A stretch of 64,000 nucleotides of DNA, taken from assembly GCA_000708835.1 (NCBI GenBank), contig DF236964.1:62001-126000 (forward strand). The letters are read 5' to 3'. The notes under the pieces were generated by a model, which worked only from the letters and a program-made list of their open reading frames with translations, was not told where the DNA came from and did not search any database. The translations under genes and the position numbers were made by a program. Below are positions 1 to 64,000 of the stretch, piece after piece. Within the stretch, counting starts at the first letter, position 1. Every line of letters starts with the position of its first letter. This DNA comes from Klebsormidium nitens (taxonomy: Eukaryota; Plantae; Klebsormidiophyceae).

Positions 1-87
1 TGTTGTCAAGGTCAAAGAGGTACGTGCAAAAGCACGCATACCCGTTGCACAGCCCCTGTGAGGAAACGCGAAAGGGAGAGCCCTTCA

Positions 88-3734
<3,647 letters not shown>

Positions 3735-4347
3735 GACTGGCGCAGAGTCACGAGCGCCGCTTCAAGAGGTCAGCACAAATGTGCAGGGAGTTGCTCAGGA
3801 AGAAAGCTAAGCCGTAGCAGAACGAAAAGATTGCTACTTTATTTTGAACACTGTGTTTCAACTTTCCCTCATGTTTACAAGAGAGAGAGAATGAGAGGGA
3901 GAGAAAGAAAGGGGAGATTCTCCCAAGATTCCATCTGGTCACGTGCAAGCTTAGCAGAAATTAGAATGTGACTGAGCATTCAAGTTGATGCGCTCGTGCG
4001 CTCGCGCGATCTCGCTGGTCATCAATCCCGCGATAAGTGCGCGCTGTGCACTCGCGCTTCAGATATGAAGCGCCGCAAGACTCGAGTGCGCAGTGCGATC
4101 GAGCGTGCTCGAGCTTCCGCAGCTCATGCACAGCTGTGCCCGGAGAACAGCTATTACTATTAGCCTAGACTCTAGAGCTGGCTAAAGCCTGGAGGAAGGA
4201 CTCAGGTGGGCGCCCATTCCTGATTTCCTACCTATCAGTGTCACAGAGTTTTGAGGTCCAGAGGAGTCGGATACAATCGTGCTGAGCACGCACTTTGCGG
4301 GTTTGGAAATTGGGAGATTGTATTAGGTGCCACCTTTGCTGCACAGC

Positions 4348-7300
4348 ATGGATCCCTTCGCAGGACCACCAGACAAGAGGCGGGCGTTCGATGATGCAGG
4401 GCAATCAAACGGCGTTCAGCGCGATCGGATGTGCAAACGTTACGACACGCCTGAAGGTTGCCCCTTTGGTGATAGGTGTCGATTCAGCCATGGAGCGGAT
4501 GACCCTCGTGAGCACATCTTAGTCTGTTTACAATTTCCAATTATCATGTATCTGGAGCGGTGGCGCTTATCGGAGCTTATTCGCTGTCTTTGGAGCTCGA
4601 CGAGTCCGAGAGATGTTTCTTCCCAGCTGCTTCCCTTTTGCGTTTGGTAATGGCCTTCATGGTTGAATCTTTTACCCTGGCCAAATTTAAGCTGCTGGCT
4701 AGGGTTGGCTTCTGTTGCCATGCATCGCGTGCCACAGCAGGCGCTTTGCACTCCTCAGAACTAGCTGTTAACGATTTGTTCAAGCAATTTGGCGGTACCT
4801 CAAAGTTTTGCATGTTTCTCCGACCCAGGTTTCAAAGGAGCGGCCAACGGTGCCAGTCAGAAGCAGCCTTGCCAAAAGTTTTTCAGGTGAGCTTAATTGC
4901 GGCAGACTTTCCATCCCTGTACATCATATTCTTTGCTGTGTTTCAATGGCTGGTATATTGATTTGCAATTGAGAGTATTGATTTGTTGACTTTGGTGTAA
5001 TGCAACTCTTGCAATATGGTGTAATGCAACTCTTGCAATATGGATTGGTAGACAATGTTTGCAGCTCCTTAGATACCTGTTGACTGTACCTGGCCAAGCT
5101 GCCAGTTTGCATACCAACTTGCGAAGCACTGTCCAAGCTGCTCAGCATCGGCCTTGCATCGTTGAACGAACTCAGGCACTTCTACACCTTATCAATATGC
5201 ACTATCCCCACTCCAGTTGTCTCTGGATTTGGGTGTCGATTGCATGGCACCATCATCAAAACAGCGCATGACTATATGTGTCTGCACTCCCTGTTTTCAC
5301 CACTCTGTCAGCCTTATATATCACCAATCACCAGCCAGACTTCTCACTGTTGTTTCCGATTTTTGAGATCAGGGGTTAGCCATCAGTCCCGACACGTTTC
5401 CTTTTAGCTTGACTTCCCACTGTCCTTCGTTTTTTGCATCTTTTCGAGCTCATTTGTGCAATATCTACCTTAACTAAGCAGAAGCGCTCCCTGTTTTCCA
5501 CCATCGTTGACCCTGAATTTCAACTTTTTTATCCAGCACAAACGGTTGCCCATACGGCGACACGTGTCACTTCACCCACCATGTGAGCGGCCCGCCCCCT
5601 CGGATCATCATCGGCAGCGGCCAGTCGGCGGCGGCCGCCCCCCTTCCTAGTTACAGGGCGCCAGAGCCGGATCAGGGCCAACAAAACATGAAGACGCGCA
5701 TGTGCAGAAACTTCCAGGAGGGGAACTGCACGTGAGTTTCGAGTCCTTTTTGGAACTTTTCGATTGCCATCTTCCAGACCGTGAAGCCTCTGGTTTCGCT
5801 GAAATGCAAACCTGATTTGAGATTGATTCTACATGCATTCAACCATGTATTTGTTGGAAGAACTGAGTCGTTGGGTTGTATGCGGGCAGTCTTTCCATAC
5901 TGACAGTTCCATGCTTTCCCAAGCTTGCTCCTATTGCAGGGGACAGATGAGGGGGGAGGGAATGAGGGGGGGATGAGGGGAAAGAGGGAAGGGAGGGTGG
6001 AGGGGGGATTCACTATCTAACTATCCACGGCGGTGGTAAGATCGAGAGGGAAGTTGGGGTTTCCCATTGCACCGGGAAATCAGCTGATTCCTTCGCTTAC
6101 GATGACTGCTTGCTCCCTTGGCCACCTTATTGCTGCAGAGTAAACGAATCTGACGGATGGTCATTCTATCCTCAGCTTCGGCGACCGGTGCCATTTTGCC
6201 CACGGCAACCAAGAGATGCGCGCCGGCCCCCCCCGCAGCGCACCCCCGTCCGGGTTCACTTCCACGATGGCCCCCGAGGGTTCGGGGGTCAAAGAGTTCC
6301 CCCTCCTGTGGGGAGAATCGGCCACTGACGCGGCGGGTAATGTTACTATGATGGCGACGATCACGTTCCCACAAGAGATGGCGGGTTCGATTATCGGGAA
6401 GGGGGGCCAGAACGTGAGGCAGATCCAAGTTACTTCAGGCGCGAAGGTGGGTGTCAGATTTGTTTAGAGCAGTGTGCAGTTTGTGTGTCTCGTACGAACA
6501 GGCTCCAGTCTCTATGTAAGAGTTTGTCTCTTTCGCTTTATTTGCTCAGCGCACAACCTCCGATGGGTCAAGGAATGAAAGCGGGATAGGTCTTACTGAC
6601 GCCTTTGTGCCTTGTATCTTAGTGATTTGACGACAATTCCCTGGAAGGGGACACGGAAGTGCAAGTTGCAGGTCGTGCTTGGGGGAACAAGCCCTGCCAA
6701 CTTCAAAGTTGCTTGCGAAATCCGAATGCCCTCTTCTGAGATTCAGGTACATGAGAGGGTTAGCGGGAGGCCTCAACCATCGGAATTGGACAGAGAACAC
6801 AGCCTTACCGCCGTCAGAACCATGAGCGTCAGTCAGGGAGGCAAGGAGCTCGAACCTCCCATCTCCTTCCGCAGGTCACTCTCAAGCCCAGTCCCGCTGA
6901 CCCGAACAATCTGAAAGATGTCGACATCGAGGGAACGGGCGCCGCGGTGCAGTCGGCGGCGTCGCTGATCCAGCGCACGCTGGCGGATAAGCTGAACAAC
7001 CCGGGGGGCAGCCGGCCGGGGGCGGGCGCGGCGTCGCCCTTCTTCAAGACGCGGATGTGCGAGAAGTTCATGCAGGGGGCGTGCACGTTCGGGGACAAGT
7101 AAGTTCAAATATCCATATCTTTTCTCTTTTCAGTTCTTATGATTCGACCATCTTAGTAAGTTGAGAGCCCATTGAACGCACTTCGTCACATGCGTTTCCT
7201 GTCGTAATACTGGGTCGACGAGTTCTTGTTTCGGGTTGATGTTCGGAGATACTCTGTGGGTACTTGAGCTTTTGTCGTCGGCCCTTCGTCAATGCCCGTC

Positions 7301-7526
7301 GTGGCTGGACGGACTGAAAAGGCTGCGAAAGAACGTTGAGGCGACGGAGTAAGGTTGTTGATCTAGATTTGGTGTCGGTTTCTTACCCAGGTGCCATTTT
7401 GCCCATGGGCAAGCGGATCTGCGGACAAGGACAGACCAGCCGGCTGCTTATGGGGCCCAGCCAGCTGCTTATGGGGGCCCGCCGCCATATCAGGCGGGTC
7501 CTCCGGGTGGGGTCGCAGCTTACTAA
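4348..7526 (+). CDS. CCCH zinc-finger / KH-domain RNA-binding protein (KHZ1/KHZ2-like, AtC3H36/52 family)
   Basis: Exons 4348-4507, 4829-4886, 5537-5731, 6176-6446, 6875-7098, 7391-7526 join in frame. Four CCCH fingers (CKRYDTPEGCPFGDRCRFSH, CQKFFSTNGCPYGDTCHFTH, CRNFQEGNCTFGDRCHFAH, CEKFMQGACTFGDKCHFAH) and one KH domain (AGSIIGKGGQNVRQI). Confidence 0.92.
4993..5040. repeat. 24-bp perfect tandem duplication in intron 2 of the CCCH-KH gene
   Basis: TGGTGTAATGCAACTCTTGCAATA occurs twice in tandem. Confidence 0.9.
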
Positions 7527-10075
7527 GCTGTCTAACGAAAAGGTGAGCAATTTGCAGAGGTTTTGGAACGAAATTCATCTGACAATCTGTGTATGTGTGC
7601 AGAGGGGGAGCGAAAAGGTGAGTAGCACGCCTTGCGTAACTCTCTATGAGCTATGTCACAGTCTGCCATCAATGTTGCCCAACTACGTTAAAACGATGCA
7701 CTGTCAAGCGCCATCGGTGACTGCTCACCGCAAAAGAAACCCGCTCACACCGTCTTTTCTCTTAACAGAAGGAATATATCGACTAAAGTGCGAAATTCGA
7801 AGGCAAAAGAACCTGCTTGCCGGCAAGATTCGCTGAAATCTATGCTCTGAGGCATGAAAGGCGTCCAAACGTGTAAGGAATCTAGCGAACGTGATAATTG
7901 TTGGCTGGTGAAGATGCGAGGGGCTCCATTTGCTTGGCACATGAGAACGTCAGGTTTGGTTGCATTTGGGGAGACGCTCAATCACAATTGCGTTCTGTAA
8001 ACTGCTAAATGCTCATCACAAGTTTACCGACCTCTTTCAAACTCGCACAAAATCTCCTGGCAATGCGTATCGAAGTAGCAGTTTCCATGGAACCTTCTTG
8101 CCATTATCTCTTTGTTAACAAGGCCGGAGATCTTGTACTGCTTGGTCAAGTATCGGTATTGCTTCTACATGAAGTTTAATTCCTAGTTAGTGGACCATGT
8201 GTTTGGACTAAGCAAGAGACATCTCTTGTACTTGCGTATCACTTTAATCACTCCAAGATTGAGGACTCGGCTTTACAAACGGGTTTCCTGATGCATTCGG
8301 CTAAAAGAATCACTATTCCTTGCAACATGCCGATACACTAGCCATAGTCATTGAGTTGTTGGAAAGTTGTGGGCAAGTTAGTGCAACCCTTTGACATATA
8401 TTCCCGAGCTCCTTTACCCCGGGGTCTACTTCATGCGAATGATCTCGTATCTAATTTTATCTGCCATTATGTAGCTGAGGCTGCGCTTTTACACTGCAAT
8501 CGCCGAGCACCCAAGCTCGTAGTCCCAAGCGTGTGACCCTATGCACTCAATGCGCCATGAGTTCAACTACGGTTATGCATTCCGGGCTACATGGTGGCGC
8601 AGATTCGTCATGTTCATGCATTCAGTCCATATCCGAGCCGGGCGATCGCGGTGTCTTGAGCTGCGTCGCCTTGAAGGCGGTCAGGTTGCACACTCTAGGT
8701 ATTCAGCAGCTCTCATGGTCCGACTCATATGATTGTCAGCCTGACATCCGCAATGATCATCATGATACTCAGCGCACGGTATGCACGATCCAACCTATCT
8801 TCAACGCCGATCGATCCAGGGTCTTCAACTTGAAGCCGAGTGACACGAGATTAGCATATCCGGAATTGACATGTAACAATGAAATTGTCATTAGTTACAA
8901 TTAGGTAGCTGAGCCGGGTAGTGTCGATAGGCAAAGAAGTTTAGGGTCGGATAGTGTACAGTATATAGAAGCATGGGCCATACAACAATCATAAGCATTG
9001 TATATGCAATGAGAAGCCTATGGCCGCGCACTGGCTACGGCGTGTGAAAAGAGACCATCATTGTCATGGCCTTTGCAGGTCCGAATTAAGTTGAATCAAG
9101 ACGAGACGGCCGTATATAAAGCCAGACCTGCCCGCAGAAACATGATCGGATCGTTTGCATGGTAAGGTATATATAGCCTGAGGCTAGACGTTCCGACAAC
9201 ACCCAAACAATTCCCATGTATGCCATGGAAGCCTATGGCCCATGTGGCTACGGCGTTTGAAAAGAGAACACCGTCCGACATGGGTCAATGAGAGCCGCCA
9301 CGTCCGTATGCCACTGAAGCATATATTGCACTACATAGGCTCGAATCAGATTTTGAGAGGAATGATTAAGAACATGTGACCATTAAGCATTCAATTACTG
9401 CAGATCAAACATCTGCGGCAAGCCAAGCTGGCTGGCATGCTCGCATTGGCACAGGCCCGGCTTTCCAGGGACTCTTACAGCAGAGCAGGCTGGATGGACT
9501 CGATCTACTCATATATGTTAGGCATGTGCACCAACACGTATGCACGCGCAACGTTACTACGTATCCAAGATCCGACCACCGCTGAGTCCGGACGTATATA
9601 TGCGGGCCGCCCAGATCAGCCAGAATGCGCGGTCAGCCTGCCACCATGTGCCGCCCACACGCATTTGCCATGACTTGAAGCGGTTGAAGTTGGACTTTCC
9701 TTAATCGAAGCTTCAATCTCTTGCTTGTACGTCGGAATATCGTTCGGCAGAGAGTAAAAAACACTGCTAGCTCTGACTACGGTTGCCGGCGTGAAAACAC
9801 TTGTAAGCCGTATGTACCGCCGTTCGGCCACCGATCAAACATGAAACCGTTCATGCACCTCATACCGTCGTCTGTATCAGACAATTGACTGTCACTACAT
9901 ACATGTGTCCTTTTGTGCTACAATTGGGGCCAATGCAGCTTCAATGTTGGTCTGTAAAAGGTAGGTGCTGGTTCCGCATCGCTCACTAGCGATGAAGACT
10001 TGCACCAGATCCTACTGCCTTAGAACCTACCGGAATGGACCAAACCCTGTCCCGCGGTTTAGTCGGCACGAGCCC

Positions 10076-13000
10076 TTATAAGTTATCGTCCAAAGTATCC
10101 CCAGTCGTTCTCACATGCCCATGCCCTTCAGCCATTACCGGGCTACTGGACCTCTCCAGGAAATCGCTCAGTCTAGTTCCCCCGTGGCCCGACTCCTCGA
10201 GCTCAACCCCACTCGTCAGCGTCGCCAAATTGGTGCGGGATCCCTCGAGTCTCGCGGCAACGAGAGAGGTTAGGTTATTGCGACCGTGACCGGACCCACC
10301 ACTTAACGACCTCACATTTTCCATGCTGTGCCCGGATCCCTCAAACGAATCTCTCCTGCTCATTCGTTTTTGGTCTCCGGATGTCCCGCCCACCGTCGAG
10401 ACAGTCCTCTGTTGGAAAAAGCGAAGAAGCGGCTGAATGGAGATCCATAAACGAAGAATGCAGATCCGTAGACAAAGAGTTGGCACGTCTGGGAATCGAT
10501 GCGAGCAGGTATTGTTGTGTCATGCCCATCTGGAAAGATCTCTCAGACTTGCGCAAGCCCTTTGTCTACTTCGTCGTCTGCTCAATGGAGCTTGAGAGGT
10601 ATATATGGATAGTCGTCCGCAACCGGAAAGACGCAAAGGGTCATCGTAGCAAGAACCACCCATTTGAGCGCCAAGACATACACCCCGATCCTGACGAAGC
10701 CAGCACCGAAGCGATCAGCTAGAACCGAGCTCTCTGTGCAATGCAAACGGCAAGAATCAACAATGTGGCGAAATGTCGGTATGCTTTGCGGACAAAACCG
10801 TCGAGTCTTTGGGGTACAAGTCCAACTGGTTTAGTTGTCGATTCCATTCGAGTAGGCAAAAGAGAAAAAGGCAGCGCAAGTCCTTACCTGCCAGCCCGAC
10901 AGCTTGGCCACCGTGTTGTCCCCCGAGTCCGACACGTGGCGGTGCGAGAAGAAGAAGACGATGACGGTGATGTCGTCATGGAACTCGCGCCGCTTGCCCG
11001 CGCTCATTTGCAGCAGCTCCGAGTAGGGCACCTCGTGCTTCTTGGCCGCGCGCTGGAGGGCCACCTTGACCAGGTGACGTGCGATCTCCTGCGAACGATG
11101 ACGTCAGAACGTGCATGACGTACTCGGTTCTGACGCGTTATGACCTGAGCAATGACAATTTCTGACCCCTCTCACCAAAAAGAAAGAAAGGGATATATAG
11201 ATTGTGCATCTTGGCGGCGCGCTGGAGGGCCGCCTTGACCAGGTGACGTGCGATTTCCTGCAGGACAATGACGTCAGAAGCATTGGTGACGTCATCCTCG
11301 AGCGCTTTCTGATCTTTCCGATCAAGAATGACTTGAAGACAAGTTGAACGGGTGGATCCTTCGAAGGCGCTAACAAGCGCGCTGGAGGGCCACCGTGACC
11401 AGGTGACGTGCGATCTCCTGCCAGAAGATGACGTCAGAAGGTATACGACGTCACATAATTTCGGGTCTGGCAAATCAAATTCGACCTCAGATGACATTGG
11501 ACGAATCTTGATCAGTTGCAACCTCAAGAAGTGCCGCGCGCTGGAGGGCAATGTCCTGCGACCGGATGGCGTCAGTAGGACGACGTATTGGCTGGATTTT
11601 GAGTGCGTCACGAACTTTCACACGCCAGATCAGGTGTCCGCTTCGGTCGCTTCTTGTCGAGTCGTGGCGAGGTTTGCCCTTTGGTCTTGCCGTCCCCCGT
11701 CGCCTTTTGGTCATGCCACTTTAAAACCCTAGTACCCTAAAACCCGTCCATCGGAGTTCGATCTAAAAGCTCTCCGTCGTCGCTCATTCCTGTCATCTTC
11801 CTCCGTACGCCATTCCTTGTTATCCATGATAACCTGTGCCTTTTGAGCGATTCACAAAATGATCTGTCGTGGCAGCCGTTTGATGAGTTTTCCAACGCAC
11901 CTGCCGCGGGTTCGCATTGACGATCGCGACGGCTTCTTGATTGCCGACGTACTCCCACAGCCCGTCTGACGCCAGGATCAGGAACTCGTCCTGAAAGGAA
12001 TGGCGCGACGGTATTTCAGGCAAATCGAATCTCACACCGAAAGTGCACAGGCGTTCCTCAATTTGGGCCAAGCAGGGTCAACTTACAAGCATTGTTCGGT
12101 GCAAGCTTCTTCGGAAGCGAAAGTCCGAACCGGGAGTCACGCTCAGCACGTTCGGGCGACGTAAGGCGGCAGAATCGCGACTAAGGTCGCCCCGCAAGTG
12201 ACCACGTGGGATCACGGCGACCAGAAAAGTGGTACTCCTGCTTCCCTGTCGCCAGAGCATAACCGGGTCACTGCACGCCATCTACCAGATGTGCAAGTCT
12301 TAGATCAGATTCCAAACATCAAGGACTGTCCCAGTACGTTTTGGCAAATGGACGAAGAAGTTGGAAGTAGAGAGCGTATTCACCTCGGGCCGGATCCGCT
12401 GGACCACCATGTGCGGCTTGGCCGTGATGAGTGGCGGTGTGAATCGGCCCGGCACCCGAAAGCGCGGGAAGAGCGGCTGCCGGTTGAACTCGAGGCTCTT
12501 CATGTAACAGTTGCCAAACGCTCGAGTGACCTGCGGGAAACGGTACAGAGTACGCAAATCTGAGTACTGAATCTCGTCCCCCATAATCTTCTTCGAAGGG
12601 TTTATTGGAAGGTTAGGATCTCACGTCTTAGATATGGGGAGTTTGTTGGGGGTTACCAGTGACTTCGTCGAGGTTTCGTTTTAAGTGAACGCGGTCAACC
12701 CGATAAAGGTCCCAGCCTAAAGAAACGGATATACGTTACCGTTTCGAAAAACATGTATGTCAAAAAGAGGCACAAACATCGTAAGATCTCCGATCGTCTT
12801 TGCAGACCTGCACTTGTGCGGACACGTCGGGTGCATATTGAACACACAACTTAAAACTGAGGATCTAGCTTACCAAGGAAGAGATCTAACCGTCGAGAAT
12901 GCGTACTCAGCGTCCGGTCGACGACTGTTTTTGGCAAGCAAGAAAAGCGATTGACGGAGTGCGTGCTTACGGATAAAATAAGGATCGCTTTGATCCTAGA

Positions 13001-16000
13001 AATCGACAAACCTCTTGCACAGCCCGGCCAAAATTCCCTCAGTAGATTGCCCGAAGAGTCCTATCAGGTGATTGAGTAGACTCAACGGAAAGCTTTTATC
13101 ATAACCGGCTCTAACCACCTGAAGCTTGCCCTTGATCCGGAACGTCCCTCGGATCTCGAGGAGGACGTCAGCCTGACCCTGGTGCTCTTCTAGGTACCTG
13201 CGAGGAAGGTTACGGCGTGACGTCAGCGCAACCGCTTTTGACGGTTCGGAACGGATAGAGGAGCTCAGCAGGTCAGGAAATCTACGACAATCCGGGTGTA
13301 GAGATCGGATTCCTTCTGCAACTCGCGAAGCCTCGAAGCTTCGGAGGAAGCGACCAAGGCAAGGAACTCACAACGAAGGTGCATGACTGCGGACGACAAT
13401 GTGCCTCTCGCATCGCCGCTCCACAGTATCTTTCAACAGAGCACCCTCAAGCGTAAGCCCGGAGCCCATCAGAAACAATCAGACGTGCGATTTATATCGA
13501 AAGAATCTCAACGGCTATACCAGCGCGCTCCTCCATGTATTTGGGGTTATGGTCCACGCCTAATTGCACAGCCGTCGGCGGGCCGAGTCCGCCCCGCACG
13601 GCAAGCACCGCCTACCAAAAACCCTGAATCGCAAACCCCAGAAGTCGAAATAGTTTGAGTTCTACGGTGGGAAGAGCTCTCCTTTACCTGGCTCGTTCCT
13701 CAATGTTTTTCAGGTTATGGTCCACGCTTATCTGCAACCCGTCGGCGGCCCAGTCCGCCCGCACGGCAAGCACTGCTCAGCTATAACCCTGAATCTAACC
13801 CTGAAAAAGCTGGAACATTTAAAACTTAAATTGACAGATAGAAGCTATACTTTACCTGGCTCGTTCCTCAATGTTTTTGAGGTTATGATCCACGCTCAAT
13901 TGCACAGCGGTCGGAGGGCCGAGTCCGCTTCGCACGGCAAGCACCGCCCGGCTGTCGCCGCAATTGGCGACGTACAAAGTGGAGCCCGAAACGAGAGCGA
14001 TCACCGCACAGGATCCGACGCACGCCAAATGGGGCGCCTCTTCAAACTCTTGGCGAACTAGAGTGGTGAAATGTTCTTCTGTAGCCTGGAAGGAAAGGAA
14101 AAGGCTTGAGTAGATGAGGAATCTTGGCTTAAACTTTGAGGTTCAGGAAAGCTTTCTGAGACGAGAGCAATCACCGCACAGGATCCGACGGACGCCAAAT
14201 GGGGCGCCTCTTCGAACTCTTGCCGAACTAGAGTGGTGAAATGTTCTTCTGTTGCCTGGAGAGAAAGACGGATGGTTCAACAGGAAAGTATCTCTTGGCG
14301 TAGGGCTTATGGTTCAACAATACTTTCTGAGGGGAGCGCATATACTGCGCGGGAGTCGACGCACGCCAAATGAGGCGCCTCTTCGAACTGCTGGCGAACT
14401 AGAGTGATGAAGTGTTCCTCCGTTGCATGGGAGACGGAAAGCAACAGTTTAGAAACTTGATTTCGTGGTCACCAACTGAAGCTCAGGAATGCTTCCTGAG
14501 ACGACAGCAGTCAACAAGTGTTCCTCTGTCGTTCAGAAGAGAAGGAAGAACGCTTAAGTAAGTGAGGGTTTCTTAGCCTGAGGCTTAAAGGCTAAGAATG
14601 CTTCAAAACGAGCGCAGAAAACTGAACGGGAGATGGCGCACATCAGACGCGGCGCCTCTTCAAACTCGAGTCCTTGTGAATAGAGTGATGAAACGTTATT
14701 CTGTAGTCTGGAGAGAGAAGATTGCTGTGGAAAGTGAGGGTTTCTAGGCCTGATATTCACAAGTGTAGAAACGAGCGCAGCAACTGCGCATGACCGGACG
14801 CACGCGGGCGCCAGATTGTATTCCGGGCGAACTAGAGTAATGCTTTGTTTTTCACCTGCCTGGGAAGAAAGAACGGTCGCATGAGCGAGGGACTCGTGAG
14901 CGATAAGCTCAAGCTCAGAACTACTTCCTGAGAGGAGCGCAAAAAATTGCACACGATCGGAGGCACGCCAGGTGGCGCACTTCTCGAACACTTGGCAAAC
15001 TAGAAGTGCTGATATATATTCCCCTGTGGCCTACATACGAAGAACGAAAGGATTGAGGCGAATCTGAAGCTTCTCATTCTACCTTTAGAAGCATCGTCTT
15101 TGCACTCCTCCTTACTTTTTTCAACAAACCTCAACCGCTTGCACGATGGTCTGTATCAACATTTCCTACAATCCACATGGCCTCCTGAATCTTCCCAATA
15201 CTCTCAGGCTCTTTGTACGTTCCTCCTTCTTCGAAACCTAGACTCACCTCACAAGCTCGCACGATGATCTGTTCTGACAGTCCTCCCCTGGTCAGCATTG
15301 CCTCCTGAATCTTCTCGTTTGAAAACTTCGTCTTTCCACTCCTCCTTAGGATCTTGGACTCACCCTCACACGCTTGCACAATGGTCTGCCCTGACGTCTC
15401 CGTTTGGAACTCTCCCGCTTCTCTTTTCGACATCTTGATTCGAGTTTTCATTCTTTCTCCAAATTCCTGACTTACCTCAAAAGCTCGGACAATAGTCTGT
15501 TCCGACATTCCCCCCATGGTTAGCATTGCCTCCTGGATCTTCGCAAAGAGAGCCGACTCGACGAACGCGGACGCTTCCGGGCCCCCGTGACCGTCGTACA
15601 CGCCCATGAAAACTCCGCTGCTGCTGGTTTCCACCTGGAGTCGAGAATTTTATTTCTCACCTTTCTGGCACTGTAAAACGGTGCCCCTGTTCAAGTCACA
15701 CGAGTTTGATAGTTATGCTGCTTGAACTCTTCTTGCGAAAGTCGTTTGGTTATTATGAGTTGGGTTCTTTGTTGTCAATTCGTTCGTTTCAAGATGAATT
15801 ATATGGCTGAATTGACCGCTTTTTTCACTGTTCTAGTTGAATGCTTTGCGAGGAGTTCCGTGTTGCAGTCGCTTGTACCGGTTCGACTTTGATCCGCTTG
15901 AGTCAAATTAAGATCCTTTAGCATACTTGAACGTCCTGATCTCAAGTAGTCTACTTGCTGGAACAGCGCCTTGGGCAGGGCTCTGGGTTATAAGGTGGAG

Positions 16001-17295
16001 CGATCAGATTCGGTGCAGCTTTGCCACGTCTGCTGAGCAGAGAGTTGAAGGACTCCCTGCTTGTCACTACCGAGAGCCGCCAGTGAGTCACGTATTCGAA
16101 ATCATTTGGACGTAATTACTAGAAGACGAGTTGTTCGCAGTGTGCGTCCTGTTGGTGACAGGCATCAACTTGGAATTAGCATCCGCTGTTGACCCGCACC
16201 AAATAGGAATCATGAAATCCTTTGAAGCCGCCAGAACAAATACGAGAGGCTGCAGGTCGCACGCCTCAGCGCCATCGTTCGAAATATCAACGGGATGCAG
16301 CCTGCCAGGGAATCGACAGAGCTCCTTCTGACGCCGATGACGTAGGTTCCTAAAGCAGTGGAACGGCAGAAATCAATCTTTCTTGAATATTATGGGGATC
16401 AACCTCGAAGGACGTCCTTGAGTAAAGGAAATGCTGCTATCAGGAAGCGTGGCGAGGATCTACGAGCGATCTGCCGAAGGCGACGGCCGCAGCACGTAAA
16501 GGCTGCTGACGTGTCGGTCCCTGCTGACGCACCTGTGACGTGTCCTCCATGACGTAGTTGGCCTCGTACATGGCGTAGCTAAACTCGCCGAACGCCGTCC
16601 GCTTGAGCTTCTTATGCCACATGCCGCCCCGGTCTCGCCGGCTGGGGCCCGGGCGGAGGCAGTCGGAAGAGACTCGCTGCAATAGAATGAAGGATTCTGA
16701 ATTCTGAATTCTATTCAGAGAGACTGGAGATTTTTTGTCGACAATCTTCTCAGAAAGTCGCAATCTGTTAGGTTTTCAAAGGATTGAGACGAATGGCTAT
16801 GTTTGGTGCACGATCGAGAGTTTGACCACTTTCTTGGTTCATTGCCTACACCTTTGAAGATGCGGCACTCTATTAGCAACCAATCAAAAGAGCATTACTG
16901 TCTCATTTTGAGTCGACTCCGGTCTAATTGACTTCAAGGTAAACAATCGCGGAGCAGTCGGAAGAGACGCGCTGCAGAAGGTATCGGGGCACACAACCAA
17001 GATGAGTGTCGAAATGAGGAATTGTACGCGGCAAGATCGTAAGCTAACCACCTTGAGACGGGTGGGCTTATTTTGGGGCTTAGGGTGAGTACGGGTGCGG
17101 AGCAGGTTAAAGTTTGGGTTACGCTTAGGTGTTGTTTGGTAGCTCAGTATGGCATCGCTCGAAGCAGTCACGCTTCCACACTCCAAACGTCAATCCGACG
17201 TCAAAATTAAAGCTGACCCTCTCCCCTTGGTCATTGATTCGCAATATGATAAGCTGAGAAGATCTTACCGAGAACCTCCTCCTCAGATTTGACAT
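10076..17295 (-). CDS. Protein phosphatase 2C, clade D-like, with a C-terminal low-complexity extension
   Basis: Exons 17269-17295 (tentative), 16533-16676, 15476-15634, 13856-14085, 13119-13197, 12384-12530, 11901-11990, 10888-11088, 10076-10408. Motifs FGEFSYAMYEANYVMED, GVYDGHGGPEAS, VGSCAVIA, ANCGDSRAVL, ASDGLWE, IARHLVKVALQRAAKK and RREFHDDITVIV match plant PP2C-D. Confidence 0.93.
11089..11580 (-). repeat. Serial degenerate copies of the PP2C exon-8 acceptor + exon start
   Basis: Copies start at 11257, 11417 and about 11555 (EIARHLVKAALQRAAK, EIARHLVTVALQRAC*, DIALQRAA). Each is preceded by CAG and a CTGAC branch-like motif. Confidence 0.9.
13500..13855 (-). repeat. Two copies of the PP2C exon-4 3' end + donor
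   Basis: Copies end at 13688 (DHNLKNIEERAR|GTAAAG) and 13521 (DHNPKYMEERA|GTATAG), about 168 bp apart. Confidence 0.9.
14086..15060 (-). repeat. Five copies (plus one partial) of the PP2C exon-4 acceptor + exon start
   Basis: Exon-like starts at 14255, 14426, 14707, 14859 and 15030. They are homologous to ATEEHFTTLVRQEFEEAPHLACVGSCAVIAL and diverge progressively. Confidence 0.9.
15120..15475 (-). repeat. Three copies of the PP2C exon-3 3' end + donor
   Basis: Donor-like GT at 15363, 15247 and 15129, each following a QTIVxAxE-type segment. Confidence 0.85.
17059..17138 (+). repeat. Dispersed repeat R2, copy 1 (PP2C intron 1)
   Basis: Matches 58383-58465 over about 80 bp, including the identical block GTACGGGTGCGGAGCAGGT. 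Confidence 0.7.
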
Positions 17296-17998
17296 CTGAA
17301 GCCCAAACCGCGGCCCCTCCGCGTCGGGGTCCCCTTTCGTGCGGCTTCGAAGGGTGGGGTCTTCACCACCGTGCAAGGCCGCGTCAAGCCCAACCTACGT
17401 AGAGGATAACGACGACTGATTGTAAACAGGCTGGGTAAAAGCAGGCGTAGCCCCCACGTCACGTTCATTTTGTTGCGCCAACTTAACCCACGCGACTGGA
17501 ATGAAGGCGACGGAACAGGTGCTCTGCAAGCTTTGGAGTCGCCGGATTTATCATCATAGAAGGCACTGTTTGACCCAACTTCTAAGAGCAGAGCAAGACC
17601 TTCTTTGGAACGGAATGTCGGTTGGAAGCCATTCAGTTGAGTTCCTGAGCTTTCTGAACACAGTAGACTCCAGGGCCCTGACTTGCGAAGCTTTTCAAGA
17701 AAGTAGCACGACGGAGTAGTGCAGCCACGAACAGCGCCACTGACGTCATCGTACTCACACGCGTACGGTAATGCTTTGAAAGACCGAGTCAAAGGGGGCG
17801 GTACAGCGTAGTCAGCACGCAGCGACAGTACACCGGACTCCGTGCCGAGACAAAAGTATAAAGGGGTGATTCACGGCGACGGGCAAGCAGGAACCCGCTT
17901 GTCCCGGTCGCCTGACATCCTTTCATATGCATTTGTGTACGCCCTCTTTTAAGTTTAAAAGTGTTTAATCCCCTGCAAGTAGGTAGAATTAAGCTCAC

Positions 17999-20900
17999 CT
18001 CCTCCTCGTGCCTGGGCACCCGCAGCATCCCAAAGTAGTGTAGCACCGCGAAGAGCACAAAGGACACCCCGCCCACCCATGCGTACACCCCCAGAATCGC
18101 AAGCATCTGCAAGCCCGACGATGACGTCACGTGTGACGTCACTCAGCAAGTGCGCGGGCTGCCTTTTGTTTCATGAACGAACCATGCAGAAAACGGCTGC
18201 TTAGAAGGTGACGTCACTCAGCAAGTGCGCGGGCCGCCTTTTGTTTCACGAACGAACCATGCAGAAAACGGTGTGCTTAGACGCAGGGACCGCTTTGAAG
18301 CAGCCTTTGAAGTTGGCTCGAAGCAGAAGAAAAGGAGGCTCAACGAACCCAAGTACTTCAGTCGGTCTGCGCAACGCCCGTGACAAAACCTCTGATGAAA
18401 CCGAGGCCGGTAGTCTCCTAAGAAGACCCCCTTGATTCTTCAAACTGCGCAGAAACATCGGCCGGTTAAAATGGCATGTGCATTGTATCTTTTTCCTCTG
18501 CTTGTGCTCGGTTCTCCGTAGATTCTGTCCAAGATATGTCCTTAAACGTCGTGATGACGTCCGCAAATTAAAGTTTCACCTGCAGGCCCAGCAGGTTTCC
18601 TGACCCCCCGTAGAAGATCCCCACGTCTCGTGGGCTCGCGATTCCGTACGTCGACCGAATTCCGTCCGCTGTAGCGAAGCAGCCCGCGCTGATGGCGCCC
18701 CAGGTTCCGCAGGCCAGGTGCACCGGAATGGCGTGGACCGGATCGTCGATCTCTAGCAGGGCCTGCAGTATCAAGCGTGGAAAACAGTTCAGAAAGAGAG
18801 ATGTGTGGGGCTGGAGTTCTGAGTACCTCGTTTTCAGTATTTTTAACAAAACAAATGAAGCCCGTAATGGGGCCGTAATAGCGCTGCCCCAACAACTGGC
18901 GGCAGCAGAGCTGATCGCGCAGGCCGCCACGCACCCCCCCAAAATTGTATCGTACACGAATTTCACGAAGTGACTACCTTAGGAGGGGGGGTTCCGTACT
19001 GGGAACTAATAGCCCCCCAAGATATGAAATAAAACCCCGAAAAGATTCGAATGACTGCGGCCGCCCAGCTGACGACGACGGAGCTAGTCGCACAAGCCGG
19101 AACGCCACCCCTCAAAGAACGTAACGCATTCAGAAAGCATGTCACAATAAGTTATGTATTGGTGCATGTGTGTTATCATATGTAGAAGTTAGCTACCCCA
19201 GAGGGGAAGTTTCCATACCAGTAGCTTTACGCCCCCTGTTTATATCAATCCTGAAACACTCTCAACGACCGCCGCCGCCCAACTGGCAACAACGGAGCTA
19301 TTCCCACAGGGCGCCACGCACCCTCCGAGATGTCAAACCGCGGCACTGTATTCCAACGAAACATATGACGCGCTTGATTTTCTCGTGAAGGGTTTCCCGT
19401 ACCAGTAGCTTCCACCCCCCAGGATAGATCAGTCCCGAAACAGTTCCAATCGCCTTCGCCGCCCAGCTGACGACTACACAAGTGGCTGCGCAAACCGCCA
19501 CGCACCCCTCCAAAATAAAATCACGCGCCTGAGTTCCTCAGAGGGGGGTTTTCGTACCAGTAGTTTCACCCCCCCAAGATATATCAACCCCGAAACAGTT
19601 CCAATGACGGCGGCCGCCCAGCTGGCGACAACGGAACTGGTCGCGCAAACCGCCCGCACCCCCCCCAGAATGAAATTTACGAGCTTGAGTTCCTCAGGGG
19701 GTGATTTCTTACCAGTAGTTTCACGCCCCCCAAATATAACAATCCCGCAATCGCTCCAATCACCGCCGCCGCCCAGCTGGCGACGACGGAACTGGTCGCG
19801 CAGGCCGCCACGCACCCCCCCAGAACGGCGTTAAATAGATGGTCCGGGGGGGATCCCCCGTGGCGCGTGGTCGCGATGTAGGCGGTGCAGCCGGCAAACG
19901 CGGCGCAGATCGTGGTGTTGCAGCAGACGCGCGCGAGTTGGTGATACCACACCTGCAAAGTTAAGGGGCAGTTACTATCAAGTGGGCTAGAATCTGTCAG
20001 AAAAGGGGCGCATAACCCCGAGATATTCGTGCCATTTCTAGATGAGCAGTCTAAGCAGTGTGATTTCTTTGACCGTGTGAAAGAGTCTATGCGATGATCG
20101 GGCGATTTGTTTCAGGAGTGTGCCAGTACAGATTCTGTCGCGGGAAGTTGAAACAAGTTGGGGGTGTTTTGGACGACAACTCGAGACTCGTTTATTTCCT
20201 GGTAAGTAAGTGAAGATTCACGTCGGTCTTGGAAGTTTCTGAAAACGATAGACTGGTAGCAGGATTTTGGTTACAAGGACGCGCTCGATCGGAGTTTTAC
20301 ATTCTTGAAAGATCCTGGTAAAGCAGGAAGGTTCCTTTGGAAAGCGTTGGAAATCTGAACAAATGCATTTGTTATCGAAGCTATGGAAAAAGACGGAAAC
20401 ATATTCGGGCACGGCTTCTTTTGACGGGCTCGTTTTGTGACGTCATCTCACCTCCAACCCCAGTCCATTCAGATCTACGCTGCCCGCGTTGAAGCCGTAG
20501 AAACCGGCCCACAGTATGAGCGTCCCGGCCGCAACAAGTGAGATCGAGTTGGGCTTGAACGGAACCAGCCGCCCTTCGATGTCGTACCGTCCGATTCGGG
20601 GCCCGACCATCCAGGCGCCGACCAATGAAGCGACGCCACCTGGCATGAACGAGGGGAACAGAAATGGAATACCAGAAGAGTGACCCTTTTCAGTACTGTC
20701 GAGCAACGTCCACAAACGAGAACGCCTTCCTTGACAGACGCAGCGGAATCGCTACAATCAAAACATCGAAACGGTAGCTGGAGCTTGCGATAATGCGTGA
20801 GAAGTGCAAGGCTTTTTTGCGTGCATTCCTTGGCTTCCTGAATTTGAACTCTGAAGAGGAAGCCCGGTGTCTCGTGCGTTGACAAACTTGCACGGCACGA

Positions 20901-23900
20901 AATAATAACAGCCGCGTTCCGTTTCTGGTCACAAACGGAGTCCTGCACTGAGCGTCGGACACGTGTTCGTACCAACGGTTAAAATTCACAAGGCGGTCCC
21001 GCCTGCCCATCAGCCAGACGTTCTCCAATCCTACTCCCTTGACGACCCACATCGAGCATGTCGCTCGGCGAGAACCTCGCATTACTTTGGTAATGGGCAC
21101 GTGTCCAATCTGACGGCCAACGAGCCCTTGCACAGGCCCCGTCCTGCCCTTGTACAGAGTTGCACGTGGAACTTTGAAACGTGAACAGGCACAGGCTTTC
21201 ATACGAACCTGACACGTGACCCACCGGACACGTGGACCACCAGCGAGCCGCCGTTGTTCAGCACGCTGTCCGTGCCCATGGGCTGCGTTCGGGATGTCAC
21301 AAAGAAAGACGATCACGGGCTATGTACGATCTTGACACGTGTGCTTACCTGACACGTGGACGACCAGCGAGCCCGCGTTGTCCAGCACGCCGTCCGTGCC
21401 TACGAAGGCCTGCGTCCGAACGCGCGCGCTCATGAGCCCGTGCTCGGACCACACGAAGTGCGCAATCATTGGGTACATAAATGCGCTGTGGACGAAAATG
21501 TAGATGAGGTACGCCCGGACCTGGAAGCGCTCGGCGACTGCTCCGGAGGCGATCGTTGCTGACGTGGCGGCGAACGTGTACTGGAAGAAGAAGTTGACCT
21601 GGGGGAGAGAGCGTGTCAGAGCTTGAGCTAGTCATTCAAATGGAGTCTCAGGACGGAGGTATATATCTTTATGTTCTACACAAGAAGGTTTTGGCTGCTA
21701 ACCAGGCTGATTGAGTCTCAGGTTATTGGACAATTAACCGGGCTTGGGCTTTTTCGGTTACCGCCCAGGTCTGGTTATGCGGACGCTTAACCACTTTGTA
21801 ACGAGCTCATAGCCAGCCCGCACCATCCATGGTTAAGGGCCACGAATCTTTGTGCTAGTATTGCAAGGGAGCCAAAACGAGTTAGGGGATCCTAGTTTAG
21901 GTGGGGGCGACAAATCTGTGCTCGAAGAGACGGGGACCTCAGGGGAAGGTGAGACTGGTCAGACTATTCGTTCTTGCGTACTTAGAGAAAGAAAGTAGAG
22001 CGTCGAGGTTTGAGCATCTTTGGGTTCTGAAGGAGAAACGTTCGAGGCGATTTTGGAAAGACGGGCGCACAAAGAAGGAAAAGATCTGCACGTATCCGGA
22101 GGGGTATGCCGCGTCAGATTGAAGGAGGGCGTCGAGAACCGCGGGATGCAAGTCATCTGGGACGCTCGACGAACTATTTCGGTCTAAATGAGCGACTCGA
22201 CTTGAGCACACTTGAAAGGAATGCTCAAAGCCTGTTTCAATTCTGGTGAAAGAGGGCGGGGCGAGTCGACTGAAAAGCAAGCCCGTGATGAGGAGAGGGT
22301 TGCTGATTCGTTGTCACTCCGTTCCGTATTGCAGCCATTGAAAACTAGAGGGAGGAGCGATACTGAGTGCCTTGACCGGACGAACCAGAAAAGGCAGGAG
22401 AAGGCGGCGGAGATGGGAAAACGGGAAAGGGAGATGTGGACAAAGGTTGAAAATAGAGGGAAGGAGACGTCACCTAAACAAGCCAAAAAGGGTTTTGTTT
22501 CTGATACAAACGTTCCTCTAGAGGAATGGACCGAACAATTAAGGTGGTCAAATCAGCAGTTTTTGGGCGACTAAGAAGAGGTGTGAACCTGGCCTGAAAA
22601 GGAATCCAGAAATGTAGAGCAAGCAGGGTATTGAGCGTAGCGGCGACCATGTCTTTGCTGGCCCCCACAAGGACGGGCTGATCATTCAAAGCGAAATTTC
22701 ACTCTCAGACTGGCTTTACTAAGGATTGGAAAGCTGTGACAGCGTCAACTCAGCAATCTACGAAAAGCCGGCGGTCAGTGCTGTGCATGTAAGCTTGTCA
22801 CTTGCAATTTTCGTGTGAACCAAGACCCGACTTACCTGGGTACGTTCAACAAAATCCCCAAAACTGATATGTACAGCCTTCCGCAAAGAGCACCATTGGG
22901 ATTTGTCTGAGCTCTGAGGATCAAGCTCACAATCAAACCTACACACGTCAGGTAAAACAAGCAATTTCTGCCAGACTGTAAGTGGGCAAACTTTGAAAAT
23001 GTAAGCTGAAATAGAATGAGGTTTCACCTGCTCCCCTTCATCAAAAAGTGCGATCTGCCCTGCGGGATTCTTCCAGCCAATGAAGCGGGAGCCGTCTCCA
23101 AACCCGATGGCCCACCCAAAGGACCAAAAGGCGACCGCACAAAAGCATGCGTCCATCACGTTCTTGATCTGCAACAGAAAAGAGTATCAGGGGTCTGTGA
23201 AGTTTCAGTTCCTGAAGTTATTGGCCGTTAGGAACTCCTGCATTCTACCATTGATGATCATCGATGTTAAGGCCACGTTGTTAGCACAATTTTGCCTAGG
23301 AAGAGATTATTGTGGATGTGAGTCTAACCAGCATTATAAGGCTACAGGACTAGTGTGGATTTCACCAAAAAGCCAAAGCCCATTTGCTAGGCCAATCTCT
23401 GTACGTGTTGAAAGATTCCCTTTATCCAAGGCGAGGAAGTGTGGCTCCATTTCAGCGGAAACAACATAGCAAGCGACTTCCATGTTGGTGTGAGCTGGCC
23501 ACTGTAAAAGCAGATGCTTCAGAATCACTCTAAAGCATTGGAAGAAGGTGAGGAAGTACTTATTCCCAGAGTCAGGAAGGTTCAGCTAGCTTTAGTGGCA
23601 ACCTCAAATGCAAGGACATTCAAAGTCAAGGATGCATAATCAGATCATGGTGCGTCATTTACTATCAAACCCTTCTTAGGAATGAAGGCCCTACCATGAT
23701 ATTTCGGGTGTTCTTCGCACGGACCGACCCAGACTCTACAAACGCAAACCCAACCTGCAGCAGACAGGTCATGCTGGTTTACTTTTAGTGTAGAAATGCT
23801 TCACATTGTGTCACTTTCAAAGCCAACAATCAGAGCTGCAGAGCCTCTCTGGTTTAGTGATTCTTCCTTGTGGCGCTGACCACTTCTAAGCAGAGTCGTC

Positions 23901-24703
23901 AACATGGATCATTACTACTTCACTCGATGTTGACATCTTGACGGGCCACCTTGAGACTGTGCGCTGTCGTTCATTGCACGCACAATTTGCAGAGCTGAGG
24001 AATGGGGCACTACTGATGTCCATTCAACGAGTCAAAGGCCATCATTCTGAAGACGTGTGTCGGATGCTTGACTGAGGGGCACTGTGTGTCAGACCTCCTT
24101 GTGGTAATATCTCTGCCAGCCACTTTCGGGGCCCGAAGAGCTGGCTATCTCTAGAAAGTCTTTACTTCCAAACTGTCGGTGCAGGTGTTTTACTTCCAAA
24201 CTGTCGGTGCAGGTGTCCCCTCAAAAGAGGCCAACACAAGATGACATGAGCAACCAAGGGGTACGTCGAACCAGCAAACGAAGGCCGTGAGCGTGAGAAC
24301 CAGCACTTTGGGGCTGATCTTACATCAATTGTTTAGTTTAACAATCATCCCTGACAAGACAGAGCAAAGCAGGGGCTTGAGTTTCTGACGGTGCCTAACT
24401 AAACCGCACTCATCGGCGCGTCAACAAGCATAATGGAGGCCATATCCTTCCTGAAAAGCTGCGCAATGTGTCTGATAGCAATATTAGGAACCAGAAGTAA
24501 GCAAAGGATGCAGGTTAAGTAGACTGCACTCAAGGAGAATCGACGTTGATACATCATGGATGCCTTGAACTTGCCTGCATGAAAAAGACGATTGTGGCGG
24601 CTTGCAACCTCCATATTGCTGCATCTGTCTCTGCAGCTTGCTTGAGGCCCTGCTGGGTAGCAGCGACAGCTGTGCTCAGCTGTTCCAAGGTGACCTCAAC
24701 CAT
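17999..24703 (-). CDS. AMT: Ammonium transporter (Amt/AMT1-like); last exon not resolved
   Basis: Exons 24575-24703 (GC donor), 23695-23754, 23028-23168, 21349-21598, 20452-20639, 19713-19952, 18580-18762, 17999-18106. Motifs FMQVGFAFVESGSVRAKN, FFQYTFAATSATIASGAVAER, DNAGSLVVH, GFYGFNAGS and EIDDPVHAIPVH. The final exon after RVPRHEEE lies somewhere in about 17450-17950. Confidence 0.94.
18133..18281. repeat. 75-bp tandem duplication in AMT intron 7
   Basis: GTGACGTCACTCAGCAAGTGCGCGGGC...CATGCAGAAAACGG starts at 18133 and again at 18208. Confidence 0.9.
18860..19712 (-). repeat. Five copies of the AMT exon-6 3' half + donor
   Basis: Copies of LGGCVAACATSSVVASWAAAVIGAIAGLLYLGGVKLL|GT with donors at 19557, 19402, 19218 and 18999. 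A fifth, donor-less copy lies at about 18860-18955. Confidence 0.92.
21200..21348 (-). repeat. Copy of the AMT exon-4 3' end + donor
   Basis: RTQPMGTDSVLNNGGSLVVHVS|GTGGGT (donor at 21224), followed by a mini-copy CACGTGTCAG|GTTCGT (21208). Confidence 0.85.
21700..21842 (+). repeat. Dispersed repeat R1, copy 1 (AMT intron 3)
   Basis: Collinear blocks AACCAGGCTGA, GGTTATTG.AC..TAACCGGG, GGTT.CCGCCCA.GTCT.GTTA and AGCCAGCCC...GGTT.AGGGCCA are shared with the reverse complement of 52668-52834. Confidence 0.7.
24161..24216. repeat. 28-bp perfect tandem duplication in AMT intron 1
   Basis: TTTACTTCCAAACTGTCGGTGCAGGTGT occurs twice in tandem. Confidence 0.9.
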
Positions 24704-25932
24704 TCTCCCACAATTTACAGGGCCTCCATGCTTGGATGAGAGCTCGCAAGGGGCTCAGCTACCGTCAGAATCCACATCATCAAATGATCGGTCTACCTAC
24801 TTGCTAGCAGCTAGAGTGAAAATGCTCCTACGGCCTCTACGCCTCTATAATCGCTTGCAATCAAGGGTCTCACACATAAAAAGCATTTATGCTCATCTGG
24901 CGTTTCGGCGCAACTTGCTAAGATCTTAAGAAACCACTCCCCACTTGCAGGCAAATTGAACGCCCGGCGTCTCGCTTATTTTTGCAAACTCCTGCATTCC
25001 TCCTGAATGAACAGCCAATAACGCGGCAGGTGACTTCCTCTCTCTAGGCTGGGGACAGAGATGATTTTTGAATCATGCTCCGCAAAGCAATGATACAAAA
25101 TGTTCTATGCGTTGCTTTCCCCTTGCTTTCCCTTCGAAATGCTTGTGCAAGCAGGTAAAACTCAGCAATGCTCTGGCTGAGTCCATTACCTGACGAGAAA
25201 GCTAGGAGGGCAGCCCCTGAAGTTTGAACAGTGACTTGAATGAGCAGGATACATCCTGAAAATTCAACCAAATGCGCCCCAATTTGCAATGCCGCCATGT
25301 TGCCATTGTTGGAATTTGGAAATCCTTTCAGTGTCACATTCTTCAGTGTTCACATTCTCAGGGCAGATGCCATGTGCCACGTGGAAGTCGGCGGCTGGCT
25401 TGTAAACAGATTAGTGTCGGGCCGACAAAATTGGTCGCAGTTGACCGTACTTGTGTGACTTTCCAAGTTCCAACCCTTGAGAAACGACCTAGGTACGTTC
25501 GATGACCGTCGAAATCAGGAAAGTTACCGTATCACAGCTCCCGTTGAACACGGAGACTTAACAAAGAATCAAGTACGGTACTTGCTAGAGGACTTATACC
25601 AAGTAAAAACCCTGCCCTTCTAAAAGGGTGGTTAACAGGATACATAAATGTATTGACTTCGACATAAGTTGACCTTTATTCGACGCTTCTTCACGTTTAC
25701 GGTTTAATTGGTGTGTCGTTGTGTCAGACAGTCAGACTGTTATCTCGTACGGGTAGCTGGGTCACGATGATTCTCTGACGCGTGCATTGGTCACCCTTCT
25801 GTACATCTGTATAATGCAGGACCGCAGGTGTCTGCTTTGATAAGCTTTGAACAGAGTCGTCTGCTTCAAGTCTAAACATCTGATCTAGAAGTGCAGAGGG
25901 CAAGGAAGAGCGATCATTTTGTCTAATGTTTC

Positions 25933-28900
25933 ATGGCGGCAGGCGGCAGAGGCCTGCAAGAGCCATTTTGCAGGGCGCTGGATCTGCCATCCCGCCTCTG
26001 TCACTCTTCTACCATCAGCTTCTCACAGATGCAGTGCTTCAAGCAGTCTCTGTGTTTCATTAGACAGGCACCAGCGTTCAAAGTTTTTGCAGGTCGCTCT
26101 CACTACGGCCGATTTCCCACATCTCCTCTCTGTTTGCCCGACCCAGCACCGCCCTGGCTCGCGGAAGCGAGGAAAGCCGTGGCGCGTCAACCGTTACCGC
26201 TCAGTGAGCAGCTAAGTCGACTGGGCGGTTATGCTTCTCTCCAAAGCAAGCAGTCAGATGCAAGTGGTGGAAAGGCTGGTCTTGAAGATAAGGGACTCGA
26301 TCAAACCCCTTACAGACAGTATGCTGAAGACAGCAAGCAGCATTCAACCCTGTGGGCAATCACTGCGCGGAACGATGACTTTGACGGCGCCTTCGAAGTG
26401 GAGGCACGAGCGCAGGGCTATCAGGAGCTGAGACCAAACGTGTTTGCGGTGGGGGGGTCCGATGCAGGTGTGGTGCAGCAGGGGGTATGGAGGAGGATGG
26501 TTGGGCTAAGGCTCATTGTAAGTTGTCTTCTCCGCAGTGTTCCTTGACTCGACCATTGCTGCAAAATTAGGGTTCTGAGGGCTGCTGGCAGTTTACCTGT
26601 TACAAAGTGCTGTACCATGTGCAGGGGAGTAGCTTCTTTGAGCATTGTTACGCGTCTCACCATGTGCTGGGTTCACAGACGCTCCAGGTCATTGTCCTGG
26701 GCTTAGATTAGGGTTTGAATGAAAATCTAAAATAGGCTTTCCAATCCAAAAGAAATCCACCCACTGTTCTCGTACTGCCAAGCAAGTAGGGACGAATGCT
26801 GCCCATTCGCACAGAATGTGGTGGGTCCTGCTCTGCAGCAGACTCTTGCTTGGTGCATTGTCGTCTATGAACATGTAATTGAAAGATCCTGTTGGCCAGA
26901 TGGGTGACGGGCTCTTCAATGCTGCCAGCTGTACAAAATGGTTGTTCAACATTGCTGCGACTCCCAGCTGCAATTCGCTCACCGAAGTGGCCTGAAAGCT
27001 GGGTCCGGAGGAAAGGAGAGAAGCCCAAAACTGTTTTGTAAAGTATCAAAGTATCAAACGTCAAAGAACAGCTCGGCGGGCACCTGTAGATGGAGCCTCT
27101 GGTGGTGGCGGCTACACCAGCAGAACTCGTCTCACGCACGATGGACTTGTCGCTCGACCTGGTTCAGACAGAGTTCAGCATCTCGCACGAGCGCTTGGAA
27201 CGGAACGAGGGCGCCAAAGAGCTGAGCCAAGTGGGTGAGCTTTAGGCCCCCCTGTCCCTACTCGGAGGACGATGCTTGATTGAAATTCATTTCACAGACT
27301 TGAGTTTCAATTGCAGCAGATGTTGAATGCGCGTATTGTCTCGTGGGGCATCTGGTCAATTGCCGCCACTTAATCCGCAGGTTTGAAATCAGGAACGAAA
27401 ACCTGAGGGCTAGAATCTAGAACAGAGAAAGACATATGAGGATTGAACAAAGATTCTATACATGTGCTCCAGGGCTGATTGTGCATCGGCCACTCGAATA
27501 GCAGCTCGCAGAATGGGGAGCCAGGTTTTACAGACTGCCTGAGTAGATATTCTTGTTACAGCTCTGCGGAGACACTTGGGCGCCGTGCTCGGCAACCCCA
27601 ACTGGGCGGCGTGCAAAGACGAGCCGGGGCTGACGCGGCCGCGGTATGTCGTGCTTGAAATGACAGAAGGGTGAGCGAGCCAACGTTGTTCCTCATGCGA
27701 GGTTCCCATATCTGCCTATGTGCAAGTAGCAAGCCTTTCGAGGGGACATAGGCCACCGGTGTGTTTATCGGAGGTCGAAGTTGGTGAGAGGTGATCACAG
27801 ATGATCGTGTTTTTTGCCTGGCGGTATCTTCTTTTTTCAGTATCAGTTCTTGGCAACGTTTCCCACTTGCAGACCTGTGTGCGATGAGCACATCGGCTCT
27901 GATGTTATGAAGACTGTGTTTTGGGGCTCTAGGGTCTGAAATCTGTATTTCGCGAAATTTTTGCCGTGATTCCCGGTCCAGGACCGCCAATGTTTTTTTG
28001 GTAACTTTGACAAAGTATTTCCCCCCCTCTTTTTTGGTGAGCGGGGGTCGGTCGTGAGTGGTTTGGCCAGCACAGAAAGGCCTACTTGTTGTGTATGGCA
28101 GGTTATCTGTTGCAGCCATAGGCGTAAACGTTTCAAGGATGTTCGCCCGTTTATCAATGTGTCGCATCTTTGTCTTGCGACACATCAGTTTCGCACTTCT
28201 GGAAAAGGAGGGACTCCGTTTGATAGGGCATCAAATTCTGAGCATAGATTTCAGCAGCGGGGACCGCCAGTCCGGTTTGGCTGAGCTCATCTCTTCTGCA
28301 CAACCACACAGTTGCTCAACGCATTTGATCCCTCTGTTCTTTATGTCACGTGCATGATTGTTCTCAGAGGGCAGGCTCGGCAGTCCATGTGTTTTCACCG
28401 GCGGCGGTTCTCGAGTCTGTTTTGTCGGAAAGCCCTTCGCGCCCTTGTAAACAGTCGAGATGATTGCTGACAATGGGCATTTTTTCCCGTGCTTTTCCTC
28501 AGGTACGTCCTTGGGTACGTGGTATTTGCTCCGCCCCTCCTCGGTCTGGACTACTCGTCTGCTCCTCAAACGTGGAGGTCAGCGCCGTTGCATCCATTAC
28601 TATCTCTGCATTTGCGTTATTGAAACTGAGTGTCGACTTTTGAAGTTTCGTTACATGGACTTTACCAGCTACTTGAGTATTGGAGCGGACTTGTGTTTGA
28701 TACTGATTGCGAAGTCTATTGCGATCCTTCTGTAAGGGCGCCCTTCGTTTAGAGCCTGATTGCCCATTCTAGCCGAACAGCTAAGATTGTGTGTTTCTGT
28801 TTCTCGACCCCTTGAAACTCCTTTCAGATGGTTCCTGATAGTCATTTTCGTATCGCGTCATTGGTCCAAACGAAGGAGAAGACGTTGAGGTAACATCAGG

Positions 28901-30981
28901 AATTGCAGTCTTTTCAGTTGAACTGTTCAAAGAACCTCAGAGCTGACGGATTGAACCGTCTGTATCCAAGTGGTCTACTGCCCGCTCTTTTTTTCTAGTC
29001 GTGTGTCGAGCTGTCTATATCAAAGTTTCATTTCTGCAGTCCTTAGAATCGCACTCTGCAGGGTTGCTTCCTCGTGTCACCAAATCAGAAGACCGGTTAA
29101 TCTGTCCTCGGATGTTGAATCCTCTTGATTCTTGAGTCTTAAGGTAACTGCTGCAGTATGCCTACCTTCTGCTGAACTCGATCGGACACGTGGCGTCTTT
29201 GCAGTGCGGCGCTCCCTCCTGAGCTGGCGGCTGTGGCGGTGAATCTCGTGGCGCGACCGGGGGACACGCTGATCGACCCGTGCTGCGGTTCGGGAACCAT
29301 CCCGTTCGAAGCTCACAGGTGAATTCCTAAAGTTGGCTCTTTCTGTCTGAGCGGGGTCAAGGAGAAGCAAATACTTGAAAATCGAGGCAGGGGGCCCAGT
29401 TGGATGCGATGACGTGGCGAAGTTTGGGGTTTTTCGCGTGCCTGCGAAACTCTGATTGGTTGAGCGACAAGACAAGCCAGGGTGTTGCCACAAATCCTTG
29501 CCACGTCAGCACTACCAACAGGGATTACGGCCCTTGGTCACAGAATTTCTATCGTGTCTTTCTCCTTTTCCCCGCTTCTGCGCCCAACAGCTCAATACCA
29601 TTTCTTGAAGCCCTTTGGGTTTGGCGGGGGCTCGCAAGGTGCTTTGGCGGGGCGACTCACTCCAAAGACGCTTCACTACTTTCTAACGTCGACGAAAAGC
29701 AACAAGCTCGACTCGACTCGGGCTGATGTGAATGCGCACCTCGTCCGTTCTGAATTACGGGATACGGAGTAGCCGATTCTCGCTCTTTCGCTTTGGCGGA
29801 GGCTGAGGCCAGAGGCGGATTATATGGAGGACTTCCGTGATCTGTTGGCGAGCCTGTTTCAGATGCTCGGGTGCACCGACACGCACCATCGTTTCTTTGA
29901 AGCTCTTTGCACTGGAAAGTTCAAAGTCCGGTTTGAGGGTAGTAAAGTCTTGAGTCTGGTCGGCGCACAACCTGGACCTTAACGTTTTTCATCTATTGCG
30001 GGAGTATTTCCCGGAGGGTTACCCGGCGGGCTCGAGGCCAAGTTGATCCAATTGTCGCGCTGGCAGCAGCGCCCACTTTCCGAAATCCTGACCGCGAACA
30101 TGTCTGGAAAAAGTTCCGACTGTCTGTCGCTTCTCACCGCTTCGCTATTTTCGAGCTTAGAACCCGAACAGACGTGCGATGGACTGCGCCGACCAGCACG
30201 CCAAACCACAGCACAACTTAGCCAACTTAGTGCAACTTAAAATCAACCGTTCTGACTTCTGCTTTGTTCCAGGCGTGGGGTCCACGCACGTGGCAGTGAC
30301 GTCAATCCTACGGTGCTGAAGATGGCAGCGGCCAACTTCCGGCACCTGGGGGTACCGTACCGTGCTTCTTGGGACGAGCGTCCGAGCAGCGGTGCGGACG
30401 CTTCTGGAAAGAAACGCCAAAGGCTGTCCGAATCGAAGAAGAGACTCGAAAATGGTGGATCGCCACATGGGTGTGTTTCGAGCAACGGGAATGGGCCGCA
30501 TGCTCGACTGGAAGAGGGGCCGCATGAGGAGAGATCTCATACTAGGAGTAACGTTCCGGACACTTCTGACCGAGAAGGGGACTTAAATAGAACGAATTTG
30601 AGCAGGGAACCAAATTTAGCGAGTAGACAGTGGGAGGAAAAGGAACGAACGCACGCTATTGAGTTGTCAATACGAGATGCCTTGCAACTAGACGCGACTG
30701 CAGACTGCCTCGTTGCGAATCTACCTTACAACAGGTTTCTTGAGGTTAGCGAGGGGGATATAGAAGAGCTGGTGCGGAGACTGAGGGACTGCGCCGAGCG
30801 TTTTGTGTTCTTTGCGGGAGCGCCTTTGCGAGCTAAGTTAGAAAAGGAGGGATACGAAGTGGTCACGGAGGTAGACATAGGGAGACGAGGTAAACGATAC
30901 ATGTCGTGGGCTCGCTCAAAACAATGCTCGTCCACAAACCTTGAAGGTGCCCAAAGAATGCAGAGTACAACGTATGTCTGA
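25933..30981 (+). CDS. SAM-dependent RNA methyltransferase, Trm11/UPF0020 family, with an N-terminal transit-peptide-like extension
   Basis: Exons 25933-26517, 27090-27234, 27562-27670, 28503-28577, 29205-29318, 30273-30981 join in frame. Motifs SAALPPELAAVAVNL, LIDPCCGSGTIPFEA (motif I), GSDVNP (motif II) and ANLPYN (amino-methyltransferase motif IV). Confidence 0.85.
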
Positions 30982-31784
30982 AAAAGACAGCAACGGCTGC
31001 CTGTACGTCGCGGGTTGTTCGCAACAGTTAAACGGTTTGCAAAGTCCTGATAATAAGGTTCTTGCACCGGACCGGGTATCGGGTGTGATCGAATCTATGC
31101 CCAATTCATAACATGTGAACCTGGCATGGTCACTACAGTTCGATCGGACCTAGACTCCGGCCCGGCCGCCAGGCTCGGCGAACCCGGCCACTTCGAACGG
31201 CTAGCTATACTGAGCAGGTGCATGGTCCGATCGAATTTGATGGCTTGCTTCCGGGTCTATTCATACATGATTACACACTGATATGGCCAGGCACGTACAG
31301 CACGTGAACGGAAGCAAGTTGCGGAGTCAATGATGTCAACCCACGGCTGCGCATTGGCCGCGCAATTGTTCATGTAGTGGTATTCACACAAAACAGGCCA
31401 GTAGCGCCGGGCTTCGCTACTAGCTAGTTTCTTTCGGTCGGACTCAGATCCTTCTTCGACTCGCTCTATCGACCTGAATTGAACTTAATGATCCATCATG
31501 ATCATGGCATGATCCACAGGCCTACAGATATTTATGGTCTTGCTATCATAGTATGGCCTGCAGAGGAATGCAGCAATGCACAGTAAATTAAATTTCACCA
31601 ATTCTTTGGACTGAGATGTCGGCTGAATATGCAAAAACCTCCGACGGCGAAACATCTGTTCGGAGCGGCATTAAGCGGAAGGGATGGGGCATCCCTTGAG
31701 GAATCAACAGCATTTCTAATTCCGATCAGGGACGCGTCTTCACTTTTCTAATGCAGACGGTCCGTCAACATGTTGGTGTGATTA

Positions 31785-34700
31785 TCATGCCACGCAACCG
31801 GCCAGAGTGCCGTCATACGTGTGCGGACACTTGGGTCCGCACAGGATCCCCAACAGCCACTCGAGGTTCTCTTTGACAATCTCAGCCCTACCCTCTTCCA
31901 GAGAATCCACTTTGTCCATGTCGATCCACACAGCGGCCCCCCCGCGACAATCTCCCAGGCGCACAACTACCCCGGTTGCCACATGCGCGATTTTCGTATG
32001 CCAGATCGAATCCGCAGGGTTTGGGGGGTTAACGATGTCGAGCAGGGGAAGTTCGTCGTTGGTGAGAGACTGGGACATCATGGAGATGCTTGCAAGTCTG
32101 CCCCTGATCTCAGCATCCGGCACGTGGCTGAAAATCGCGATCAGACGGTACAGCAGCATGCCCGAGGAGATTGCGGCGCACAAGGGGATTGGCTCAGTGT
32201 CCGTTTCCCGCGGCAGTTCCTGTTCAGAAAGGACGTGTGCGACTCGAGTTCGCTGACCCAGCTTGGAGGGATTGAATTTCATGAAAACAAAAAGTAATGA
32301 AGCAGCGGGTTTTAAGCCCTATATCAGCTCAGTTCCAACTCGAATTCGGACATGTCGTATATGTCTCGTAGACCAACCGTGCAGATTCTTCGCGTTAAAA
32401 CAAGCACCGCGGTCCTGGAAGTAACAGGACTCCGCAAGAGAGAAAAGTGGGCATCTACGCTTATCTTACCAGGCTAGTTGCACCGTTTGTGTGAGAATGA
32501 TCAGTCTCCTGAGCTTTGGCTCGCTGCTCTAAGTCAAGGATGCTTACACCGCCGCTATGAGAACACCAGGTAATGCTCAAAGCATCTTCAAAGCCTTTTC
32601 CAGATCTGCAGAGGAGACACTCAAGCTTGAATAGAATGAATCAAAACAAAAGCTTGTGAACACAACACTTCAACGGGAGATTTTGCAGAAGCTTTGAGCA
32701 AGGGCGTCTCGTTTCTGACAGCATTTTGTCTTGTGCGTTTCAACTCGTGCTTAATCGTGCTAAATAATGGTCAGTTTCATTGCTTGAAGCCCTGTCCGGA
32801 TGAGAGCTGCTTGTCACCTGTCCGCATTTCTCACTATGTCCCAATTTTCTCGAATGGAGGTAGCACGCTCGTAGTCTTCGTCCCGTAAGCGCTTGGTACA
32901 GATGAACGGCGGATCCACTGGATAACGATCAAACTGCAGAGCTCGAGCCAGAGAGTTTACTCCCTTCTGGCAAATCCGTGGCCAGTTGAGAAAGGCTACA
33001 TGACAAACAAAGACATCTTGAAAGAAGCCCTGATCAGTCGCAGGCGCCATCTCATGAAAAATCATTCTAAAGGACTGTGCAAAATTTCTTCGAGATCGAG
33101 AACAAGAACAACCCGTCTGCTCGGGATGAAGCTCTCTCAGGGTAACCGCTCACCGCTGACCGTCGCACCTTGTATCTGCTCAAGATGCGGGGATCGATGC
33201 TGCCGGCGACCACGCCACAGGGATGGAGGCACGCATCCGACAGCAGGAGCTCTACCAGCGCACATGCCTCGCTCTTAATGCAGTCTGTCCAGGGGCTAGC
33301 TTTCGGGATAAAGTTGACCTGTAGATGTGGATTGCCGAGGAAGTCGGAACCGTGAACAAAGGATGCGAGGTTGCATGCCAAGGTCGTTACAGGTTCTCTG
33401 ACGGGCTTGATTGTATTTTCGATCCAACGATCAGAGCCTGGATCGTACTTGGAAGGCAGAAGACGCTCTGATGTACGTGGTTCTAACAACTGGAAGTTCA
33501 GTGGACAAGATGATGGGAGAACATACGTTTCTGAACCCTTTTGAAAAGCTATGCGACATGATCGTGTCTCTCATCCGACGACCTCTTCTGGTAGAAGCTG
33601 CTTTTGCCGTTAAGGATACTGAAACCTCAAGCACTTTCAGGCGCAATAGATGGATGCAGCAGAATACTTACCGCAGCCCTGACCGCCGCCGTGTGCTCAT
33701 AGATCGCGAAGATAGCGCCGGTAGCTTTGTGGGTGAGACGGAAGCCCCACAAACGCTTGTAGAAGTCATAATGGATCGACTGCAATGAAGGAAAGAGGCA
33801 TTTCATGCGGTACATGACATGAGCGGCCGACACGACGTCGAAGATCGCCGCGCAACCGGGCAATCCGGAGACGTCTCTGCTCACTCCGGCAAGTCCCGAA
33901 TTCTTCCTGATAGAGCGAAAAGAGATCTTATGATAAATTTGACCACATATATGTATTTGATGAACGAAGGGTTGTAGTCAACAACTGACATTAAATCTAA
34001 GAATTGCATTTGGACCCGAATTGACCAAAACGTGCTCTACCTGACCAGCTTGATTCCAGATCAAATGTGAAAGGCTTTCGAAAGCAGATCTTCTTAAAAA
34101 TCCACTACTGCCGCTTTTCAGAGCTCCCCTAAAGTAACGTAGACAAGTGGCAGTCTTAATGATACATGAGGTCAAAATTATCCTCGTACTGTGTCTTCTC
34201 TTCCTCAAGCCTTGGCATCGGCTCAGTGCTCCACGCCTCGGGGATGATGCTAGCAATGCGCTCCTTCTCCTCTGAGAAGATACTGTCTGAGTCTTCCGTT
34301 GTTCTCTGTGCGGCGTCCAGACTGATAAGAAGACGACTATCACCGACAAAGCTCCACACCGGAACCTTTTCGGAGAAAACGTGTGGAAGGACCAGATAAT
34401 TCACTGCAAGAAAAGCTTGGTTTTGTCAGCTTTGTACCCATCAAGACATCGTACGAGTCTAGAGGATTGCGAGAATCTACTCCCCTTTGTTTTTGAAGCT
34501 TCTTTCTTCAATACTGGACGGAGTCGAGATGAGGACGTTGCAACGTCGTCTAGCAAACCCTGAGAACTGCTAATGGTATGTGGACATCTAATCAAGCACT
34601 ACCACCGGCAAGTCTAGGTTTCATATCATCCGGGCAGGTCCTACTGCAAAAATGCACATTGTGCGACTGGACCCTCGCTCTCCTTTAATTACTTCCTTGA

Positions 34701-35304
34701 TGACTTAAGAGCTAGGCTTAACAAGAGTAGAAACTCATAGGGTCTTTGAGCAATATCTTCCTGATCGATCAGAAATGTCCCGCAAGTCACAACGGATTTG
34801 CCGATGAAAATGGATGGCAAATTGTAATATCTTTTGCCATGAATCATTCCACGCCGTTCTTATGCTGCAAGCACGGGTTTGCAACTGTGAGAAGGGAGAC
34901 GAAGCTTGAGAACACTCACTTAAAATCAGGCCCTAAGCGAGAGACAAAACAAAACATATGGTTTGAAATTAGTCGAAGTGTCTGCACGAAGATCGTTAGG
35001 ACTCGTTATCAAAGCATTCACCAGAGTGGGCAAATGGATGGTGGTGCCTTGATGCGCAGCCTACAATAGGTTACGCACTGATGAAGGGGCCGTCACACGC
35101 CTCCTTGAATCGACTTTCAAACGAGATTCCCGCTTCTAGTCGCAGTCTGGCCCGTGCTTCCAGCACTTGCTGGTGCCTCTGAAGAATCTGTAGCTCCGTT
35201 TTCAATCTGTTCTCCAGAGCGGGGGTGGAAGGCGGATCTCCTGAGAGTAGGCCTTTCCTTTGCTCCAAGACCTTGTGAATCTGGCTACCTAGACTGGCTG
35301 CCAT
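31785..35304 (-). CDS. Uncharacterised protein, paralogue A (two copies of an unnamed domain; C-terminal CPHTYDGTLAGCVA)
   Basis: Exons 35079-35304, 34166-34403, 33672-33906, 33169-33318, 32818-32933, 32548-32605, 31785-32219. All are GT-AG with compatible phases, and each is homologous to the matching exon of paralogue B. Confidence 0.85.
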
Positions 35305-36888
35305 GTCGATGGGCCCAGCAATGCTACTTTTGATATCCTGAAGACCAAGTTCCTGGTGCTGACTCTGAAAAAGCTCTACCGCCCTCACCACCTTGACTGA
35401 TGTCCTTTAATTCCTTGACTTTATTCAGAATCTGATAGCTATTCATTCGCAAGGGGGCTTCTCGCATTATAAACTGTCTCAGAATGCCAGAAATTCAGCA
35501 AGGGTTTGTTCTCAAGCCGGGATTTTGCATCCAAAACTTTCTCAACTACAGACAGAGCTATTAGTTAAACGTCCAGCTGCTACTACAATTACCTAGTATG
35601 AGAAGGGACATGATAACATAGCAAGCCATAACTCTCCAGATCATCTGCCTCTTCAACACTCATGAAGCCTGATTGAAGCTGCCAAGGATCTCTACGAGTG
35701 TGTTCAGCAATGGACACGCGGCGCTGTATTTCTTTGCAATTACGTTTTAGTGTTGGGTGTACACGCTCACGGGCAAGGAGCAGAGCTTGCTGCGGCAGCA
35801 TGCGCTCAATCTTCAAGATGCCGTCAGAATGACGAAGAAATTGCGGTAAAATCTGCATCCTTTTCTGGCTCTCTAGCGGTGCGGCCTACCCGCCGCGCGC
35901 GGCGCGGCCGCCTACTTCGTCTCACGATTATTGAAGGGTTTTCCCGCCGGGTCATCATTATGGCCCTAACACCTACTGACGGCCGCGGCCGCCAAGGTGA
36001 CGGCCTGCGTACGGCCGCGCGGCCGCGCTCAGCCTCGTCCACACTCAGTGTGCCTGATTCGCCGGCTATGTTGCAATGTTGGATTCAAAGCTGGCATGTC
36101 TTCAAAACTTCGTTTAGGGTGCGTGTCTTCGTTGACCAAACTCGTAACTCCGTCCTTGCGAAATGGATGCAGCAGAAGCTGAGAGGCTCAGGCTGTTCGG
36201 TCTGCTCGCCGGGTCGGGCGGCAGGGCATCCTGGGGCCGTGTTCAGACTACATTGGGGTAATTGGCCGGTCTAAAGATGTCAACCGATGCCCATCGCCAT
36301 TATTTTTTACGTTGGTGTTAGGGATTCTTAAACACACACCTTGTTCAGGATCTGAACAGGCTCCCCAAAGACGCTGCAGGTTAAGTACATACTGCAGGAT
36401 TTGCCACCCGACATGCATTCCGCCAAAAGGCAGGACGTGAAAATCTCAAAACGAATTTCGGATAGAGAAAGGTGCGTATAACAGAACGGATTTTCGACGG
36501 CCATGCACTGCATCCGTTTCTTGACAATCAGTAACAAGTGGACCGTGGCCATCACGAGTCAAGCACTATCTGCTGTCGCATGTTGCGGTGTTGGTCACAA
36601 CGATGAGGTTGTATATATCGCTAAATTTCCTGACTTTGGTATCTAATCACGAATTCGAACTCAAAGCTTCCCCTTCAACCTACCAGCAACGAACGGTCAG
36701 CCCATCTGATAGCTAAGTACAACATAATACAATGGCTTGCACTTACTAAGGAAATCTAGAAAGTCTCTGCATCATTTGCGTCTATATCTACCGTACCTAC
36801 TACCCACTTCCTAACATCTTGAAAGGTGCATTGTTAGATTTTGCCCACTGTTTGGCCACCCTGATCGGGCATGTCCTATGCCCTCGAC

Positions 36889-39800
36889 TCATGCAATGCA
36901 CCCCGCAACTGTCCCATCGTAAGTGTGAGGACACTTCGGGCTACAGAGCAAGGCCACCAGGTTCTTCAGATGCTCGTTCGCGATCGCCAGATCCGTTACT
37001 TCTGCTGTATCTAAGCCACCGATCCACACCGCCGCAGCCCCACGGGAGTCTCCGATGCGCACAATCAGGCCGGAATCCCTGTCTTTGAGTTCGGTGTACC
37101 AGAGCGACTCCGCGGGATTTGGGGGCTTCACGAAGACTGGCAGGATGGGTCTGTTCCCATTCGGCTCGTAGCCGTAGATGGCAAGAAGGCGGTATAAGAG
37201 CAGTCCGGAGGAGATGGCTGCGCACAGGGGCACCATGTCGCCGTCCGTTCCCGAAAGACCCTGAGCGGAAAACAGTCACAGCGGATCACAGATTTGTCTC
37301 CAATCCAATTTTTCGCTTAGCGCATACCAGAGAGAGAGCGCCTTTGAATGGCTGTCGCACCTTACTGTACTCAAAACCGTTGGAAACAGCTTCCATTCGG
37401 TGCTTGCCCGTAGTCCGCTCTTGAGCTCATGATCACGTAACCTGCCAATCTCTTGTCTCTATCTCCTTAGCCAAGGACTGGAGCTCGTGCAAGCGCGCTT
37501 TTATGTCAGGAACGGCGGACAGAATCTCAAACTTTCTAGTAAAAGAAAGATCAAACCACTAAAAAGCTGGTGAAGGGTGTTAGAGGAACATCAAGAAGAG
37601 CACGGATTTGGATCATGTTTCTAGGAATTTTCGATAGAGGCTCCGCTCTTGCAAGGTTTACGCGACTTGCAGTTTGGCGGCACAATTTCACACACCTCGC
37701 TGTTCATTGGATCGCTCTGGTTGCTGATGCGTGTCAGCTGTTCTTCGAGCTCACGAATGCAGACCTTCTCGGACGTTAGGTCTACTGTGACGTCCAAGCA
37801 GTCTTTGAGACCTCTCTCGGATCTGCAATACGAGTTGTTCACCCCAGATATGAACATCAGATCGTGAGGAGCGCTATACGCCGTTTTTCTGAGGGATTTG
37901 ACTTAAAGAGCTGGAATCACCATAAAATATTCATGTGGGAGTCTTCACAGTGAGCAGCTCCTGAGCTTACCATGAGAGAACCGCAGAGAGTGATCCACAC
38001 AGCTTTGCGAGCCGCTAAGAGAGTTCAAGACATCTTTGCGTACCGCGGGCTTCCAAGACGCTCTACAGAGCCATTTCCTTGCAAACAATTTCTGTTCAAG
38101 TTTTGACAGTGAGAAATGAGTTAGGTTCATTAGGAAGCGTATTGAACCGACTAGGATTTCCAGTCTGATGTCTCAGCAGGCTAGTCGGATTGATTCCGAG
38201 AAGGTCCCTTTGAATCGTTATACCTGTCAGGGTCTGCGACCCGGATCCAAGGCTTGCGTACACGTTTCACGCGTTTGTAGTCCTTGTCTTCCACCCCATC
38301 TTTGGCATACTTCTGTGGATCCACGCGGTACTGCTTGAACTGCACTACAAAAGAATTATCAGTATTCATACATGGAAGTGACCTCTTTGTCGGTCAACGA
38401 CAACCTGGGAGAATGCGCAGAGCCACATCACTGTCAATCGAGGTTTTCACTGGAGAATCGCACTCAAACTTGAGCTGCCCCATGCAAAAAGCAGACAGCT
38501 TTTAGATGACCACTACGGCTTTCTGACGGACCCTTCATTTCCGGAGCAAGGTACAAACTGTTGATTACAGCAACGAAACTCTGCGGCCAGCCAGATATTT
38601 GCGTAGACGATTTCGAGTCTGTTCCAAATCCTAACGTACTTTCTCTTCTGGGTTCTTGAAGTGATCTAGATGACGCGGGTCGATGCTGCCGGCGACCACG
38701 CCGCAGGGATGAAGACAAGCGTCCGACATCAGTAGATCTACCAGCGCGCAGACTTCGCTCTTGAAGCACTCCTCCCAGGGGCTGCCGTGCGACCACTGGG
38801 CCTGCAGGAAAACCCCACATCAGAAAGATTAGTCTGGAACAGGAAGCCTGAGTGGTCGGATAAGCGAGTGGATCGTTGATTAAGTGCGCAGAGAATCGGA
38901 AGCTTTGAGCTTAATAAAAATGAGTTACCATATCCCAACTGGAAAAGTGGTGCTCTAAAGGGGTGCTCTCTGATTGTTATCGCGATCCATCAGAAGCAAG
39001 ACTCCACAACGATTGAAACCTCGTTCAACGTACACCTGCGCCCCTATTTCCTCAATCTAAACAATCAACATACGATCCGGTCGCCTCGCGGCGAGTAGAA
39101 CATCATGGGTTGCTCCGCTGAAGGCAGAACTTCACGTGATTGGGGATCTTCGTTGATCTTCGTTTCCAATAAAGTCAGAGACAGCTGATTATGCTAACTA
39201 TGTATCCTTAAAGCCACGCCCTTGGTGGACTAGGCGCAGCACAGAAAGGGAAAGCAGCCTTACCACAGCCCTCAGCGACGCCTTGTGCTCGGACAAGCGG
39301 AGAAGGAAGCCGCTCGGCTTGTGCTGGAGTATGACCTCCCAAATGCACTTGTAAAAGTCGGCATCTGAGGTGTCTACTTCCAAGCTTGGGAAGAGGCACA
39401 ACATGCGGTACATAGCGTGTGCGGCGGAGATAGAGTAGTTAATGTCGATTGTTAAGAAGTTCCGGGCTTGAGTAAAGCCCCCGCTGTAATGGTCCCGTTC
39501 GTGCACCACCTCTGCGAGACCCGTCTCCTTCCTGAAGGCCAGGAAATCTTAAGATCTGATGTCACTTCAAGGCTTTCTTTCTTGCAGGAAGTCGCGCTTG
39601 CAAATCAGTCAAGGGAGGTCAATGGTGACGTCTGTTATCCGTCTTCTATCCGTTATGCGCCCAAAATTTTGACCATTTGAGTACGCAAAATCAATAATTA
39701 TCCTAGAGGTGCGGATTGAAAGTCGTGAATCGGATGCAAAGAAACAGTCTGCATGGACTCGCGATCGGAGGGGTGGTGTTCGAAAGGCATTCTCATGCAC

Positions 39801-40721
39801 TAGACCCTCGAGAATTTTAATCGCCGCTTGAAAGTGTCCATGCATGATCATTTCAGAAGCAAAAGAGAACCGGCAGACGCAGGAAAAACTGAAAGCTAGC
39901 TAGGCTGCGCGGGAGCCCCAATCAAGTTGGGAACGGAGTGGAGGTGCACCGAGAGAAGGCAGCCTGTACTTTTGCTCACCAGTAAAGGACGGTCCCAGGA
40001 ACTTGTCGTTCTTTAGGGAAGTCACCCGTAAAAGGTTGCCAAGAGTCCTTGATCAGGCTGACGTAAGATGGCACGCGCTCTGCCGGAAGGATGTTCGCAG
40101 AACCTTCTTTGAGGTCGAGACTGAGGAGTAAGCGGCCACCCCCGGGGAAACTCCACCCTGGCCCAGTGGAAGAAAGGACTCGCGGGTGGACCAGGTATCT
40201 CTTCCCGCCTGTTGCAGACAAAGCCTTGTGGTGAGCTTCTCAAGGAGCTAAATCTTCGCTACCTTCCCTGTCAGTTGGACGACTTTCTGGGCGGCCGAAA
40301 AGCGCGCTCCGCTGACCTGCCACCCGGATCATTTCCAAGAGAGCAGCAAGCAACGGTCATTTGCTCAGTGCTTTCCGTTCTGTTACGGTTGACTAGACGT
40401 TTTGTTGTGCTGGAAAAGCTGAACAAACCACCCTTCTACAAAGGGAGGCTGTACTCCATTGTTGAGTCCTTATGGATGCAAGGAGATTGAGGAATTCTGA
40501 CCTTCAGCTGCGTTCTTGAAGCGCGCGAGGAAGCCAACCCCCGCTTCCAAATGCAGCTTGGCCCGTGCCTCCAGAACTTTCTGGTGACGCTTGCGGATCT
40601 CCTGCTGCTCATCCTGTGCCTTGGTGGATTCGGCTGTGGACGACTTGCCGGCCTCCCTTTCAGCTTTCTCTTTAAGTTCCTTCTTCAGATTGTAGTACGC
40701 ACTCCCCAAGGTCACCGCCAT
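36889..40721 (-). CDS. Uncharacterised protein, paralogue B (C-terminal CPHTYDGTVAGCIA)
   Basis: Exons 40502-40721, 39980-40208, 39264-39531, 38640-38801, 38224-38339, 37696-37822, 36889-37260. Intron phases (1,2,0,0,2,0) are the same as in paralogue A. Shared motifs include HQxVLEARAxLxLEAG, SAAHxMYRMxCLFPSL, LLxSDACLHPCGVVAGSIDPR and PLCAAISSGxLLYRL. Confidence 0.85.
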
Positions 40722-41704
40722 GTTGAATTTTGCTCGCTAAGCCTGAAAAGCAGGCTCGATTTGAGGGTTGCTTGCAATCAGCCGTCGTAGAAGAATCTAG
40801 TAAGAGATGATTGCATTCTGATTGACTGGATTCAAAAGACCCTCCTTTTCTGCTTGCCGCCTACCTAGGTTAAAAATCAATCTACCAGCTTTGATAACCC
40901 CATCTACAACGAGCTGAATCAATCGAAATTAGATGTGCTTGTCACGAAGTGAAAGCGTTTTCTGTCACCAATCTTGATTTCGGTTGTCCTCTATTCTCAA
41001 ACTGCCAAGATGACCTGATGTTGAATGTAGACAAAGTAGTCAGAATAAATGCATCTTACCTCAAGGCTTGTTCAAAACTACACTTGGCGAGCAAGAGACA
41101 GCCTGAACGAGGAGATTGGCTTCTGTAGGGGACCGACAATAGGACGGTGCTGACAGCCGCAGGCTTTTATGCCATTTAAAGCTCCGCATGTATAAGGCAG
41201 AAAAGTGAAAGGGCTCCCAAATCAAGCTTTTGCAGATAGTTTCAAGAGGATTTGTCTTTCAGAAGTGCAGCAGCGAGCACTTGCATCAGAGCACTAATTG
41301 GATCATTGCTTTGTTCAATGCTTTTCGACTTCAGCAGTTGTGATCTGGCAGGTGTCTGGCAGAATAGAAGAAGACTTGAAGCCACATAGAGCCAGATGAT
41401 TTTTGTATTTCGAAAGACAGAGGCGATGGCGCCCTGCTTTCAGAGGGACTAAGTATCTAATTCAGCACACGGGCAGCCCAGGGACAGCATTAGATCTACA
41501 GATGATTGAACACATCTCTCCTTAAAGGTGAAGTTCCGCCATACCAGTACTTACGTCTCTGCAGGTAAGCACATAGTATTAGTGTACCTATATCAGAAGG
41601 TTGGTCTTCTTAGGACGCTCCCAGGACGCTCACCGGCCGGTTGTTTTCACGGAAACAATTCAGCGCCGGTTAGAGATGATAGTTCTCTTTGACCAGACAC
41701 GTCA

Positions 41705-44700
41705 ATGGCAGTGTTCCGCTCTGCCCGGCTCCGGCGCATGTTGTAAGCCCCACGTCGTTGTCTTGCGCCACTGCCTTCTGCTGTTTTGTTCAAGAAGTAC
41801 TTGCCGTAGCATCTGTGTCACTGTACTGCTGTGCAGCAGACCTGCTGTGCTTTGTGCGCCTATGCGTACACTAACACGTGTACGTACGTTTGCCATGCAG
41901 AGGTCACTTTGGTCGATTGCCTCGGCGCCGCGGCTCCGCGAAGGGTTCCAGTTTTGCCCAGGTTGGTCCGAATAACACTCGGACGGGTCGTGACACAGTT
42001 TTGTATCCCAGCGGACGTCCGAGTTACATGGCAGCGGCAGTAGCTGAGCTGAGCTGGGGACCTTAATTAGCCTAATAGGCCAATAGGCTTCGGAAGTTGG
42101 AAGTGGGACCTTGCTCGCTTGATATTTCTTTCTTCCTGCGCTCTCTTCTTCCCCACTCACGACAGAAACATACCTGCTTCACACTTGCCCTCTCGTGGAG
42201 TGACTTTGCGAAACGCTGAACCAGGCATACATTGCTCGAGCGATGGACGCATCACCAGAGAAAGTGGCCAAAATCATAGATGGCATTGCAATTGCAAAGG
42301 ACATCCGTTTGGAGATTACGTCTGATGTGCAGAAGATGAAGGAGGTGTACGGCAAGGTAAGTTTGAATTGTCGAGTTCCTCTGCAATGCATGAAAGCCGA
42401 GCTTTACAGCTTCGGTTGACATTGGGCTGAAGCTAAGCTGGTGAAATGTAAAGCCTAGAAATCAGAAAACACGTCGGCCCGCTCGTCCTAAACCTTCTGA
42501 GAGGTACTCTTGTGATAGCATTGAGCTTTGAAGGTTTGTTAGTCTGGGCAAACTCAGACCTGTGTGTCAGCTTTTTTGGCAACTCGTCAAAAGGTCTGAT
42601 TGAGAACATGTGATGGTTTGACTGGGGCATCAAGCTTTTTGTCGGAGTTGCATGGGTTATTGCATTAAGTCAGCTCATCTCAGCAACTCAGGGATATCAG
42701 TAGCAATGCATTGCCCATTTAGCAGCTCTTGGAGGACCGTTCCAGCTGACTTTTCCAAAACATGATTGGCGGACAGCCAACGCCTGGGGCTAGCGGCACC
42801 AAGAGAGGTTGACGTTACTGAGGTCGCAGCTGTCATGCTGTTCTTCTTTGAAGGAGATCAGGGGATTGTGAGAAAGTTGAAGGATAAGTGACGGCGCCTG
42901 ATCACTAAGCTGTTGCACATGCGAGCTGAAGTTGATGGCTGGCCAGCCTCACCGCGTAAGATGCCGGAGGCAATCTCTGTATACAATTAATCTGTCCATC
43001 AACAAGTCCAGTCATGATTGCGGTTAGAGGAACACTCCACAGATGGCAGGCGCTCTATCAGCATCACATCACTGTGTTTACATGGTCATGCCATCCAACT
43101 GGCGGTCCTACCTGTAAGCTGTCTCAGTGATTCCTGCAATATTTTCTGCTTTGGTTGAGCAACCGTCGAGTTCGAGTTAAAGAAAAACAGGGCAAATTGG
43201 CATCACAATTGGAAAAGAGAAAGGAGTGAGCAGAGCAGGCAAATCAATCCCTTTGTCAGCCATCAAGGAACGAACCAGTTCTTAAAAGAGCTTCCACTGT
43301 TTTTCTGCAGGTTCCAGGCTTGGCCGTGATCATTGTTGGAGAGCGGAAAGACTCCCAAACGTACGTACGAATGAAGAGACGGATGTGCGCAGAAGTTGGG
43401 TTTGTCTCCTTTGACAAGGACATGCCAGGGGACGCTTCTGAAGAGGAGGTGCTCCAAGCAGTAAAAGCTTTCAATGAGGACTCTGCAGTGCATGGTGAGT
43501 CGTGATTGTTGAGGATTGTTTTGTCTTTCTGCTTCGCTCTTTGGACTTAGTTGCTTCAACAACTGACTGAGAGAGAGGATGATCGAGAAGAGACAGCCAT
43601 GCTGATAGAGGCTAGAAGGTTGATCAACCAAGGGCTGCAGCTGTTCCTGCAAGTAGCTGAGACCCTTTTTTAGAAGCGGTGTTCATAAGGACCTAACGAG
43701 GAAGAAAAGACGCAAACTCTGGGTTTGGGAGAGCCCCGTGAAGCTGCTTGTTAAACTCGGAGGATTTGAAGCGCTTCGGAGCGCCAACTTTTCCATTCTC
43801 TGTACGCTGTCTGCAAAATGAGTAAACTTCCCCCTAAATTGTTCAACAATGGCGCCTTAATAATCAGACTTGTTGCTGCTTCTGCTCTTGTATTTTGGTG
43901 AGTTTGCCTTTCGTCTCAACCTCGCATCTTCCAAGATCATCACATAATCCAGTCAAGACCCCCTCGGTGTCATTGCAGTGCATGTACTGTAGTCAGAGAC
44001 CAAGGTATAGGCACCCCGGAAAACGAGCCTTCTCAAATGACAGTGTCGATCTTAGGCTCCCTTCTCGTCCAGAACCGTCTCAACCTCACAGAGAAATTGA
44101 ACCCACAGAAAGTGCAACCTCATTACAAAGGCCACGACATCCTCTCTCTCATTGAGTTGTTCTTGTGTTTCCCCCCAGCTAAGTTCTTCATGCAGTAGCT
44201 TGCAACCGCGTAACTGAAGGGACTTCCTTCCAGGCATCCTCGTGCAATTGCCGCTGCCGAAGCACATTGACGAGCAGACAGTCCTGTCAGCCATCAGCCT
44301 GGAGAAGGACGTCGACGGTTTCCACCCGCTGAACATCGGCCGACTAGCTATGAAGGGCCGAGACCCGCTCTTCGTTCCATGCACACCTAAGGTAAGCGGC
44401 GTGTCTTGAGAGTTGTTGAGGCGGCTTGTTAGACTGACTATGTTCTGCAAGTCAAAACATTGGTGCTCTGGATTCTGACTTGGTCTCTTTCATGCAGTCA
44501 GCGTTGCACTGAGAAGACGTCAGGGCGTCTGTAGAGTTGACGACAGTGTTTCTTGCACAGTCAGTTGTGAGAAACGGTTGCGATTTCGGTTCAAAAACAG
44601 AGGTCGCAAAGTATTGCTGCCCTCAATTTTCCAACGGACTTATTGCGAGAATTTTCATGTGAGGTTCAGGTATTTTGGTCATACGAGGAGTCGCGGCTCG

Positions 44701-47066
44701 AGTCCGGACAATCTAGGCATCCGAGAAACATCCCGCCCCGCTTTGCTGTCACGTCCAAAGATGATACTTTTGTAGTGCTTTTTCAGTTGCGGTGCGTACT
44801 TCTTGGTCGTTGCAGGATCCAATCACACCACCTGAAAGTCTGCAAAGCCATGGAAACTGAAGTTGACATGTTCACTTTTGGAGGCTGAATGTGGATTGAC
44901 TAACGTCAGCAAGGCGCGCTGACTTGTGTAGCTGAATCGAAGTGAATCCAGCGCCATCTGGTTACAGATATGGCCAAAGAATCTTGATTCTGCCTGAAAG
45001 CAGGTCGGCTAAACCGCAGCAGGACTTGTCAAGCCGTTCTCCAAATGAGAAATCCAGCTTCTTTGCTTTCGAAGCCGTGACTGAACAGATAAACTTACCG
45101 TCCCCAACCGCTTGGCTGCTTGTTACGGTTCGTTTCTTCTTCCTCCCCAGACTCCTATGAAGCTACTCTTTCTGCGCACCAGAGCCGCCAAAGCTGCCAC
45201 GACGGCGCCCATCCGATGCCTCGACTTTTGAGCACTCACCGAAGATAATTCTTCGCTCGCAGGGTTGTATAGAGTTGCTCGACCGCAGCGACATCAAGAT
45301 CGCCGGGAAGCGCGCTGTCGTCCTCGGGCCTCACGATTCACCTATGAGCAATCACAAATATCCTTCTTTATCCTGCAGGGTTGTATAGAGTTGCTCGACC
45401 GCAGCGACATTAAGATCGCCGGGAAGCGCGCGGTCGTCCTCGGGCCTCACGACTCACTTATGAGCAATCACAAATATCCTTCTTTATCCTGCAGGGTTGT
45501 ATAGACTTGCTCGACCGCAGCGGCATCAAGATCGCCGGGAAGCGCGCGGTCGTTCTCGGGCGCAGTAACATCGTGGGCATGCCGGCCGCGCTGCTGCTAC
45601 TGCACCGGGACGCGACGGTGTCGATCGTGCACTCCAAGACGGAGGATCCTGCGAGTATTGTGCGCCAAGCGGACATTGTGATTGCTGCCATTGGGCGACC
45701 AGAGACGGTGAGAGCGCCCTCATTCGGCCATTTTCTGAACTGTACCTGTGCAATCCTGTGCGGCCGTACGGTAGATGGGTGATCATCGTGCATTTCAAGA
45801 CGGAACATCCTGCGAGTATCATGCACCAAGCTGACATCGTGATTGCTGCTATAAGGGGGCCGGGAGAAACGGTGAGGTCGTTTTTTTCGATCCGTAGATC
45901 CAACTATATCTGTTTCGGAAGACTTGACTGTTCTAAATCTTGTGCGGGCAAATGGTAAGGTTTCAAACGGTGGATCTGCCAGTATCGTGCAGGCAACAGT
46001 GAGTGTGATTGCCGCTGTAGGGCCGTTGGAAAGGCGGGGGGTCCCGTAAAAAGCCCTTTCTCGTCGGTGTCTGTCTTCCTTCCCAAATACTTGTGAATGA
46101 CTCCAGGCGGTCCTCTGACAGGCAACGAGAACTTTGAAGTCGGCTGCAACTCTAAAGTTGTCGTTCAACACTGAGAGCTGACTTCACGATTCCTGGTCCA
46201 AGCGACTTCTGCCCCAGAATTTCTTCTTGCCGAAGGGGTCTCAATTAAAAACAGGCTTTCTGAGCGCGCAGTATAAGCGCTGCCCACACATAATGATCAA
46301 AAGTGGTCCAAAACGCCGGAAGGGAACGCGCTTTGTTCCGATTCTGCTTTCCCTTGCCAAGCGACGCTTAGGAACTTCGCCTTCACCGTTCGAAAGTGTC
46401 AAACGATGTCGCTTGCTTTCGAGCCGACTTTCAAGTGGGTCGAAGTACTTTGCTCTTTCACCTCCATGGAGTGCCCGTGGCAGCCTGCGCCTCGGCCGGA
46501 TCTCAGACGTCGTTCTTCCGTACCCGCTGAGTCGAGCGCGAGAGCCCAGATTATGCGCCGCTTTCATCGTTGCCTAGTAGCGTTTCACCCAAAACCTGAA
46601 AACTCCGATCATGATCCGCTCCTGGTCCTTGCTTAGTCGTTTTCCAAAGCGTCTGTCCTTCTCTACTCCCTTCTAAGCACTCCCAAGAGTTCCTTCTGGT
46701 CGTGAAAGACCGGTTGAGGTACGGATGCAGAGGTTACAGAACCCAGTACTTGGCATAGCTCGTTCTAAGTACAACTTTCGCGTGCAGGTACGGGGCGACT
46801 GGATCAAGCCGGGCGCCGCAATCATAGACGTTGGGACGAACGCCGTTGACGACGCCAGCAAGAAAGCCGGTTACCGGCTTGTGGGCGATGTCCATTTTGA
46901 GGAGGCGTCAAAAGTTGCCGGTCATATCACCCCGGTTCCTGGGGGCGTTGGGCCAATGACCATTGCGATGTTGCTTCAGAACACGTTGAACAGTGCTAAG
47001 CGGGTATTGGCAAAGGAGGTGCCGTTAGAGAAGCTGGAGATTCGGCCCAAGCAAGTAGCCGTGTGA
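41705..47066 (+). CDS. FOLD: Bifunctional methylenetetrahydrofolate dehydrogenase/cyclohydrolase (FolD) with an Arg-rich, probably mitochondrial presequence
   Basis: Exons 41705-41742 and 41901-41961 (both tentative), 42225-42356, 43311-43494, 44234-44391, 45495-45707, 46788-47066. Motifs [72 protein letters not shown] and [13 protein letters not shown]. Confidence 0.96.
45247..45494 (+). repeat. Two 116-bp copies of the FolD exon-6 acceptor + exon start
   Basis: CAG|GGTTGTATAGAxTTGCTCGACCGCAGCG... starts at 45263, 45379 and 45495 (the live exon), an exact 116-bp period. Confidence 0.95.
45708..46035 (+). repeat. Copies of the FolD exon-6 3' end + donor
   Basis: 45782-45871 reads [30 protein letters not shown]|GTGAGG, against the live [29 protein letters not shown]|GTGAGA. 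A weaker copy lies at about 45960-46035. Confidence 0.85.
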
Positions 47067-48351
47067 AGTTAGGAAGATTTGAAATTGCATAGCTGTGTTT
47101 GACATGAGGAGTAGGAACCTTGCAACCAGCGCACGACTTCACTGCAACATGTAGAAATTCTTCACAGCCAATTCTCCCGTCCAATTCTTGAATCTTCCAT
47201 ACAATTAGCCTCGACTGCAGGCAGGCAGCCGCCTCTTAATTGCATTCATTCGTTGTAAAGCAAGCAGAAAACCTCGTGTGAGGCGCGTGAAGCACGGACT
47301 CCTGCATACACAATGAGTGTGTTAGTATCAAGACAACCATGCATCCCGCTGCCGGGAGGCCCGCTCCTTGATCCATTGCTATTAAGCCTTGAAGCTTGAA
47401 GCCGGAACTAGATGCGACCAGTCGTGACAACACTGTACGTAAGAAAGCACATCGGGCACGGAAGCGGAGATTGGGCGGCCGACGGTGCTAGCTGCCATTA
47501 TGTCACAAGCATGCAGGTTTACAAGCAGTGCTAGCTTGGCGTTCGCCTTGCAGCCGAGGCTTCATGACGTGCATGGCATGCGATTTTCATAGCCTAGGCC
47601 ACAAGCGCATAACCGAATAACGTATGATGATCATTAATTTCTGGATGCCCACTCCAGAAGGTTCAGTTTCTTCTGTCAATGGTCAATTCTTAGAGCATGC
47701 CAGGAGCGGAGAGACACCAGACCGCGGCCTGGACTGTGATCATGGCAATCATGCACGGGCTTCATGCCAGCGCAGGCGTGAAGCTGTGAAGTTAAATGGT
47801 TGCATCGCTCTAGTTACTCTATTATCCGTTAACCTTTGGGTTATGCCAGTCAGGTTATCTCTTTTACCACTACGGTAGGTATACAAAATTGCATGCGGGA
47901 GATTGGCCAAATTAAGCGGCCGGTTATTGCACGTCCGGTTTCTCATGCTGTTAGGGAACCGGTTCCCCTGATGTCACATGGCGTCTGTATAGTAGTGCTC
48001 CTCTGCTTTTGCGTCGCCAATAAATAGGCCCAGGTGACTAGGACATTTCCCGAACTGAATATATGCGTCAACGCTTCTCCCCGACCGGGGTGACTAATAT
48101 GATATTTCTGACGTCGCTAGAGCCTGAGGTTTCGTTTGAAAATGTGAGGGAGTGCTCAATCTGTGCGGCAAGCTTGCAGCTAGCAGCAGCGACACGATTC
48201 GTGGGTTGGGCGCATAACCACTTGCCCACCGCCTCTGGGCCCTGGTGAGCTGTTTGACATCACATTAGGATCAGGCCTTTACCTGCAAAGCATCGTCCCC
48301 GATGTGGTAGCTGGCGGGCGCCCTCCTGCTTTGTACATCCGGCAAGTAACC

Positions 48352-50289
48352 ATGACAAGCCAATCATCTCTGTCGATAGGGGCGCTCAATTTGGAGGAAG
48401 TGCCTGGGGGGAACGTTCTACGCAAGCTCGATGACAATGTCTTGGAGGCGATCCTGCTCCTCATCACCGACCCGCCCGATCGTGCGGCCTGCTCCCTAAC
48501 TTGCAGAACCTTCATGCAAGCGGAGCGCAACACACGGCAAACCCTCCAGCTGCGCTGCACTCGCGGCATGCTCCACCGCATCCCCCGCTGCTTCCAGGCA
48601 GTAACCGACCTCGACATTTCTAGGGTGATCCCCCGGGGGCAGCGCCCAGTCCTGGTCAGCACCACTCTTGCGCATCTCGCCAAAGGTTTTCCTCAGGTGG
48701 AGACCCTCACAATGTACACCGACTTTGCGCTCGCCGAAGAGGGGCTCGCGCCGCTGATCCGGGCGTGGCCAAACCTGCAGAGCGTTGTCATTCGGAATCC
48801 ACACCCTCGCTGCCTTGAAGGGCGCAAATACAGCGATGTGTGGGAGTCAGTGACGGCGAAAGGTGCGTACAGCGACATGGTCTCTGGCGGTCCCCTGGTG
48901 CTCAAATGGAAGCTCGGTAGTCCACCCCAGCCGTTACCCGGTGGTCTCCTCAATTTCCTGAGGCATTGCTACTTCCGTTGTATAGACCTCAGGATGCTGC
49001 TGGGGTTAAACCCCCCCGATTTGGTATCCCTTGGGGTCGACCTTTGGTATTGCGACGAGAACGTAGACCTTCTATCAAAGTTTACTGGTCTCCAATACTT
49101 GCGCATCTCTGATGATAATCCTGTTCGCCTGGGAGTTGAAGAGAACAGCAGGGCGTGGGGAGTGCTCTCGGACAGCAACTTTGGAAGGCTAGTGAACCGC
49201 CTCTCAAAGCTCAAAACCCTGGAAGTGACTCTTCGCCCCAGCCCCCGGATGACGGAGTTTGTCGTTACCCCCCACCTTGCGGCATCTCTGCGCAACCTGG
49301 TTATCCGCCTAGTGCCAACTGGTTACGCGCCCGATGGCAACTGCTTCAGCTTGAGTTCCATTGCGGCGTGCTCCGCTTTGGAGCGTCTCACATTAGGAGG
49401 GTCGTTAGATCTTTTCCGCCACTTCGAGGCGCTCGTTGACATCAGTGCCAGCTGCCGGCGCCTGGTTGCGCTTAATCTCCCCAACCTCACGAGGCGTCCT
49501 GACGAAACGCATTTGGAATCGGGCGGTGCGGATCTGTTCCGAGCTATGGCTGCAGAGGGGGCGACACTGACCGAACTTCGCGCGTCACGCCTTCCCGCTT
49601 GCGACTCCAGTTTCCCAGAAGGACAGACCGGTCACTTGCTTGACACGTTCACCCCCTTGAGCACAAGACTGAAAAAGCTCACGTGCATCATTCAGCAGGC
49701 CTGCCCAGTTCTCAGCGTTTCTGGCTGGCACGGCCTTGAGCATCTGAACCTGATATGGGGCGTCGACTCTGTTGAGATTCCGCGGATCGAAATAGATTGC
49801 CCCTCGTTGCGGGTTCTGGAACTGCGCGCTGCCCCTCGCGTCCGCCTCGCTTTCTCCCCCGATACCTGCGCTGTCACCTCGTTCACCTTCACACCACGGG
49901 GGTCATCTGCCAACCCGTTCGACGGGGACACGCTCGCTCTCCTCTTGGATGGGCTCTCAGCCGCCTTTCCTGCGCTGTCCGACGTCTCTCTATCTGGCGG
50001 TGCGTGTCAAGGAGATTACCGTCCCCCCAATCGCAGCGACGAGAAGCTCTGGCAAGATGAGCTCGTGCTAGAGGCCCTTGCGCAGTTCCCCTCACTGCGA
50101 CGCTTGTCTCTCAATGGTGGGAAGTTCACAGTCTCGCTCAATGACGAGCGTGCTCTGGATGACTTCAGCAACCGCATCCGCCTGCTGCTGCGCTGTCCCA
50201 AGCTGACGTCACTGAAGGTCCCTGCGATGTACGAGCACGTCCTCGAGCAGTCGTTTTACGAGGAACTGTACGGGCGTGGGGGGGCCTGA
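48352..50289 (+). CDS. Intronless F-box/LRR protein, MAX2/D3-like
   Basis: Single 645-aa ORF from the first ATG. It has an N-terminal F-box (LDDNVLEAILLLITDPPDRAACSLTCRTF) followed by ERNTRQTLQLR, IPRCFQAVTDLDIS, FPQVETLTMY, WPNL, WHGLEHLNL, DCPSL and ACQGDYRP. These are collinear with the corresponding segments of Arabidopsis MAX2 as I recall them. Confidence 0.8.
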   Translation: MTSQSSLSIGALNLEEVPGGNVLRKLDDNVLEAILLLITDPPDRAACSLTCRTFMQAERNTRQTLQLRCTRGMLHRIPRCFQAVTDLDISRVIPRGQRPVLVSTTLAHLAKGFPQVETLTMYTDFALAEEGLAPLIRAWPNLQSVVIRNPHPRCLEGRKYSDVWESVTAKGAYSDMVSGGPLVLKWKLGSPPQPLPGGLLNFLRHCYFRCIDLRMLLGLNPPDLVSLGVDLWYCDENVDLLSKFTGLQYLRISDDNPVRLGVEENSRAWGVLSDSNFGRLVNRLSKLKTLEVTLRPSPRMTEFVVTPHLAASLRNLVIRLVPTGYAPDGNCFSLSSIAACSALERLTLGGSLDLFRHFEALVDISASCRRLVALNLPNLTRRPDETHLESGGADLFRAMAAEGATLTELRASRLPACDSSFPEGQTGHLLDTFTPLSTRLKKLTCIIQQACPVLSVSGWHGLEHLNLIWGVDSVEIPRIEIDCPSLRVLELRAAPRVRLAFSPDTCAVTSFTFTPRGSSANPFDGDTLALLLDGLSAAFPALSDVSLSGGACQGDYRPPNRSDEKLWQDELVLEALAQFPSLRRLSLNGGKFTVSLNDERALDDFSNRIRLLLRCPKLTSLKVPAMYEHVLEQSFYEELYGRGGA

Positions 50290-52667
50290 GGCGGGTGAAC
50301 CTAGGTCAGGGTTTAAACCCAAAAAGGTAAGGGTCGCTTCGACTTTCATAACCACTCTTTTACTGACAAGCTGCGTGCTCTAGCCGAAAATGGGCTCCCG
50401 GGGGACGCTTGTTATGGTTAGAAAGATGCTGAGAGGATCAAAGGGTTTGGAAATGGTTTGGTTCGTTGGTTTCCGAGTCGCAGTCGTTTAACGAGGAGGT
50501 GTATGTTTCACAGAGGGTGCAGCCTGATCCGGAATGTGTCTCGAGAAAGACCGGGTCGAGAAGTAAGCCAAGGGCTTAAGATGAGCCCGAGTTTTTCTCG
50601 TCATTCTTAGGAGGTTTGCTTACTCCTCCTTGGGAGTCTGCTGTAACACCAAAGCAACCCCACTGTCCTCCGTGCGCCAGCGTTACGTCACATGTCTGTT
50701 GCACGAAGGTTGCTAGATTTTCTAGATTGCCTAAATCCAATGTCGAATTTAAGCCACATGTCTTTTGAGAGTCTGAACCCATTCCAAACCGTAAGTCCAC
50801 GTAATTCTTGCTGCAGGCACAGGCACTCACTTGCCATCCACTGCGGTTGGCAAAAGGTGGTCCAGGTGATAAGGACCGGGCGTCCTTTGCGCTGCTTCCG
50901 CTAGGATTCTTCGGGGCTTACTTTCGCTAGGTATGCAGTCCGTAAGGTTGCCCTTAATTCCAGGATTTGTGGGGGGGGGAAATGATTGGCCTTCGTCGTT
51001 GCTGTATTTAACAGTCACTATCTTTGCAGTCTTTGTTTTATTTCCCGTGATAATCAATATCCTAACATGAACAGCCGCGCCGACGTTGCATGCGCAAGGA
51101 AGTGTCTTTACGTCCCGCACGGTCATTGCGAGCTAGCCTGCTAGTTGTGGGCACAGTGATGCATGACACAGTAACTTGCTTCAAATTCGGCCCCCGAGTG
51201 AATCACTGAGCTTGGTGGCCCGCCACAACCTCATGCATGATTAACAATATCATGTATGCTTCTAATCTTCATACATGTCTCCAATTGAAGCTGCATGATT
51301 GTGATGCATGCCAGAGTAGGAATTGTTCCTATTTGATCCTGACTGTCACGGTCCAGCTAGACGCTTACTTGAGATTTTGCTTAATTGGGCCCTTAGGCCG
51401 GTGCTGCAGCGCCGGGGCAAGCTCGTCAATGATCGATCAAGTACATGGCATCATTAAGCACAAATACACGGAGATGATATCAGCTGATTTCTTCGTCTCT
51501 TTTCGTATGGTATGACTTCATAGCCGCCCGCGCGTGACGGGACGGTGTGGTCACGAGCCAAAAATTCAGTGCCGCATTGAACAGTAAAGCACGGCTATCA
51601 TATACTCATTCCACGCAGATCGAGTTTGTGCGAGCCGCGCGCTGGTTGTATAAGCATAGGACGAAGAGCCATTCACGCCCCAGGGTGTGCCCTGCTGCAA
51701 CATGATCACATGAAAGCACAGCTAACCAAGCCTGGTAATTATACACCTGATGCATGATGTTGGTTGAATGGAATTCATAGTCACTCATTATTAGGGTAGC
51801 TGGGATGTCCAGCTTGTGAAAAGCAAGGATGAAGTTGTAATGCAATGATACACCATGGCACCGGGTGAGTGCCCTTCTGGGGCCCTTAGGTCAGTAGTAG
51901 ACCGGTCGCATGCTGGAAACACCTTCTTATAAGCAGGCTTGATTGAGAATGCAGCCAACCCTTGATGAGCCACAAAACGTATCAACGGCCATGCACGCGA
52001 ATTCCTGGCCGAAGCTTATTTGGCATGCATGGCAGCTGGGCGATGCGACTCAGCTCCTAACTAGCCAAGACCAGGCCTCTATGTCCTGCAAATCCCAAGT
52101 TCTTCAACTCGAAAACGAAAACATGCTGCTCGTCATATCCTGAAGATGGTAATTCTCTTGAAAGCGTCATGTATTCAGCTGTCAAGCGAGAGAAGCGTTG
52201 TGGAGCAACTATATAGTCTGTCTGTCGAGGCAGCGTACAAAAGCAGAGCCGCGTCTCGATTACAGTGCGTGCGTGCTCAAACATATTGCCCGAGAGTCTC
52301 TGAAGTTGTTTAAGTACGTTTATCGTATCTGCACCTATGGGGCACCTATACTCGGGCTGGGCCACACGTGTCAAAAAACGAGTAAAAAGCTTCTAAGACC
52401 CTTTCCGGACGCTTTCGGACCCTTTTCGGCCGCTTTTCAAACGCATGTTTTGGACCCCAACGGCCTGCAGACTCTCTTTTTTAAAGATCTCTTCGGCTTT
52501 TGGTTGAGCAGATGAGCACCCTCTGATTGACAAAGGCCTCCTTCAGCCAAGTCGACGATTGCGGCGCCAGCTCAGGTATAGCCTCAGTCCATCAGTGTGG
52601 CCCGGCAGTCCTGCAGGGAGGCAAAGACGCGCGGCAGATGAGGGTCAACGGTAACTACAGGAGTTTT

Positions 52668-52834
52668 TGGCCCTGAACCGAGGGTGGTTCTGGGCTGGCT
52701 TTGGGCTGGTTAAGAACTGGTCAAAGTTCCATAATCCATTAACAAGACGTGGGCGGCAACCAGCTTTGTAACCAGGTTAAAACCCGGTTACTCGTTCAAT
52801 AACCCAAGAGTCAAGTCTGGTAGTCAGCCTGGTT
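52668..52834 (-). repeat. Dispersed repeat R1, copy 2
   Basis: Reverse-complement match to 21700-21842. Confidence 0.7.
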
Positions 52835-55800
52835 CGCGGCCACAAATTCAATGTGCCGGTCACTTTTGTAACAGCGTATTAGGGTAACTTGAACCTTCAA
52901 CCCAAGATAAGCCTCAAGTGTAGCCTTAAGCCACGTCACAGAAACGTCCCCTTCCCACCATGCACGACAGCGAACGGCGATTAAAGCTATCCGTTCCCGT
53001 GTGATATTGTAATCAGGGTCCAACAAATGAGAGTCGATGCAGCATCATCGCGCAAGTCACAGATGCTAATCACGTCAAGCGAACTGAGGACTCACGCGTG
53101 TTTACACCGTTGATAAAGACATGATCCGGCAGGTTTCCGAGTCGCTTGGGTTAATCTGGAGTGAAAAACGAGGGGGAGTTTTGTGAGAGAGTTGCACAGA
53201 CTGTTTACCGTGTTCAGCAAGTCGTTTCTCCGAGGGTCTCCTCTAACGGGCAAAGACGTGAGTCCTCACTCCAGATCACCCTGAGTTCGAAAGCAAACCA
53301 ACGTATATATCTTCGTTAGCCAGCTGTCCTTTCTCTGCGTCCAGCTTGGACACAAGCTTAGCTAAGAGATCCGCTTGAGTCTGCACGAAGCTCACTGCCT
53401 CGCCTCCAAGACAACTGAAGCCGTGCAAATGTAACTCCTGAACAACTAGTTGAATGAAAAGAAGTGCACATGTGAAAGTGTCCGCTACCAGAATGGTTCA
53501 AGCGATTGCCCCCGGTACAGCTCAGCTTCGTCACTGTGACGAATTTTTTGAACCAATCTCAAGAAGGAAGCAGACCTGTTAGCCGTTCTTCGCCGCAAGT
53601 CTCGAGCCCGGAGTCAGCCAACTTCAACCTGTCGCGTCCATCCTGGCCGTCGGAGGATTTCTCAGTGGTCGATTAGAGAAGAAGCGAAAACCGGAGCGCA
53701 GAAAGCTTGTCAGAAGCCTGAAACTTCCGTGCCGGATCAGTGAGCAGAAGAGATTCGCCCGGCATCGAAAGAGGCAGAGTGGGACAAACACGAAGTAACA
53801 AGTGTGAGCAATTCTCTCGTGTTCGTCTTCGACGTATGTTTTATCCGTTTGTTGACTCAGGTGATGCCGTTGAACCACAGATGGCAGACCGTGGCCGGCG
53901 CCGATTACATGAGTCCAGAGGGCTGCAACACGGGCCCCAAGCAGGTTCCGCATCCAATGAAGGGTCACGGTGACAGCAGTTGAGGCTGCTTTCAAAGATT
54001 AAAGGTACGTATGCCAAGACCAGGCCAGGACTCCCAGGCAGTCGTTCTCCAACCGTCCAATGTAACCCTCGTTGAGCCGTCCTTTGAGCCGTCCGCCGCA
54101 ACCATCGATTGAGCGCGCACGATATCCATGTAAAGAAGTATCCAAAGAATGACAAATGAGGATTTCGAGGAACGTGAATCATTTCAAAATGCGGAGACTT
54201 TCAAGAGAGGCTTCAGCATCGGATCGAGTAACCCCATTGAGCTCTTGCACGTGCTCGCGTTGTTAGGCATTAGAGCCAACATATCCGAAACTGAAAAAAT
54301 AAGTGCCGGAAACCTACCGAAGGAAGGAAATGGAGGACATTTCAAGAGCTCCGGAGGCATAAAGAACCACCAGAAAGCTGGACATGTGGCGGATCGACAC
54401 GGACGTTCTTGTCGATTTATGAGAATCTCTTACGACGAGCGAGCGACTTGCCCGTATCCACAGAAGTACCCAGAAAATATCTTTGAGCAGCCAAGCGTGA
54501 CCGAGATACATTTAGCAGGTCACACCAGCTTCAAGGCCTGAACACGGACAGGTGTGGTCATGTTCGGCCCATCGGCCTGAGAAATTGGAGAGATACTCAA
54601 GCTGCTTAGCTTGGCTGTAGCTAGTCTCTGCGATGCGCAAGCTGGGTCTTCAGTGAATTGCGACAAGGTTCTCGACTTACGAACTGCCCTTCTGATACCA
54701 CTGCTCGTATGTTCGAGCCGCTGCAAGGCTGCTACTGTACCGGGTCTACTGACACGTTTTGCCATTCTGTTCGCCAACGAGGTAGGGTTGAATAACTCAA
54801 TCAAGCTGACTGACGTCCTTCAGGTGTTGACTCTCATACTCTAGTACGCTAGGGAACGCGTGCTTTGGACATTTGTAATTTAACAGAAAGTCTACTTGGG
54901 CTCCTTCGAAATTAAGCTCACCTTGCTAGTATATCCGTTGAGTCAAGCTCCCGAAGCAGACAATTTGCTTATGGGCGTTCTCGATCAAAGTCCTTGTTCA
55001 AGCAATCAAAGAGTATCAGACTGCTGTCAGCAGGCTACATTTGCGAAGTAGTCCTTAGCCGTGGAGGCGTGCGTACTATCACTGGCTATTTCACTGACAA
55101 GCATGCAACCTTAAGCGGGCGCCGCCTCCAAGGGAAAATCTTCGTGGCTTCAAGTCGTGGGCGACGTAGGTTGACACTCCTGCCCATGTAAGTTGAAGCC
55201 ATAAAGGCTTCTCCTTGGATCGCGGATTACGCCAGGGGCGAATTACGCGCGTAGTACACGCTCATTACACGTGAATTGGATATCTTGCTTAATCAAGTGG
55301 GCAGTTTCGACACCGATGCGACTTGGAGGAACTTACTTCGTCCGCTCATGTACGTTTGCCCGGCTCAGGCGGCTTAGGCTTTCTTAAGTACATTGAGGCT
55401 GATCCCGTGGACCTCAAAAAGAGATTTCCATCTTTGCCAGACTCGTGTTGAATCGATTGTTCCATCTCGAGAAACAGCGGATGACGCAGTTCCTCATGCT
55501 TTTTCCACTATGATAACGTACGAGACTTAGGGGCAGTGCTGAGATTCTTCACACGAATCGTCAACTCTTTCCAACACTCACTCACGGTTTGACACTTGAG
55601 CACCCAAAGAGCTGGGCTTCGAAATACAAGAACAAGAGGGTTTGGAAGCCCCAGATCAATCCAATATTGAGGGACGACGCCGCTATCTGAAAGTGGTTGC
55701 AAACCTAGTCCGTGCACTAAATTGCTCATTCTGATTTTAGGTCTTTCAGCTTATCGTTTTGCCCCACCGTTTTTGGATGAGGAAGGCACGGCGACGATCA

Positions 55801-58382
55801 AAAAGCGATGTAATGCAACCGACTGACCTTTAACGACCGTGGATGGCCTTCGAGAAAAATGGGCCTTCAAGAAAAAGTGGGAGAAACTAAGACCACTGCT
55901 CTAAGATGGGCCAGCAATCTTTTAGCAGACAATCAATGAAAGCGTGGGTCCAGCGTAAGCACGAAACAGGTCACAGGCTAAAAACCAGAGCCGAAACGGG
56001 GCGGAACCGGAGCATTCCGCTCCGGAAAAGTGGCGGACAAACCGGAGCCGGGCCCCGGCTGAAGGCCGCCATTGAAAGAACAGGAACCAGTTCCCGCAAA
56101 TCGGAGCCGTTTTCTCATGCTCCCCATACGACTTCCCGTCGAGGCCAGATGAAGGGGCACTGCTTGATTGAGCTTTCCGCTTACGCCCTGTGATTGTCTT
56201 ACCTCAACTTGGGACTGCAGCAGAAATACGTTCACAAGAAAAGAAGGAGATGACAAGACCTGGGAAGTTGCTCGCTACCGATCATCCGTCAGTTAGGAAT
56301 GAATCAACACGGTCAGCTGTGTGCACGCAATTGCATGCTGTCAATAGCTGCCAATGGCTCTGCAAGTGTGATCTGAAGCCTCCTTGAGGGTCCCAGGAAG
56401 GGCAAAATTCCTCACTGCCAAAACAGTCTGATGTCGGAATACTTTATTGATCAATGGTCAGTTCCTGTCGAGATATAAGAGATCTACGCGACTTGCGAGG
56501 AACTTACTGCTTCCGCTCTACTTTACATGCGCTGCGGCTCAAGTGGCTCAGATCCTACTCCGTGCCATTGAGACCCGCGTGGACCTCAACGAGAGACTCC
56601 AATCTCTGCCATACTCAAAGTTGAATCTACAATCATAGGTGATTTTTGGGAAGTAAAAGCATAACATACAGATTACATAAGTCCTTGTGATCGTTCCAGA
56701 TCGACGACCTACGGAGATTAGTTAAGGCAGTGATAATGGAATTTCTTACGGACTGCCAGTCTCGGCCACGTTTAGCCAGCTTTTGGCTCCGGGCGCCCAG
56801 GAACTAGCGCCTGGACATTTGAATAACGAGGGTTTTGAAAACCTAGGAGGATCCAAGACGTGGGGGCGCTGAGTTTAGCCTCGTCCTCAAAGCCTTAAAT
56901 CAACACCTCCGCATCTATTTGGCCCTCCGTTTTAGCCTGGTCAAGGTTGAAAAGCTGGTCATCTGATTTTTGTTGACCGTTTCAGCTAGGTCACAGAGGT
57001 TGATATATGAAGAATGCTGAATCGAAGCATATCAGAAATAGCTGGATTCAGAAAAGGGATTCGACAGGGCTTTTCGGATCTTGATATTGGAAGGCTCCAA
57101 GTCGCGAGCTCGATTTGCTCCAGTGCGTCGTCCTACGGACGACAATCATGTAAAAGGCGTTGATAATGAAAAATCTCTGTCGAACTCTTCCGGCTCGATT
57201 GTTGAGCAGGCGCCTTACAGCATGCACGCTGCCAAACGCGCTTACATCGTGAAAACATCGATTTTATGCACATATTTATTGATACATGGGTCGCCGTCTG
57301 TGTGACGGCGGACGCTTGCCTCTTCCTTGATTTTGTATCCGATCAGCGGTTGACAATCTGAATTGCTTTCGAACGTCGAAAGCTCTTTTCTACGGTGTGG
57401 ACTTGTTTATACTCGTGACACCACCGACCAAGCAAGCGCGAAACTTCGGCTTCGAAGCCCGCGAACATGCACGAAGCTCGAGACTGAGACTTGCACCATG
57501 CACTGGTCGGACCAACATTGTTTGACTTCAAGCTGCGAACTGCGCCGCACGCGGGCCCAGTCGAGCCAAATCTCGCACCTTTATGATGTCCTTTTTCTAG
57601 GCCGTACGCCGAGTTTATCGTCGAAACGGGCCAAGCGAAGCAGGTCCACTGGCGGGCCCGCAGAGCGGCGCCGTACAGCGACAAAAACCCCGATTTGTGT
57701 GTATGCAGGCCAATATGCAGTAAGCTGTCAAAACCAAGATTCTTGGTCCAAGCAGACGCAGCATATTCGCTCAAAGGACACGCGTTTCTGCTCAGATAAA
57801 TTACGGCCCTATACTTGACGAAGTGGCACCTGAGACCAATGGTAACTCAGGCAGTCGTCCTTGCAGCCGTTGCATTGAAGAGCATTTGAGAGCCCACTGT
57901 TTAGAGTCCATGATATTTCGATGCAAGCTGCCGGAGGCCCCTTTCCATTTCAAAAGAGAAGAGAACTTCGAGTCAGGACAAGGAACATTGGACAAAACAA
58001 TCGGCACATGTCCTGGATTGAGGAAGAGGATGATGACATCAAATCAAATCCATTAACGGTTGTATACTTGGACGTTGGGACGCATTTCCTAAATACTATC
58101 CAGTTGGGGATCTGGAACGAGAAAGTGCAGCTTCCAAGACATTTGATTAGTGCAAGAAATTGTTGAAGTGTTGAGAAGATTCATAGAGATTGCTGGCTTG
58201 TCTGGGCAACACAAAAGCTTGGGGATTTGGAGGGCCGCCCCCCAAGTAAGAAGCCCGCGTCCTTGCCATATTCTATCGATCGGCCTCCCACGAACTTGGC
58301 GACGCTCGTTGCTGACGTAAACTCGGAGTACCGTCAAAAGTAACAAGCTGCAGAAATAACAAAGCTCGCCAGCCTGCTGGGT

Positions 58383-58465
58383 CGGGTGGGGTTAATTAGG
58401 GGGTTATGGTGGGTACGGGTGCGGAGCAGGTATATTGTTGGGTTAAGGCTTCTGGTGTTAGTTGG
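58383..58465 (+). repeat. Dispersed repeat R2, copy 2
   Basis: Matches 17059-17138. Confidence 0.7.
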
Positions 58466-60582
58466 AGCATATCTTCCTGGCCCTTCTTGATATATTCCTG
58501 AGTTAGTCCGTCGCATAGATTGACCTCAAGGATAACCATGACCTGAGGCTCTGAACGTAAATCTCCTTTCCCTTGAGAGTTGGCCCATCCCACGGAGCGG
58601 CAGTAATTCTTCCGTCGAAAGACATTGAGACCGTTTTTGCCCTTTCAACGCGGCTTCAAGTTTCATCCAAAAGCAAATGGCTAAACTGTCGTCGCCAGAA
58701 GCGAGAATATCAATGTCGTTGGGGAGCGGAGCTTACAACTTAGAACCGTATATATATGACGTCTGCGCTGCTTTTGAGAGCTCGAGGCAGGATTGGTTCT
58801 CATTTCCTCGCCACCATATACTTTGAGCGAATATAGACCTGTTGTCCTATCGCGTTCTTTTACTTGCTTTTAACAGGGGTTTGTGTCGAACGCCATAGGG
58901 AGTTGGTCAGCCAGGTGTGGTTGTATTTCTCACCAGGTAAGAGGGGTTCAAGGGCAATAAACCGAAGATATTGGTTTAGCGCGAGTTTCCTGTGGAATCC
59001 ATCGGGCTCTGGTTGTTAGAAGTGCAAACATTTGCGCTCCGAAAAGAACGCATGTCAGCGGGAATCTTCATTGCCGCCACTCACGAAAGGCTGAAATCAT
59101 ACTGGCTTCCACTGCATGACTCGACGGTACCAGCTACCTTTGATGCGACGAGAGATTCCACAGAATCCATCAGGTTACTTTTACGCTAGAATCCCACGGC
59201 GACTCGGACGAGAAGAACCCAGAAATTGCTTGGGATGAAGCCGGTTTTGACCTCAGGGCACCAATTGGTTACTTTGAAAAGGGTCCTAGCATCAACTTGA
59301 AAGCACGGTCCGTTCTGGCCGGCCGCCATTCAGCTGAATCTGCAGGAACTCACTAGCCCCCAATTCATAAGTGTGATGAGCGGAAGATGAGTCGGTTGAT
59401 TGAAAGTCGGCTGGGTGCAACGAAGGACTTTTCTTGGGATAGAAACATACGTACGAAGCACAGAAATATTGAAACGTACCTCACGGCTGCACGTGTCGCT
59501 GTTGGCCCGACTTAAGCTCCGGTTGGGAAAGGAGGCTTTTACGCCCACAAAAGCCCGGGCCCTACCGTTCGATCATTCTACTTCGATCAGAACGGGAGAC
59601 ACGATCCGGAAGGTTCTTCCTTAGCATCAGGACACTCACACTTATGGCTTTCATTGGTTCTGCATCATTTCCACTGAGATCCTCACACTGAGCCCATGCA
59701 AGTAAATGCATCATTGCCGCCCCCTCTTTCTTGCTTGCCTCACTCTACATGATTGACCGTTCGAGTACTGCTACACGCATGCGGGGCTCTAACTGGCATG
59801 AGCCGAACGTGACAATAATGGAGACTCTTGTCAAGTTTCCCATGTTGTGCGGGGCGTGTCACGGTTGTTCGGCAAAGAGTTTCACGTTTTCGCCGCCCTC
59901 AGTAATTTTAAAGGATGTAAAGGGTTTTATGAAGACGCTTGGCAGAGGTAGCATGCAGAATTTGCAGTAATACTTAGAAGGAGTAAGCAAGCGGGCCTAA
60001 GAAGAAGACATCAATTTTGCCAAGCCGGCCAGCCATCTTCCGAACCGCAGGCGGCAAAACAGAACGTATAGCGCGGCTGGCACTACCGCCACTTAGACGT
60101 CGTGGTTTCGAAAGGGGCGTTGTTAATACCTACCAGAGCCCAGACTCTGTTTTACGCTACGCTCTTAATACCAAGAGGAGAAGTTTCAAAGAGAGAAGAT
60201 GGACACTGAAAGTCCTGGCTTCCACGCGCGTATGTTTCGATTCCTGAGCTCCCTAGGGATGAGCCCAAGAACAAAAATGCATCATTGCCACCCTCTCTTT
60301 TGCTTACCACACTTTAGACCGATTCAGTACTACGGGTAACGAAACTAGCGTGACAGACACAGCATTCATTACCTTGCGCGGCTTTGTCACATGTTGGAAT
60401 CCTGAGGTATTGCTAGACCCGTTGTGCAGTCGCGCTTTGCACTCGTCCTAAGGGGCACCTCAAGTGACTGGCAAATCACTACTCGCTTTGGCTCAGCAGA
60501 GAGTGTCGCCTTTCCGCCGCTCTCAGAATTTCGAAAAGTATGTGAGGCTTTGCAGAGGCAATATGGAAGATTTGCAGACCAG

Positions 60583-61179
60583 GGCATCGTGTCAGAACAC
60601 CTTTGCAGCGGTGCACTGAACTCCGGTAAAAAAACCGACTTCCAGGGGGTCTGTTTGAAGGTCAACGAGCATCTTAAACCGACCTCCGGGGGGGGGGTCC
60701 TTCTAGGCAATGTTTCGACCCCTAGTAGTACGATATCTGAACCCACCTTTTCCTCCCCCTTATCTCTGATTTGGCTTGCAAAAGGTGTTGGGTTTTCTTT
60801 TAAACCGCGTCAGAGACTTGTCCCGGCCACGTTCCGTCGAGTATTGGTTACAAAGCTAGCCGAAAACCTGTTTAAAATACCTCGTAGTTTTAGAATTTGC
60901 AGTCTGTATTGCCGGAAAGACGACCCCCGAAACGAGTCGCTCAGTTCGCTCCTCTTCAAAATGGATTGAAGTAAGTTTCAAAATTAACTCCTCAAACCAG
61001 TGAAACCACCTTTCATAACCCCGCCCCAAAAGTAGAGTCGAAGAGGGATAATCAAAACCGGCTTCCATACCCTGTCGGACAGATTTGGGTTCTACTCAAA
61101 ACCGGCTTCCATGCCCCCCTCGAAACTTTAAAAAACCGGAGTTCAGTGCACCGCTATAAAAGTGTTTTGACACGATGCC
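60583..61179. mobile_element. 597-bp non-autonomous DNA transposon (MITE), PIF/Harbinger-like
   Basis: 45-bp TIRs (60583-60627 and 61135-61179; GGCATCGTGTCA...GCGGTGCACTGAACTCCGGT; 4 transition mismatches). Flanked by a CAG direct repeat, so the empty site is CCAGG. Three internal AAAACCGRCTTCCA subrepeats. Confidence 0.8.
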
Positions 61180-61750
61180 CAGGAAGAAATATCGAGCTAC
61201 CCGAGAAAACGATATCATTACCCTTGATGAGCTGGCCACTCATCGTTTGGAAGTCACCGCAGTCATGTGGCGAGTTTGACTACGAACGAGATCAGTAATC
61301 TGAGGGGGGACCTCTCAGGTTACTCAAATTGTCGTCCTTGCCTAAGTTGGTGACGAAACAGCAGGACGATGTAAAAGGAGACCGTTTCGCTTAAGTAGTC
61401 TGCAATCGCCGCTACCGTTCGAATGCTGGCAAGTGGAGAGAATCACAGGGCCAAATTTCTAGTGTTCATGATCAGATTGCGTCCCTAGTGGAGCGGCATC
61501 GACTCCTGCGAAGCAGTACGGAGATAGATTGCGAGCTGCAACACCATCTCTTCCGTCGGTTGGTCTTTTCGGATCTAAATCCAAAATATCAAATCGACCC
61601 GTAAGAGATCGAGTGAGCGGGAAAGGCATTCCTCTGGTTTTGTAAACCGCAGCTCTTTTTAAAACCAACCTGTCAAAGACGACCTTGGCGAGATTATATT
61701 GTCATGGAAAAGGATACCGAACCCCGCGATCTCATGCGCCAGCGTTTCCT

Positions 61751-62712
61751 ACCGGCACGCTAATCCTGTCCTCAAGGGAGATTTCAAGTTTTCCGCTATA
61801 CAGACGGTTTTCCGCTACCCAGGTTTCAGGCTACGGTACTCAGTGCTGACTGCCTGATTGGCTGACCGCCTGACCGCCTGTCATGCACGACCTGCCTGAC
61901 CGGACTGACTGACTGACCGCCCGACTGCTTGCTGTCCCTCGTCACCTGCCTAACAGGACTGACTGACTGACCGCCTGACCACTGTCTCCGCCTAACCAAC
62001 CTGACTGACCGACCGCCTGACCAATGTCTCCGCCTAACCAACCTGACTGACTGACCGCCTGACCGCCCGCCTAGCTGTCACGTACTTCTTGCCTAACAAG
62101 CCTGGCTGACTAACCGACTGACCGTCACACTTGCACAGAAGCACTTGTATAGTCTAACCAGCCTGACTAACTAACCAGCACCTTCGATGGCTCCCCCGGG
62201 CCTAACCACGCTGACTGACTGACCGACCTGCACCAAGCAAACCTTACCCGTCACCCGGGCATGACTTTGTTAGTATATATTTGTGATATTCACCTTTTGC
62301 TCGTGCAAGGGGTGTGTCCCAAGCAGGACCACCCCGGCCTTCGGCCCCCACCTGCCTACCCCCCCTTCCCACTTCGTCACAGGTAGGTAAGCAGATAAGC
62401 GGCGGTAACCGGCGCCAAGAACGCGCCGATTAGGCGGTCAGTCAGTCAGCGGCGGTTAGCATGTACAAGATCGCAGACACTATAGAACAAGCCCCCGTTA
62501 GGAAGTCAGTCAGTCAGAACAGTCAGGATCATTCGGCGCCAGTACCAACCGGTTCGGGAGTCGGTCAGTCAGTCCGGTCAGCTAGGAATGTACGCCAGGA
62601 ATGATTCCGTAGGGCCTGCTGATTCGGCAACTTTCACAGTTCACCGGAAACTCGGCGGAATTCGCGTTTCGAGACCGGAACTTGAAATCTCCCTCGTGGA
62701 CAAGATTACCGG
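61751..62712. mobile_element. About 960-bp foldback-like element with TIRs and internal CTGA/TCAG subrepeat arrays
   Basis: Inverted repeats TAATC.TGTCC.C.AGGGAGATTTCAAGTT at 61761-61790 and 62679-62708. CTGAC-rich units at 61845-62230 are mirrored by GTCAG-rich units at 62430-62585. Flanked by the direct repeat GCGCC(T)AGCGTTTCCT (61736-61750 and 62713-62728). Confidence 0.65.
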
Positions 62713-64000
62713 GCGCCTAGCGTTTCCTGAATTATAAATGCCCACGTCAGCAGCCAAATCGCGTCTTATCGCGCCTGGAATTCCTCTTGCCTGCCCAACC
62801 CACGGGATGAAAGCGGGAGGGGAGTCCCCGTAGTGGGCGATGTAGTTCACCGCTAATGGCCGGCTTATCTCAAAGATTGAAGGAGCAGTGCAAATTTAGC
62901 GAAAGTAATTTGACTCGGCAACCTCAAAAACGTTGCAAACTGTTCGACCAGTAGCTCTTAAGTACTGGCTCTCTAAAATAAGCGGTCTGCGATGGAGTAC
63001 GACATACACGTCTTATTACAGCCGTTCAAATGAGATTTTGAGCGGAGGAAACTCTCCAAGGAGGGTACGTAGGGGATCCCGGAGCTTGAGTCATGCAGTC
63101 TATGACGAGCCACTCAGCGATGCTTCCAGCAAAGTTTGGCAGTGCTTTGTCATCTTGGATTAAGACGAGGGCGAACATGGCTTAGATCCGTCCGGCTGAG
63201 ACGACAATGAAAGTGTGGGGTGTGACAGCCCCAATCAACATCATCACTGCCCGCCTGGCCAAGACAGAGACAAAGTACGGCACCTGGAAAATGCAAAGCT
63301 CGAAGTCAAACCGAATGCGTTTTTCGACGTGCAAACGCTCAACTTTGAGATTCTTGTTCGACCTTGAGTGGTTCGGTAGTGCACTCCCCCTCTGTTGTAT
63401 CGATGAAACGCTGCCGTTCCATACAATATTCAACAGAACAGCTACATCGATGGCTTGTCGTAATTGAATAATCACTGTGACAAACGCGACGCAGTCACCT
63501 TAGCGACCATTCGAATGCTTTCCGTTCCCAAAACCAGAGGCTTTGAAACCTGATTCAGCAGAAGCGACTCAATAACCTTCTGTTGATTCACCGGTCCCCG
63601 CTGGGTGCGCTAGCAAAGCGGGTCATATGGAAACAGTGAAGTCAGTTTCTCTTTATGACAGACGTGAACTTTCTCTGCTAGACTTGTTTACTGACCCACA
63701 AGTCGAGATTTATTAAATGAGAACGAACACAGAACCTTGCATTCTGATAAAGCTCACGATTAGAGAATCCTAGATCGTGACTCTGCAAAGGCAGCGTCGT
63801 GGAGAAGGTGAGCTGGCGTCTTTCATAAGGAGAGACCGCAGAGAGTTCTTCACGGTCACCAGGCTAGCACTTCTTGGGACACTCTGAAACCCTGGCCGGG
63901 CGCGCGCGCGATAGCGCGGCTTCGCCGCGAATCTCCCTTGCTCCTCCAGCCGAAGCGCGAGGGCAAATCTCATATTACAAAACAGCGGTGGAAACGTCTA

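What the first reader, a model, noticed from the sequence alone, without database searches (positions are those of the whole stretch)
48352..50289. MAX2/D3-like F-box LRR gene in an apparently algal streptophyte genome
Segments are collinear with Arabidopsis MAX2 as recalled, along most of the length: ERNTRQTLQLR/ERSTRSHLTIR, IPRCFQAVTDLDIS/VPDCFRSISHLDLS, FPQVETLTMY/FPFVESLNVY, WPNLQSV..RNPHPR/WPRIRHI..RWHQR, PLSTRLKKL/PICDRIKRL, WHGLEHLNL/WEKLEYLSL, DCPSL/DCPNL, GACQGDYRP...LEALAQFPSL/GDCRGKRRP...LSCLALYPKL. The fit is better than to TIR1 or COI1. MAX2 is the SCF adaptor for karrikin/KAI2 and strigolactone/D14 signalling, and my recollection (unverified) is that clear homologues are scarce in early-diverging charophytes. 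A divergent homologue would bear on the origin of this pathway.
Basis: partly seen in the sequence, partly recalled or inferred. Interest (0 to 1): 0.8.

Follow-up and report, generated by a model that had tools for sequence, protein, structure and literature searches.

The report
Divergent MAX2-like F-box gene in Klebsormidium
This is an expressed gene of the alga Klebsormidium nitens for an F-box/leucine-rich-repeat protein whose first ~140 residues clearly resemble the plant hormone-signalling protein MAX2, but it belongs to a multi-copy, fast-diverging Klebsormidium family and lacks MAX2's conserved receptor-binding end, so it is a distant cousin, not a proven MAX2.

Summary
Window 48352-50289 (+) is one uninterrupted 645-codon ORF, the K. 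nitens gene KFL_000150170. It is transcribed.

MAX2/D3 is the nearest known family:
- The profile of this protein's family scores 54-76 bits against solved MAX2 chains, against 32 for COI1 and 25 for TIR1.
- The top 14 Foldseek hits are all MAX2/D3, also with a model built without MAX2 sequences.

The MAX2-specific sequence signal is confined to residues 21-157 (F-box plus LRR1-3). The rest matches generic LRR proteins equally well. MAX2's conserved C-terminal block is not kept (6 of 55 columns).

The gene sits in a well-supported clade of many paralogues, about 26-30% identical to it. At least three are annotated in K. nitens, one of them broken, and at least seven occur in one related alga. 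Canonical MAX2, by contrast, is described in the literature as single-copy. Placement relative to TIR1/COI1 could not be tested.

Published work had already judged Klebsormidium "MAX2-like" sequences only weakly similar. First readers of this scan also flagged four similar genes elsewhere in this genome.

Separately, RNA contigs do not support the annotated C-terminus.

The parts
48170..48351 (+). 5' UTR. RNA contigs begin at 48169-48189. It contains a 2-codon uORF (ATG TGG TAG) at 48302-48310.
   Evidence: Contig ends in four runs; sequence read directly.
48352..50289 (+). Intronless coding sequence of 645 aa plus stop (KFL_000150170, with corrected C-terminus).
   Evidence: ORF list. Identity to P0001 over aa 1-588. 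RNA contigs cross 48189-50324 without a gap.
48427..48540 (+). F-box (aa 26-63), Pfam F-box_5, the type shared by TIR1, COI1 and MAX2. Presumed SKP1-binding module.
   Evidence: PF18511, E 2.5e-9, 37 bits, cut-off 25.5. Alignment to the COI1 F-box.
48412..48822 (+). MAX2-type N-terminal module (aa 21-157): F-box plus LRR1-3, with the motifs ER.TR..L.LR, P.CF..V..LD.S, FP.V..L..Y and WP.L.
   Evidence: MAX2 HMM 84.7 bits; MAX2 N-module HMM 84 bits. 28 of 41 MAX2-conserved columns are identical.
48541..50217 (+). Leucine-rich-repeat solenoid (aa 64-622). I count about 20 strand-defined repeats. Disordered loops lie at aa 155-180 and 552-557.
   Evidence: AlphaFold2 models, pLDDT 80 and 74. Superposition on rice D3.
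50224..50274 (+). C-terminal capping helices (aa 625-641), including the family-conserved motif FYEELYG (aa 635-641, nt 50254-50274).
   Evidence: DSSP of the models. Y636 and Y640 are invariant in six family members.
50327..50816 (+). 490-nt GT..AG intron in the 3' UTR, starting 37 nt after the stop codon. Unspliced contigs are also present.
   Evidence: Joint 50324->50815 (cut +2) in runs X1, X3 and X10; sequence.
50817..51115 (+). Second 3' UTR exon. RNA contigs end at 51053-51115.
   Evidence: table 8.
50117..50235 (+). Stretch treated as a 119-nt intron in the deposited model KFL_000150170. RNA contigs do not support it; it is coding sequence.
   Evidence: Model compared with the ORF. Contigs of four runs cover the stretch, in three of them crossing it entirely, with no joint. 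The C-terminus read straight through is conserved in the family.

Best explanation
What it is. KFL_000150170 encodes the substrate adaptor of an SCF ubiquitin ligase. It has an N-terminal F-box that should dock on SKP1, followed by a solenoid of about 20 LRRs with a C-terminal helix that should bind targets.

Where it belongs. It is a member of a Klebsormidium-restricted multigene family evolving by birth and death. The family shares with MAX2/D3 a specific N-terminal module (F-box plus LRR1-3) and the overall architecture. It therefore most likely descends from the same ancestral gene lineage as MAX2. Its LRR surface and C-terminus have diverged beyond recognition.

Likely function. The paralogues probably recognise different partners. 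There is no positive evidence that this one couples to the KAI2-like receptor.

Shown: ORF, expression, domain content, family membership, nearest family. Inferred: SKP1 binding, E3 function, common ancestry with MAX2 to the exclusion of TIR1/COI1, diversified specificity.
For: Gene and expression.
- The ORF is intact and transcribed. Contigs that hold it occur in 18 runs from 6 studies, and they carry a spliced 3' UTR intron, which shows they are RNA.
- F-box_5 domain.

Nearest family is MAX2.
- An exhaustive phmmer search of 1.84 billion proteins gave only 50 hits. They were full-length relatives of 26-30% identity plus canonical MAX2 proteins hit over aa ~22-155. Of the 30 hits looked up, none was named TIR1 or COI1, and the other non-family hits are MAX2-like by BLAST.
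- Family profile against PDB chains: MAX2 76, 61 and 54 bits; COI1 32; TIR1 25.
- hhalign, family against MAX2: probability 99.5%, E 2.7e-23.
- Foldseek: the top 14 hits are all MAX2/D3. E is 3e-17 with a mixed MSA and 1e-14 with a family-only MSA. TIR1/COI1 give 2e-10 and 2e-6.
- VIA-align: D3 at Z 24.6, rmsd 3.9 Å, 497 residues, model 19-645 onto D3 13-720.
- Among the K. nitens proteins available, this one scores best against a MAX2 HMM: 96 bits, against 73.5 and 58.9.

Multigene family.
- K. nitens paralogues are KFL_000900220, KFL_003030160 and the more distant KFL_001930100.
- At least 7 family members come from one run, SRR23617307. That organism is a close relative of K. nitens: 78-86% nucleotide identity, dS ~0.7.
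- The clade has 100/99 support.
- One orthologous pair is under purifying selection: dN/dS 0.13 in the N-terminal half and 0.28 in the C-terminal half.
- One K. nitens copy carries a frameshift and a stop.
Against: - No TIR1/AFB, COI1 or EBF sequences could be put in the tree. A common origin with MAX2 to the exclusion of those families therefore rests on score differences, not on a rooted phylogeny. In the tree the relation between this family, canonical MAX2 and a zygnematophyte MAX2-like clade is unresolved.
- The LRR part is no closer to MAX2 than to generic LRR proteins by sequence.
- By global shape it matches generic LRR solenoids as well as it matches MAX2, at TM ~0.6.
- A language-model search ranks MAX2 and COI1 equally, at ranks 29 and 28.
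- No orthologue of this particular gene was recovered, so constraint on it is inferred only from the intact ORF and expression.
- SKP1 binding was not tested.
Confidence: 0.6

Rival explanations
1. It is the functional MAX2 orthologue of Klebsormidium. As an SCF adaptor it is recruited by the alga's KAI2-like receptor, as in karrikin/KL signalling.
For: MAX2 is the nearest family. This gene is the best K. nitens match to a MAX2 HMM. Its N-module scores as high as those of the zygnematophyte MAX2-like proteins. Klebsormidiales have a KAI2-like protein and no canonical MAX2 (PMC5490202).
Against: Only 6 of 55 MAX2-conserved C-terminal columns are kept, and only 2 across the family. The invariant terminal Asp of MAX2 is missing, and family C-termini vary after the LYGH motif. 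The family is multi-copy and fast-evolving, unlike single-copy MAX2 (PMC5490202). SMXL targets are reported absent from algae (PMC6728956). [quoted passage not shown]
Confidence: 0.12
2. It is a generic lineage-specific F-box-LRR protein with no special kinship to MAX2. The N-terminal likeness only reflects the shared F-box_5 superfamily that also holds TIR1, COI1 and FBL proteins.
For: Sequence similarity of the LRR part is generic. Shape matches are generic. The language-model neighbours are generic F-box proteins. The family is a lineage-specific expansion.
Against: The similarity extends beyond the F-box into LRR1-3. There, 17 of 23 MAX2-conserved columns are identical, and the COI1 and TIR1 alignments stop. 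The MAX2 N-module HMM gives 84 bits, against 29 for a generic Chara F-box_5 LRR protein. All 14 top Foldseek hits are MAX2/D3, even with a family-only MSA.
Confidence: 0.2
3. It is a decaying or non-functional family member.
For: At least one paralogue in the same genome is broken. Earlier notes of this scan mention two disabled copies.
Against: The ORF of 645 codons is intact in 58% G+C DNA. Spliced mRNA contigs occur in several studies. Family-invariant residues are kept along the whole length.
Confidence: 0.03

Closest known systems
MAX2 / D3 (F-box/LRR-repeat MAX2 homolog; PDB 5HZG, 6BRP, 6BRQ, 9KKX)
   Same: Same type of F-box (F-box_5). A shared conserved F-box-to-LRR3 module with the same motifs in the same order. 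About 20 LRRs ending in a C-terminal helix. End-to-end structural superposition (Z 24.6, 497 residues). Best PDB match by both sequence and structure.
   Different: No significant MAX2-specific sequence signal after aa ~157. It lacks MAX2's acidic insert. The conserved C-terminal block (the RKLF.HGT..EH and LRDVQLR.DYYPAP motifs, and the terminal Asp) is not kept. The family is multi-copy and fast-evolving instead of single-copy and conservative.
Zygnematophyte MAX2-like proteins (Spirogloea SM000217S06836 = P0047, three copies; Closterium CLOM_g15308 = P0037)
   Same: They are non-canonical relatives of MAX2 in streptophyte algae. Their N-module scores against the MAX2 HMM are similar: 72-81 bits, against 84 here.
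   Different: Those proteins match the MAX2 HMM along the whole length (258 bits, two long stretches). They form their own clade with 100/100 support. The Klebsormidium family does not match along the whole length.
TIR1/AFB and COI1 hormone co-receptors
   Same: F-box_5 F-box followed by an LRR solenoid. The COI1 F-box aligns to aa 28-88.
   Different: Much weaker profile scores, 32 and 25 bits. No Transp_inhibit domain was found. Foldseek E-values are 7-8 orders of magnitude worse than for MAX2. Neither is among the top 50 by VIA Z.
Lineage-specific F-box family expansions of plants (birth-and-death evolution; general knowledge)
   Same: Many paralogues confined to one lineage, high divergence between copies, the C-terminal half less constrained than the N-terminal half, and pseudogenised copies.
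   Different: Here the expanded family derives from the otherwise strictly single-copy MAX2-type lineage, if the inferred kinship is right.

Membership tests
MAX2/D3 | N-terminal F-box of the F-box_5 type | tested here: met
   PF18511, E 2.5e-9, 37 bits, above the 25.5 cut-off, at aa 26-63.
MAX2/D3 | MAX2-specific conservation of the F-box-to-LRR3 module | tested here: met
   MAX2 HMM 84.7 bits over aa 21-157. 28 of 41 columns that are >=90% conserved in MAX2 are identical. A generic Chara F-box_5 LRR protein scores only 29 bits.
MAX2/D3 | Sequence similarity to MAX2 along the LRR domain, above that to unrelated LRR proteins | tested here: not met
   The MAX2 HMM adds 8 bits after aa 157. The family's LRR part gives E 1.1e-7 against the MAX2 profile, 1e-7 against Chara P0034 and 2-3e-5 against generic LRR proteins.
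MAX2/D3 | Architecture: about 20 LRRs plus a C-terminal helix, superposable on D3 | tested here: met
   Models with pLDDT 80 and 74. D3 at Z 24.6, 497 residues aligned end to end. Top 14 Foldseek hits are all MAX2/D3 in both models. Caveat: generic LRR solenoids reach a similar TM.
MAX2/D3 | Conserved C-terminal block and C-terminal helix ending in an invariant Asp. From general knowledge of the D3 structures, this is the region that engages D14/KAI2 and SMXL. | tested here: not met
   6 of 55 conserved columns are identical here, and 2 are conserved across the family. The protein ends in GRGGA, and family tails vary. MAX2 ends in an invariant D. The alignment in this region is uncertain.
MAX2/D3 | Single-copy, slowly evolving orthologue in each species (PMC5490202, section 14) | tested here: not met
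   At least 3 family members plus one distant relative are annotated in K. nitens. At least 7 occur in one related alga. Copies are 26-30% identical to this one.
MAX2/D3 | Phylogenetic position inside or sister to MAX2, with TIR1/COI1/EBF outside | tested here: inconclusive
   A 28-row ML tree recovers the three clades, but the relation between them is unresolved. No TIR1/COI1/EBF rows were available by reference.
MAX2/D3 | Binds SKP1 and a KAI2/D14-type receptor; max2 complementation | not testable with these tools
Experiments are needed.
TIR1/AFB-COI1 | F-box_5 plus Transp_inhibit domain and full-length similarity to TIR1/COI1 | tested here: not met
   No PF18791 hit. COI1 and TIR1 match only the F-box, at 32 and 25 bits.

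The most novel reading that the evidence does not exclude
The Klebsormidium family is the co-orthologue set of MAX2. On this reading the MAX2 lineage arose before Klebsormidiophyceae split from the line leading to land plants, which is earlier than the Coleochaete record in the literature. KFL_000150170, the copy most like MAX2, would still be recruited by the alga's KAI2-like receptor in an SMXL-independent pathway.
Probability: 0.12. Interest if true: 0.8.

Novelty: new variant of a known kind. Interest (0 to 1): 0.4.

Why it matters
When KAI2 receptors became coupled to an SCF-MAX2 ligase is an open question. Klebsormidium has a KAI2-like protein but, according to the literature, no MAX2.

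This work makes three points. The alga does carry true structural and N-terminal homologues of MAX2. They are a diversified multigene family, not one orthologue. The part of MAX2 that meets its receptor is not conserved in them.

That gives a short list of concrete candidates for interaction and complementation tests, this gene first. It also tempers any claim that the pathway is present. Separately, the deposited gene model needs a corrected C-terminus.

Tried and rejected
- Word-index protein search, with the protein and with the family alignment: found only the gene itself. The third allowed search was left unused as unlikely to help.
- Outgroup sequences: no TIR1/AFB, COI1 or EBF sequence could be obtained under a reference. 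The tree therefore has no proper outgroup.
- Wang et al. 2015 (PMC4348752), the source of the earlier 'MAX2-like in K. flaccidum' claim, is not held. The gene identifier appears in no held paper. I therefore could not confirm that this gene is one of their candidates.
- Synteny between this locus and family loci of the related alga: none beyond the gene itself.
Residue-level statements about the C-terminus are therefore tentative.
- Shuffled-column null for hhalign: rejected as too lenient, because it destroys LRR periodicity. Replaced by real LRR controls.
- ESM Atlas searches by features and by shape: generic F-box/LRR neighbours, not discriminating.
- The deposited C-terminus, which needs an intron at 50117-50235: rejected.

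Full report
**The gene**

Window 48304..50289 (+) is the only long ORF in the region. The first ATG is at 48352, giving 645 aa. The region has 58% G+C, against about 50% around it.

The word-index search returned one protein, KFL_000150170 of Klebsormidium nitens (P0001, 647 aa). It is identical to the ORF over aa 1-588 and then diverges. So the window is K. nitens DNA.

The deposited model reaches its different C-terminus by removing 50117-50235 as an intron, which shifts the frame.

**Expression and gene model**

Contig sets of 18 public runs from 6 studies hold the stretch. I laid four runs from four studies on 47900-51200.
- Contigs start at 48169-48189.
- They run without any gap through the whole ORF to 50324-50327.
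- In three runs they then join 50324->50815, a skip of 490 nt with GT..AG ends.

Read on the sequence, the intron is 50327-50816. It starts 37 nt after the stop codon at 50287-50289. The splice shows that these contigs are RNA.

No joint exists at 50117-50235. The straight-through C-terminus carries a motif, FYE.LYG, whose two tyrosines are invariant in all six full-length family members. I conclude that the product is the 645-aa ORF and that the deposited C-terminus is wrong. Contigs can miss rare isoforms, so this shows the main form only.

The 5' UTR holds a two-codon uORF at 48302-48310.

**What it resembles by sequence**

Pfam finds only F-box_5 (aa 26-63, E 2.5e-9) and no Transp_inhibit domain.

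Against PDB sequences, the single protein hits a 771-aa 'F-box protein', 9kkx_C, which is Striga MAX2. The hit has E 5.7e-9 over aa 22-152. COI1 is hit at E 8.7e-4 over the F-box only.

The exhaustive phmmer search of 1.84 billion cluster representatives gave only 50 hits at E <= 1e-3. All-against-all BLAST splits most of them into two main sets.
- Full-length relatives of 26-30% identity. I call these the K-clade here.
- Canonical MAX2 proteins, hit only over aa ~22-155. They include Melia MAX2, Selaginella MAX2 homolog A, a Diphasiastrum protein that is MAX2-like by BLAST, and Spirogloea SM000161S02418.

None of the 30 hits I looked up is named TIR1 or COI1.

A profile of six K-clade proteins scores 76, 61 and 54 bits on MAX2/D3 chains, 32 on COI1 and 25 on TIR1. 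hhalign of that profile against ten MAX2 proteins gives probability 99.5%, E 2.7e-23, over 395 columns.

In the reverse direction, a MAX2 HMM gives this protein 96 bits, the best of the K. nitens proteins at hand. KFL_001930100 scores 73.5 and KFL_000900220 scores 58.9.

**Where the MAX2 signal sits**

Of the 96 bits, 84.7 come from aa 21-157. Of the columns that are at least 90% conserved in MAX2, the protein keeps:
- 11 of 18 in the F-box;
- 17 of 23 in LRR1-3;
- 6 of 55 in the C-terminal 130 residues, with only 2 of these conserved across the K-clade.

With the N-terminus cut away, the K-clade LRR part still aligns collinearly with MAX2, at E 1.1e-7.

However, the same query scores E 1e-7 against a Chara F-box-LRR protein that is not MAX2-like, and 2-3e-5 against generic LRR proteins. 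The similarity 'along most of the length' is therefore real as collinearity, but it is not specific evidence for MAX2 beyond aa ~157.

MAX2 ends in an invariant Asp. This protein ends in GRGGA, and family tails vary after LYGH.

**Structure**

AlphaFold2 with a mixed MSA gave pLDDT 80 and pTM 0.80. A control with K-clade sequences only gave pLDDT 74. Both models show an F-box, about 20 strand-defined repeats (my count) and C-terminal helices.

In Foldseek against the PDB, the first 14 hits are all MAX2/D3 for both models.
- Mixed MSA: MAX2/D3 at E 3e-17 to 1e-11; TIR1/COI1 from 2e-10.
- Family-only MSA: MAX2/D3 at E 1e-14 to 9e-10; TIR1/COI1 from 2e-6.

The preference for MAX2 is therefore not an artefact of putting MAX2 sequences in the MSA.

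VIA-align superposes 497 residues on rice D3 at rmsd 3.9 Å, Z 24.6, model 19-645 onto D3 13-720. Generic LRR proteins reach Z 17-22 over about 350 residues or fewer. TIR1 and COI1 are not in the top 50.

Against this, global shape alone is not distinctive. Atlas models of generic LRR proteins reach TM 0.57-0.60. The language-model search lists MAX2 and COI1 side by side, at ranks 29 and 28.

**A multigene family**

P0002, P0003, P0004, P0005, P0006, P0010 and P0020 all come from one DNA run, SRR23617307. Six of them are uninterrupted ORFs of 501-667 aa; P0010 is a 304-aa fragment.

That organism is a close relative of K. nitens.
- The P0006 locus is 77.7% identical in DNA to the K. nitens locus of KFL_000900220.
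- Both loci have a neighbouring P450 gene, whose exon is 86.5% identical between them.
- dS is about 0.7.

Named K. nitens members are KFL_000900220 (P0007), KFL_003030160 (P0021) and the more distant KFL_001930100 (P0066).

In an ML tree of 28 rows:
- the K-clade is monophyletic (100/99), and this gene sits on its own long branch;
- KFL_001930100 joins it (96/90), and then a metagenomic protein (92/88);
- canonical MAX2 (99/99) and a zygnematophyte MAX2-like pair (100/100) are separate clades;
- the relation among the three groups is unresolved, and no TIR1/COI1 outgroup was available.

The P0006/KFL_000900220 pair shows purifying selection that is weaker in the C-terminal half (dN/dS 0.13 and 0.28). 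The K. nitens copy carries a frameshift and an in-frame stop.

First readers of this scan had flagged four other 'MAX2/D3-like F-box-LRR' genes elsewhere in this genome, two of them as disabled. I treat these notes as leads only. One may be the broken locus I examined.

**Literature**

Bythell-Douglas et al. [quoted passage not shown] They judged earlier BLAST-retrieved candidates (Wang et al. 2015) 'only very weakly similar' (PMC5490202, section 14). Walker et al. 2019 report that SMXL proteins are absent from algae (PMC6728956). A MAX2 orthologue is reported for Penium (10.1101/835561). I could not read Wang et al. 2015, so I cannot say whether this gene was among their candidates.

**Conclusion**

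The gene most likely encodes an SCF adaptor of a Klebsormidium-specific family. That family shares ancestry with MAX2, shown by the N-terminal module and the architecture, but it has diversified in copy number and in its binding surfaces.

The gene does fall in a lineage-specific expansion, yet that expansion's nearest known relative is MAX2.

Nothing here supports a conserved KAI2-MAX2 pairing in Klebsormidium, and nothing excludes it. I put that reading at about 0.12.

Noticed in passing
window 50117-50235 and 50290-50900: The deposited model KFL_000150170 (P0001) removes a 119-nt 'intron' inside the ORF and reads on in another frame through the real stop codon. That gives 59 unrelated C-terminal residues. 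RNA contigs of four runs do not support this.
   Followed up: yes
window 50327-50816: A 490-nt 3' UTR intron starts 37 nt after the stop codon. Spliced and unspliced contigs coexist in the same runs: in X1, depth is 10.5 spliced and 8.5 unspliced.
   Followed up: partly
window 48302-48310: A two-codon upstream ORF (ATG TGG TAG) lies in the 5' UTR, 42 nt before the start codon.
   Followed up: no
L006:2001-3892 (K. nitens DF237039.1, KFL_000900220): This paralogue, compared with its intact orthologue P0006, has a frameshift near aa 300 and an in-frame stop about 50 codons before the end. The deposited 448-aa model bypasses them with introns. It is probably a pseudogene or an assembly error.
   Followed up: partly
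P0047/P0068/P0069 (Spirogloea muscicola, 641 aa) and P0037 (Closterium sp., 1124 aa): Zygnematophytes carry a second MAX2-like lineage. It matches a MAX2 HMM along its whole length (258-263 bits for the Spirogloea proteins) but forms its own clade. In Spirogloea it sits beside a canonical MAX2 (P0024). This looks like an old duplication, whereas the literature describes MAX2 as having no long-standing duplications.
   Followed up: partly
L007:141-1848 (SRR23617307): A family member is called as two overlapping ORFs of 304 and 270 aa. It is possibly another frameshifted copy.
   Followed up: no
window 46725-47066: The upstream neighbour on the same strand includes an exon of a FolD-type methylenetetrahydrofolate dehydrogenase/cyclohydrolase. 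I recognised it from the translation only. Another note of this scan concerns one of its introns.
   Followed up: no
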